Source of the DNA: Burkholderiaceae bacterium
Lineage (GTDB): Bacteria; Pseudomonadota; Gammaproteobacteria; Burkholderiales; Burkholderiaceae_E
Reading direction: 5' to 3'
Assembly (NCBI GenBank): GCA_044359405.1
Contig: JBIKMC010000001.1
Span: 1 to 41,871, forward strand
Length of the DNA: 41,871 bases
Part shown: piece by piece, positions 1-41,871 of the stretch
Numbering within the stretch: position 1 is the stretch's first letter
Layout of the letters: each line of letters begins with the position of its first letter
Program-made: the position numbers and the translations under genes
The notes under the pieces: generated by a model
Seen by the model: only the letters and a program-made list of their open reading frames with translations
The model's database searches: none
What the model was told of the DNA's origin: nothing

Positions 1-575
1 ACAAGGGCCTGGCCTATGAGCCCGTTTTTGTCTCGCTGGTCAAAGATGAGCACCGGGCAGCGGATTATCAGGCGCTTAACCCGCAGGCGCTGGTGCCGGC
101 GCTGGTCGATGGTCAGCGGGTGATCAGCCAGTCGCTGGCGATCATCGAGTACCTGGATGAAACTCAGCCCGGCCCGAGACTATTACCAACCGATGCGCCT
201 GAGCGCGCAAGGGTGCGCTCACTCTCCCTGCTGGTGGCGGCCGAAATTCATCCCCTGAACAACCTGCGGGTGCTCAAGTACCTGCGCGGGCCGCTTGCGC
301 AACCCGAAGCAGCCGTCAACGACTGGTACCGGCACTGGGTTCAGGAGGGTCTCGCCGCCTACGAGCGGGAACTGACTGCGCAGCCCGGTCTTCGCTTCAG
401 TGTCGGCGATACCGTCAGTCTGGCGGATGTCTGTCTGGTGCCGCAGATTTTCAACGCCAAAAGGTTTGAGACCGACCTCAGTCCTTACCCTGCCGTCATG
501 CGGGTGTTTGACGCGTGCATGGCTCTGGAGGCATTCCAGAAGGCGCAACCCTCGGCGCAACCCGACGCCGTGTGA
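1..575 (+). CDS. maiA: maleylacetoacetate isomerase / zeta-class glutathione S-transferase, 5' end cut by window edge
   Basis: Frame is open from nt 3 to the TGA at 573-575. Translation KGLAYEPVFVSLVKDEH..ALNPQALVPALVDGQRVISQSLAIIEYLDE plus the helical C-terminal domain is typical of GST-zeta. Tracked ORF 93..575 begins at an internal GTG. Confidence 0.8.
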   Translation, partial: KGLAYEPVFVSLVKDEHRAADYQALNPQALVPALVDGQRVISQSLAIIEYLDETQPGPRLLPTDAPERARVRSLSLLVAAEIHPLNNLRVLKYLRGPLAQPEAAVNDWYRHWVQEGLAAYERELTAQPGLRFSVGDTVSLADVCLVPQIFNAKRFETDLSPYPAVMRVFDACMALEAFQKAQPSAQPDAV

Positions 576-614
576 GGCCCCCGTCCGGCGCCCCACGGCC
601 TGGCGTCGCCACTT

Positions 615-1754
615 TCAGTCCAGCAGGGCTGCTGCGAACTCCTCGGCACTGAAAGACTGGAGGTCGTCGACCCCTTCGCCCACGCCGATGAAGTAAACCG
701 GCACCGGGCGGTCTCGCCGGGTATGCGCCAAGGCGACCAGTGCGCCGCCTTTGGCCGTGCCATCAAGCTTGGTGATGATGAGACCCGTCAGGGGGCAGGC
801 CTCGTCAAAGGCACGCACCTGGGCAAGCATGTTCTGCCCGGTGTTGCCGTCCAGCACCAGTAGCGTTTCATGTGGCGCGCCGTCCATGGCCTTACCCAGC
901 ACGCGTCGAATTTTGCGCAGCTCTTCCATCAGGTGTTGCTGAGTCGGCAGCCGCCCGGCGGTATCAATGAGCACGACACCGGTGCCGCGCGCGCGGCCAG
1001 CGCTGACCGCATCGAAAGCAACCGCCCCCGGGTCACCCCCCTGCTGGGCGATGACCGCGACCCCGTTGCGCTCGCCCCATTGCGCCAGTTGTTCACGGGC
1101 TGCAGCGCGGAACGTGTCGCCGGCGGCCAGCAGCACCGACTTGCCTTCGCGCTGCAGATGTCGGGTGAGCTTGCCGATGGAGGTCGTTTTACCGGCGCCA
1201 TTGACGCCGGCGATCATGATGACCAGCGGCTCCGCGCGGTCGATGTCAAGGGGCCGCTCAAGTGGTGAAAGAAGTTCAGTGATGAGTTCGCGTAGGGCCG
1301 ACTTGACCTGGCTCGCCTGTTCGAGCTTTCGGGTGCGCACACGGTCTCGTAATTGTTCGAGAATCCATTGGGTGGTCGGAACGCCGGCATCGCTCACCAG
1401 CAGCGCCGTTTCCATCTCTTCAAACAAAGCCTCATCAATGCGTACGCCGGTAAACAGACCCGTCAGCGTGCCGCGCGTGCGGGAAAGCCCATCGCGCAGA
1501 CGCGAGAACCATGATTTTCTCTCGGTCGCTATGGGGGCCGTGTCAGCGGGGGAGTCGCGCTGTATGGACGGCGCAGGAGTCTGCGCGGCTAAGGACTGGG
1601 TCTGATCGTCTGCGGGCGGTGCCTGATCGGGTGTGCAGTGGGCCTGATCGATCGCGGTGTGGGGCTGCACCGTCGCCGGTGTCTGGACGGCCGAACTCAC
1701 CGCGGCCTTGGCCTCGGTGTCGACGGGCTTTTTTCGACGAAGGAATCCGAACAT
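615..1754 (-). CDS. ftsY: signal recognition particle receptor FtsY
   Basis: SRP-GTPase motifs GVNGAGKTTSIGKL, DTAGR and TKLDGTAKGG, with an acidic/Pro-rich N-terminal A domain. Start taken at the internal ATG (MFGFLRRKKP) rather than the ORF-track start at 1772. Confidence 0.93.
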   Translation of the reverse strand: MFGFLRRKKPVDTEAKAAVSSAVQTPATVQPHTAIDQAHCTPDQAPPADDQTQSLAAQTPAPSIQRDSPADTAPIATERKSWFSRLRDGLSRTRGTLTGLFTGVRIDEALFEEMETALLVSDAGVPTTQWILEQLRDRVRTRKLEQASQVKSALRELITELLSPLERPLDIDRAEPLVIMIAGVNGAGKTTSIGKLTRHLQREGKSVLLAAGDTFRAAAREQLAQWGERNGVAVIAQQGGDPGAVAFDAVSAGRARGTGVVLIDTAGRLPTQQHLMEELRKIRRVLGKAMDGAPHETLLVLDGNTGQNMLAQVRAFDEACPLTGLIITKLDGTAKGGALVALAHTRRDRPVPVYFIGVGEGVDDLQSFSAEEFAAALLD

Positions 1755-1797
1755 CGCTACACTCAAGCGCAATTCTAACCTTTGCCCATTCGTCGCC

Positions 1798-3165
1798 GTG
1801 CTTGTGCGTCATCTACTCGCTGTGCTCTTACTGGTGTGGCTCCTGCCGTTTGCGCAGGCGGCCGATCCGGTTGAACGTGTGCTGGAAAATGGCCTGCGCG
1901 TCATTGTCAAGCAGGATAAGCGTGCGCCGACCGCGGTCCAGCTGCTGGTCTATCGGGTGGGGTCCATCGATGAGACCAACGGCATTACCGGCGTCTCGCA
2001 CGCGCTCGAGCACATGATGTTCAAAGGAACTCGTGAAGTTCCGGCCGGTGAATTCTCCCGGCGGGTGGCTGCCATGGGTGGGCGTGAAAACGCCTTCACG
2101 TCGCGCGACTACACCGGCTATTTTCAGCAAATTCCCAAGGCCCGTCTCGCAGAGGTCATGGCGCTGGAGGCCGACCGCATGGCCAATCTGGTGATCACCG
2201 CCGACAGTTTTGAACCCGAGCGTGAGGTGGTCATTGAAGAGCGTCGCCTGCGCACCGAAGACCGCGCGCGCGCCCTCGTTTATGAACAGCTGATGGCCAG
2301 CGCGCTCAGTGCCTCACCCGCCCGACACCCGGTGATTGGCTGGATGAGCGATTTGCGCACCCTCACGGTACAGGACCTGCGTGAGTGGTATGTCCGATGG
2401 TACTCGCCGTCGAATGCTGCACTGGTGATCGCCGGTGATGTCGATCCGCAGGCGGTGTTCGAGCTTGCACAGCAGCATTACGGCCGTATCCCGGCGCGCG
2501 CTGTACCGCCGCGCAAGCTGCAGCAGGAGCCCGCGCAGCGCGGACTGCGGCAGTCCGTGGTGAAGGCGCCGGCTGACAGTCCCTATCTGCTGATGGCTTA
2601 TCGTGTGCCCAAGCTGGAGTCCATAGAAGGTGACCTCGAGCCCTACGCGCTTGAGATGCTCGCGGCGGTCCTGTCGGGGGACGATACCAGCCGGCTGGTG
2701 CGTGAGCTGGTACGAGGCTCCCAGGTGGCCGTCTCGGCTTCGGCCGGCTATGACATGAGCCAGCGCGGGCCGGGCCTGTTTACTCTGGCGGCCACGCCGG
2801 CGCGTACCCGCAGCGTCGAAGAGGTGCGCCAGGCGCTTGCGGCCCAGATTGCGCGTATCGCTGCCGAGGGTGTCAGTGAGGATGAGCTCGCGCGTATTCG
2901 CACCCAGTACCTGGCCAGTCGGGTTTATCAACGTGACTCGTTGATGTCCCAGGCCATGGAGATTGCGGGTCTTGCCGCTCTGGGTCTGGGCTGGCGCGAT
3001 GGTGAGCGCATGATCGAGCGCATCCGCGAAGTGCGCCCCGCCGACGTCCGGGCGGTCGCAGCGCGCTATTTCGCAGACGACACCCTCACCATGGTGTCGC
3101 TGGACCCACAGCCCTTGGACGGCGCGCGCAGCCCCGGTGCTTCAGCGACCCGTCTGCGGCATTGA
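1798..3165 (+). CDS. M16-family zinc metallopeptidase, catalytic subunit with signal peptide
   Basis: Inverted zinc motif HALEHMMFKG (HxxEH) and a hydrophobic leader VLVRHLLAVLLLVWLLPFAQA. GTG at 1798 chosen so the gene does not overlap ftsY; the ORF track extends to 1657. Confidence 0.85.
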   Translation: MLVRHLLAVLLLVWLLPFAQAADPVERVLENGLRVIVKQDKRAPTAVQLLVYRVGSIDETNGITGVSHALEHMMFKGTREVPAGEFSRRVAAMGGRENAFTSRDYTGYFQQIPKARLAEVMALEADRMANLVITADSFEPEREVVIEERRLRTEDRARALVYEQLMASALSASPARHPVIGWMSDLRTLTVQDLREWYVRWYSPSNAALVIAGDVDPQAVFELAQQHYGRIPARAVPPRKLQQEPAQRGLRQSVVKAPADSPYLLMAYRVPKLESIEGDLEPYALEMLAAVLSGDDTSRLVRELVRGSQVAVSASAGYDMSQRGPGLFTLAATPARTRSVEEVRQALAAQIARIAAEGVSEDELARIRTQYLASRVYQRDSLMSQAMEIAGLAALGLGWRDGERMIERIREVRPADVRAVAARYFADDTLTMVSLDPQPLDGARSPGASATRLRH

Positions 3166-3175
3166 GCAACGCACC

Positions 3176-4510
3176 ATGAACCCGGCCTTGATGAATCGCC
3201 TCTTCGCCACGTTCGCTTTCATGCTCGGCTTGAGTTGGCTGAATCCGGCCTGGGCGGTACTGCCCATTGAGCGATGGACCAGCCCATCCGGTGCGCGTGT
3301 GCTCTTCGTCAAGGCTGAAGCCATTCCCATGCTCGACATCGTAGTCGACGTCGATGCCGGTGGTTGGCTGGTTCCTGAGGGCCGGCAGGGGCTGGCATCG
3401 CTCACCGCCAGCCTGCTCGATGCGGGTAGTGCCGATATGAATGAGGCGGCCATTGCCGAGGCCTTTGCCCGCATCGGAGCCCTGCGCGGGGCTGGGGCCA
3501 GCGACGATCGCGCCAGTGTCAGCCTGCGCACCCTCACCAGTGAACCCGAACTGACGCGGGCAGTCGAGTTGACGGCCCGATTGTTGGCGCAACCGAGTTT
3601 TCCCGAGGCGGTGCTTGAACGCGAGAAGTCGCGCCTGTCCACGCAGCTGCGCGAATCGCAGACCCGACCCGAGACTATCGTGTCGCGCGAATTCAATGCC
3701 GCGGTCTACGGCACGCATCCCTACGGCCGGCATGCCACGCCCGAGACCGTGCAGGCCATCACCCGAGACGATCTGATCTCTTTTCATCGACGTCATTACG
3801 GCGCGTCGCGTGCGGTGGTCGTGATGATCGGCAACATCAGCGCCGAACGTGCCCGCGAGATCGCCGATGCGCTGACGCGTGGCCTGCCAGCCGGAGAAGC
3901 CGCGCCCCAGCGTCCCCCCCTGCCGGGTATTAGCAAGGGTGAAATCAGGCGTATTGCGCATCCCGCTTCCCAAAGCCATATCCGTATCGGGCTGGCGGCC
4001 ATCGCACGCGGAGACCCGGACTTTTTCGCGCTACAGGTCGGCAACTATGTGCTGGGCGGTGGCGGTTTCGTGTCCAGGCTGTACAACGAGGTGCGCGAAA
4101 AACGCGGCCTGGCCTACAGCGTGTATTCGTATTTCTCGCCGATGGCGCAGCCGGGTCCATTCACGATCGGTTTGCAGACGCGCAAAGAGCAGACCGAGTT
4201 GGCTTTGCAGGTCATTGATGAAACCCTGCAGCGCTTCCTGAATGAGGGCCCCACCGAAGCCGAAGTAATCGCCGCCAAAGCCAACCTGGTGGGCGGCTTT
4301 CCTCTGCGGATCGACTCCAATCGAAAGATTCTCGATCAGTTGGTAGTCATCGGCGTTCACGACTTGCCGCTTGACTGGCTGGAGCGCTGGCCGCAGCGCA
4401 TTGAGGCGGTCACGGTGGCCGATGTTCGGCAAGCCTTTGCGCGTCACGTGAAGCCGCAAGCCCTGTCGACCGTTGTGGTCGGTGCGCCGGCTGCTGCTGC
4501 CCGGCCTTGA
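3176..4510 (+). CDS. M16-family peptidase-like protein lacking the HxxEH motif (probable non-catalytic partner)
   Basis: M16 fold-like sequence directly downstream of the catalytic paralog. Signal peptide MNPALMNRLFATFAFMLGLSWLNPAWA. The position equivalent to HxxEH reads LTASLLDAG. ATG at 3176 lies 8 nt after the upstream stop. Confidence 0.82.
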   Translation: MNPALMNRLFATFAFMLGLSWLNPAWAVLPIERWTSPSGARVLFVKAEAIPMLDIVVDVDAGGWLVPEGRQGLASLTASLLDAGSADMNEAAIAEAFARIGALRGAGASDDRASVSLRTLTSEPELTRAVELTARLLAQPSFPEAVLEREKSRLSTQLRESQTRPETIVSREFNAAVYGTHPYGRHATPETVQAITRDDLISFHRRHYGASRAVVVMIGNISAERAREIADALTRGLPAGEAAPQRPPLPGISKGEIRRIAHPASQSHIRIGLAAIARGDPDFFALQVGNYVLGGGGFVSRLYNEVREKRGLAYSVYSYFSPMAQPGPFTIGLQTRKEQTELALQVIDETLQRFLNEGPTEAEVIAAKANLVGGFPLRIDSNRKILDQLVVIGVHDLPLDWLERWPQRIEAVTVADVRQAFARHVKPQALSTVVVGAPAAAARP

Positions 4511-4517
4511 GCACTCA

Positions 4518-5119
4518 GTGGCCTTGAGCGCCAGCCGTCCCCGACCCGCGCAAGTTCGCATTGTTGGGGGTCAATGGAGGCGCACGCTGCTGTCGGTGGT
4601 TGATGTGCCGGGGCTCAGACCGACGCCCGATCGGGTGCGCGAAACTCTCTTCAATTGGCTGGGGCAGTCACTCGGTGGCTGGTCATGTCTGGACTTGTTT
4701 GCTGGCACGGGTGCGCTGGGCCTTGAGGCGGCCTCGCGCGGAGCCGAGCGTGTGGTTCTGGTTGAAAGTCACCGCACGGCCGCGATCGCGATTCGCGCGG
4801 CGATTGTCCGTCTCAAGGCCGAGTCACGGGTCAGCCTGATTGAGGGCGATGCGATGACCGCGGTGGCGGCGCTACTCGGTCGCGGTGAGCGTTTCGATTT
4901 GATTTTGCTGGACCCGCCCTTTCGCCAAGCCTGGATCGAGCGTGTGACACCAAGGCTGCCTGCGCTTCTGAATTCGCGCGGCCTGGTCTATGTCGAGGCT
5001 GAGCACGCGCTTGCGTCGCCCGAGGGTTTTGAGTCGCTGCGTCATGGTCGTGCGGGCGAGGTCCATTATCATTTGTGGCGCAGCCTCTCTGAGGCGTCCC
5101 TTGCAGGAGTGCGCAACCC

Positions 5120-5123
<4 letters not shown>
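4518..5123 (+). CDS. rsmD: 16S rRNA (guanine966-N2)-methyltransferase RsmD
   Basis: [13 protein letters not shown]-terminus, SAM-binding [19 protein letters not shown] and the DPPF motif (LLDPPFRQ). Start uncertain: GTG 4518 or the ORF-track start 4473, which overlaps the preceding gene. Confidence 0.8.
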
Positions 5124-5919
<796 letters not shown>

Positions 5920-5957
5920 GGCCATGGTGCGGCGGCGTTCGCGAGGATTGTTCACAT

Positions 5958-7061
5958 ATGGAATTTAAAGCCGCAGTGCTGCATCAGGTGGGCTCGCCGC
6001 TCGTGGTGCAGACCGTTCGTCTAGAGGCCCTGGGGCCGGGTGATGTGCTCATCCGCAACCATGCCAGCGGACTGTGCCACACCGACCTTGAGGTCATGCA
6101 GGGAAGCCTCGCCTATCCCCTGCCCATTGTGCTGGGGCATGAAGGCGCCGGTGTCGTTGAGGCGGTAGGCAGCGACGTCAGTCGCGTCAAGCCTGGCGAT
6201 CATGTCATCGCCTCCTGGAACCCGCATTGCGGGCACTGCTTTTACTGCGAGCGCGATCAGCCGGTGTTGTGCGAACCGTTTACCCGGCATCAGCCTGCCG
6301 GCCACCTGCTCGATGGCCGCTCGCGCCTCACGGTCGACGGAGCCAAGCTGCACCATTTCTCGGTGGTGTCATCGCATGCCGAATACTCGATCCTGCCCGA
6401 AAGTGGTGCGATTGCCGTGCCTGCAGGCATACCCTTTGATCGCGCCTGCCTGATCGGCTGCGGCGTCATGACCGGAGTGGGGGCAGTGGTGCGGCTGGCC
6501 CGACTCGAGGCCGGCGCCACGGCGGCCATTGTGGGTTGCGGAGCGGTCGGTCTTAACGCCATTCAAGGTGCCCGTATTCAGTCTGCCGGTCGCATCATTG
6601 CCATCGATCGCGACCCAGCAAGGCTTGAGACCGCGCGTCGATTCGGTGCCACCGATCTGATTCTGGCTAATGAGAATGCGCTTTCGGCAGTGCGCGAGCT
6701 TACGTCGGGGCGAGGTGCCGATGCCACCTTTGAGTCAGCCGGCGCTGAGGCCGCCCTGCAGCTGTCGCTTGAGATCACCCGCCCGGGTGGTCAGCTGGTC
6801 ATTCTTGGCAAGACCAATGTTGATCGCAAGGTCAGCCTTCGCTTCGGCTCGCTCATGGGTGAAAAGCGTATCGTGCGTTCGTCATATGGCGGTGCCCGCC
6901 CACGCCGTGACTTTCCGTGGCTTGCCCAGCGTTATCTCGATGGCACGCTCCTGCTTGATGAGCTGATCGATCTGAGGCTTTCCCTCGCGGATATCAACCA
7001 GGGTTTTGATGCCATGCAGCGAGGCAATGTGGTTCGTGCCGTGGTGATGATGCATGGCTAG
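5958..7061 (+). CDS. zinc-dependent alcohol dehydrogenase (MDR superfamily, class III-like)
   Basis: Catalytic Zn motif GLCHTDL, GHEGAGVVEAVG, structural Zn loop CGHCFYCERDQPVLC and NAD Rossmann motif VGCGAVGL. Confidence 0.85.
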   Translation: MEFKAAVLHQVGSPLVVQTVRLEALGPGDVLIRNHASGLCHTDLEVMQGSLAYPLPIVLGHEGAGVVEAVGSDVSRVKPGDHVIASWNPHCGHCFYCERDQPVLCEPFTRHQPAGHLLDGRSRLTVDGAKLHHFSVVSSHAEYSILPESGAIAVPAGIPFDRACLIGCGVMTGVGAVVRLARLEAGATAAIVGCGAVGLNAIQGARIQSAGRIIAIDRDPARLETARRFGATDLILANENALSAVRELTSGRGADATFESAGAEAALQLSLEITRPGGQLVILGKTNVDRKVSLRFGSLMGEKRIVRSSYGGARPRRDFPWLAQRYLDGTLLLDELIDLRLSLADINQGFDAMQRGNVVRAVVMMHG

Positions 7062-7112
7062 AGGTCGACGCGATCAGGCCCCGGGCTGGCCTCAGGTTGG
7101 CGTGCGCGGCTC

Positions 7113-8162
7113 ATGAGCACGGCGCCTGTGATGCAGCCCCTGCGCCATCCACCGATGGCGGCCGGCTGGATTGATCGACCGCATCATCAGCTGGCGTTAG
7201 GCGACTTCCCGCTTGAGACTGGCGAACTCTTGCGTGATGGGTCTCTGATCTGGGTTGAGCACGGGGCGCGTAATCCCCGGGGTGATAACACGGTGCTGGT
7301 GTGCTGTGCGATTGGCAGCACGCATCACCGGCTTGATTTTCTGATCGGACCGCAGCGCTGTCTGGATACCGACCGCTTTCATGTGATCGTGATCGACGCC
7401 TTGGGCAATGGGCTTTCCTCTTCGCCTTCCAACAGCGTGCATCAGCCGGCGGCGAGCTTTCCGCGCATCAGCATTCGCGATATGGTCAACAGTCAGCGCC
7501 GCTTGCTTGAGCAACTGGGCATAGCGCAGCTGCAGGCGGTGGTTGGGGCCTCCATGGGAGGCATGCAGGCCTTGCAGTGGGCCGTGAGCTATCCCGAGCT
7601 TGTGCACCGGGTGATCGCCATGACGCCCATGGCGCGTACAAGTCGCTGGTCGCAACTGGTCAATGAGCTGGGGCGGCGTGCGCTGTTTTCAGATGCGGCC
7701 TGCACGCAGCCGCGCGCACGGGCGGATGCCATGAGACTGTGGGTGCCCTTGGCCCAGCTGATCGTTCCGTCCAGCCCGCAGGCGCTCGAAGACTTTGCCA
7801 GCGAGTCGGCGTTGCACGACTGGCTGGATGAGAAATCATCCTGGTTCGCCCAGTATGGACCCGACCCCTTTGACTGGCTTGCACAGACCCGAGCCTATGA
7901 CGCCCATGACCTGGGTGGTACGCCAGGTTTTGGGGGTGATACGGCAAAGGCCTTGGCGGCCATTCGCGCGCGAACCCTGGTGCTCGCGCCTGAGCTCGAT
8001 GTTTACAATCCCGGATGGTCGGCCCGGGCGGCGACGCAGGCCATACCGGGTGCGCGTTTCGAGCTCATTCCGTCAGATCGGGGCCATCAGGCGGCCAGCG
8101 GCGTGCGCGCTGCAGACATTGCCTGGCTCGATGCCCAGATCGGTGCCTTCCTGCGGGCCTGA
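7113..8162 (+). CDS. alpha/beta hydrolase of the homoserine O-acetyltransferase (MetX)-like family
   Basis: Nucleophile elbow GASMGGMQALQWA. Candidate Asp (PELDVYNP) and His (SDRGHQAAS) of a triad. Overall MetX-like layout; substrate unknown. Confidence 0.72.
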   Translation: MSTAPVMQPLRHPPMAAGWIDRPHHQLALGDFPLETGELLRDGSLIWVEHGARNPRGDNTVLVCCAIGSTHHRLDFLIGPQRCLDTDRFHVIVIDALGNGLSSSPSNSVHQPAASFPRISIRDMVNSQRRLLEQLGIAQLQAVVGASMGGMQALQWAVSYPELVHRVIAMTPMARTSRWSQLVNELGRRALFSDAACTQPRARADAMRLWVPLAQLIVPSSPQALEDFASESALHDWLDEKSSWFAQYGPDPFDWLAQTRAYDAHDLGGTPGFGGDTAKALAAIRARTLVLAPELDVYNPGWSARAATQAIPGARFELIPSDRGHQAASGVRAADIAWLDAQIGAFLRA

Positions 8163-8346
8163 GGCCATCTAGGTAGACCCGAACGACCCTGTGATGGCCT
8201 ATGCTGGATCAGGGGCCGCACCCATGCCCGGCCAACGGAGCCGACCCTGCGGGCATCGATTCGCTGCCCGGGCTGTGCTTGCGGCACAATCTCGCATTCG
8301 CTGGTTCGGTTTGGGCGGCCGGCACGTATGTTCAAGGATGCTCACT

Positions 8347-9816
8347 ATGCAACTGGATCTGGTGATTCGAGGGGGTTCCGTCGTCAATGCGGATGGCGCC
8401 GTGCTGGCCGACGTGGGTATTTCCGGTGAACGAATCGTGGCCATTGGCTCGGGGCTTACCCAGGGTCGGCGCGAAATCGACGCGCGCGGCAAGCTGGTGA
8501 TGCCGGGCGGTGTCGACAGCCACTGCCACATTGAACAGGTCTCATCGTTCGGCATCATGTGTGCCGACGATTTCCATTCCGCAACCGTATCGGCGGCGTT
8601 TGGTGGCACGACCACGGTCATTCCGTTCTGTGCCCAGCATCGCAATGACCATATTCCCGAGGTGCTGGCTGACTACCATCGTCGCGCCGCTGAAAAGGCC
8701 GTCATCGATTACGGCTTTCACCTGATCGTGGCCAATCCCGATGAGCAGACCATTGGCGCCGATCTACCAGCCGCCATTGAAACGGGCGTACGGTCGTTCA
8801 AGATCTTCATGACCTACGACCGCATGCGTCTGCATGATGAGCAGATCCTCGACGTGCTCGCCACCGCACGTGCGCACGGTGCCCTCACCATGGTGCATGC
8901 CGAAAACCACGGCATGATCAGCTGGTTGGCCGGCAAGATGGTGGGCGCGGGCAATGTTGCACCCCGTTACCACGCGATCTGCCACACGCGATCGTCCGAG
9001 GCTGAGGCCATCAACCGCGTGATTGCGCTGGCTGAACTCGTCGACACCCCCATTCTGATCGTGCATGTCAGCACCATTGAGGGCGTGGCCGCCATTCGGG
9101 CCGCGCGGGCGCGGGGCGTGAAGGTATACGGTGAAACCTGTCCGCAGTATCTGTTTCTGACGGGCGCCGATATTGACCGCGGGCTTGAGGGCGCGATGTT
9201 CTGCTGCTCGCCGCCGCCGCGCGATGAGGCTGCGCAGCAGGCCTGCTGGACCGGGCTCAAGGACGGCTCGCTCGCGGTTTATTCATCCGATCATGCGCCG
9301 TATCGCTATGACGCCAGCGGCAAGCTGCCCAAGGGTGAGAAAACCACTTTCAAAGAGATGGCCAACGGCGTCCCCGGGCTCGAATTGCGGTTGCCGCTTC
9401 TCTTTACTTACGGCGTCGGCGAGGGGCGCCTGAGCCTGGGCGAATTCGTTCAACTCACGGCCACGCGCCACGCCGATATCTATGGCCTGCCGCAAAAGGG
9501 GCGCATCGCGATTGGTGCTGATGCCGACATCGCCATCTGGGACCCGCAACGTGAAATGACGGTCGATGCTGACCTGCTGCACGACAACACCGGCTACACC
9601 CCCTACACCGGGCGCAAGATCCGTGGTTGGCCCGTCATCGTCACCTCGCGGGGTGAGGTCATCATCGATCAGCTGGCGGCTCCTGGGCAGATCAGTGCCG
9701 CCCGCGGGCGTGGACGCTTTCTGGCGCGGCAACGTTCTGACGCGCTGCAGCCGGCTGGGCAGGACATCACCGAAATGGCCCAGCTCAAGGCCTGGGGTAC
9801 GCCACTGCCGCGTTGA
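8347..9816 (+). CDS. D-hydantoinase / dihydropyrimidinase (cyclic amidohydrolase)
   Basis: Amidohydrolase metal ligands GGVDSHCHI (HxH), FKIFMTY (carbamylated Lys position), VHAENH, HVSTIEG and SSDHAP (Asp). ATG 8347 (MQLDLVIRGG) has AAGGA 9 nt upstream. The ORF-track N-terminal 52 aa look non-coding. Confidence 0.9.
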   Translation: MQLDLVIRGGSVVNADGAVLADVGISGERIVAIGSGLTQGRREIDARGKLVMPGGVDSHCHIEQVSSFGIMCADDFHSATVSAAFGGTTTVIPFCAQHRNDHIPEVLADYHRRAAEKAVIDYGFHLIVANPDEQTIGADLPAAIETGVRSFKIFMTYDRMRLHDEQILDVLATARAHGALTMVHAENHGMISWLAGKMVGAGNVAPRYHAICHTRSSEAEAINRVIALAELVDTPILIVHVSTIEGVAAIRAARARGVKVYGETCPQYLFLTGADIDRGLEGAMFCCSPPPRDEAAQQACWTGLKDGSLAVYSSDHAPYRYDASGKLPKGEKTTFKEMANGVPGLELRLPLLFTYGVGEGRLSLGEFVQLTATRHADIYGLPQKGRIAIGADADIAIWDPQREMTVDADLLHDNTGYTPYTGRKIRGWPVIVTSRGEVIIDQLAAPGQISAARGRGRFLARQRSDALQPAGQDITEMAQLKAWGTPLPR

Positions 9817-9918
9817 TGATGGTCGCGTGCGCCACCGTGTTGCTCGCGATCCTGTCGAGTCGTGACGGGGCATCGCTAGGCCATTCGCACTTGTGAATCC
9901 ACCAAGGACATTGCTGAC

Positions 9919-10866
9919 ATGACCCGAAAACTGCATCTTGCGGCCGCCCAGCTGGGGCCAGTGAATCTGGCCGATAGTCGCGCCGTGATGGTTGATCGGC
10001 TGCGTGCCCTGCTCGCCCAGGCGCATTCACGGGGCGTGCGTTTCGTCGTGTTTCCTGAGCTTGCGCTCACCACCTTTTTTCCGCGTTACTGGTTTGACAG
10101 CCAACAGGAAGTCGATGAACGATTTTTTGAGCGCAGCATGCCCTCACCGGTGACGCAGCCGTTGTTTGATGACGCGCGCCGCTATGGCATTGGTTTTTAC
10201 CTGGGCTATGCCGAGCTGACTGAAATCGACGGCCAGACCCGTCGCTTCAACACCGCTATTTTGGTGTCGCCCTCAGGCGAAATCGTTGGCAAGTACCGCA
10301 AGGTTCATCTGCCTGGACATGCCGATCACAAGCCACAGGCCGCCTTCCAGCACCTTGAAAAAAAATACTTTGAGGTGGGCGACCTGGGTTTTCGCACCTG
10401 GCGCATGCAGGATGCCATCATGGGCATGCTCATCTGCAACGACAGGCGCTGGCCCGAGGCGTTTCGCGCGCTCACCCTGCAGGGGGCCGAGCTGATCACC
10501 CTGGGCTTTAATACGCCCACCGAGAATCTGCACTATCCTGAGCCACCGGCGCTTCGGGTGCACCACCATCTCATCATGGCGCAGGCCATGGCGTTCATGA
10601 ATGCCACCTGGCTGGTTGAAACTGCCAAGTGCGGTTTTGAGGACGGTTTCCGTATGTTTGGTCATTCGGTTATCGTGGCGCCTACCGGAGAGATTGTGGC
10701 CAAGACCGTGGGAGAGGATGACGAACTCATCAGCTACGATGCGGACCTCGACCTTGCGCAGAACCTTAAAAAAACCATGTTTAACTACGCCGCCCACCGT
10801 AGGCCCGAGCACTACCGAATCCTGATTGAGCGTGTGGGGGTGGAGGTCACCCCGCACAACGGCTGA
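9919..10866 (+). CDS. N-carbamoyl-D-amino-acid hydrolase (D-carbamoylase, nitrilase superfamily)
   Basis: Glu-Lys-Cys triad contexts FPELALTTFFPR, GKYRKVHLPG and ICNDRRWPE. These are near-identical to the remembered Agrobacterium D-carbamoylase motifs. 315 aa. Confidence 0.9.
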   Translation: MTRKLHLAAAQLGPVNLADSRAVMVDRLRALLAQAHSRGVRFVVFPELALTTFFPRYWFDSQQEVDERFFERSMPSPVTQPLFDDARRYGIGFYLGYAELTEIDGQTRRFNTAILVSPSGEIVGKYRKVHLPGHADHKPQAAFQHLEKKYFEVGDLGFRTWRMQDAIMGMLICNDRRWPEAFRALTLQGAELITLGFNTPTENLHYPEPPALRVHHHLIMAQAMAFMNATWLVETAKCGFEDGFRMFGHSVIVAPTGEIVAKTVGEDDELISYDADLDLAQNLKKTMFNYAAHRRPEHYRILIERVGVEVTPHNG

Positions 10867-10883
10867 GCGCCCCATCTGGGTGC

Positions 10884-10899
10884 GGGCACGAGGTTTGCA
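10884..10899 (+). promoter_or_regulatory. candidate sigma54 (-24/-12) promoter upstream of the ABC substrate-binding gene
   Basis: gGGCACGaggtTTGCA matches TGGCACG-N4-TTGCW at every position except the first T, with correct GG/GC spacing. It lies 18 nt after the carbamoylase stop and 60 nt before ATG 10959. Confidence 0.6.
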
Positions 10900-10958
10900 G
10901 CAATAAAAATCTTCCGCGTGTCCTGCACGCGGCGTTCAACCCCCTGGAGACGAACATC

Positions 10959-11807
10959 ATGAAACGACTCACTTTAAAACTGGCGCTGATGCTGTCGATC
11001 GGTGCGGCCGGCGGGCTCGCTGTCGCGCAGGATAAGCCGCTCATCGCGGGCGTCGACGGCACCTTTGCGCCACACGCCATGCCCAAGCTGGGCGGCGGCG
11101 TTGAGGGCTTTAACATCGACCTTATCGAAGAGATCGGCAAACAGCTGGGACGCAAGATTGAAATTCATGCGGCGCAGTTTTCAGGACTGATTCCAGCCAT
11201 GAACGCTGGCTCCATCAGTTTCGTGGGCGCGCCCACCACCGTGACCCCCGAGCGCGCCCAGACGCTGCTGTTTACCGAGGGCTATCTCAATACCTATTAC
11301 CAGTTTCTGGTACCAGCCGGTAAGCCCGATCTGAAGAGCCTCGATGATCTCAAGGGCAAGACCATCTCGGCCAATAAAGGCTCTGCGTACGACAAGTGGC
11401 TTCTCGACAATTCGGGCAAGTACGGCTTCAAGGTCGAGTCCTATCCGACCAACAGCGATGCGGTGCAGGCGGTGATGTCGGGTCGTGCCGATGCCACGCT
11501 GGGCGGCAATACCGTGTCGGCCTATGCTGCGCTCAAAAACCCCGGCAAGCTGCTGGTGACCTCGCTCAAGATCGATGAGGGTCTGGTCTGGGCGGCCGTG
11601 TTTCGCAAGGACGATGCGGCGACGCGTAACCGCGTCGACGAGGCGATCGAGTGCCTCAAGAAAAATGGCACCATCGCTCGCTTGCATGAGAAGTGGTTTG
11701 GTACCAAAGCTCAGCCTGGCCAGGCAGCTGTGACCATTTACGCGGGTTACGGCGTGCCGGGCATGCCGGGCTACGAAAACACCCCGCACGAGCCCAAGTG
11801 CAAGTAA
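10959..11807 (+). CDS. ABC transporter periplasmic substrate-binding protein (family 3, polar amino acid type)
   Basis: Signal peptide MKRLTLKLALMLSIGAAGGLAVAQ and SBP_bac_3-like core (GFNIDLIEEIGKQLG, GRADATLG). Unusual ~35-aa C-terminal extension. Confidence 0.85.
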   Translation: MKRLTLKLALMLSIGAAGGLAVAQDKPLIAGVDGTFAPHAMPKLGGGVEGFNIDLIEEIGKQLGRKIEIHAAQFSGLIPAMNAGSISFVGAPTTVTPERAQTLLFTEGYLNTYYQFLVPAGKPDLKSLDDLKGKTISANKGSAYDKWLLDNSGKYGFKVESYPTNSDAVQAVMSGRADATLGGNTVSAYAALKNPGKLLVTSLKIDEGLVWAAVFRKDDAATRNRVDEAIECLKKNGTIARLHEKWFGTKAQPGQAAVTIYAGYGVPGMPGYENTPHEPKCK

Positions 11808-11833
11808 GCACTGCGCAACCGGCACCTGCGGGG

Positions 11834-12583
11834 GTGCCCGGTGCCGGTGCGCCGCTGCTCGACCTCAGGGCGCTGCGCAAGTCTTTTGGCACCGTTGAGG
11901 TGCTCAAAGGGGTTGACCTGTCGGTTGCGCCGCGCGAGCTGGTGTTCATCATCGGCCCTTCGGGCTCGGGTAAATCAACCCTGCTGCGCTGCTGCAATCG
12001 GCTGGAAGAGCCCAGCTCGGGCGAGATCTGGTTTGAAGGGGTCAACCTGCTGGCACCGAGTACAGATCTGAACGCCATGCGCCGGCGCATCGGCATGGTG
12101 TTTCAGTCGTTCAATCTGTATCCGCACCTGAGCGCGCGCGACAACGTGGCGTTGGCGCTTATCCATGTGCTGCGTCAATCACGCGATGAGGCCCACGCTC
12201 GTGCGATCGAGGCTCTGCGCAAGGTGGGATTGGGCGATCGAGGTTCGGCTATGCCGGGCGAGCTGTCGGGCGGCCAGCAGCAGCGGGTGGCCATTGCACG
12301 CGCTCTGGCGCTTGAGCCTGCCATCGTGCTGTTCGATGAGCCGACCTCAGCGCTCGATCCTGAGTTGGTGGGCTCGGTGCTGGCCGTTCTGCGCGAGTTG
12401 CGCACAGCCGGCATGACCATGATGGTGGTCAGCCATGAGATGAATTTCGCGCGAAGCGCGGCAGACCGCGTGGTGTTCATGGAAGGCGGACGCATCATTG
12501 AGCAGGGACCGCCCGCGCATATTTTTGGTCCTGACGCACCTGCCCGCATTCGCGATTTCGTGGCCAGCGTCGAACATCACTAA
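11834..12583 (+). CDS. ABC transporter ATP-binding protein (polar amino acid type)
   Basis: Walker A GPSGSGKST, signature LSGGQQQRVAIARAL and Walker B VLFDEPTSALD. In-frame GTG 11834 chosen because the ORF-track start 11693 lies inside the upstream gene. Confidence 0.9.
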   Translation: MPGAGAPLLDLRALRKSFGTVEVLKGVDLSVAPRELVFIIGPSGSGKSTLLRCCNRLEEPSSGEIWFEGVNLLAPSTDLNAMRRRIGMVFQSFNLYPHLSARDNVALALIHVLRQSRDEAHARAIEALRKVGLGDRGSAMPGELSGGQQQRVAIARALALEPAIVLFDEPTSALDPELVGSVLAVLRELRTAGMTMMVVSHEMNFARSAADRVVFMEGGRIIEQGPPAHIFGPDAPARIRDFVASVEHH

Positions 12584-12620
12584 GCCTTCATGTCTTGTCG
12601 CGAATTACCAGGCATCTGAC

Positions 12621-13292
12621 ATGAACGGGCTGATTGAAACCTTCTTCAATCTGCAGGTCATGCAGCAGTACCTGCCCAAGATTATTGAGGGCATGGGCCT
12701 GACTCTGGTGTTGGCGATTGCCGTGGTGGTCACGGGTCTGGTCGCCGGGTTTGTTCTGGCGGTGATCCGCTCGCTTCAGATTCGGCCGTTGAATTGGCTC
12801 ATCGTGCTGTTCGCCGACGTGTTCAGGGCGGTGCCGCCGCTGGTCATTCTGATCATTATCTATTTCGCTTTCCCAACGATTGGTATTCGCTTTTCCGGCT
12901 TTGCATCGGCCTGGTTGGGATTGTCCCTGGTGCTGGCCGCTTTTGCCGAAGAGGTGGTCTGGGCGGGCATTCTGTCGGTGCCGCGCGGGCAATGGGAGGC
13001 GGCGCGGGCAACCGGGCTTGATTTTTGGCAGTCCATGCGTTTGGTCGTGCTGCCGCAGGCTGCTCGTCTGACCATCGCACCGCTCACCAGTCGCGCCATT
13101 GTCATTACCAAGAACACCGCGCTGGCGTCGGTGGTGGCGGTGGGCGAAATCCTTTACCAAGCCCAGGCCGCATACTCGTTTTCCTATAACCCGTCCCCGC
13201 TTACCCTGGGTGCGATTGCGTATCTCATTCTGTTCATTCCCCTGGTCTGGTTTGGCCGCTGGGTTGAGACGAGGTTTGCATGGAAGCGGTAA
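12621..13292 (+). CDS. ABC transporter permease (His/Glu/Gln/Arg/opine family)
   Basis: Multi-pass hydrophobic protein with EAA-type loop EAARATGLDFWQSMRLVVLPQA. ATG 12621 (MNGLIETFF). Confidence 0.85.
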   Translation: MNGLIETFFNLQVMQQYLPKIIEGMGLTLVLAIAVVVTGLVAGFVLAVIRSLQIRPLNWLIVLFADVFRAVPPLVILIIIYFAFPTIGIRFSGFASAWLGLSLVLAAFAEEVVWAGILSVPRGQWEAARATGLDFWQSMRLVVLPQAARLTIAPLTSRAIVITKNTALASVVAVGEILYQAQAAYSFSYNPSPLTLGAIAYLILFIPLVWFGRWVETRFAWKR

Positions 13293-13951
13293 TCGAAGGC
13301 TTCTTCAACCTCAGCATCCTGCGGCAGTCACTGCCTTATCTCTGGCAGGGCCTGATCATGACGCTGCTGTTGTGTGTCGTAGCGATTCCGCTGGGTATTC
13401 TGGGTGGTCTGGCGCTGGCTCTGGTATCCACGGTGAAGAACCGACCCGTTCGCTGGCTGGCCATGATTTACACCGATTTTTTTCGCGCCTTTCCGCCCCT
13501 GGTGCTGCTCCTGTTCGTTGCCTACGGCCTGCCCTTCCTGGGTTTCAAACCGCCTCCCTTTGTAGCTGTGGCAATTGCCTTTCTGCTCAATACGTCCAGC
13601 TATTACGGTGAAATCCTTCGTGCAGGCATCGAGTCGGTGGCGCAGGGCCAGCATGAAGCGGCGCGTTCAACGGGGCTGACCCGCTGGCAGAGTTTGCGCC
13701 TGGTGGTGGTGCCGCAGGCGGTGCGCAATGTGGTCCCTGACCTCATCAGCAATACGCTTGAAGTGGTCAAGCTCACATCAATTGCCAGCGTGGTTGCGCT
13801 CCCGGAATTACTCTATGCAGCGCGCCAGGTGCAGTCGGTCACCTACAACGCCTCACCAGTGATCGCAGCGGGTCTGTTGTATCTGCTTCTGCTGTGGCCA
13901 CTGGTACGGGTTTTGTCGCGTTATGAGCGCAAGGCCGTCATGATCCGATAG
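13280..13951 (+). CDS. ABC transporter permease, second subunit
   Basis: Paralog of the preceding permease with EAA loop EAARSTGLTRWQSLRLVVVPQA. 13-nt overlap with the upstream gene. Confidence 0.85.
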   Translation: MEAVIEGFFNLSILRQSLPYLWQGLIMTLLLCVVAIPLGILGGLALALVSTVKNRPVRWLAMIYTDFFRAFPPLVLLLFVAYGLPFLGFKPPPFVAVAIAFLLNTSSYYGEILRAGIESVAQGQHEAARSTGLTRWQSLRLVVVPQAVRNVVPDLISNTLEVVKLTSIASVVALPELLYAARQVQSVTYNASPVIAAGLLYLLLLWPLVRVLSRYERKAVMIR

Positions 13952-13978
13952 ACGGCGGGCTTTCAAAGGAAGCAGACC

Positions 13979-14644
13979 ATGTCACAGCGAATTCTGGTGA
14001 TCAATCCCAACAGCACCCAGGCGGTGACCGACGGCATCAACCGGGCCCTTGAGCCGCTTCGTATTCCGGGCGGACCGCAGTTTGAGTGCGTTACCCTGGC
14101 AGAAGGCCCTCCCGGCATCCAGACGCAGCGCGACGTCGATGGCGTGATCGCGCCGCTCAGCCGATTGATCGCAGCTCGCGACGCTGACTGTGATGCCTTT
14201 GTGATCGCCTGCTACAGCGACCCGGGTCTGTACAGTGCCCGCGAGGTCACGCGCAAACCGGTGCTCGGCATATCCGAGTGTGGCGTACTGACCGCGCTCA
14301 CACTGGGTCATCGCTTTGGGGTCATCGCTATTCTGGCCGGGTCTATTCCACGTCATCTGCGCTATCTGGGTGCCATGGGTGTCAGTAGCCGTCTGGCGGC
14401 TGAACTACCCGTAGGTCTTCAGGTCACCGAGTTGGCTGACGCGTCGCGAACACGCGACCGATTGATTGCCACCGGTAAGCGGCTGGTCGAAGAGCACGGC
14501 GCGCATGTGGTCGTGATGGGTTGTGCCGGCATGGCGCAGTATCGCGCCCCGCTTGAGCAGGCCATTGGCGTGCCGGTTGTTGAACCCACGCAGGCTGCCT
14601 GCGGTATGGCGCTGGCGCGAGTGCGGCTGGCTGCCGCGACATAA
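13979..14644 (+). CDS. hydantoin racemase (Asp/Glu/hydantoin racemase family)
   Basis: Two catalytic-Cys contexts, IACYSDPGL and VVMGCAGM. N-terminus ILVINPNS. AAGGAAG lies 7 nt upstream of the ATG. Confidence 0.85.
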   Translation: MSQRILVINPNSTQAVTDGINRALEPLRIPGGPQFECVTLAEGPPGIQTQRDVDGVIAPLSRLIAARDADCDAFVIACYSDPGLYSAREVTRKPVLGISECGVLTALTLGHRFGVIAILAGSIPRHLRYLGAMGVSSRLAAELPVGLQVTELADASRTRDRLIATGKRLVEEHGAHVVVMGCAGMAQYRAPLEQAIGVPVVEPTQAACGMALARVRLAAAT

Positions 14645-14731
14645 CAGCGCATCAGGCGGGTTCAGCCCGATGCAGGTAGGCGCAGCAGGCTATAACAGGC
14701 TGCAACAGGGCGAGCGAGCGCGCTCTGTCTT

Positions 14732-15781
14732 CTAAGCACCCAGCTCTTGACGCACGATGGCAGCGCCCTGCACCAGAGCCGCCAGCTTGCGTTGAGCCAG
14801 CGGACGCGAGGTTGCGGAGAATCCGCAGTCGCAGGTGAGCCACAAACGTTGGGCAGGTACGTAACGAAGCACCTCACGGATGCGCTCCGCGACATCCTGC
14901 TCGGTTTCAACGTACATCGATTTCACATCGATCACGCCAGCGGCGAGCTCGCGCTCAGTGGCCAGCTCTCGCCATAAACCGATCTCGGCCATTTCGCGGT
15001 TGGCGAATTCGAGCGCGAACTGATCGGCACGTGCATCCAGCATGGCCGGAAATAGCGGCCGATAGCTGCGCTTCATGCCAGGCCTGCCCTGGTTGTTGCC
15101 AAAGCACAGATGGAGCGCGATCTTTGCGTTGACTCCCGCAACGGTGCGGTTGAAGAGCCTGACTGCATCGGCAACCGGCACTTCGCGGCTGCCACCGGCC
15201 GCCGAGGGTTCATCAATCTGTATGAAGTCGGCGCCCGCAGCGACGAGCGCGCGCAACTCGGCGTTGACGAGGTCGGCAAGGTCTTCAAGCAAGCCCATGT
15301 CATCACCGGCCGGGTAACCGGAACCCACCTTTATTGGCAGCGCCAAGGTAAGCGGCCCCGGGCAGCAGATCTTGGCCGGTTTGTCAGTAAGCGAGCGCAG
15401 AAACTGCCATTCGGCCACCAGACCCAGACCCTGCGGTGCGCTGACACGCTCAAGGGTTTCAAAGTGCGGCGCGCTGTCATAGCTGACGACACCCAGTTTG
15501 CGCAGGGCCGGAACGACTCTTAGACCAGCGAGCCGCTCGACGATATTCCAGAGAAAGCGCTGGCGCGCCATTTCACCGTCAGTGAGGATGTCCAGCCCCG
15601 CCTGCTGCTGATCGGCAATCGCGATACGCACGGCGTCCTCCAGGGACTCCTGCAGATCAGCCGGACCAGCCTCTCCGGCCTTGTAGGCGCGACGCGCACT
15701 GATCAGCCAGGACGGTGAGGCGTGTGACCCCACGCCCTGGGTGGGCAGCAGTGGCAGCGCGTGCTTGCCGAGTTTGAGCAT
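14732..15781 (-). CDS. stand-alone cobalamin-independent methionine synthase (MetE C-terminal domain)-like Zn methyltransferase
   Basis: 350 aa. MetE-type Zn ligand contexts ALHLCFGN (His-x-Cys) and LTCDCGFS (Cys), plus ILTDGE and IQIDEP motifs. ATG at 15781 lies 13 nt after the upstream stop. Confidence 0.78.
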   Translation of the reverse strand: MLKLGKHALPLLPTQGVGSHASPSWLISARRAYKAGEAGPADLQESLEDAVRIAIADQQQAGLDILTDGEMARQRFLWNIVERLAGLRVVPALRKLGVVSYDSAPHFETLERVSAPQGLGLVAEWQFLRSLTDKPAKICCPGPLTLALPIKVGSGYPAGDDMGLLEDLADLVNAELRALVAAGADFIQIDEPSAAGGSREVPVADAVRLFNRTVAGVNAKIALHLCFGNNQGRPGMKRSYRPLFPAMLDARADQFALEFANREMAEIGLWRELATERELAAGVIDVKSMYVETEQDVAERIREVLRYVPAQRLWLTCDCGFSATSRPLAQRKLAALVQGAAIVRQELGA

Positions 15782-15794
15782 GAGAGGACTCCGA

Positions 15795-17432
15795 TTATTC
15801 GATGGCCGAGGATGAGCGCGCGATTTCGCGCAGCGCGAATTTTTGAATCTTGCCAGTGGATGTTTTGGGCACCGTGCCAAACACCACTTTTTTAGGAACC
15901 TTGAAGTGTGCCAGCTGCGCTCGGCAGTGCTCAATCAGTTCATGTTCAGTGACCTGGGCGCCTGTCTTGACTTCAACAAAGGCGCAGGGTGCTTCACCCC
16001 ATTTCGGGTGCGGCATGGCGACGACGCCACATGCAAGAACAGCAGGATGGCGATAAAGAGCATCTTCGACTTCCAGCGACGAGATGTTCTCGCCGCCTGA
16101 GATGATGATGTCCTTGCTACGGTCGCGAATCTTCAGATAGCCATCCGGGTACATCACCGCCAGGTCGCCCGTGTGAAACCAGCCGCCTGCGAAGGCTTCC
16201 TGAGTGGCCCGCGGATTTTTCAGATAACCCTTCATGGTGATATTGCCGCGGAACATGACCTCACCCAGAGTCTGGCCGTCGGCTGGCACAGCCTGCATGG
16301 TCTGCGGGTCAAGCACGGCGACGGCCTCCTGCACCGGATAACGCACGCCCTGCCGGCCGTTCAGCACAGCCTGCTGGTCTATGGGCAATGAGTCCCAATC
16401 GGATTGCCAGGCGCATACCGCAGCAGGCCCATAGGTTTCAGTGAGTCCATAAACGTGGGTGATGTCGAAGCCCATGCGCTGCATACCCTCAAGCACCGCA
16501 GCCGGAGGCGCCGCGCCCGCCACCATAACCGAGACCTTGTGCGTGATGCCTGCTCGGGCCTCAGGCGGTGCATTGATGAGCATCTGCTGCACGATAGGGG
16601 CGCCGCAGTAGTGCGTGACCTGGTAGTCGCGGATGGCGTTGAGTATGGGTACTGCGTCGACGCGCCTGAGACACACATTGGTACCGGCGTTGGCCGCCAT
16701 GGTCCAGGGAAAGCACCAGCCATTGCCGTGAAACATGGGTAGCGTCCAGAGATAAACCGAGTGCTGAGGCATGCTCCAGGTAAGGATGTTGCCAACGGCG
16801 TTCAGGTAAGCGCCGCGATGGTGACAGACCACACCCTTGGGATCACCAGTGGTGCCTGAGGTGTAGTTCAGGCTGATGGCCTGCCATTCATCGGCCGGCC
16901 AGGGCCAGGTCCAGTCAGGATCGCCCTTGGCGAGCAGCGCTTCGTAGTCGAGCGAGCCGAGTGCCTGTCCGCCCTCGTACAGGGGGTCGTCCACATCGAC
17001 CACCAGGGGTTTGTGCTCGAGCATGTCGAGCGCGCGGGCCATAGTCTGTGAGTATTCGCGGTCAGTGATCAGGACCCGGGCACCACTGTGCCTGAGCATG
17101 AAGGCAATCGACTCTGCATCGAGTCGCGTATTAAGGGTATTGAGTACTGCCCCGCACATGGGCACGCCGAAGTGCACCTCGCACATGGCTGGTATGTTGG
17201 GCAGCATGACCGATACCGCGTCGCCCGGGCCCAGGCCCATGCCAGCCAGTGCGCTGGCCAGACGGCGACAGCGTGCGTAGGTCTCGCGCCAGGTTTGCCT
17301 GAAAGCGCCGTGAATGATCGCGATCCGATCTGGATAGACTGAGGCTGCTCGCTCGATGAACGACAGCGGTGTCAGCGGCACGAAATTGGCCGGATTGCGG
17401 TCCAGATCGGTCTCAAAAGGGTTTGCGGTCAT
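15795..17432 (-). CDS. AMP-forming acyl-CoA synthetase (medium-chain / AAE-like)
   Basis: AMP-binding signature YTSGTTGDPKGV, GWFHTGD, RSKDIIISGGENI and terminal PKTSTGKIQK. Start taken at the internal ATG (MTANPFE). Confidence 0.9.
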   Translation of the reverse strand: MTANPFETDLDRNPANFVPLTPLSFIERAASVYPDRIAIIHGAFRQTWRETYARCRRLASALAGMGLGPGDAVSVMLPNIPAMCEVHFGVPMCGAVLNTLNTRLDAESIAFMLRHSGARVLITDREYSQTMARALDMLEHKPLVVDVDDPLYEGGQALGSLDYEALLAKGDPDWTWPWPADEWQAISLNYTSGTTGDPKGVVCHHRGAYLNAVGNILTWSMPQHSVYLWTLPMFHGNGWCFPWTMAANAGTNVCLRRVDAVPILNAIRDYQVTHYCGAPIVQQMLINAPPEARAGITHKVSVMVAGAAPPAAVLEGMQRMGFDITHVYGLTETYGPAAVCAWQSDWDSLPIDQQAVLNGRQGVRYPVQEAVAVLDPQTMQAVPADGQTLGEVMFRGNITMKGYLKNPRATQEAFAGGWFHTGDLAVMYPDGYLKIRDRSKDIIISGGENISSLEVEDALYRHPAVLACGVVAMPHPKWGEAPCAFVEVKTGAQVTEHELIEHCRAQLAHFKVPKKVVFGTVPKTSTGKIQKFALREIARSSSAIE

Positions 17433-17461
17433 GGTGTGTGCTCCCCGGCCCAACTCTGACT

Positions 17462-18193
17462 TCAGTTGGGGCCGCTCAAGGTGGCTCGAGTAAAGCTCTC
17501 TACATAATCGAGTACGGCATCAGCCGCCTGTTCGGCGCGGTCGGCGTCTGCGGCCGCTATGGCTTTGAGTACGGCCGCATGGTGGTTACAGGCGCGCACC
17601 AGATCGTGCGCGTGCCGATGGTGATGAAAGTAAAAGCGTCGCGACAGCGCCAGAAACGGCGACAGCGCGGCGGCAAGAAAGCGGTTACCCGTCGCCTCGA
17701 GAATGATCGCCACGGCCTGTGGGTGCAGCCGCATGAAGGCGACCACATCACCGCTGCGCCCGCAGGTCCTGAGCTGGGAGGCGAGATCAATAAAGGAGCG
17801 TGCCTGCTCGGCCGACCGGCGACGCGCGGCCTGTCGTGCTGCCAGACGTTCAAGTTCGCGCCGGGTTTCAAGCATGTACAGCTGCTGAACCGGGTCGATC
17901 TCGGTGATCTGTACGCCATGCCTTTGCAGTATGCGCACCAGGTGCTCAGCCTCTAGACGCTTGAGGGCTTCGCGCACCGGGGTCCGTCCAAGACCCGTCA
18001 GACTGGCCAGCTCACCTTCACTCCAGAGGCTGCCTGGCTCTACCTGCAGCGTGACGATCATTTCTTCGAGCTGCGCGCGCGCCTGCTCGGACAAAGAGGG
18101 CGGACGTGATGCCCGCCGGGTACGCGGCAGCTCACGCTTGAGGTTGACGGCAGGCGCGGCTGGGTGAGCTGCTGAGGGGGCGCGGGCGTTCAT
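17462..18193 (-). CDS. GntR-family transcriptional regulator, FadR/FCD subfamily
   Basis: Winged-HTH segment ELASLTGLGRTPVREALKRLEAEHLV followed by an all-helical His-rich FCD-like C-terminal domain (FYFHHHRHAHD). Confidence 0.88.
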   Translation of the reverse strand: MNARAPSAAHPAAPAVNLKRELPRTRRASRPPSLSEQARAQLEEMIVTLQVEPGSLWSEGELASLTGLGRTPVREALKRLEAEHLVRILQRHGVQITEIDPVQQLYMLETRRELERLAARQAARRRSAEQARSFIDLASQLRTCGRSGDVVAFMRLHPQAVAIILEATGNRFLAAALSPFLALSRRFYFHHHRHAHDLVRACNHHAAVLKAIAAADADRAEQAADAVLDYVESFTRATLSGPN

Positions 18194-18259
18194 GTTCCGA
18201 AAATCATCGGGCTCGCTTGATTCGGTGATATGCCAGTAGCATCGTCCTACAGGGCAGGC

Positions 18260-18288
18260 TTGACGCTAAAAAATGCCGCTTGTACGAT
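18260..18288 (+). promoter_or_regulatory. candidate sigma70 promoter of the TRAP operon
   Basis: TTGACG (18260-18265), a 17-nt spacer, then TACGAT (18283-18288). It lies 40 nt upstream of ATG 18328, which has a GGAGGAG Shine-Dalgarno. Confidence 0.5.
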
Positions 18289-18303
18289 CTGCTGATATCT
18301 TAC
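18282..18303. promoter_or_regulatory. imperfect inverted repeat, candidate GntR operator
   Basis: GTACGAT-N8-ATCTTAC; half sites match 6/7 as reverse complements. It overlaps the -10 hexamer in the gntR/TRAP divergent region. Confidence 0.3.
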
Positions 18304-18327
18304 TAAAACATCGACTGGAGGAGCACC

Positions 18328-19356
18328 ATGGGCAATTTGTCTCGTCGTACGTTCATCGCATCCACGGCGGCGGGCGCAAGCCTCGCGGCGCCGGCCATCG
18401 TCAAGGCGCAGACCAAAATTCGCTGGCGTTGCCAGTCGATGTGGAGCGCCGCTGAAACAACTTACAAAGCCTTCGAGTCTTTGTGTAAGCGCATCGGTGA
18501 CGCAACCGCAGGCCGTATTGAGGTGCAGCCCTTTCCCGCCGGGTCGGTGGTGGGTGTGTTCGAGACGCTTGATGCGGTCGGGGCTGGGGTGCTTGACGCA
18601 CACTCCTCGGGCCCGGTTTACTGGACAGGCAAGGATGCAGGATTCGCCATGATCGGCGACCTCAACTTCGCTTATACGCACCCCTGGCAGGCCGAGGCCT
18701 GGTTTTATCACAAGGGTGGTCTTGACATGCTGCGCGAGGCCTACGCGCGCTACAACGTCTACCCGGTGGGTGTGTCCTGGTGGGGCGCTGAGGCCATGGT
18801 GTCCAAGAAGCCTTTGCCGGGTCCGGACGCTTTCAAGGGCATGAAGGTGCGCACGCCTCAGGGCATGTTTGCCGAGATCATCACCAAATTTGGTGCCTCG
18901 GTGGTGGTGGTGCCAGGCGGTGAGGTGTACTCCGCGCTCGACAAGGGTGTGGTTGATGCCGCTGACTGGGGCACTGAGTCCATGAACCATCGGATGGGCT
19001 TTTTTGAAATCGCCAAGACCTCGGTGCGTACCGGCCACTCAATGCCGGTGCAGGAATTCGCCGTGAACCTGGCCAAGTGGAATGCGCTGCCGGCCGATCT
19101 CAAGCAAATCGTCTCCAGCTGCGTGCGCGAATGGACCTGGGATCAGGTTCAGCGTATTACGGTCGAGGACACCGAGGCGGTTGCCAATATCCGTGGCAAG
19201 AATGGCACCGTATCGTCCTGGAGCGATGCTGAACTGGCCAAGATTCGCACCGTGGCTATCAAGACCTGGGAGGAATGGTCCAAGAAGACCCCGTTTGCCA
19301 AGAAAGCCTATGACTCGCAGGTTGCCTGGCTCAAGGCTATCGGCGTACAGGTATGA
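18328..19356 (+). CDS. TRAP transporter solute-binding protein (DctP-type) with twin-arginine signal
   Basis: N-terminus MGNLSRRTFIASTAAGASLAAPAIVKA (Tat-like SRRxFI) and a DctP-family body. Followed by DctQ/DctM-type genes with ATGA overlaps. Confidence 0.88.
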   Translation: MGNLSRRTFIASTAAGASLAAPAIVKAQTKIRWRCQSMWSAAETTYKAFESLCKRIGDATAGRIEVQPFPAGSVVGVFETLDAVGAGVLDAHSSGPVYWTGKDAGFAMIGDLNFAYTHPWQAEAWFYHKGGLDMLREAYARYNVYPVGVSWWGAEAMVSKKPLPGPDAFKGMKVRTPQGMFAEIITKFGASVVVVPGGEVYSALDKGVVDAADWGTESMNHRMGFFEIAKTSVRTGHSMPVQEFAVNLAKWNALPADLKQIVSSCVREWTWDQVQRITVEDTEAVANIRGKNGTVSSWSDAELAKIRTVAIKTWEEWSKKTPFAKKAYDSQVAWLKAIGVQV

Positions 19357-19925
19357 ACCATCCCGGATCGGCGGGGCGCGTACGCCCCAGCCGGCCTGGG
19401 TTGACAGCGCTGTGTAATCGAATCGACGCCCTCAACGAGGGCGTTGGTTGGCTGCTGGGGCCGGTGATTGTTTTCGTTTCCCTTGCTATTGTGTATGAGG
19501 TGATCTCGCGGGGTGTGTTTAGCATGGCCACCCTGTGGGTTAACGAGGGAACTGTCTACGCGTCCGCAGCGGTGTATCTGCTGGCAGGCGGCTACGCGGC
19601 CCTGCACCGCCGACATGTTCGCATCGATGCCATCTTCGGGTTTTTGTCTGAGGACGCAAAGCGCCGTCTTGATCTTCTCGCCCTTCCGTTCCTGATCGGT
19701 TACGCGCTGACTCTGGTGGTGATCGGCGGTGATATGGCCTTGAGTTCCTTGATGCAGCGTGAAACCACCGGAACGCCCTGGAGTCCGCCCGTCTGGCCCC
19801 TTAAGGCCTGCATTCCGCTGGCCGGCGTTCTCCTGCTGCTGCAGACGTTCTCCAATACGATGCGGGATATAGGCATCATCGAGCCGCGCGCCTCCGAGCG
19901 CGATGCCCAGGGGGGTGCGCTATGA
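19353..19925 (+). CDS. TRAP transporter small permease (DctQ-type)
   Basis: 190 aa with four hydrophobic segments. ATGA overlap with the SBP gene and a 4-nt overlap with the large permease gene. Confidence 0.8.
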   Translation: MNHPGSAGRVRPSRPGLTALCNRIDALNEGVGWLLGPVIVFVSLAIVYEVISRGVFSMATLWVNEGTVYASAAVYLLAGGYAALHRRHVRIDAIFGFLSEDAKRRLDLLALPFLIGYALTLVVIGGDMALSSLMQRETTGTPWSPPVWPLKACIPLAGVLLLLQTFSNTMRDIGIIEPRASERDAQGGAL

Positions 19926-21238
19926 GCATTGAGATCACCTCGTTGCTGATGGCCTTGTCCTTCGTCGGCCTGCTGCTGATTGGTTTGCCACTCGCGTTCG
20001 CAGCCGGCGCCATCGGCGTCGTGTTCGGGCTCATTCTTTATGGGCCCCCCGGTCTTATTCTGGTGGTCACGCGGGTGTTCACCCTGCTGGGCAACAACGT
20101 GCTCATCTCGGTGCCGCTGTTTGTGTTCATGGCCTGCCTGCTTGAACGATCCGGCATCGCAGAAGATATCTTCTCGGTGGTCAGTGCCTGGGCGGGCAAG
20201 GTACCGGGCGGGCTGGCGGTTGCGGTCATCATCACCAGTACGCTGATGGCAGCCATGGTGGGGGTGCTCGGCGCTGAGGTGGTCACCATTGGCATTGTTG
20301 CGCTTCCAGCCATGCTGGCGCGAGGCTACAGCAAGCAGTTGGCCTTGGGCTGTATCTGTGCCGGCGGTGGGCTCTCAACACTGATTCCGCCGTCGGTCGT
20401 CTTCATCATGTATGGCCTGACCGCCGGTGTGTCCATCGGCCAGCTCTATGTGGCCGGTATCGTGCCGGGCCTGATGCTGGCGGCGCTTTATATCGCGTAC
20501 ATTGTGATCGTCTGCATGATCAAGCCTGAGCTCGCGCCACGGGCCGCCGCGGCCGAGTCTGACCTGCCGCTCGCAGCGAAGTTTGCACTCCTGGGCAAGC
20601 TGGTACTGCCGTCGTTCGTGGTGTTCATGGTGTTGGGTTCGCTTTACCTGGGGTGGGCGACGCCCACTGAGGCGGGTGGTGTCGGTGTCGCTGGCTCGGC
20701 CATCGCGGCAGCGGTGCGCAGACGGCTTACCTGGTCTGCGGTGCGGCACGCCATCACCGAGACCACCAAGACCACCACCATGCTGTACTGGTTGTTCTTC
20801 GGATCCTCGGCGCTCATCGGCGTGTACACGCTGGCCGGTGGCACTGCCATGATTCAGAACATGCTGACGGCCTTCCCCCTGGGGCCCATCGGTGTCATGG
20901 CGCTGATTCAGGTGGTGTGGATTGTGCTGGGCTGCTTTATTGACTGGATCGGCATCCTTTTGCTGACAGCGCCCATCTTTGTACCGGTTGCGGTCAAGCT
21001 GGGCTTTGACCCGGTCTGGTTAGGTGTGCTGTTCTGCATGAATATGCAAATCTCCTATATTTCGCCGCCCTTCGGTCCGGCGGCCTTTTATCTCAAGGGA
21101 GTGGCGCCGGCCGGCATCACGCTGTCTGACATCTTCCGCTCAATCTGGCCTTATCTGGGGTTACAGGTTATCGCCTTGGTTTTGCTGATTGCCTTCCCCG
21201 AGATTGCGCTCTGGCTCCCCTCGACGATGAACAAGTAA
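19922..21238 (+). CDS. TRAP transporter large permease (DctM-type)
   Basis: 438-aa polytopic membrane protein with DctM-like sequence, for example PLFVFMACLLERSGIAEDIF and ISPPFGPAAFYLKGVAP. Confidence 0.9.
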   Translation: MSIEITSLLMALSFVGLLLIGLPLAFAAGAIGVVFGLILYGPPGLILVVTRVFTLLGNNVLISVPLFVFMACLLERSGIAEDIFSVVSAWAGKVPGGLAVAVIITSTLMAAMVGVLGAEVVTIGIVALPAMLARGYSKQLALGCICAGGGLSTLIPPSVVFIMYGLTAGVSIGQLYVAGIVPGLMLAALYIAYIVIVCMIKPELAPRAAAAESDLPLAAKFALLGKLVLPSFVVFMVLGSLYLGWATPTEAGGVGVAGSAIAAAVRRRLTWSAVRHAITETTKTTTMLYWLFFGSSALIGVYTLAGGTAMIQNMLTAFPLGPIGVMALIQVVWIVLGCFIDWIGILLLTAPIFVPVAVKLGFDPVWLGVLFCMNMQISYISPPFGPAAFYLKGVAPAGITLSDIFRSIWPYLGLQVIALVLLIAFPEIALWLPSTMNK

Positions 21239-21251
21239 ACAGGAGCAAAAA

Positions 21252-22109
21252 ATGCCCAAAATCCTCTCCCAAGCTCAGGTTGACCAGTTTCGCCGTGATG
21301 GCTATGTGCCGCGTGTCCGTGTCATGAGCGAAGCACAGGCTCTTGAAATCCGCGAAAAGATTGAATCCTTTGAGCGTCGCCAGGGCGTGGTGCTGCGCGG
21401 CGACCAGCGGCATAAGTCGCACCTGCTGTTCAAGTTTCTGTCAGACGTGGTGCACATGCAGCCGATCGTTGATGCCATCGAAGACCTTTATGGCCCTGAC
21501 CTTCTGTGCTGGAACACCAATTTCTTCATTAAAGAAGCGCGTACCCCGGCTTTTGTGTCCTGGCATCAAGACTCAACCTATTGGGGCTTGTCCTCGCCCG
21601 ATGTGGTGACCGCCTGGGTGGCCTTCAGCGAGAGCAATGAGGCCAGTGGTGCCATGTCGGTCATTCCGGGCACTCACCTGATGGATCAGGTGCCACACCG
21701 CGACACCTTCAACGACCAGAATCTGCTCACGCGTGGACAGGAGGTGGCCGTTGAGGTTGATGAAAGTCGCGCCGTGCGGCTTGATCTTCGCCCCGGCGAG
21801 ATGTCGCTACATCATGTGCGTATCGTGCATGGGTCGCCGCCCAATAATTCTGATGGCCGCCGGATCGGGTTTGCCATTCGCTACATTCCCACCTCCGTGC
21901 GTCAACTGCACGGCGAAGACAGTGCAACGCTGGTGCGAGGTACTGATCGGTACAACACGTTTGAGCACGAACCCCGCCCGACTGAAGACATGCAGCCTGA
22001 ACTGGTGCAGTTGCACAAAGACATCGCTACGCGCAGCGCACGCATTCTGTACCGCGGAACACAGATCAAGTCTTACGAAGACAATGCGGCCAAGGGTTCG
22101 TATCGTTGA
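21252..22109 (+). CDS. phytanoyl-CoA dioxygenase (PhyH)-family Fe(II)/2-oxoglutarate dioxygenase
   Basis: N-terminus LSQAQVDQFRRDGYV, facial-triad HxD in WHQDSTYW, distal His in LHHVRIVHGSPPN and Arg in GFAIRYIP. Confidence 0.85.
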   Translation: MPKILSQAQVDQFRRDGYVPRVRVMSEAQALEIREKIESFERRQGVVLRGDQRHKSHLLFKFLSDVVHMQPIVDAIEDLYGPDLLCWNTNFFIKEARTPAFVSWHQDSTYWGLSSPDVVTAWVAFSESNEASGAMSVIPGTHLMDQVPHRDTFNDQNLLTRGQEVAVEVDESRAVRLDLRPGEMSLHHVRIVHGSPPNNSDGRRIGFAIRYIPTSVRQLHGEDSATLVRGTDRYNTFEHEPRPTEDMQPELVQLHKDIATRSARILYRGTQIKSYEDNAAKGSYR

Positions 22110-22149
22110 TGCTTGCGCGTTTAGCGCCCTGTAGTGGCAAGAGACGCTG

Positions 22150-23928
22150 ATGGCTCAGGCATCAGCGCTGGCACATGCCCAGGCCTGGTTTGAACGCCTG
22201 GCCCACGCGCTCGAATCGGGTCGTCTCGGTCAGCACGCCGAGCTTGCGAGTCTGTTTGAACCGCAGTGCTTTTGGCGCGACATGCTGGCGTTCACCTGGA
22301 CGATACGCACCTTTGAAGGACTGGATGCGATCGCCGACATGCTGGGCGCCTGTGCTGGCCAGACAGGGGCGCGAGCCTGGCGTGTTGTTGAGGCCACCGA
22401 GGGCCCCAATGATCTGATCGAAGCCTGGTTTCAGTTTGAGACAGCCGTCGGCAGTGGGCGCGGCATCGTCCGGCTGCGCGGCGGGCGATGTTTTATTCTG
22501 CTGACCACTTTGCAAAGCCTTCGTGGCCATGAAGAGCCGGCGGGTGCGCGTCGCGAGCAGGGCACAGTGCACGGGGTGGTGCGGGGTCGGCAAAGCTGGT
22601 TCGAACGCCGCGAGGCCGAACGCGCCCGCTTGGGCCGCGAGGAGCAGCCCTGGTGTCTGATCGTGGGTGCCGGACAGGGTGGTCTTGCTCTGGGCGCGCG
22701 CTTGCGTCGCCTGGGTATTCCCACTCTCATCATTGATCGTCTCGATCAACCGGGCGATACCTGGCGCCGACGCTATCGCTCGCTGTGTCTGCATGATCCG
22801 GTCTGGTATGACCACATGCCCTACCTGCCGTTTCCCGATCACTGGCCCGTGTTTACGCCCAAGGACAAGATGGCGGATTGGCTTAAGGCCTATGCCGACA
22901 TCATGGAGCTGAACGTCTGGTGTCAGACCGCCTGCGTGGGTGCGAGCTACGACGAGCGCGAGGGCCGCTGGACAGTGCGGGTTGATCGTGCTGGTGAGCT
23001 CATCACCTTAAAGCCTGCCCATCTGGTGTTGGCCACGGGCATGTCGGGCGTGCCGCGCATGCCGCAACTGCAAGGTGCCGATGACTTTACCGGCACGCTG
23101 CTGCATTCCAGTCAGTACCAGGGCTCAGCCGATTGGGCGGGTAAACACTGCGTCGTGGTCGGCTCAAACAATTCGGCCCACGACATCTGCGCCGATCTCT
23201 GGGAGCAGGGTGCGCAGGTCACCATGCTGCAACGTTCGCCCACCATTGTGGTGCGGTCGGAGTCACTGCAGAAATACGCCTGGGGTCCGCTGTATTCCGA
23301 GCAGGCGCTGGCGGACGGCGTTACCACCGAGCGTGCTGATCTGCTCGCGGCCTCCTGGCCGCATCGACTGATGCCGGGTCGCCTGCAGCCGGTGTATGCG
23401 CAGATCGAACAGGTGGATGCCGACCTCTACGAGGGTCTGCGGCGTGTCGGCTTCATGGTGCATCTGGGCGAAGACCGCACGGGCATTCATGTGGCCTATA
23501 TGCGGCGGGGTTCGGGTTATTACATCGACGTGGGCGCCTCGCAGCTCATCATGGATGGTCGTATCGCGCTGCGTAGCCCTGCCCATGTATCGCATCTGGA
23601 GGCACGTGCGGTCGTGTTGCAAAGCGGTGAGCGCCTGCCGGCTGACCTGGTGGTGTGCGCAACCGGGTATGGGTCGATGACCGGTTGGGCCGAGCAGCTT
23701 ATCTCGCCTGAGGTGGCTGAGCGCCTGGGTCCCTGTTGGGGCCTGGGCTCGGGCACAAGCGGTGACCCTGGGCCCTGGGAGGGCGAGCTGCGCAATATGT
23801 GGAAGCCCACCGCCCAGCCGGGTCTGTGGTTTCAGGGCGGTAACCTGATGCAGGCGCGTTTTTTCTCGCTATTTTTGGCCTTGCAACTTAAGGCCCGATA
23901 CGAGGGGCTAGCAACGCCAGTGTTCTGA
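22150..23928 (+). CDS. class B flavin-containing monooxygenase with ~165-aa N-terminal extension
   Basis: FAD motif LIVGAGQGGLALGARL begins near residue 170. Second dinucleotide motif VVVGSNNSAHDI and ATG motif VVCATGYG. The N-terminal domain has no cofactor motif that I can see. Confidence 0.82.
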   Translation: MAQASALAHAQAWFERLAHALESGRLGQHAELASLFEPQCFWRDMLAFTWTIRTFEGLDAIADMLGACAGQTGARAWRVVEATEGPNDLIEAWFQFETAVGSGRGIVRLRGGRCFILLTTLQSLRGHEEPAGARREQGTVHGVVRGRQSWFERREAERARLGREEQPWCLIVGAGQGGLALGARLRRLGIPTLIIDRLDQPGDTWRRRYRSLCLHDPVWYDHMPYLPFPDHWPVFTPKDKMADWLKAYADIMELNVWCQTACVGASYDEREGRWTVRVDRAGELITLKPAHLVLATGMSGVPRMPQLQGADDFTGTLLHSSQYQGSADWAGKHCVVVGSNNSAHDICADLWEQGAQVTMLQRSPTIVVRSESLQKYAWGPLYSEQALADGVTTERADLLAASWPHRLMPGRLQPVYAQIEQVDADLYEGLRRVGFMVHLGEDRTGIHVAYMRRGSGYYIDVGASQLIMDGRIALRSPAHVSHLEARAVVLQSGERLPADLVVCATGYGSMTGWAEQLISPEVAERLGPCWGLGSGTSGDPGPWEGELRNMWKPTAQPGLWFQGGNLMQARFFSLFLALQLKARYEGLATPVF

Positions 23929-24006
23929 GGATTCAGTGAGCCTGCGTTGTTGGTGGAATGCTGCGGCTGTCGGTGTAGGCTCTGGGATTCTGATTGGAGC
24001 ACGACG

Positions 24007-24420
24007 ATGGCGGACGAAAATCTGGACCTTAGCCCCCTTGACCGGGCAATCGATCGCCTGAGCGAAGGCTGGGTGCGGTATCAGCAAGACACTCGCGACA
24101 CCCAAATCCGCGATGGGCTGATTCAGCGATTCGAGTTCACCTACGAAATCAGTCACAAAATCCTCAAGCGCCATCTGAAGGCTACATCAGCCAACCCGGC
24201 TGAATTCGACGATATGAGTTTTCGGGATCTGATCCGCACAGGTAACGAGTAAGGCCTGCTGAAGAGCGCCTGGCCTGACTGGAAACGCTACCGCGATATG
24301 CGATCCAAAACCAGCCACACCTATGATGAGGATGTTGCGCTGGAGCTTGTTTCCGGCATACCGATGTTTATGGCTGAGGCTAGTTACCTGCGAGATCAGA
24401 TCAAAGCCCGTCAGGTATGA
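24007..24420 (+). pseudogene. HEPN-domain toxin of the HI0074 / nucleotidyltransferase-substrate-binding family, interrupted by an in-frame TAA
   Basis: 81 codons (MADENLDLSPLDRAIDRL..FRDLIRTGNE), then TAA at 24250-24252. The same frame then continues for 55 codons (GLLKSAWPDWKRYRDMRSKTSHTYDED..) to TGA at 24418-24420. The combined 137 codons fit family length. The Rx4HxY motif RSKTSHTY (24301-24324) lies after the stop. GGAG lies 7 nt upstream of ATG 24007. Confidence 0.8.
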
Positions 24421-24746
24421 CGCAGCGACCCCCGCCCATCGACATCCAACCCGACCACTGGGTCATTGTGCGTGACATCCTGCGCAGGCATGTGCCGAAC
24501 TATGAGGTCTGGGCATTCGGTTCTCGCGCAACGGGCAAGGCCAGAGAATTTTCAGATCTGGATCTGGTCATCATGACCGACAAACCGCTGTCTCTGGATG
24601 TCAGTGCCGGTTTGAGTGACGAGTTCTCAGAATCTGACCTGCCCTGGAAGGTTGATATCGTTGATTGGTCCACCACCCGCGAATCGTTCAGAGCAATTAT
24701 CGAACGCGACAAGGTGGTGGTGCAGCACCGAGCCAACTGCGCCTGA
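24417..24746 (+). CDS. minimal nucleotidyltransferase (MNT/MntA-like, HI0073 family) antitoxin
   Basis: Pol-beta NTase motif GSRATGKAREFSDLDLVI (GSx10-11 SDxDL). 109 aa. The start ATG overlaps the HEPN-frame TGA (ATGA at 24417-24420). Confidence 0.85.
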   Translation: MTQRPPPIDIQPDHWVIVRDILRRHVPNYEVWAFGSRATGKAREFSDLDLVIMTDKPLSLDVSAGLSDEFSESDLPWKVDIVDWSTTRESFRAIIERDKVVVQHRANCA

Positions 24747-24749
24747 AGA

Positions 24750-24790
24750 TCAGACGTTGAGCGAAATCACCTGTTCGACTCAGACGTTGA
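24750..24790. repeat. 11-bp perfect direct repeat tcagacgttga, two copies 30 bp apart, at the ychF 3' end
   Basis: Copy B (24780-24790) is the ychF stop plus its last three codons (FNV*). Copy A (24750-24760) lies in the 33-bp spacer after the MNT gene and is followed by degenerate similarity (cgaaatcac versus cggaaatgcatcac). Confidence 0.7.
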
Positions 24791-25874
24791 ACCGGAAATG
24801 CATCACATCGCCGTCGCGCAGGACGTAATCCTTGCCCTCCAGCCGCATCTTGCCCTTGTCTTTGGCGCCTGACTCACCGCCACAGGCGATGTAGTCGTCG
24901 TAGGCGATCGTTTCAGCGCGGATGAAGCCGCGCTCAAAATCGGTGTGAATGACGCCGGCTGCCTGAGGTGCAGTGGCTCCGGTACGTACCGTCCAGGCGC
25001 GTACTTCTTTTTCGCCTGCGGTGAAGTAGGTCTGCAGGCCCAGCAGCTTGAAGGCGGCGCGAATCACACGATTCAGGCCGGGTTCTTCCATGCCCATGTC
25101 GGCCAGAAAAACCTGCTTATCTTCGTCGCTCATATCGGCAATTTCTGCCTCGATCGCGGCGCACACGGGCACCACGAGGGAGCCCTCGGCCTGCGCGTGA
25201 CGCATGACCGCATCCAGGTGAGGATTGTCGCTGAAACCACCTTCCTTCACGTTGGCCACATACATGGTGGGCTTGGCGGTGATGAGGCACAGTGGCTTGA
25301 GCAGGGCCTTTTCTTCCTCGTAGAGATCGAGCGATCGTACTGGTCTTGCCTCGTTGAGCACCATCAGGCACTTCTCAAGCACAGCGACCAGGCGCTGCGC
25401 CTCTTTATCGCCGCCCGCCCGCGCCACCTTGGAATAGCGCACCATGGCCTTGTCGACCGTGGCCAGATCGGCCAGGGCAAGCTCGGTGTTGATGACTTCA
25501 ATGTCGGACAGTGGATCGATCTTGCCGCTGACGTGGACCACATTGCCGTCATCGAAGCAGCGCACCACATGCGCAATGGCATCGGTTTCGCGGATGTTGG
25601 CCAGAAACTGATTACCCAGGCCCTCGCCTTTGGAAGCGCCAGCGACCAAGCCCGCGATGTCGACGAACTCGACCGTGGCCGGCAATACCCGTTGCGGTTT
25701 GACGATGCCCGCCAAAGCCGTCAGGCGCGGATCGGGCACCTCGACGATGCCCACGTTGGGCTCGATGGTGCAAAACGGATAGTTCTCGGCTGCAATGCCC
25801 GCCTTGGTCAGCGCATTGAAGAGGGTGGACTTGCCCACATTGGGAAGTCCGACGATACCAACCTGAAGGCTCAT
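24780..25874 (-). CDS. ychF: ribosome-binding ATPase YchF
   Basis: [23 protein letters not shown] (G1), [17 protein letters not shown] and the C-terminal TGS-like end [11 protein letters not shown]. Start at the internal ATG 25874. Confidence 0.95.
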
Positions 25875-25996
25875 GATTGCGTTCCAATCTGAAGTGTGCA
25901 CCATTGTACCGAGGGGGCGAGGTGTTCCCGTCCTCGGCACTGGGCTTGATGAGCGGGCGCGCCCCAGTGCGTGCCCGCAGGAGTACCATTTCGGTC

Positions 25997-26908
25997 ATGC
26001 CAGTCAGTCTCGACGGAAAACTCGTCGTCGCCATCTCCTCGCGGGCCATCTTCGATTTCGAAGAAGAGAACCGTGTTTTTGAAAGCGGCGATGTTCAGGC
26101 CTACATGGCGCTGCAACGCCAGCGGCTGGAGTCGCCTGCGAATCCGGGCGTGGCCCATGCGCTGGTCAAAAAGCTCCTGGCCTTCGATGAGCCCAACTGT
26201 CCTGAGGCCGATCGTCGCATCGAAGTCGTGGTGCTGTCCCGCAATGACCCGGTCAGCGGGCTCAGGGTATTTCGCTCGGCGCAGCATGAGGGCTTGCGTC
26301 TGGGCCGCGGCGTGTTTACCCGTGGTCGTACGCCCTGGCCGTATCTTGCACCGCTCAATGCCAACCTGTTTCTGTCAGTGAACTCGGATGATGTCAGAGC
26401 GGCGCTGGAGGCAGGGTTTGCAGCGGCCCATGTGTATCCCGCCTCGGTCAAGGCCTCCGAGTCTCATCCCGACGAAATTCGCATTGCCTTTGACGGTGAT
26501 GCGGTGCTGTTTTCGGATGAGTCCGAGCGTGTTTATCAGGCCGACGGGTTGGACGCGTTTCAACGCCACGAGGCCGCGCGTGCCAGCCATCCGTTGCCCC
26601 CTGGCCCCTTCAAACCGCTGCTTGAAGCCTTGCACCGTCTGCAGCGCGAAAGCGGTCGCATGCGCATACGTACCGCGCTGGTCACCGCGCGCAGCGCCCC
26701 GGCACATGAGCGCGCCATCCGCACGTTGATGGCCTGGGGCGTGTCGGTCGATGAGGCGATGTTTCTGGGCGGACTATCCAAGGCTCCGTTTCTGAAAGAA
26801 TTCGAGCCCGACTTCTTCTTTGACGATCAGACTGGCCACGTTGAGTCCGCCGCTCATGTAGGGCCGGCCGGGCATGTGCCCTCGGGTATCGCGAACGAGA
26901 GCCGTTAA
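25997..26908 (+). CDS. 5'-nucleotidase-family protein (cytosolic 5'-nucleotidase-like, HAD-type C-terminus)
   Basis: LVVAISSRAIFDFEEENRVF, VVVLSRNDPVSGLRVF, IRIAFDGDAVLFSDESERVY and TALVTARSAPAHERAIRTL resemble the bacterial 5'-nucleotidase family from memory. ATG 25997. Confidence 0.7.
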   Translation: MPVSLDGKLVVAISSRAIFDFEEENRVFESGDVQAYMALQRQRLESPANPGVAHALVKKLLAFDEPNCPEADRRIEVVVLSRNDPVSGLRVFRSAQHEGLRLGRGVFTRGRTPWPYLAPLNANLFLSVNSDDVRAALEAGFAAAHVYPASVKASESHPDEIRIAFDGDAVLFSDESERVYQADGLDAFQRHEAARASHPLPPGPFKPLLEALHRLQRESGRMRIRTALVTARSAPAHERAIRTLMAWGVSVDEAMFLGGLSKAPFLKEFEPDFFFDDQTGHVESAAHVGPAGHVPSGIANESR

Positions 26909-26991
26909 GGCGGTTGGGCAACGTGCGCCAGCTCGGAGCCGGGCTGAGGGCCCATGTACCCGCGTGCCGATGCGCCTGCCTCGAGCCCAAT

Positions 26992-27654
26992 TCAGCGTTT
27001 GGCGTCTTCCGTCTTGGCGGCTGCCGCAGCCTGCCTCGCTTTGACCGCCTGCAGCTCAGTGGGGCTTTTGCCATGCAGATGCTTCATGGCCGCCTCGAAT
27101 CGGCCCTGAACCAGATCGGGTATGCAGAGCAGCGCGGCGTCGATGCGCTCATTGATGGCGTCGGTATGCTCGCGGCTGGGCCTGTGCAGCACGAAATCGA
27201 CGACTTCCTGAGCCATTGCCAGGGTTCGGGGATGGCCGATACCCAGGCGCAGGCGCCAGAAGTCACTGGAGCCCAGACGGGCCTGGATGTCTTTCAGTCC
27301 GTTGTGGCCGGCGTGTCCGCCACCGTGCTTCAGGCGGGCCGTGCCTGGCAGAAGATCAAGCTCGTCATGGACCACCAGAACAGCGGATGGCACGATGCGG
27401 TAAAAGCCGGCCAGTGCTGCTGTGGCCTGACCTGATCGGTTCATGAAGGTGGTGGGTTTGAGCAGCCATATTGGCTGCCCAGCCAGGTTCATGCGCCCCG
27501 CTTCGCCGAAAAACCGCGACTGTTTTTCGAGGGCGACAGACTGTTGCCGCGCCAGCGCGTCCACGAACCAGAAACCTGCGTTGTGCCGGGTATCTTCATA
27601 GTCGCGGCCTGGGTTGCCCAAGCCCACGATCAGGCGGATGCCTGTATCGCCCAC
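26992..27654 (-). CDS. pth: peptidyl-tRNA hydrolase
   Basis: [28 protein letters not shown] and [11 protein letters not shown] motifs. GTG start. About 25-aa Ala/Lys-rich C-terminal extension. Confidence 0.93.
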
Positions 27655-27685
27655 GCGCGCAAGCTTCTATTGGCCAAGCGAGAAA

Positions 27686-27717
27686 GGCGATGCGCGGGAG
27701 CGGGCCCGGGCATCGCC
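27686..27717 (-). terminator. candidate intrinsic terminator after rplY
   Basis: On the minus strand, an 8-bp stem GGCGATGC/GCATCGCC with a 16-nt loop, followed by TTTCTCGCTT. It starts 10 nt after the rplY stop. The long loop and weak T-tract lower confidence. Confidence 0.35.
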
Positions 27718-27726
27718 CCTTCGCGT

Positions 27727-28389
27727 TTACTTCTTGGCGGCGGGTTTGGCAGCCGCCGGTGCAGCAGCGGCCTTGCCTGCGGCGGGTGCTGCGGCTGCGG
27801 GTGCGGCTGCCGGCGCAGCAGCTTCTTCCGCGCCCGGAATGGTCACGGTGGCGACCACCGGGTTTTCCTTGGCACGCAAAATTGGGCTGACACCATCGGG
27901 GAAGGCAATGTCGGCTACGTGAAGGGGCTTGCCCGCTTCGAGCTTGGACAGATCAACCGTGATAAAGGCCGGCAGGTCTTTGGGCAGGCAGCTGACTTCA
28001 ATCTCGGTGAGGATGTGCCCCACGATACCGGCTGACAGTTTCACAGCAGGCGAGTTTTCCTGTCCGGTGAAATGCAAGGGCACGCGCATGTGGATTTTCT
28101 CGTCAGCCGATACCCGCTGAAAGTCGATATGCATGACCTGCTGCTTGAACGGATGCCACTGCACGTCGCGCAGCAGCACCTGCTCGGGTTTACCGTCGAG
28201 CTCCATATCAAGGATGGATGAATGGAAGGTCTCGACACGTAGCGCGTGGTACAGCGGATTGTGCTCGATGGCGATGGCGGTAGGTGTTGCCTTACCGCCG
28301 TAAATGATGCCCGGTACCTGGTTGGCACGACGCAGGCGGCGGCTCGCACCCGAACCCTGCTCTTGACGTGTTTTGGCGACGACTTTCAT
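27727..28389 (-). CDS. rplY: 50S ribosomal protein L25 / general stress protein Ctc form
   Basis: MKVVAKTRQEQGSGASRRLRRANQVPGIIYGG N-terminus and two-domain Ctc length. Ala/Pro/Lys-rich tail AEEAAAPAAAPAAAAPAAGKAAAAPAAAKPAAKK. Confidence 0.9.
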   Translation of the reverse strand: MKVVAKTRQEQGSGASRRLRRANQVPGIIYGGKATPTAIAIEHNPLYHALRVETFHSSILDMELDGKPEQVLLRDVQWHPFKQQVMHIDFQRVSADEKIHMRVPLHFTGQENSPAVKLSAGIVGHILTEIEVSCLPKDLPAFITVDLSKLEAGKPLHVADIAFPDGVSPILRAKENPVVATVTIPGAEEAAAPAAAPAAAAPAAGKAAAAPAAAKPAAKK

Positions 28390-28503
28390 CGTGGCTCCTT
28401 TCGTATGGACCGATCGGTCCTGATGCCTGCGTTCCGCGACCAGTCCGGCAGGCGTTGCAAACGCCCGGCCAAAAAACAGTCGGGCACCTAAAAAACAGGC
28501 GAC

Positions 28504-29487
28504 TCAGTCGACAAACAGCGACGAGACGGAATCAGCGCGATTGATACGCAGAATGGTTTCCGCAATCAGCTGGGCGCAGGACAGGACCCGTATTTTCTCG
28601 CAGGCCCGGGCTTCTCTGGACAGCGGAATGGTGTTGACCACGACCAGCTCGTCCAGCGCGGTTTCCTGGATGCGGCTGACTGCTGCACCCGATAGAACAG
28701 CGTGTGTGCAGTAGGCCAGCACTTTTTTGGCGCCCCGCTCTTTGAGCGCGGCTGCTGCCTTGACCAGCGTATTGGCGGTGTCGACGATGTCATCCATGAT
28801 GACGCAGCAGCGATCTTCGACGTCGCCGATGATGTTCATCACTTCGGCCACGTTGGCCTTGGGTCGCCGCTTGTCGATGATGGCCAGGTCGCAGTCAAGG
28901 CGCTTGGCGAAAGCCCGCGCCCGCACCACACCGCCCACATCGGGTGAAACAACCAGCAGATTCTCGTGATAAGACTTGTGCAGATCGGCCAGCAGGATGG
29001 GCGCCGCGTAGATATTGTCAACGGGTATGTCGAAAAAGCCCTGAATCTGATCGGCATGCAGATCCATGGTGAGTAAGCGATCAACGCCTGCGGTCTGCAG
29101 CATGTTGGCGACCACCTTGGCGCTGATGGCCACGCGCGAAGAGCGTACGCGTCGGTCCTGGCGCGCATAGCCAAAATAAGGAAGCGCCGCCGTGATGCGG
29201 CCAGCCGACGCCCGCTTGAGCGCGTCGACCATGATCATGACTTCCATCAGGTTGTCGTTGGTGGGCGCGCAGGTGGGCTGCACCACAAACACGTCTTTGC
29301 CGCGCACGTTCTCAAGAATCTCGACCATGGCTTCGCCGTCAGAGAACCGACCGACGGTGGCCTTACCCAGCGTGATGTGCAGATGATGGGCGATTTCAGC
29401 GGCGAGCTGCGGATTGGCGTTGCCGGTGAAGACCATCAGGCCATCCGGGGTCAGCAGATCGGGAGTACGACTGAACGCGGGGATCAT
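28504..29487 (-). CDS. prs: ribose-phosphate pyrophosphokinase
   Basis: [33 protein letters not shown] and the PRPP loop [13 protein letters not shown]. The start could be ATG 29487 or the downstream ATG 29436. Confidence 0.94.
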
Positions 29488-29532
29488 AGGGGCTGGCTCG
29501 GATGAAGTTGCAGTAAGCGCTTTGACAAATTT

Positions 29533-29609
29533 TGGCTGGGGAGGAAGGACTCGAACCCTCGCATGCCGGAATCAAAATCCGGTGCCTTAACCAACTTGGC
29601 GACTCCCCA
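29533..29609 (-). tRNA. tRNA-Gln (anticodon UUG), CCA encoded
   Basis: The reverse complement, TGGGGAGTCGCCAAGTTGGTTAAGGCACCGGATTTTGATTCCGGCATGCGAGGGTTCGAGTCCTTCCTCCCCAGCCA, folds by hand as a cloverleaf. It has a 7-bp acceptor stem (TGGGGAG/CTCCCCA), an anticodon stem CCGGA/TCCGG with loop TTTTGAT, and a T arm GAGGG-TTCGAGT-CCTTC. Confidence 0.9.
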
Positions 29610-29625
29610 AGAACCTGCAACCTCA

Positions 29626-29647
29626 GAAAACGCCACAGGGCGTTTTC
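29626..29647 (-). terminator. perfect 9-bp hairpin overlapping the ispE stop; terminator or processing structure
   Basis: GAAAACGCC-acag-GGCGTTTTC is a perfect inverted repeat with a 4-nt loop. On the minus strand it reads TGAAAACGCCCTGTGGCGTTTTCTGAGG and ends 16 nt before the tRNA-Gln 5' end. Confidence 0.5.
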
Positions 29648-30572
29648 AGCGGAAAGCCCATTCGACCAGGGGGTGGCGTGCCACCGAACTGACAACCTGC
29701 ACCGTTGGACGGCGGCTTTTTACCCCGATCTGTGTTCGGGACAGAAAACCGGTCGCCCTGGCTGCAGTTTCGACGTCTGGTACGGGGAGAAAGACGCAGG
29801 ACCCAGACCCGCTCATACGTGCCAGATGCTTTGGCAAACGCAGTTGCGAACTGACCTGTTCAAGCGACCCAAGAGCCTGTTCAACCTGCGAAAAACCCTG
29901 TCGGACGACAGGCTCTAGATCGTTCTTCCCGCGAAAGACATTCTGCCCTTGCGAAAGACCGAAGATTTTGAGCGGTTTCGTATTCCGTGTCAATTCAGGG
30001 TGAGAAAACACCTTGGCCGTGGGCACTGCCACCGCTGGGGTCAGCAGCACGAAGCTGCGTTGCACCTGAGGGCAGGGTCGCAGGCGCTCGCCAACGCCTG
30101 TGGCATAGGCACTGCGGCCAAAAATGAAGAAGGGCACGTCGGCGCCCAGCTCAAGCCCGAGGCGCATCAGCTGCGCGCGTGACAGGTGCAGATTCCAAAG
30201 CCGGTTCAGACCCATCAGCACGGTGGCGGCGTCAGAGCTGCCACCGCCCAAACCACCGCCCATGGGGATGGCCTTGCGCAGGGTGATTTCCACGCCCATT
30301 CGGCAGCCGGTGTGTCGGGCCAGAAGCCGGGCCGCTCTGACGGTGAGATCGGTGTCAGCTGGAACGCCTGGCAATTGGCCGCGGCGAGTTAAGCGGCCGT
30401 CATCGCGAAGGGTTAGATCGATCGAGTCATAGAGGTCGATCAGCTCGAAAACGGTCTCGAGCTCGTGGTAACCATCGGCACGCCGCCCGGTGACGTGTAA
30501 AAACAGGTTCAGCTTAGCCGGAGCCGGCAAATTGCGAAGCTCTCGGGGAGCATGGGCATGCGACGGGCTCAC
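29646..30572 (-). CDS. ispE: 4-diphosphocytidyl-2-C-methyl-D-erythritol kinase
   Basis: PAPAKLNLFLHVTGRRADGYHELETVF and the GHMP kinase motif PMGGGLGGGSSDAA. GTG start overlaps the lolB stop (GTGA). Confidence 0.9.
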   Translation of the reverse strand: MSPSHAHAPRELRNLPAPAKLNLFLHVTGRRADGYHELETVFELIDLYDSIDLTLRDDGRLTRRGQLPGVPADTDLTVRAARLLARHTGCRMGVEITLRKAIPMGGGLGGGSSDAATVLMGLNRLWNLHLSRAQLMRLGLELGADVPFFIFGRSAYATGVGERLRPCPQVQRSFVLLTPAVAVPTAKVFSHPELTRNTKPLKIFGLSQGQNVFRGKNDLEPVVRQGFSQVEQALGSLEQVSSQLRLPKHLARMSGSGSCVFLPVPDVETAARATGFLSRTQIGVKSRRPTVQVVSSVARHPLVEWAFR

Positions 30573-31216
30573 GATGCCGTATCCACAATCAACTGGAGTT
30601 TGAGGGCCTCGCGAGGCGTACCGGCGGTATTGACCGCTGGCCAGGTCAGCTGTAGCACTCGGGGCCTGTCGTCCTGCCAGGTGCTGATGCGTACCGCCCA
30701 GCCAGCCTCGTCCAGCTGCAGCGGCTGACCGGGAGTCACCAATGGCGAGCTCAGGAACTGCCCCCTCAGCCAGCCAGGCAGCGCTGACACTGGCACTCGC
30801 CAGCCAAAGACCTGTTCGATCAGTGCCTGGTCATTGGCCGCGGAATATTCGCGACCCTCGGCGGTCCTCAGGAGGGCACTGCCGCTCTCTAGCCGAGCGT
30901 TGGCCAGCGTCTGGCCGAGCGGATTGGCCAGCTCGAGCAAAATCACGGCGCCTTGCTGCTCCAGTCGGAAGCGTCCGCTTGCGCGCTGGGTCTGACCGGA
31001 ACTGGCCGCGTCGGGGTAGGTAACTGCGAAGCGACCCTGCCACACAGTAAGGCTTGTCACGGGCGTAGCGGGGGTCGGACTTGGAGCCAGACCCGCACAG
31101 CCGGCCAGCGCCATGGCTAGGGCCAGGACGCCCAACAGGGTCGAACGCATCAGCGGGCGATGCAAGCCCCGCACGAAAGGGCGCCGCGCGCGCGCGGACG
31201 GCGCAGACGAGGTCAT
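30569..31216 (-). CDS. lolB: outer-membrane lipoprotein LolB
   Basis: Lipobox LALAMALAGC. Conserved position between a TPR gene and ispE. WQGRFAV..RASGRFRLEQ pattern. AGGA lies 8 nt upstream of ATG 31216. Confidence 0.8.
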   Translation of the reverse strand: MTSSAPSARARRPFVRGLHRPLMRSTLLGVLALAMALAGCAGLAPSPTPATPVTSLTVWQGRFAVTYPDAASSGQTQRASGRFRLEQQGAVILLELANPLGQTLANARLESGSALLRTAEGREYSAANDQALIEQVFGWRVPVSALPGWLRGQFLSSPLVTPGQPLQLDEAGWAVRISTWQDDRPRVLQLTWPAVNTAGTPREALKLQLIVDTAS

Positions 31217-31228
31217 GAGCGCAGTCCT

Positions 31229-33091
31229 TTACAGCGACACCTTCAGCCGGGTCAAAGTCTGCTGCAGGGTTTGATTGTCAGGATCTTTGCGGCGCGCATC
31301 TCGCCAGAGCTGCCGGGCTTCATCGGTCTTGCCTGCTGCCCATAGCACCTCACCCAGGTGCGCGGCAACCTCGGCATCAGGCATGAGTTCGAAGGCGCGC
31401 CGCAGGTACTCGATGGCACGTTCGTACTGTCCCTTGCGAAACAGCACCCAACCCATGCTGTCGAGAATGTGTCCGTCGTTGGGCGTCAGTTCAAGCGCCT
31501 TCTCAATAAGGGCCTGCGCTTCATCCAGGCGCAGGTTGCGATCGGCCAGGGAATAACCGAGAGCGTTGTAGGCATGAGCGTGATCGGGGCGCAGGCCAAT
31601 GAGCTTGCGCAGACTTGCTTCCATGACGTCGATGCGGTCTATCCGCTCGGCGGCCATACCGTGGTCGTACAGCAGCTCCGGGCTGGCGGGTTGATCGGCC
31701 AGGGCGCGATCGAGGACTTCGAAAGCCTGCTGGTAAAGACCGGCTTCGCGCAGGATCTGCGCTTCGACGGAGATCAGCTGAGAGCGCTCACGCGGCGTTC
31801 GGGCCTGGGCCTGCTGCAGCAGCGAGCGCGCTTCGTCCAGGCGCTTGAGCTTGCCCAGCACCACAGCAGTACGCAGGGTAGCCGAGTGTCGCTGCTCGCC
31901 GTCGTCGACCTTGGCATAGGCTGCCAGTGCTTGCTCGAGCCGCTTATCGTCTTCTGCCAGCTGCCCGAGAAAAAGCCAGGCCGGATCATTGTCACGCTCA
32001 ATATGCTCGGGCAGGGCCACGTAGCGTTTGAGATAGGCCTCGGCCAACGCGTTCTGGCTGGCTTGGGCAGCCAGCTGCGCTGCCGAGAACAGCACCAGGG
32101 GGTTCTCAGGGTGGCGTTCAAGCGCCGCATCGATCTGCGCGCGCGCTGCGGCGGTCTGTTCCTGCGCGAGTAGCAGGCGCGCCAGGGCGAATCGGGCTTC
32201 CAGAGCCTGGGGCGTGCGGGCGACGAATTGTTCGAGCAGGCGGGTGGCCGCAGCGGGCCCCTGGCCCGATTGCGCGAGATAGCGACTGGCCGCGACCGCG
32301 TAGGCCTCACGATCGGGCTGCAGCTCGAGCGCCGCGAGTGCATGCCCAGTCGCCTTGTCGAACGCATCTGTTGCTGCCGCCGCTGCGGCCAGCGCTACTC
32401 GGGCCTGCGCGATACCAAGGTCTTTCGCGGCGAGGCGCTCAAGCATGGCGAGCGCCTGCGCCTTGTCGTTGGCTCGGCCCAAAGCCCTGGCGATGTCTTC
32501 ATAGGCTTCGCCCAAACGATCCTGAGCCCGCGCCCGCTCAAGTTTTTGTCGCAGTGCGGTTTCGGCTTCCGGAAGGTTGCCGGCCGACAGCAGCAGGGTC
32601 TCGAGCGTCTGTGTGGCCAGGCCCGATGCGGGCGAGAGTTCAGCCCAAAGCCGCGCGGCGGGTAGCGCCCGCTCAAGTGAGCGTTCGGCCAAAGCCAGTT
32701 CGGTCGCGCGTCGGGCCAGGCGGTAATCGCGCACGCGGCGTGCCATCGATAGATACGTGGCCGCGGCGGTACCGTTTTCACCGCGCTGCGCGGCAATTTC
32801 GGCGGCAAGTAGCTGATAAACCAGTTGTGCCGACAGATCGACCGCGGGAAGCGCGGCTTCGGTTTCGCGTTGCTCTCTGGGCGGCGTGTCGCCCGGTGGC
32901 CGCGCAGGTGGCTGCACCTGGGCGGCAGGGCCCGAGGTGCCTGATCCGCCGGCCGGAAGAGTTTGAGCCCCCGGACCGTCGGTCAGCATGCAACCGGCCA
33001 GCAAAACGCTGAACAGAAGCGGTGCGAGGCCTGGGGTGCGAAGGGTGAGGGGCGCGACGCGCGCGCGCTGAGGCAGATTGAAGAGGTGCAT
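31229..33091 (-). CDS. tetratricopeptide-repeat lipoprotein
   Basis: Lipobox FSVLLAGC after [12 protein letters not shown]. The remaining ~580 aa form Ala/Leu-rich TPR-like repeats ([28 protein letters not shown]). ATG 33091 chosen; the ORF-track extension to 33385 runs into mutM. Confidence 0.8.
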
Positions 33092-33161
33092 CGGTTCGAT
33101 GTTAGGTTCAATTACACTGCCCGGCAAGCAAGCGGGGCTATGCGGGACGGAACTACGAACG

Positions 33162-33986
33162 ATGCCAGAACTTCCAGAAGTCGAGGTGGTGCGACGGGGC
33201 CTTGAGCAGACCGTAGCGGGACGGCTGATGACCGAGGTCAGCGTGCGCGAGTCGCGCTTACGCTGGCCTGTGCCTGTCGATTTGGCCAGTCGAGTGGTTG
33301 GCAAGCGCTTGCTGTCGGTGGGGCGGCGCGGTAAGTATCTGCTGCTGGGCTTTATCGATGGGGTGCTGATCGTCCATCTGGGCATGTCGGGTACTTTCCG
33401 TTTTCATGCCCAGCCACCGGCGCCCGGGCGTCACGACCACATTGATCTGCATACCGATGCCGGGGTACTGCGCTATAACGATCCGCGACGCTTCGGGGCC
33501 ATGCTTTGGCACCCCCTTGCCATGGGCTCCGTTCATCAGCACGCGCTGCTGGGCGGACTGGGTGTAGAGCCGTTTTCAGATGACTTTGACGCCCAGCATC
33601 TTTACCGCGGCAGTCGGGGGCGTCAGGTATCGGCCAAGCAGTTTCTGCTGGCCGGCCACTGCGTGGTGGGCGTGGGCAATATTTACGCCTGCGAGAGTCT
33701 GTTCAGGGCGGGCATTCATCCGAGCCTGCGGGTTGGTCGTCTGTCACTGGCACGCTGTGAGCGCCTGGCGCATAGCGTGAGGCTGACCCTGGCTGAGGCC
33801 ATCAGCCGTGGGGGAAGTACCCTGCGCGATTTCGTAGGCAGTGGCGGCGAGAGCGGCTATTTCCAGCTGGACTGCCGGGTCTATGGCCGAGCCGGGCAAC
33901 CCTGTCGCGAATGCGGCACCTCAATACGCCTGCTTCGTCAGCAGGGCCGATCAAGTTTTTTCTGTCCGCAGTGCCAGCGGCGCTAG
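33162..33986 (+). CDS. mutM: formamidopyrimidine-DNA glycosylase
   Basis: [14 protein letters not shown] (catalytic Pro2/Glu3), H2TH region and C-terminal zinc finger [24 protein letters not shown]. Confidence 0.95.
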
Positions 33987-34006
33987 TCTTTGGTGGTCAA
34001 GCCTGC

Positions 34007-35146
34007 ATGAGTGAATTCGCGCGTACGGTGATCGCGTGGCAGCGTGAGCATGGCCGACATGATCTTCCCTGGCAGCGGGGCCGTGACGCCTACCGCATCT
34101 GGCTATCCGAGGTGATGCTGCAGCAAACCCAGGTCGCCACGGTGTTGCCCTACTTTGCGCGCTTCATGGAGCGCTTTCCCAATCTGACGAGCCTGGCGCA
34201 GGCCCCACAGGAAGAGGTCATGAAGCTGTGGAGCGGGCTGGGCTATTACAGCCGCGCCCGCAATCTGCACCGCTGTGCAAAGACGCTCATGCAGGAGTAC
34301 GGTGGCCAGTTTCCGACTAACCGCCTGGCTTTGCAAAGCCTGCCCGGTATTGGACGGTCGACGGCCGCCGCGATTGCCGCATTCGCCTTCGGTGAGCGAG
34401 CCGCCATTCTCGATGGCAACGTTAAACGAGTGTTCTGTCGAGTCTTCGGCGTGCAGGGCTTTCCGGGTGAATCCGCGGTACTCGCTCGTCTATGGGCCAT
34501 CGCCGAGCGCGAGTTGCCCGTGGCCGAGGCAGGCCCGGCGCAGCTTGCCCGCGACATCGCGGCCTACACGCAGGGCCTGATGGATCTGGGTGCGACGGTT
34601 TGCACTCGAACACGCCCGCGCTGCGCGCAGTGTCCGGTGAGCGCCAGTTGCCAGGCTTTGGCCAATGATCAGATCGCGCTTTTGCCCACACCCAGGCCAA
34701 GGCGCGAGACGCCCGAGAGGCGGGTGGTTTTTCTGGTGGTTCTGCATGCAGGGCAGGTGTTACTGCAGCTAAGACCATCTGAGGGCATCTGGGGCGGGCT
34801 GCTCAGTCTGCCCGAGTGCGAAGCAGCGTCGCCCCAAGCCCTGATCGAGCGCGCTGAAAGCTTGTCTGGCTACCGCCTCGTGCCCGCGCATGCGTGCGAC
34901 ATCATCCGGCACAGCTTCACGCACTATCGTCTTATCGCCCAGCCCGTGGTCTTCACCGTACAAAGTGGGCGAGCACCGCTCGCGCGAGAAACGCGTGCAA
35001 TGAACCCCGTGGGCACAGAGCTGCGCTGGGTTGACCTTGCGACAGTGTCGGGACAGGCGCTACCCAAGCCGGTTCGAGCGTTCTTGTGCGGGCTGGCAGA
35101 CAGGCTCAGATCGCCTGATGGTCGACCAGAAACTGGTGCACCATAG
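34007..35146 (+). CDS. mutY: A/G-specific adenine DNA glycosylase
   Basis: RDLPWQRGRDAYRIWLSEVMLQQTQV, HhH-GPD LPGIGRSTAAAI, Fe-S loop CTRTRPRCAQCPVSASC and a NUDIX-like C-terminal domain. Confidence 0.92.
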   Translation: MSEFARTVIAWQREHGRHDLPWQRGRDAYRIWLSEVMLQQTQVATVLPYFARFMERFPNLTSLAQAPQEEVMKLWSGLGYYSRARNLHRCAKTLMQEYGGQFPTNRLALQSLPGIGRSTAAAIAAFAFGERAAILDGNVKRVFCRVFGVQGFPGESAVLARLWAIAERELPVAEAGPAQLARDIAAYTQGLMDLGATVCTRTRPRCAQCPVSASCQALANDQIALLPTPRPRRETPERRVVFLVVLHAGQVLLQLRPSEGIWGGLLSLPECEAASPQALIERAESLSGYRLVPAHACDIIRHSFTHYRLIAQPVVFTVQSGRAPLARETRAMNPVGTELRWVDLATVSGQALPKPVRAFLCGLADRLRSPDGRPETGAP

Positions 35147-35723
35147 CCAGCCGCTGTAAGGGATCCTCCAACGCCATAAGCGCCTGTCGGGAGCGCATAT
35201 CCAGCGGCAGGAATTCGCACAGACGGTTGGCAACCCACCCTGCTGAATTGAGCTGGTAGGGCTCGGCGATCATGCGACGATTGGCCTGCGGTTCGCGGCG
35301 AGCAAGATCGTCGATGAGCGCTTTCATGATCGCGCCACACGCCGACACCGTATCTGGGATGTCAATCGTCGGATCGTGATCGATCAGGTCGACCTTTGCC
35401 ATGATGAGCCCGTCCGGCTGCAATCGTGTTGAAAGAATGCGAAAGCGTTGCTCGCCCACTGTGCGAAGCTGCAGGACGCCAGGCTGCTCAAGGTCGAAAT
35501 CAACGATGCGCGCTGTGCATCCGACCGACTCGTGCTCGGCGGGCCTGCCCACTTCATTGCCGCGGGTGATCAGGCAAACGCCAAAGGGCAAACTGCCCGC
35601 CATGCAGCGGCGGACCATATCGGTATACCGGGTCTCAAATATCCTCAGTGGCAGAACGCCGTCCGGCAAAAGTACGGTGCTCAGAGGGAATATCGGCAGC
35701 TCGTCGCTATCAGTGTTGCGCAT
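35106..35723 (-). CDS. LON N-terminal substrate-binding-domain protein (no ATPase or protease domain)
   Basis: LPIFPLSTVLLPDGVLPLRIFETRYTDMV is the Lon N-domain signature. 205 aa only. The 3' end overlaps the mutY 3' end by 41 nt (convergent). Confidence 0.8.
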   Translation of the reverse strand: MRNTDSDELPIFPLSTVLLPDGVLPLRIFETRYTDMVRRCMAGSLPFGVCLITRGNEVGRPAEHESVGCTARIVDFDLEQPGVLQLRTVGEQRFRILSTRLQPDGLIMAKVDLIDHDPTIDIPDTVSACGAIMKALIDDLARREPQANRRMIAEPYQLNSAGWVANRLCEFLPLDMRSRQALMALEDPLQRLAMVHQFLVDHQAI

Positions 35724-35750
35724 GGTGTTGAGGTATGGCGGGCTTCAGGG

Positions 35751-36623
35751 CTATTGCTGCGACTGTGCACGCGCGGCCAGCGAGCGATGGCGTATCAGTA
35801 CCTGTTCGCGGTCCCGAAAACGCGCTGCCACCTGTTCAACGCAGTACACCGAGCGATGCTGTCCGCCCGTGCAACCGATTGCCACCGTCAGATAACTGCG
35901 GTTTTCAAGCACAAAGTGCGGTAGCCACTCGTCGAGAAAGCTGCCGATGCTGTCGATCATGCGACCCACGGCAGGAATGCGGGCCAGAAACTCGGCCACT
36001 GGCGTATCAAGACCCGATAGCGGGCGAAGCTCGGCGGTATAGAACGGATTGGGCAGGCATCGCACATCAAACACCAGATCGGCGTCCAGGGGAACGCCTT
36101 TCTTGTAGGCGAAAGACTCAAACAGCAGGGTGATGCCGGCCCGTTGAGTGCCGACCACGTCGCGCACCCAGGTGCGCAGCAGGTTTGGGTGCAGATCACT
36201 GGTGTCGATGGACACGCCCAGCCCATCGATCGCCGAGAGCAGTTCACGCTCACGCTCGATCGCCTCAATGAGGGTCGACGCAGACTCGCCGGGTTGCCGC
36301 TGCGACAGAGGGTGCCGGCGCCGCGTCTCTGAGTAGCGTTTGACCAGAATTTCAGTTCTGGCGTCGAGAAACAGTACCTTCACATCATGGCCGAAACGTC
36401 CCAGCCCCAGCACCACCGAGGGCAACTCAGCCAGTTCACCGCCACCACGCACGTCGATGGCGACGGCGAGCCGCTGCAGGCCTTCGGTTGCAAACGATCC
36501 GATGACTTCCTGCAGAAAGCGCAGGGGCAGATTGTCGATGCAGAAATACCCGTCGTCCTCCAATACATTGAGTGCGATGGACTTGCCCGATCCCGAGATT
36601 CCGGAAATGAGAACGACGCGCAT
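35751..36623 (-). CDS. rapZ: RNase adapter protein RapZ (YhbJ)
   Basis: MRVVLISGISGSGKSIALNVLEDDGYFCIDNLP (Walker A) and the C-terminal IGCTGGQHRSV motif. Confidence 0.95.
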   Translation of the reverse strand: MRVVLISGISGSGKSIALNVLEDDGYFCIDNLPLRFLQEVIGSFATEGLQRLAVAIDVRGGGELAELPSVVLGLGRFGHDVKVLFLDARTEILVKRYSETRRRHPLSQRQPGESASTLIEAIERERELLSAIDGLGVSIDTSDLHPNLLRTWVRDVVGTQRAGITLLFESFAYKKGVPLDADLVFDVRCLPNPFYTAELRPLSGLDTPVAEFLARIPAVGRMIDSIGSFLDEWLPHFVLENRSYLTVAIGCTGGQHRSVYCVEQVAARFRDREQVLIRHRSLAARAQSQQ

Positions 36624-36645
36624 GCTGTGTGTCTGCCGGGTGGTG

Positions 36646-37599
36646 TCAGCGGCCGGGTTCGGGCGGCCAGCCCTCGGATTCGATCATCTGCCGCTGACGC
36701 GCGATGAAGTCGCCCATGGTGTCGAAGCCGCGCAACTGCAGAACGGTGCTTCGCACCGCGGCCTCGGTGAGTACGGCCAGATTGCGCCCGGCCGCCACGG
36801 GAATCACGACTTTACGAATGGCGACCCCAAGCACAGTCTGCGTGAGCGCCTCAAGTGGTAAACGTTCGTACTCGTTTTCCATGGCGCTGCGACGAATCAG
36901 ATGCACGATGAGTTTCAGCTTCATCTTGGGGCGCACGGCCGTCTCGCCAAAGATAGCGCGTATATCAAGAAGACCAAGGCCCCGCACCTCGAGCAGATTG
37001 CGCAGCAGCGGCGGGCACCGCCCCTCGATGATGTGTGGTGCGATGCGGCTGAAATCGACTACATCATCAGCGACCAGGCCATGGCCCCGGCTGATCAATT
37101 CCAGGGCCAGTTCGCTTTTGCCCAGGCCCGACTCCCCGGAAATCAGCACGCCCATGCCCAGCACATCCATGAGCACACCGTGCATCTGGCAGCTCTCGGC
37201 TGCCGCCTTGGCCAGATAGTTGCGCAGACTGTCAATGACACGCGCGGCCGACAGGCTGCTGGACAACAGAGGCAGGGCGTCGCGCTCGGCCATCTCCATC
37301 ATTGCCACAGGTGCCGGCAGCGACTCGGCGATGATGACAGCGGGTGGGTGTCCGGCGACCAGATCAGTCAGGATGGATTGCTGACGATCGGCGTCCTGTC
37401 TCGAGAAATACAACAGCTCGGGCTCTCCCAGCACGTGAACCCGATTGGGATGGATGAGGTTGAGGTGACCGATGAGATCAGCAGGCTCGGCACCGGCGTG
37501 GGCCACGACCGCGCGTGACGCACCCGCAGTGCCCGCCAGCCAGGCGAGGCCCAGCTCGTCTGCGTTGTGCTCGATCAGGGTTCGGACATCGACGGTCAT
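36646..37599 (-). CDS. hprK: HPr kinase/phosphorylase
   Basis: P-loop GESGLGKSELALELISRGHGLVADD and LEVRGLGLLDIRAIFG. 317 aa. Confidence 0.93.
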   Translation of the reverse strand: MTVDVRTLIEHNADELGLAWLAGTAGASRAVVAHAGAEPADLIGHLNLIHPNRVHVLGEPELLYFSRQDADRQQSILTDLVAGHPPAVIIAESLPAPVAMMEMAERDALPLLSSSLSAARVIDSLRNYLAKAAAESCQMHGVLMDVLGMGVLISGESGLGKSELALELISRGHGLVADDVVDFSRIAPHIIEGRCPPLLRNLLEVRGLGLLDIRAIFGETAVRPKMKLKLIVHLIRRSAMENEYERLPLEALTQTVLGVAIRKVVIPVAAGRNLAVLTEAAVRSTVLQLRGFDTMGDFIARQRQMIESEGWPPEPGR

Positions 37600-37691
37600 G
37601 CCGCTAGAGTACCTGCAGGCGCGACGCGCGCAAAGGCGGCATGACGAATCCGGCGAGCTTTAGCGCCCTGCAGTGGGCCAATTTGGAATGA

Positions 37692-37712
37692 GGTGCCGGG
37701 TGAACCGGCACC
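37692..37712 (-). terminator. 8-bp GC-rich hairpin between ptsN and hprK (possible attenuator or partial terminator)
   Basis: GGTGCCGG-gtgaa-CCGGCACC lies 13 nt downstream of the ptsN stop on the minus strand. It is followed by TCATTCC, a poor T-tract. Confidence 0.35.
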
Positions 37713-37724
37713 CGATGCGATTAC

Positions 37725-38195
37725 TCAGGCGGCGGGCCGGCAGGGTTCCCACGTGGTGAGCACCTGGTGCAGACGCGAAGCGTCGGCGCAGGCAAGCAAG
37801 GTCGCACGGATACCGTCATCAGACAGCAACTCGGCGAGCTCTGAAAGTAACTCCAGATGCTCCTCAGTGGCGTTTTCCGGAACCAGCAGGAAAATGAGCA
37901 GCTGCACCGGCTTGGTATCGGGTGCGTCAAAGGCAATCGGCTCAGCCAGGCGGATAACCGCGGCTCTTGCTTCCTTGAGCCCCTTGATGCGACCGTGCGG
38001 AATGGCCACGCATTCCCCCAGGCCTGTTGAGCCCAGTCGCTCTCGGGCGAACAGGGAATCGAAAACCTTGCCCCGCTCGATGCCGTAGACGTTCTCGAAC
38101 AGCAGACCGGCCTGCTCGAACAGGCGCTTCTTGCTGGTGACGGTGACGTCGGCCAGGATGGTGGCAGGCGTGAGCAGGCGAGACAGACGGCTCAT
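37725..38195 (-). CDS. ptsN: PTS-Ntr enzyme IIA (PtsN)
   Basis: LLTPATILADV..SKKRLFEQ and the phospho-His context GECVAIPHGR. 156 aa. Position between rpoN and hprK. Confidence 0.9.
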   Translation of the reverse strand: MSRLSRLLTPATILADVTVTSKKRLFEQAGLLFENVYGIERGKVFDSLFARERLGSTGLGECVAIPHGRIKGLKEARAAVIRLAEPIAFDAPDTKPVQLLIFLLVPENATEEHLELLSELAELLSDDGIRATLLACADASRLHQVLTTWEPCRPAA

Positions 38196-38274
38196 GTGAA
38201 CGATTCCCCGAAAGAGGATTGGTGCATCGCACCATCTTGTAGCAAACCCGCGTGGGGTATGCGAAAAATCGACG

Positions 38275-38304
38275 GATTATAGTGAGCAATCACAAATCCG
38301 ACCA
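38275..38304 (-). promoter_or_regulatory. candidate sigma70 promoter for ptsN
   Basis: The minus strand reads TTGGTC (38304-38299), an 18-nt spacer, then a perfect TATAAT (38280-38275). It lies ~80 nt upstream of the ptsN ATG at 38195. Confidence 0.5.
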
Positions 38305-38364
38305 ATTTGTTTTGCGGCGCAGCAAACCCGCCTGTGGGTTTCACGCCACGCGGGTCTTGGCCTT

Positions 38365-39861
38365 CTAGATGCTTTTGCGCTGAGCGACGGGTGGAATCCG
38401 CAGCGATTCGCGGTACTTGGCGACCGTGCGTCGGGCCACCACAATGCCCTGCTCGCCCAGCATGTCGGCCAGCTGGCTGTCAGACAGGGGCTTGGCGGCA
38501 TTCTCGGCGCTGACCAGTTGTTTGATTAATGCGCGGATGGCGGTGCTGGAGGCGGCCCCGCCCGATTCGGTCGCCACGTGGCTGCCAAAAAAGTACTTGA
38601 GCTCGAAGATGCCGTGCGGAGTGAGCATGAACTTTTGCGTTGTAACCCGCGAAATGGTCGATTCATGCAAGCCGAGGGTATCGGCGATTTCGCGCAGTAC
38701 CAGCGGCTTCATGGCGACCGCGCCATGTGAGAAAAAGCCGCGCTGACGGTCGACGATAGCCTGTGAGACGCGCAGGATGGTTTCAAAGCGCTGCTGAATG
38801 TTCTTGACCAGCCAACGCGCTTCCTGAAGCGGTCCGGCCAGGTTACCGGCCGCACCCCGACTGCCACGCAGCATGCTGGCATACAGACTGTTAACACGCA
38901 GTTTGGGGACCACGTCCGCGTTCAGATTCGCCATCCAGCCGGCCCGGGTTCGCCGCACGATCACATCGGGTACGACGTAACCAGGCTCTTCGATGCTGAA
39001 GCGGGCTCCAGGTCGCGGATCCAGATTTCGAATGAGGCGATGCGCCGCGCGCAGGGCCTCATCGTCACACTCGAGCACACGTTTGAGTCGGACATAGTCC
39101 TTGGCCGCGAGTAGTGCCAGATGTTGATCGATGATAGCGCGCGCCCGCAGGATGTCCGCCTTGGGATGCTGGCGCGGCGAAACCTCGTCAATTTGCAACA
39201 GCAGGCACTCGCGCAGGTCGCGCGCGCCCACTCCGCTGGGATCAAAGCTCTGCAGCAGCCTGAGGGCAGCCGCCACTTCACCGACGTCGATCTCCAGGCT
39301 TTCGGGCAGCGCCTGCTGGAATTCCTCCAGAGTACAGCCAAGCATGCCGTCAGCATCAAGCTCATCGATCAGCAGCTCAACCAGCACCCGGTCGCGACGC
39401 GACAGCGAAGCCCCGGCCAGCTGTGCCCGCAGATGATCGGACAGAGTGCGGCCGTTGGCAGCCAGTTGCGGGTACTCGCGCTCGTCGTCATCATCGGGGC
39501 GGGTACGCGTACCTGAATCAGACGACCAGTCGCTCGCACCGTCTCCTGTGTCGGCCGCCGAGCTATCCGCCTCGCCAGCCTCAGCCTCGCCCTGAAGCTC
39601 TGCCGGCTCGCCGCGTTCTGCGCCATCCGCAGCCGGCGACTCGGCGACGGGGCGTGGAGCATCCAGTCCGCCGTTAGGCGCGATGCTGACGTAAGGGCCC
39701 AGTGGGTCATCCAGGCGCTCGAGCAGCGGATTGTCGGCCAGCATCTGCTCAAGCTCCTGATTCAGCTCGAGCGTGGACAACTGCAACAGCCGAATGGACT
39801 GTTGCAGTTGCGGCGTAAGCGCCAGATGCTGGCTGAGCTTGAACTGTAGGGCTTGTTTCAT
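38365..39861 (-). CDS. rpoN: RNA polymerase sigma-54 factor
   Basis: [33 protein letters not shown] (region I), an acidic region II, and a C-terminal HTH plus RpoN box [10 protein letters not shown]. Confidence 0.97.
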
Positions 39862-39900
39862 GGCTGGGGTTCGGACCGTATGGCTCCGTTTCCGCCGGCC

Positions 39901-40719
39901 CTACATCGAGAAATGCTGTCCGAGGTAGTACCTGCGTACGTCAGCGTTTTGCACGACGTCGTCAGGGCGGCCATAAGCAAGAACGGTACCATCCCTAATG
40001 ATATAGGCACGGTCGCAGATGCCAAGCGTTTCCCGAACATTGTGGTCTGTGATCAACACTCCGATGCCGCGATCTTTCAGAAAACGCACGATGCGCTGAA
40101 TTTCCAGAACCGCGATGGGGTCGACGCCGGCGAAGGGCTCATCCAGCAGAATGAAGCGCGGCGAATTGGCCAGCGCACGGGCGATTTCAACGCGCCGTCG
40201 TTCGCCTCCGGACAGGGACAAGGCTGTGTTGGACCGGATGTGCCCGATCTGGAGTTCTTCCAGCAGGGTTTCGAGGCGCTGCTGGATGACGGGACGAGTC
40301 AGCGCACGTCCATCCGGGTCGGTCTGCAGTTCGAGCACAGCGAGAATGTTCTCCTCAACGCTGAGCTTGCGAAACACGGACGCTTCCTGGGGCAGATAGG
40401 ACAGGCCAAGGCGCGCACGGCGATGAATAGGCAGGTGACCGATCGGGCGACCGTCCAGTTCAATGGTGCCGCCATCGCAGGCGACCAGTCCCACGATCAT
40501 GTAAAAGCAGGTGGTCTTGCCGGCTCCATTGGGGCCCAGCAGTCCAACCACCTGACCGCTGCTCACATCGACCGAAACGTCCTTGACCACCTGCCGACCG
40601 TGGTAGGCCTTCATCAGTCGGCTGGCCACGAGTCGGCTTACATCCGTCCCGGCGGCATTCGAAGAGTCAAGTTCAGTGGCCATCGACGACGAGCGAGCGG
40701 CCACGTCAGCGTCGCTCAT
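39901..40719 (-). CDS. lptB: LPS export ABC transporter ATP-binding protein LptB
   Basis: Walker [10 protein letters not shown], signature [15 protein letters not shown] and Walker [12 protein letters not shown]. The N-terminal ~30 aa are uncertain; an alternative ATG lies 12 codons in. Confidence 0.94.
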
Positions 40720-41393
40720 CGACGCACACTCGTGGACGGCGCTAAGGTCTCGGCGGGCTTGAGCGAGGTGGCCGGCTGCGCAGGGCCAGGAGTTCGCGGC
40801 TGGGCCGGCTGCGCAGGGGCAGGAGTTTGCGGCTGGGCCGGCGGATTTTTGCTGCGCGGCTGCATCGTGAGCCGGACCCGACCGCTACCGCTGCGCTCGG
40901 CACCGTCAACCGTATAAAACTCGGTTTCGCCCCGGTAAATGATGAGCGCGCCGTGCACCTCGTCCATGAGTTTTTCCTGCTCCAGGCGACGCAGTACCGC
41001 CTGCTGGCGCAGCGTGAGTACATCGGCCTTGCCGTCATAGTCGATCGTGAGCCCCTCGCCCTCGATGTACTGCTCGACACTGTCAGTCTTGTCGACGCTG
41101 TCCCGCTTCTGGCGAAAGCTTGCGGGCTTGCCCGTTGCCACGCCGTACTGATAGCCCTCGGAATCTTCGCGCAGCACCAGCCGATCGGCGCGAATGACCA
41201 GCGTTCCCTGCACCAGCACCACCCGTCCAATAAAGGTGCTGACCAGACGCGCATCGTCGTACTCCATGCGATCGGACTCGACATTGATCGGTTTGTCTCT
41301 ATCAGCCTTTTCAGCCCATGAGGGCATGACTATGCCGAGCAGCACGGCTGCCAGAGCCAGGCTGATGAGCGGGTGTTTACGGCGTATGGGCAT
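40716..41393 (-). CDS. lptA: LPS transport periplasmic protein LptA with Pro/Gln-rich C-terminal tail
   Basis: Signal peptide [19 protein letters not shown] and OstA-like beta-jellyroll sequence ([20 protein letters not shown]). 4-nt overlap with lptB. The tail [28 protein letters not shown] is not part of the canonical fold. Confidence 0.85.
40770..40844. repeat. 33-bp tandem repeat, 2.3 copies, inside the lptA 3' region
   Basis: Copy 1 (40770-40802) is ggccggctgcgcagggccaggagttcgcggctg and copy 2 (40803-40835) is ggccggctgcgcaggggcaggagtttgcggctg, 31/33 identical. A partial third copy ggccggcgg follows. The repeat is in frame and encodes [22 protein letters not shown]. Confidence 0.85.
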
Positions 41394-41405
41394 GGGCGCG
41401 AAGCT

Positions 41406-41871
41406 CTAACGGTTGCGCGCCGGCGGTTGAAAAATGCCGCGGACGACGGCGTCAACCTGCAGGGTGCGGGCCGGATTATTGAATTGCATGCCCACGCCGG
41501 TCAAGATAGATCGATCGCGGACTACGGTAACCGGCCTGTCGGTGCGGGCAATTTCCTGCTCGGCATCGAGCACAGCGTACTCGGTGAGGATGGTCACCCC
41601 AGGGCTTTCAGGACTGGCTGCCCGGTCCAGGCGCACGCTGCCTTCAAGAATGGTGGTCTGGCCGGCGGCGTCGGATTCGCCCCGGTCAGCGCGAATGATG
41701 ACCTCAGGCTGGGCGGTGTCCAAACTGACGATGACAGGCTGCAGATAGGTGCTGGAACCATCATCGCGATAATGCACCACCCGTTGTGCGGCCAGCCTGA
41801 AGACTGGCCCGCCCTGCTGGTTCAAACGGGTCAGCACCACGCTTTCCGCGTATGAGTCGGCCTCATGACCG
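41406..41871 (-). CDS. lptC: LPS export protein LptC, 5' end beyond window edge
   Basis: The frame is open to the window end (..GHEADSYAESVVLTRLNQQGGPVFRLAAQRVVHY..). LptC-like beta-rich sequence in the conserved position upstream of lptA. Confidence 0.8.
   Translation of the reverse strand, partial: GHEADSYAESVVLTRLNQQGGPVFRLAAQRVVHYRDDGSSTYLQPVIVSLDTAQPEVIIRADRGESDAAGQTTILEGSVRLDRAASPESPGVTILTEYAVLDAEQEIARTDRPVTVVRDRSILTGVGMQFNNPARTLQVDAVVRGIFQPPARNR

What the first reader, a model, noticed from the sequence alone, without database searches (positions are those of the whole stretch)
24007..24746. HEPN/MNT toxin-antitoxin pair whose toxin has one in-frame TAA just upstream of its Rx4HxY catalytic motif
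The HI0074-like HEPN frame is intact over 137 codons except for TAA at 24250-24252. The catalytic motif RSKTSHTY (24301-24324) and the ATGA overlap with the MNT gene (24417-24420) are both preserved downstream. No other decay is visible.

This looks like a very recent nonsense inactivation of the toxin with the antitoxin retained. In characterised MntA-HepT modules the NTase AMPylates a Tyr within or near this motif, so the predicted target residue is no longer translated. Alternatives are a sequencing error, a low level of readthrough, or a truncated 81-aa N-terminal product with its own role. A premature stop 165 nt upstream would also break translational coupling to the MNT gene.

The module is lower in GC than its neighbours. 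A hand count of the first 180 nt gives 99 G+C (55%), against 40/60 for the start of the adjacent FMO gene. That fits horizontal acquisition.
Basis: partly seen in the sequence, partly recalled or inferred. Interest (0 to 1): 0.62.

Follow-up and report, generated by a model that had tools for sequence, protein, structure and literature searches.

The report
Recently broken toxin gene, antitoxin retained
A small toxin-antitoxin gene pair in an uncultured lake bacterium has a genuine single-base stop codon that cuts the toxin short while the antitoxin gene stays intact, which is the well-documented first step by which chromosomal toxin-antitoxin modules decay, so it is ordinary.

Summary
An HI0074-type HEPN gene (PF08780/TIGR01987) runs from 24007 to 24420. 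It has one in-frame TAA at 24250-24252 and overlaps an intact 109-aa MNT gene (24417-24746) by ATGA.

The stop is real. Every independently assembled contig that reaches it has the same TAA (ENA, JGI and Logan samples). TAA is a normal stop in this genome, and no suppressor tRNA was found.

Two related lineages with the same ychF-linked locus carry CAA (Gln) there. All 120 listed homologues are 136-142 aa. dN/dS of the broken gene is as low as between the two intact copies, so the stop is young.

An AlphaFold model places the stop at the end of helix 3. The 81-aa product loses helix 4, the SHTY loop with the Tyr acceptor for AMPylation, and helix 5.

One nuance: in the closest characterised homologue (Legionella lpg2920/2921), Rx4HxY is not the catalytic site. 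The Mg2+-site residues lie upstream of the stop.

About 10% of PF08780 genes in this bacterial order carry in-frame stops. Toxin-first decay is established in the literature.

Verdict: a recent toxin pseudogene with a leftover antitoxin; low interest.

The parts
23996..23999 (+). GGAG Shine-Dalgarno sequence 8 nt upstream of the HEPN start codon
   Evidence: Read directly from the sequence. It is conserved in L005. The consensus scan found no sigma-70-like promoter in 23850-24850.
24007..24252 (+). 5' part of the HI0074-type HEPN toxin gene: 81 codons plus the premature TAA. The predicted product holds helices 1-3.
   Evidence: PF08780 positions 2-72, E 6e-17. The exact 81-aa product is on record on 10 contigs. 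The AF2 model has helices at 9-27, 32-60, 64-68 and 72-81.
24124..24135 (+). Codons for Q40 to E43. Q40 and E43 are the counterparts of the Mg2+-site residues Q44 and E47 of the Legionella HEPN toxin, and they lie upstream of the stop.
   Evidence: Alignment to 8XDJ/8YUF. Q40 is invariant and E43 nearly invariant in alignments A1 and A2. Mutant data are in PMC11586414.
24250..24252 (+). Premature stop codon TAA at codon 82. The two lineages that share the locus have CAA (Gln) here.
   Evidence: It is identical in all population contigs that reach it. TAA ends 335 of 2039 long frames in this genome, and no TAA-reading tRNA was found.
24253..24420 (+). 3' remnant of the HEPN gene: 55 codons plus TGA, still in frame. 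It encodes helix 4, the SHTY loop and helix 5.
   Evidence: PF08780 positions 82-125, E 1e-9. Model helices at 89-100 and 108-136. dN/dS against L005 is 0.25.
24301..24324 (+). Rx4HxY motif RSKTSHTY (R99, H104, Y106). Y106 is the predicted acceptor for AMPylation by the MNT. The motif is not translated in this allele.
   Evidence: Y105 is AMPylated in the Legionella homologue (PMC11586414). One strain variant has two changes here, S100Y and S103R.
24417..24746 (+). Intact MNT (minimal nucleotidyltransferase) antitoxin gene, 109 aa, HI0073-like, overlapping the HEPN stop by ATGA.
   Evidence: PF01909 at 1e-12 and PF18765 at 7e-13. PDB 1NO5 (HI0073) at E 3e-30. dN/dS against L005 is 0.14. There is no Shine-Dalgarno sequence upstream.
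24519..24563 (+). GSx10DxD nucleotidyltransferase motif of the MNT (G35-S36 ... D47-L48-D49), intact.
   Evidence: Read from the translation. The motif definition is from PMC7641770.

Best explanation
This is a class I (type VII-like) HEPN/MNT toxin-antitoxin module of the HI0074/HI0073 subfamily. It sits in a variable region at the 3' end of the core gene ychF.

What happened: a single C-to-T change turned Gln codon 82 of the toxin gene into TAA. The change is found in every sampled member of a nearly clonal lake population.

Consequence for the toxin: the 81-aa product ends at the last residue of helix 3. It lacks helix 4, the loop carrying the Rx4HxY motif and its Tyr acceptor, and helix 5. 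In the Legionella homologue that loop forms part of the dimer interface, and the active cleft is built from helices 2-4 of both subunits. The truncated protein is therefore most probably unfolded or inactive (inferred).

Consequence for the antitoxin: the MNT gene is intact only because the event is young. It has no evident partner left in the genome. It has also probably lost most of its translation, which appears to depend on coupling to the toxin's stop codon (inferred).

Overall, this is step one of the usual two-step erosion of chromosomal TA modules, in which the toxin goes first and the antitoxin later.
For: - Family and fold: PF08780 on both halves. TIGR01987 scores 80.1 bits against a cut-off of 55.8. 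The AF2 model has pLDDT 94.7. Foldseek gives TM 0.87 to HI0074 (1JOG) and 0.81-0.85 to the Legionella AMPylated HEPN toxin. The MNT matches HI0073 at 3e-30.
- The stop is real: Logan contigs from 4 runs are identical. Six further distinct ENA, JGI and Logan contigs that reach it carry it. TAA is an ordinary stop here and no suppressor tRNA was found.
- The stop is derived: CAA in L005 (85% nt identity, same flanks) and in the same-genus genome G001. All 120 listed homologues are 136-142 aa.
- The stop is young: there is no other stop or frameshift. dN/dS against L005 is 0.09 (N part) and 0.25 (C part), against 0.09 and 0.32 between the two intact genes. The search listed no homologue more than 90% identical.
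- Hints that decay has begun: the window-lineage changes G87S and V114L fall at columns that are at least 90% conserved, both downstream of the stop. One strain variant adds S100Y and S103R in the motif, and S103 is invariant in the family.
- No other partner for the MNT: the genome has no second PF08780 gene, no PF01934 gene and no MNT paralogue.
- Base rate: 7 of 74 PF08780 matches in 401 genomes of the order have in-frame stops, and about 9 more are partial matches (two of them two pieces of one gene).
- Literature: toxin inactivation precedes antitoxin loss, with 185 toxin-only against 8 antitoxin-only pseudogenised copies in Photorhabdus (PMC13617665).
Against: - No raw reads could be inspected. 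Read laying closed, and Logan contigs drop rare variants, so a minority intact allele within samples cannot be excluded.
- There are no RNA or protein data. The look-up of sequencing runs closed.
- Many of the samples probably come from one lake time series. They are independent assemblies but not independent populations.
- Loss of function of the 81-aa fragment is inferred from a model and a homologue, not shown. The fragment keeps the counterparts of the Legionella Mg2+-site residues.
- The excess of window-lineage replacements downstream of the stop is not significant (Fisher p = 0.24).
- The motif variant rests on a single contig.
Confidence: 0.85

Rival explanations
1. The module is attenuated, not dead. 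Either low-level readthrough of TAA produces a little full-length toxin, or ribosomes reinitiate at ATG 24298. The second route would give a 40-aa C-terminal peptide and would also restore coupling to the MNT. Under this reading the MNT is retained because it is still needed.
For: The downstream frame is fully open and its dN/dS is low at 0.25. An in-frame ATG at 24298 opens a 40-aa ORF that ends in the same ATGA overlap, and the JGI gene caller annotated it on 9 contigs. In the one strain variant, two of its four SNPs over 3.6 kb fall in the 24-nt motif. That could reflect selection on a residual product.
Against: Low dN/dS is equally expected for a young pseudogene, and it equals the intact-versus-intact value. 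From general knowledge, UAA is the least leaky stop codon. No suppressor tRNA was found. There is no Shine-Dalgarno sequence before 24298. A 40-aa peptide with part of helix 4 and helix 5 cannot form a HEPN bundle on its own. S103R hits an invariant residue, which suggests relaxed rather than maintained constraint.
Confidence: 0.07
2. The 81-aa N-terminal fragment (helices 1-3) has a role of its own. For example, it might bind RNA or the MNT, or act as a dominant-negative partner for related HEPN toxins arriving on mobile elements.
For: The fragment keeps Q40 and E43, counterparts of the Mg2+-site residues needed for toxicity in the Legionella homologue. It also has a good Shine-Dalgarno sequence. 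The allele is in every sampled contig.
Against: In the Legionella structure, the loop lost here contacts helices 1 and 2 of the partner chain, and the cleft needs helices 2-4 (PMC11586414). No family member of this length appears among 120 homologues. The 81-aa cluster has a single member. Fixation in a nearly clonal population needs no selection.
Confidence: 0.05
3. The TAA is a sequencing or assembly artefact, or TAA is decoded as an amino acid in this organism.
For: The source is a fragmented MAG of 453 contigs, with contig depth only about 5-10x in the runs laid.
Against: The same base appears in Logan contigs from 4 runs and in 6 further distinct ENA, JGI and Logan contigs. TAA ends 335 of 2039 long frames, and no tRNA with anticodon TTA was found among 34 tRNAs.
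Confidence: 0.02

Closest known systems
Legionella pneumophila HEPN-MNT module (lpg2920/lpg2921; PDB 8XDJ, 8XEH, 8YUF; PMC11586414)
   Same: Gene order is the same: HEPN first, then a short MNT, with overlapping genes (8 bp there, 4 bp here). The fold is the same five-helix HEPN (TM 0.81-0.85; sequence E 4e-8). The key residues are conserved: Q44/E47 correspond to Q40/E43, and R98/H103/Y105 correspond to R99/H104/Y106. The Legionella toxin is experimentally toxic and is neutralised by poly-AMPylation of the Tyr.
   Different: Sequence identity is only about 28%. The window's toxin gene is interrupted at codon 82, so the Tyr acceptor and the last two helices are not made. The window's MNT did not match the Legionella MNT chain at E <= 0.001. 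Nothing has been tested experimentally here.
Haemophilus influenzae HI0073/HI0074 pair (PDB 1NO5/1JOG; TIGR01987)
   Same: These are the best structural and sequence matches for both proteins. HEPN: E 2e-20 to 4e-20 and TM 0.87. MNT: E 3e-30. The HEPN passes the TIGR01987 cut-off.
   Different: HI0074 is an intact protein of about 146 aa. The pair was described as a nucleotidyltransferase with a substrate-binding subunit, not tested as a toxin-antitoxin pair (my own knowledge of the 2002-2005 structure papers).
Shewanella oneidensis HepT/MntA (SO_3166/SO_3165), the type VII TA prototype (PMC7641770)
   Same: It is a class I HEPN/MNT pair by the authors' own definition: PF01934 or PF08780 next to PF01909, with Rx4HxY and GSx10DxD motifs. 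The antitoxin polyadenylylates the motif Tyr.
   Different: It belongs to a different HEPN Pfam family (DUF86) and the fold match is weaker, TM about 0.65. The MNT gene comes first, and that MNT has a long C-terminal helix absent from the 109-aa protein here. The window's MNT is below the MntA equivalog cut-off, 42.7 against 60 bits.
Erosion of chromosomal TA systems (Photorhabdus survey, PMC13617665; ccdO157 decay in E. coli, Mine et al. 2009, cited in PMC2654758)
   Same: The toxin is pseudogenised with the antitoxin intact. The TA islet lies beside a core gene, in a high-turnover spot, with no mobility gene nearby. The module is absent from most congeners.
   Different: Those studies cover type II systems in cultured Enterobacterales. 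This is a type VII-like HEPN/MNT module in an uncultured lake Burkholderiales MAG, caught when the one stop is the only disabling lesion.

Membership tests
Class I HEPN/MNT toxin-antitoxin pair (definition of Yao et al. 2020, PMC7641770) | A HEPN-superfamily gene of Pfam PF01934 or PF08780 | tested here: met
   PF08780 on both halves, 62.3 and 38.5 bits against a cut-off of 31.8.
Class I HEPN/MNT toxin-antitoxin pair (definition of Yao et al. 2020, PMC7641770) | An Rx4HxY motif in the HEPN protein | tested here: met
   RSKTSHTY is encoded at 24301-24324 in the HEPN frame. It lies downstream of the premature stop, so it is present in the gene but not in the predicted product.
Class I HEPN/MNT toxin-antitoxin pair (definition of Yao et al. 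2020, PMC7641770) | A neighbouring MNT gene (PF01909) with a GSx10DxD motif | tested here: met
   PF01909 at 1.3e-12. The motif GSRATGKAREFSDLD spans residues 35-49. The genes overlap by ATGA.
Class I HEPN/MNT toxin-antitoxin pair (definition of Yao et al. 2020, PMC7641770) | An uninterrupted toxin reading frame, needed for a functional module | tested here: not met
   TAA at codon 82, present in every contig that reaches it. By descent the locus belongs to the family, but it is not a working member.
Class I HEPN/MNT toxin-antitoxin pair (definition of Yao et al. 2020, PMC7641770) | The HEPN protein is toxic and is neutralised by MNT-catalysed AMPylation of the motif Tyr | not testable with these tools
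   This needs a kill-rescue assay and mass spectrometry. It is inferred only from the Legionella and Shewanella homologues.
HI0074 family (NCBIfam TIGR01987) paired with an HI0073-like NTase | Score above the curated TIGR01987 cut-off | tested here: met
   80.1 bits against a cut-off of 55.8, on the read-through translation with X at the stop.
HI0074 family (NCBIfam TIGR01987) paired with an HI0073-like NTase | The helical-bundle fold of HI0074 | tested here: met
   AF2 model with pLDDT 94.7. Foldseek top hit is 1JOG, TM 0.87 and rmsd 1.7 over 136 columns. The model is of the read-through protein, not of the 81-aa product.
HI0074 family (NCBIfam TIGR01987) paired with an HI0073-like NTase | The partner gene resembles HI0073 | tested here: met
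   phmmer against PDB: 1NO5 (HI0073) at E 3.4e-30 over residues 8-106.
MntA antitoxin equivalog (NCBIfam NF047752) | Score above the curated equivalog cut-off | tested here: not met
   42.7 bits against a cut-off of 60. The protein is related to MntA but not an equivalog. It should be filed as HI0073-like MNT.

The most novel reading that the evidence does not exclude
The allele is not null. Residual full-length toxin from rare TAA readthrough, or a two-piece HEPN made of the 81-aa fragment plus a reinitiated 40-aa C-terminal peptide, keeps some activity. Under this reading the MNT is still needed, and the two further replacements in the Tyr loop of one strain (S100Y, S103R) are second hits selected to remove or retune that residual activity. 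This would be a natural example of a split or attenuated HEPN toxin.
Probability: 0.05. Interest if true: 0.5.

Novelty: new member of a known kind. Interest (0 to 1): 0.15.

Why it matters
It matters little beyond correct annotation. The locus should be labelled as a HEPN toxin pseudogene plus an orphan HI0073-like MNT, not as two or three small ORFs. Gene callers currently split it into products of 81 aa, sometimes 40 aa, and 109 aa.

It is a clean, datable snapshot of the first step of chromosomal TA erosion in a wild, uncultured population, for a TA type where erosion has not been surveyed. It could serve as one data point in such a survey.

One cautionary point may be useful to other readers of this scan. 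For the PF08780 subfamily, the Rx4HxY motif should not automatically be called catalytic. The only close homologue tested uses a Mg2+ site on helix 2.

Tried and rejected
1. **Sequencing or assembly error:** rejected. Contigs from many assemblies are identical at the stop.
2. **TAA reassignment or a suppressor tRNA:** rejected. TAA ends 335 long frames, and no TTA-anticodon tRNA was found among 34. The genome is only 89.6% complete, so a missing tRNA cannot be ruled out entirely.
All 120 listed homologues are 136-142 aa.
4. **An intact allele of the same species:** searched for and not found. The closest homologue listed is 90% identical. Every contig carrying the exact MNT that reaches upstream has the 81-aa call.
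5. **MNT kept to serve another HEPN toxin:** no support. The assembled genome has no other PF08780 or PF01934 gene and no MNT paralogue.
The 11-nt repeat copies at 24750-24760 and 24780-24790 both lie between the MNT and ychF. No further copy of the 18-nt ychF end exists in the window at up to 3 mismatches.
7. **Low GC as proof of recent transfer:** weakened. The relatives' modules have the same low GC, and divergence from G001 is as deep as for ychF.
8. **Promoter and terminator consensus scan of 23850-24850:** found nothing.
9. **PADLOC:** no hit for the HEPN. The MNT hits only an HsdS-fusion model and PDC-S09 candidates, which was not informative.

Full report
**The observation**

The frame opens at ATG 24007 and reads 81 codons to a TAA at 24250-24252. 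It then continues in the same frame for 55 more codons to the TGA at 24418-24420. That TGA is part of an ATGA overlap with a 109-aa ORF at 24417-24746. The motif RSKTSHTY is at 24301-24324.

The two pieces hit adjacent parts of one Pfam profile, PF08780 NTase_sub_bind. The N piece covers positions 2-72 (E 6e-17) and the C piece covers positions 82-125 (E 1e-9). The downstream ORF is a minimal nucleotidyltransferase (PF01909, PF18765). With X at the stop, the protein passes the curated HI0074 family model TIGR01987 (80.1 bits, cut-off 55.8). The flanking genes are an FMO-like flavoprotein (22150-23928, + strand) and ychF (24780-25940, - strand).

**Is the stop real?**

The window is contig C312 of a 3.7-Mb, 453-contig MAG from lake water.
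- Logan contigs from four runs labelled with different samples and studies match 23900-24800 with no differences.
- The exact MNT protein is on record on 17 contigs. Every one that reaches upstream has the 81-aa truncated call.
- Seven further fetched loci from ENA, JGI and Logan assemblies reach the stop, representing 6 distinct contigs (L007 and L015 are one contig). All carry TAA. Five are 100% identical to the window over 23900-24800, and the sixth differs at two bases.
- The exact 81-aa product occurs on 10 contigs from four sources.
- TAA ends 335 of 2039 long frames in this genome. No tRNA with a TAA-reading anticodon was found among 34.

The stop is therefore a genuine allele, present in all sampled members of a nearly clonal population (at most 4 SNPs in 3.6 kb).

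There are caveats. The contigs are consensus sequences. Many of the samples probably belong to one lake time series; this is an inference from sample naming (locus L018). Within-sample allele frequencies and transcription could not be examined.

**Is it derived, and how old is it?**

Two other lineages have the module at the same ychF-linked position.
- A metagenome contig, L005, is 85% identical in nucleotides, and the homology runs into both flanks.
- The same-genus genome G001 (locus L002) is about 74-76% identical.

Both have an uninterrupted 137-codon gene with CAA at codon 82, and both keep the ATGA overlap. All 120 listed homologues are 136-142 aa. In the 111 I could register, the column holds R (49), Q (47), H (9), N (4), M or L. 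The lesion is therefore a single C-to-T transition in a Gln codon, and the family does not naturally end there.

Nei-Gojobori dN/dS between the window and L005 is 0.09 for codons 1-81, 0.25 for codons 83-137 and 0.14 for the MNT. The two intact genes compared with each other give 0.09, 0.32 and 0.11. No relaxation is detectable, so the stop is young relative to the split from L005 (dS about 0.2-0.6).

There are hints that decay has begun.
- With G001 as outgroup, four of the six amino-acid replacements on the window branch lie downstream of the stop. Two of them, G87S and V114L, hit columns that are at least 90% conserved. The excess is not significant (Fisher p = 0.24).
- The only variant contig in the population has four differences from the window in 3.6 kb. 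Two of these are S100Y and S103R inside the motif, and S103 is invariant in the family. This rests on one contig.

**What the stop removes**

An AlphaFold2 model of the read-through protein, built on a 30-sequence alignment, is confident (pLDDT 94.7, pTM 0.88). It has helices at 9-27, 32-60, 64-68, 72-81, 89-100 and 108-136, with the SHTY loop at 101-107. Foldseek finds HI0074 (1JOG, TM 0.87), then the Legionella AMPylated HEPN toxin (8XDJ, TM 0.81-0.85). The Shewanella HepT is further away, at about 0.65.

Codon 82 is the first residue after helix 3. The product therefore lacks helix 4, the Tyr loop and helix 5.

**Comparison with characterised systems**

The closest tested homologue is Legionella lpg2920/lpg2921 (PMC11586414). 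It has the same gene order, with HEPN first and then a short MNT, and the genes overlap by 8 bp. Its MNT poly-AMPylates Y105 of the Rx4HxY loop.

In that protein, R98A and H103A remain RNase-active and toxic. Q44A and E47A, which alter a Mg2+ site on helix 2, abolish activity and rescue growth. By the alignment, Q44 and E47 correspond to window Q40 and E43. Q40 is invariant and E43 nearly invariant in the family, and both are upstream of the stop. R98, H103 and Y105 correspond to R99, H104 and Y106, downstream of it.

The truncation is still expected to be inactivating. In the Legionella structure the lost loop hydrogen-bonds to helices 1 and 2 of the partner chain, and the cleft is built from helices 2-4 of both subunits. 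That step is inferred, not shown.

By the definition of Yao et al. 2020, a class I HEPN/MNT pair is PF01934 or PF08780 next to PF01909, with Rx4HxY and GSx10DxD motifs. By descent the locus is a class I pair. Its MNT has an intact GSRATGKAREFSDLD motif, and its best PDB match is HI0073 (3e-30). It falls below the MntA equivalog cut-off (42.7 against 60 bits).

**Fate of the antitoxin**

The HEPN gene has a GGAG 8 nt before its start. The MNT start has no comparable sequence in any of the three lineages. This fits translation by termination-reinitiation at the ATGA. A stop 165 nt upstream should then lower MNT synthesis (inferred).

The assembled genome is 89.6% complete. It has no second PF08780 gene, no DUF86 HepT and no MNT paralogue. 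Nothing suggests the MNT is kept for another toxin. Its intactness is most simply explained by lack of time.

**Context and origin**

Within the genus, only G001 shares the module (2 of 14 genomes). In the order, 54 of 401 genomes have a PF08780 gene. None of the 80 named ychF loci carries the module, including the closest (YchF 96% identical). The sequence 3' of ychF differs in every relative examined. The nearest named genomes are uncultured Burkholderiaceae or Burkholderiales MAGs from fresh water. The site is a high-turnover boundary next to a core gene.

Synonymous divergence of the module between the window and G001 (1.07-1.80) is like that of ychF (1.38). This is compatible with long residence followed by repeated loss.

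It is equally low in the two relatives (0.549 and 0.565). GC is therefore a property of the family and is not evidence of recent arrival.

**How common is this?**

Of 74 PF08780 matches in 401 genomes of the order, 7 including this one contain in-frame stops. About 9 more are partial matches, two of them two pieces of one gene.

A 2026 survey of Photorhabdus reports frequent TA pseudogenisation, with toxin inactivation preceding antitoxin loss. It counts 185 toxin-only, 186 both-gene and 8 antitoxin-only pseudogenised copies. It also finds TA islets in high-turnover spots, often without mobility genes (PMC13617665). The decay of ccdO157 in E. coli is the older example (cited in PMC2654758).

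**Verdict**

The locus is a recent, real nonsense pseudogene of an HI0074-type HEPN toxin, with its HI0073-type MNT left over. It is an ordinary stage of a known process in a known family.

The rivals cannot be excluded without experiments, but nothing positive supports them. They are residual activity by readthrough or reinitiation, and an independent role for the 81-aa fragment. Interest is low.

Noticed in passing
window 24305 and 24315 (variant in locus L007, the same contig as L015, JGI sample 3300044733): The only population variant has two C>A changes 10 nt apart. Both are non-synonymous (S100Y, S103R) and both lie inside the RSKTSHTY motif downstream of the stop. The contig has two further SNPs in the FMO gene, at 22281 and 22365. 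The variant may be real continuing decay or a low-coverage artefact.
   Followed up: partly
window 24750-24760 and 24780-24790: An exact 11-nt direct repeat, TCAGACGTTGA, occurs twice. One copy is the true ychF 3' end and the other lies 4 nt after the MNT stop. Both copies are on the same side of the TA module, so they do not bracket it. The first copy is degenerate in L005 and absent in G001.
   Followed up: partly
window 24780 (ychF 3' end), compared with loci L016, L017 and L019-L021: Homology between the window and its closest named relatives stops within a few bases of the ychF stop codon. Each relative has different genes beyond it. L016, for example, has a flavodoxin-like NAD(P)H dehydrogenase, a RidA-like protein and a creatininase-like protein. 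This is a sharp variable-region boundary with no mobility gene.
   Followed up: partly
window 25044 (ychF): A C/A polymorphism is shared by three independent contigs (L006, L009, L014). It is the only recurrent SNP seen in about 3.3 kb of this otherwise clonal population.
   Followed up: no
window 24417-24743 (MNT protein): The best PADLOC hit for the MNT is a 'Type I specificity subunit' model (PDLC03138, 1e-20, model positions 2-100 of 485). The model evidently includes MNT-HsdS fusion proteins. Earlier notes of this scan report such MNT-HsdS fusions in other genomes.
   Followed up: no
genome G000, contig not recorded (aragorn output): aragorn reports a tRNA-SeC (anticodon TCA) and an unusual tRNA-Cys with anticodon ACA in this MAG. 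Only 34 tRNAs were detected in the 89.6%-complete assembly.
   Followed up: no
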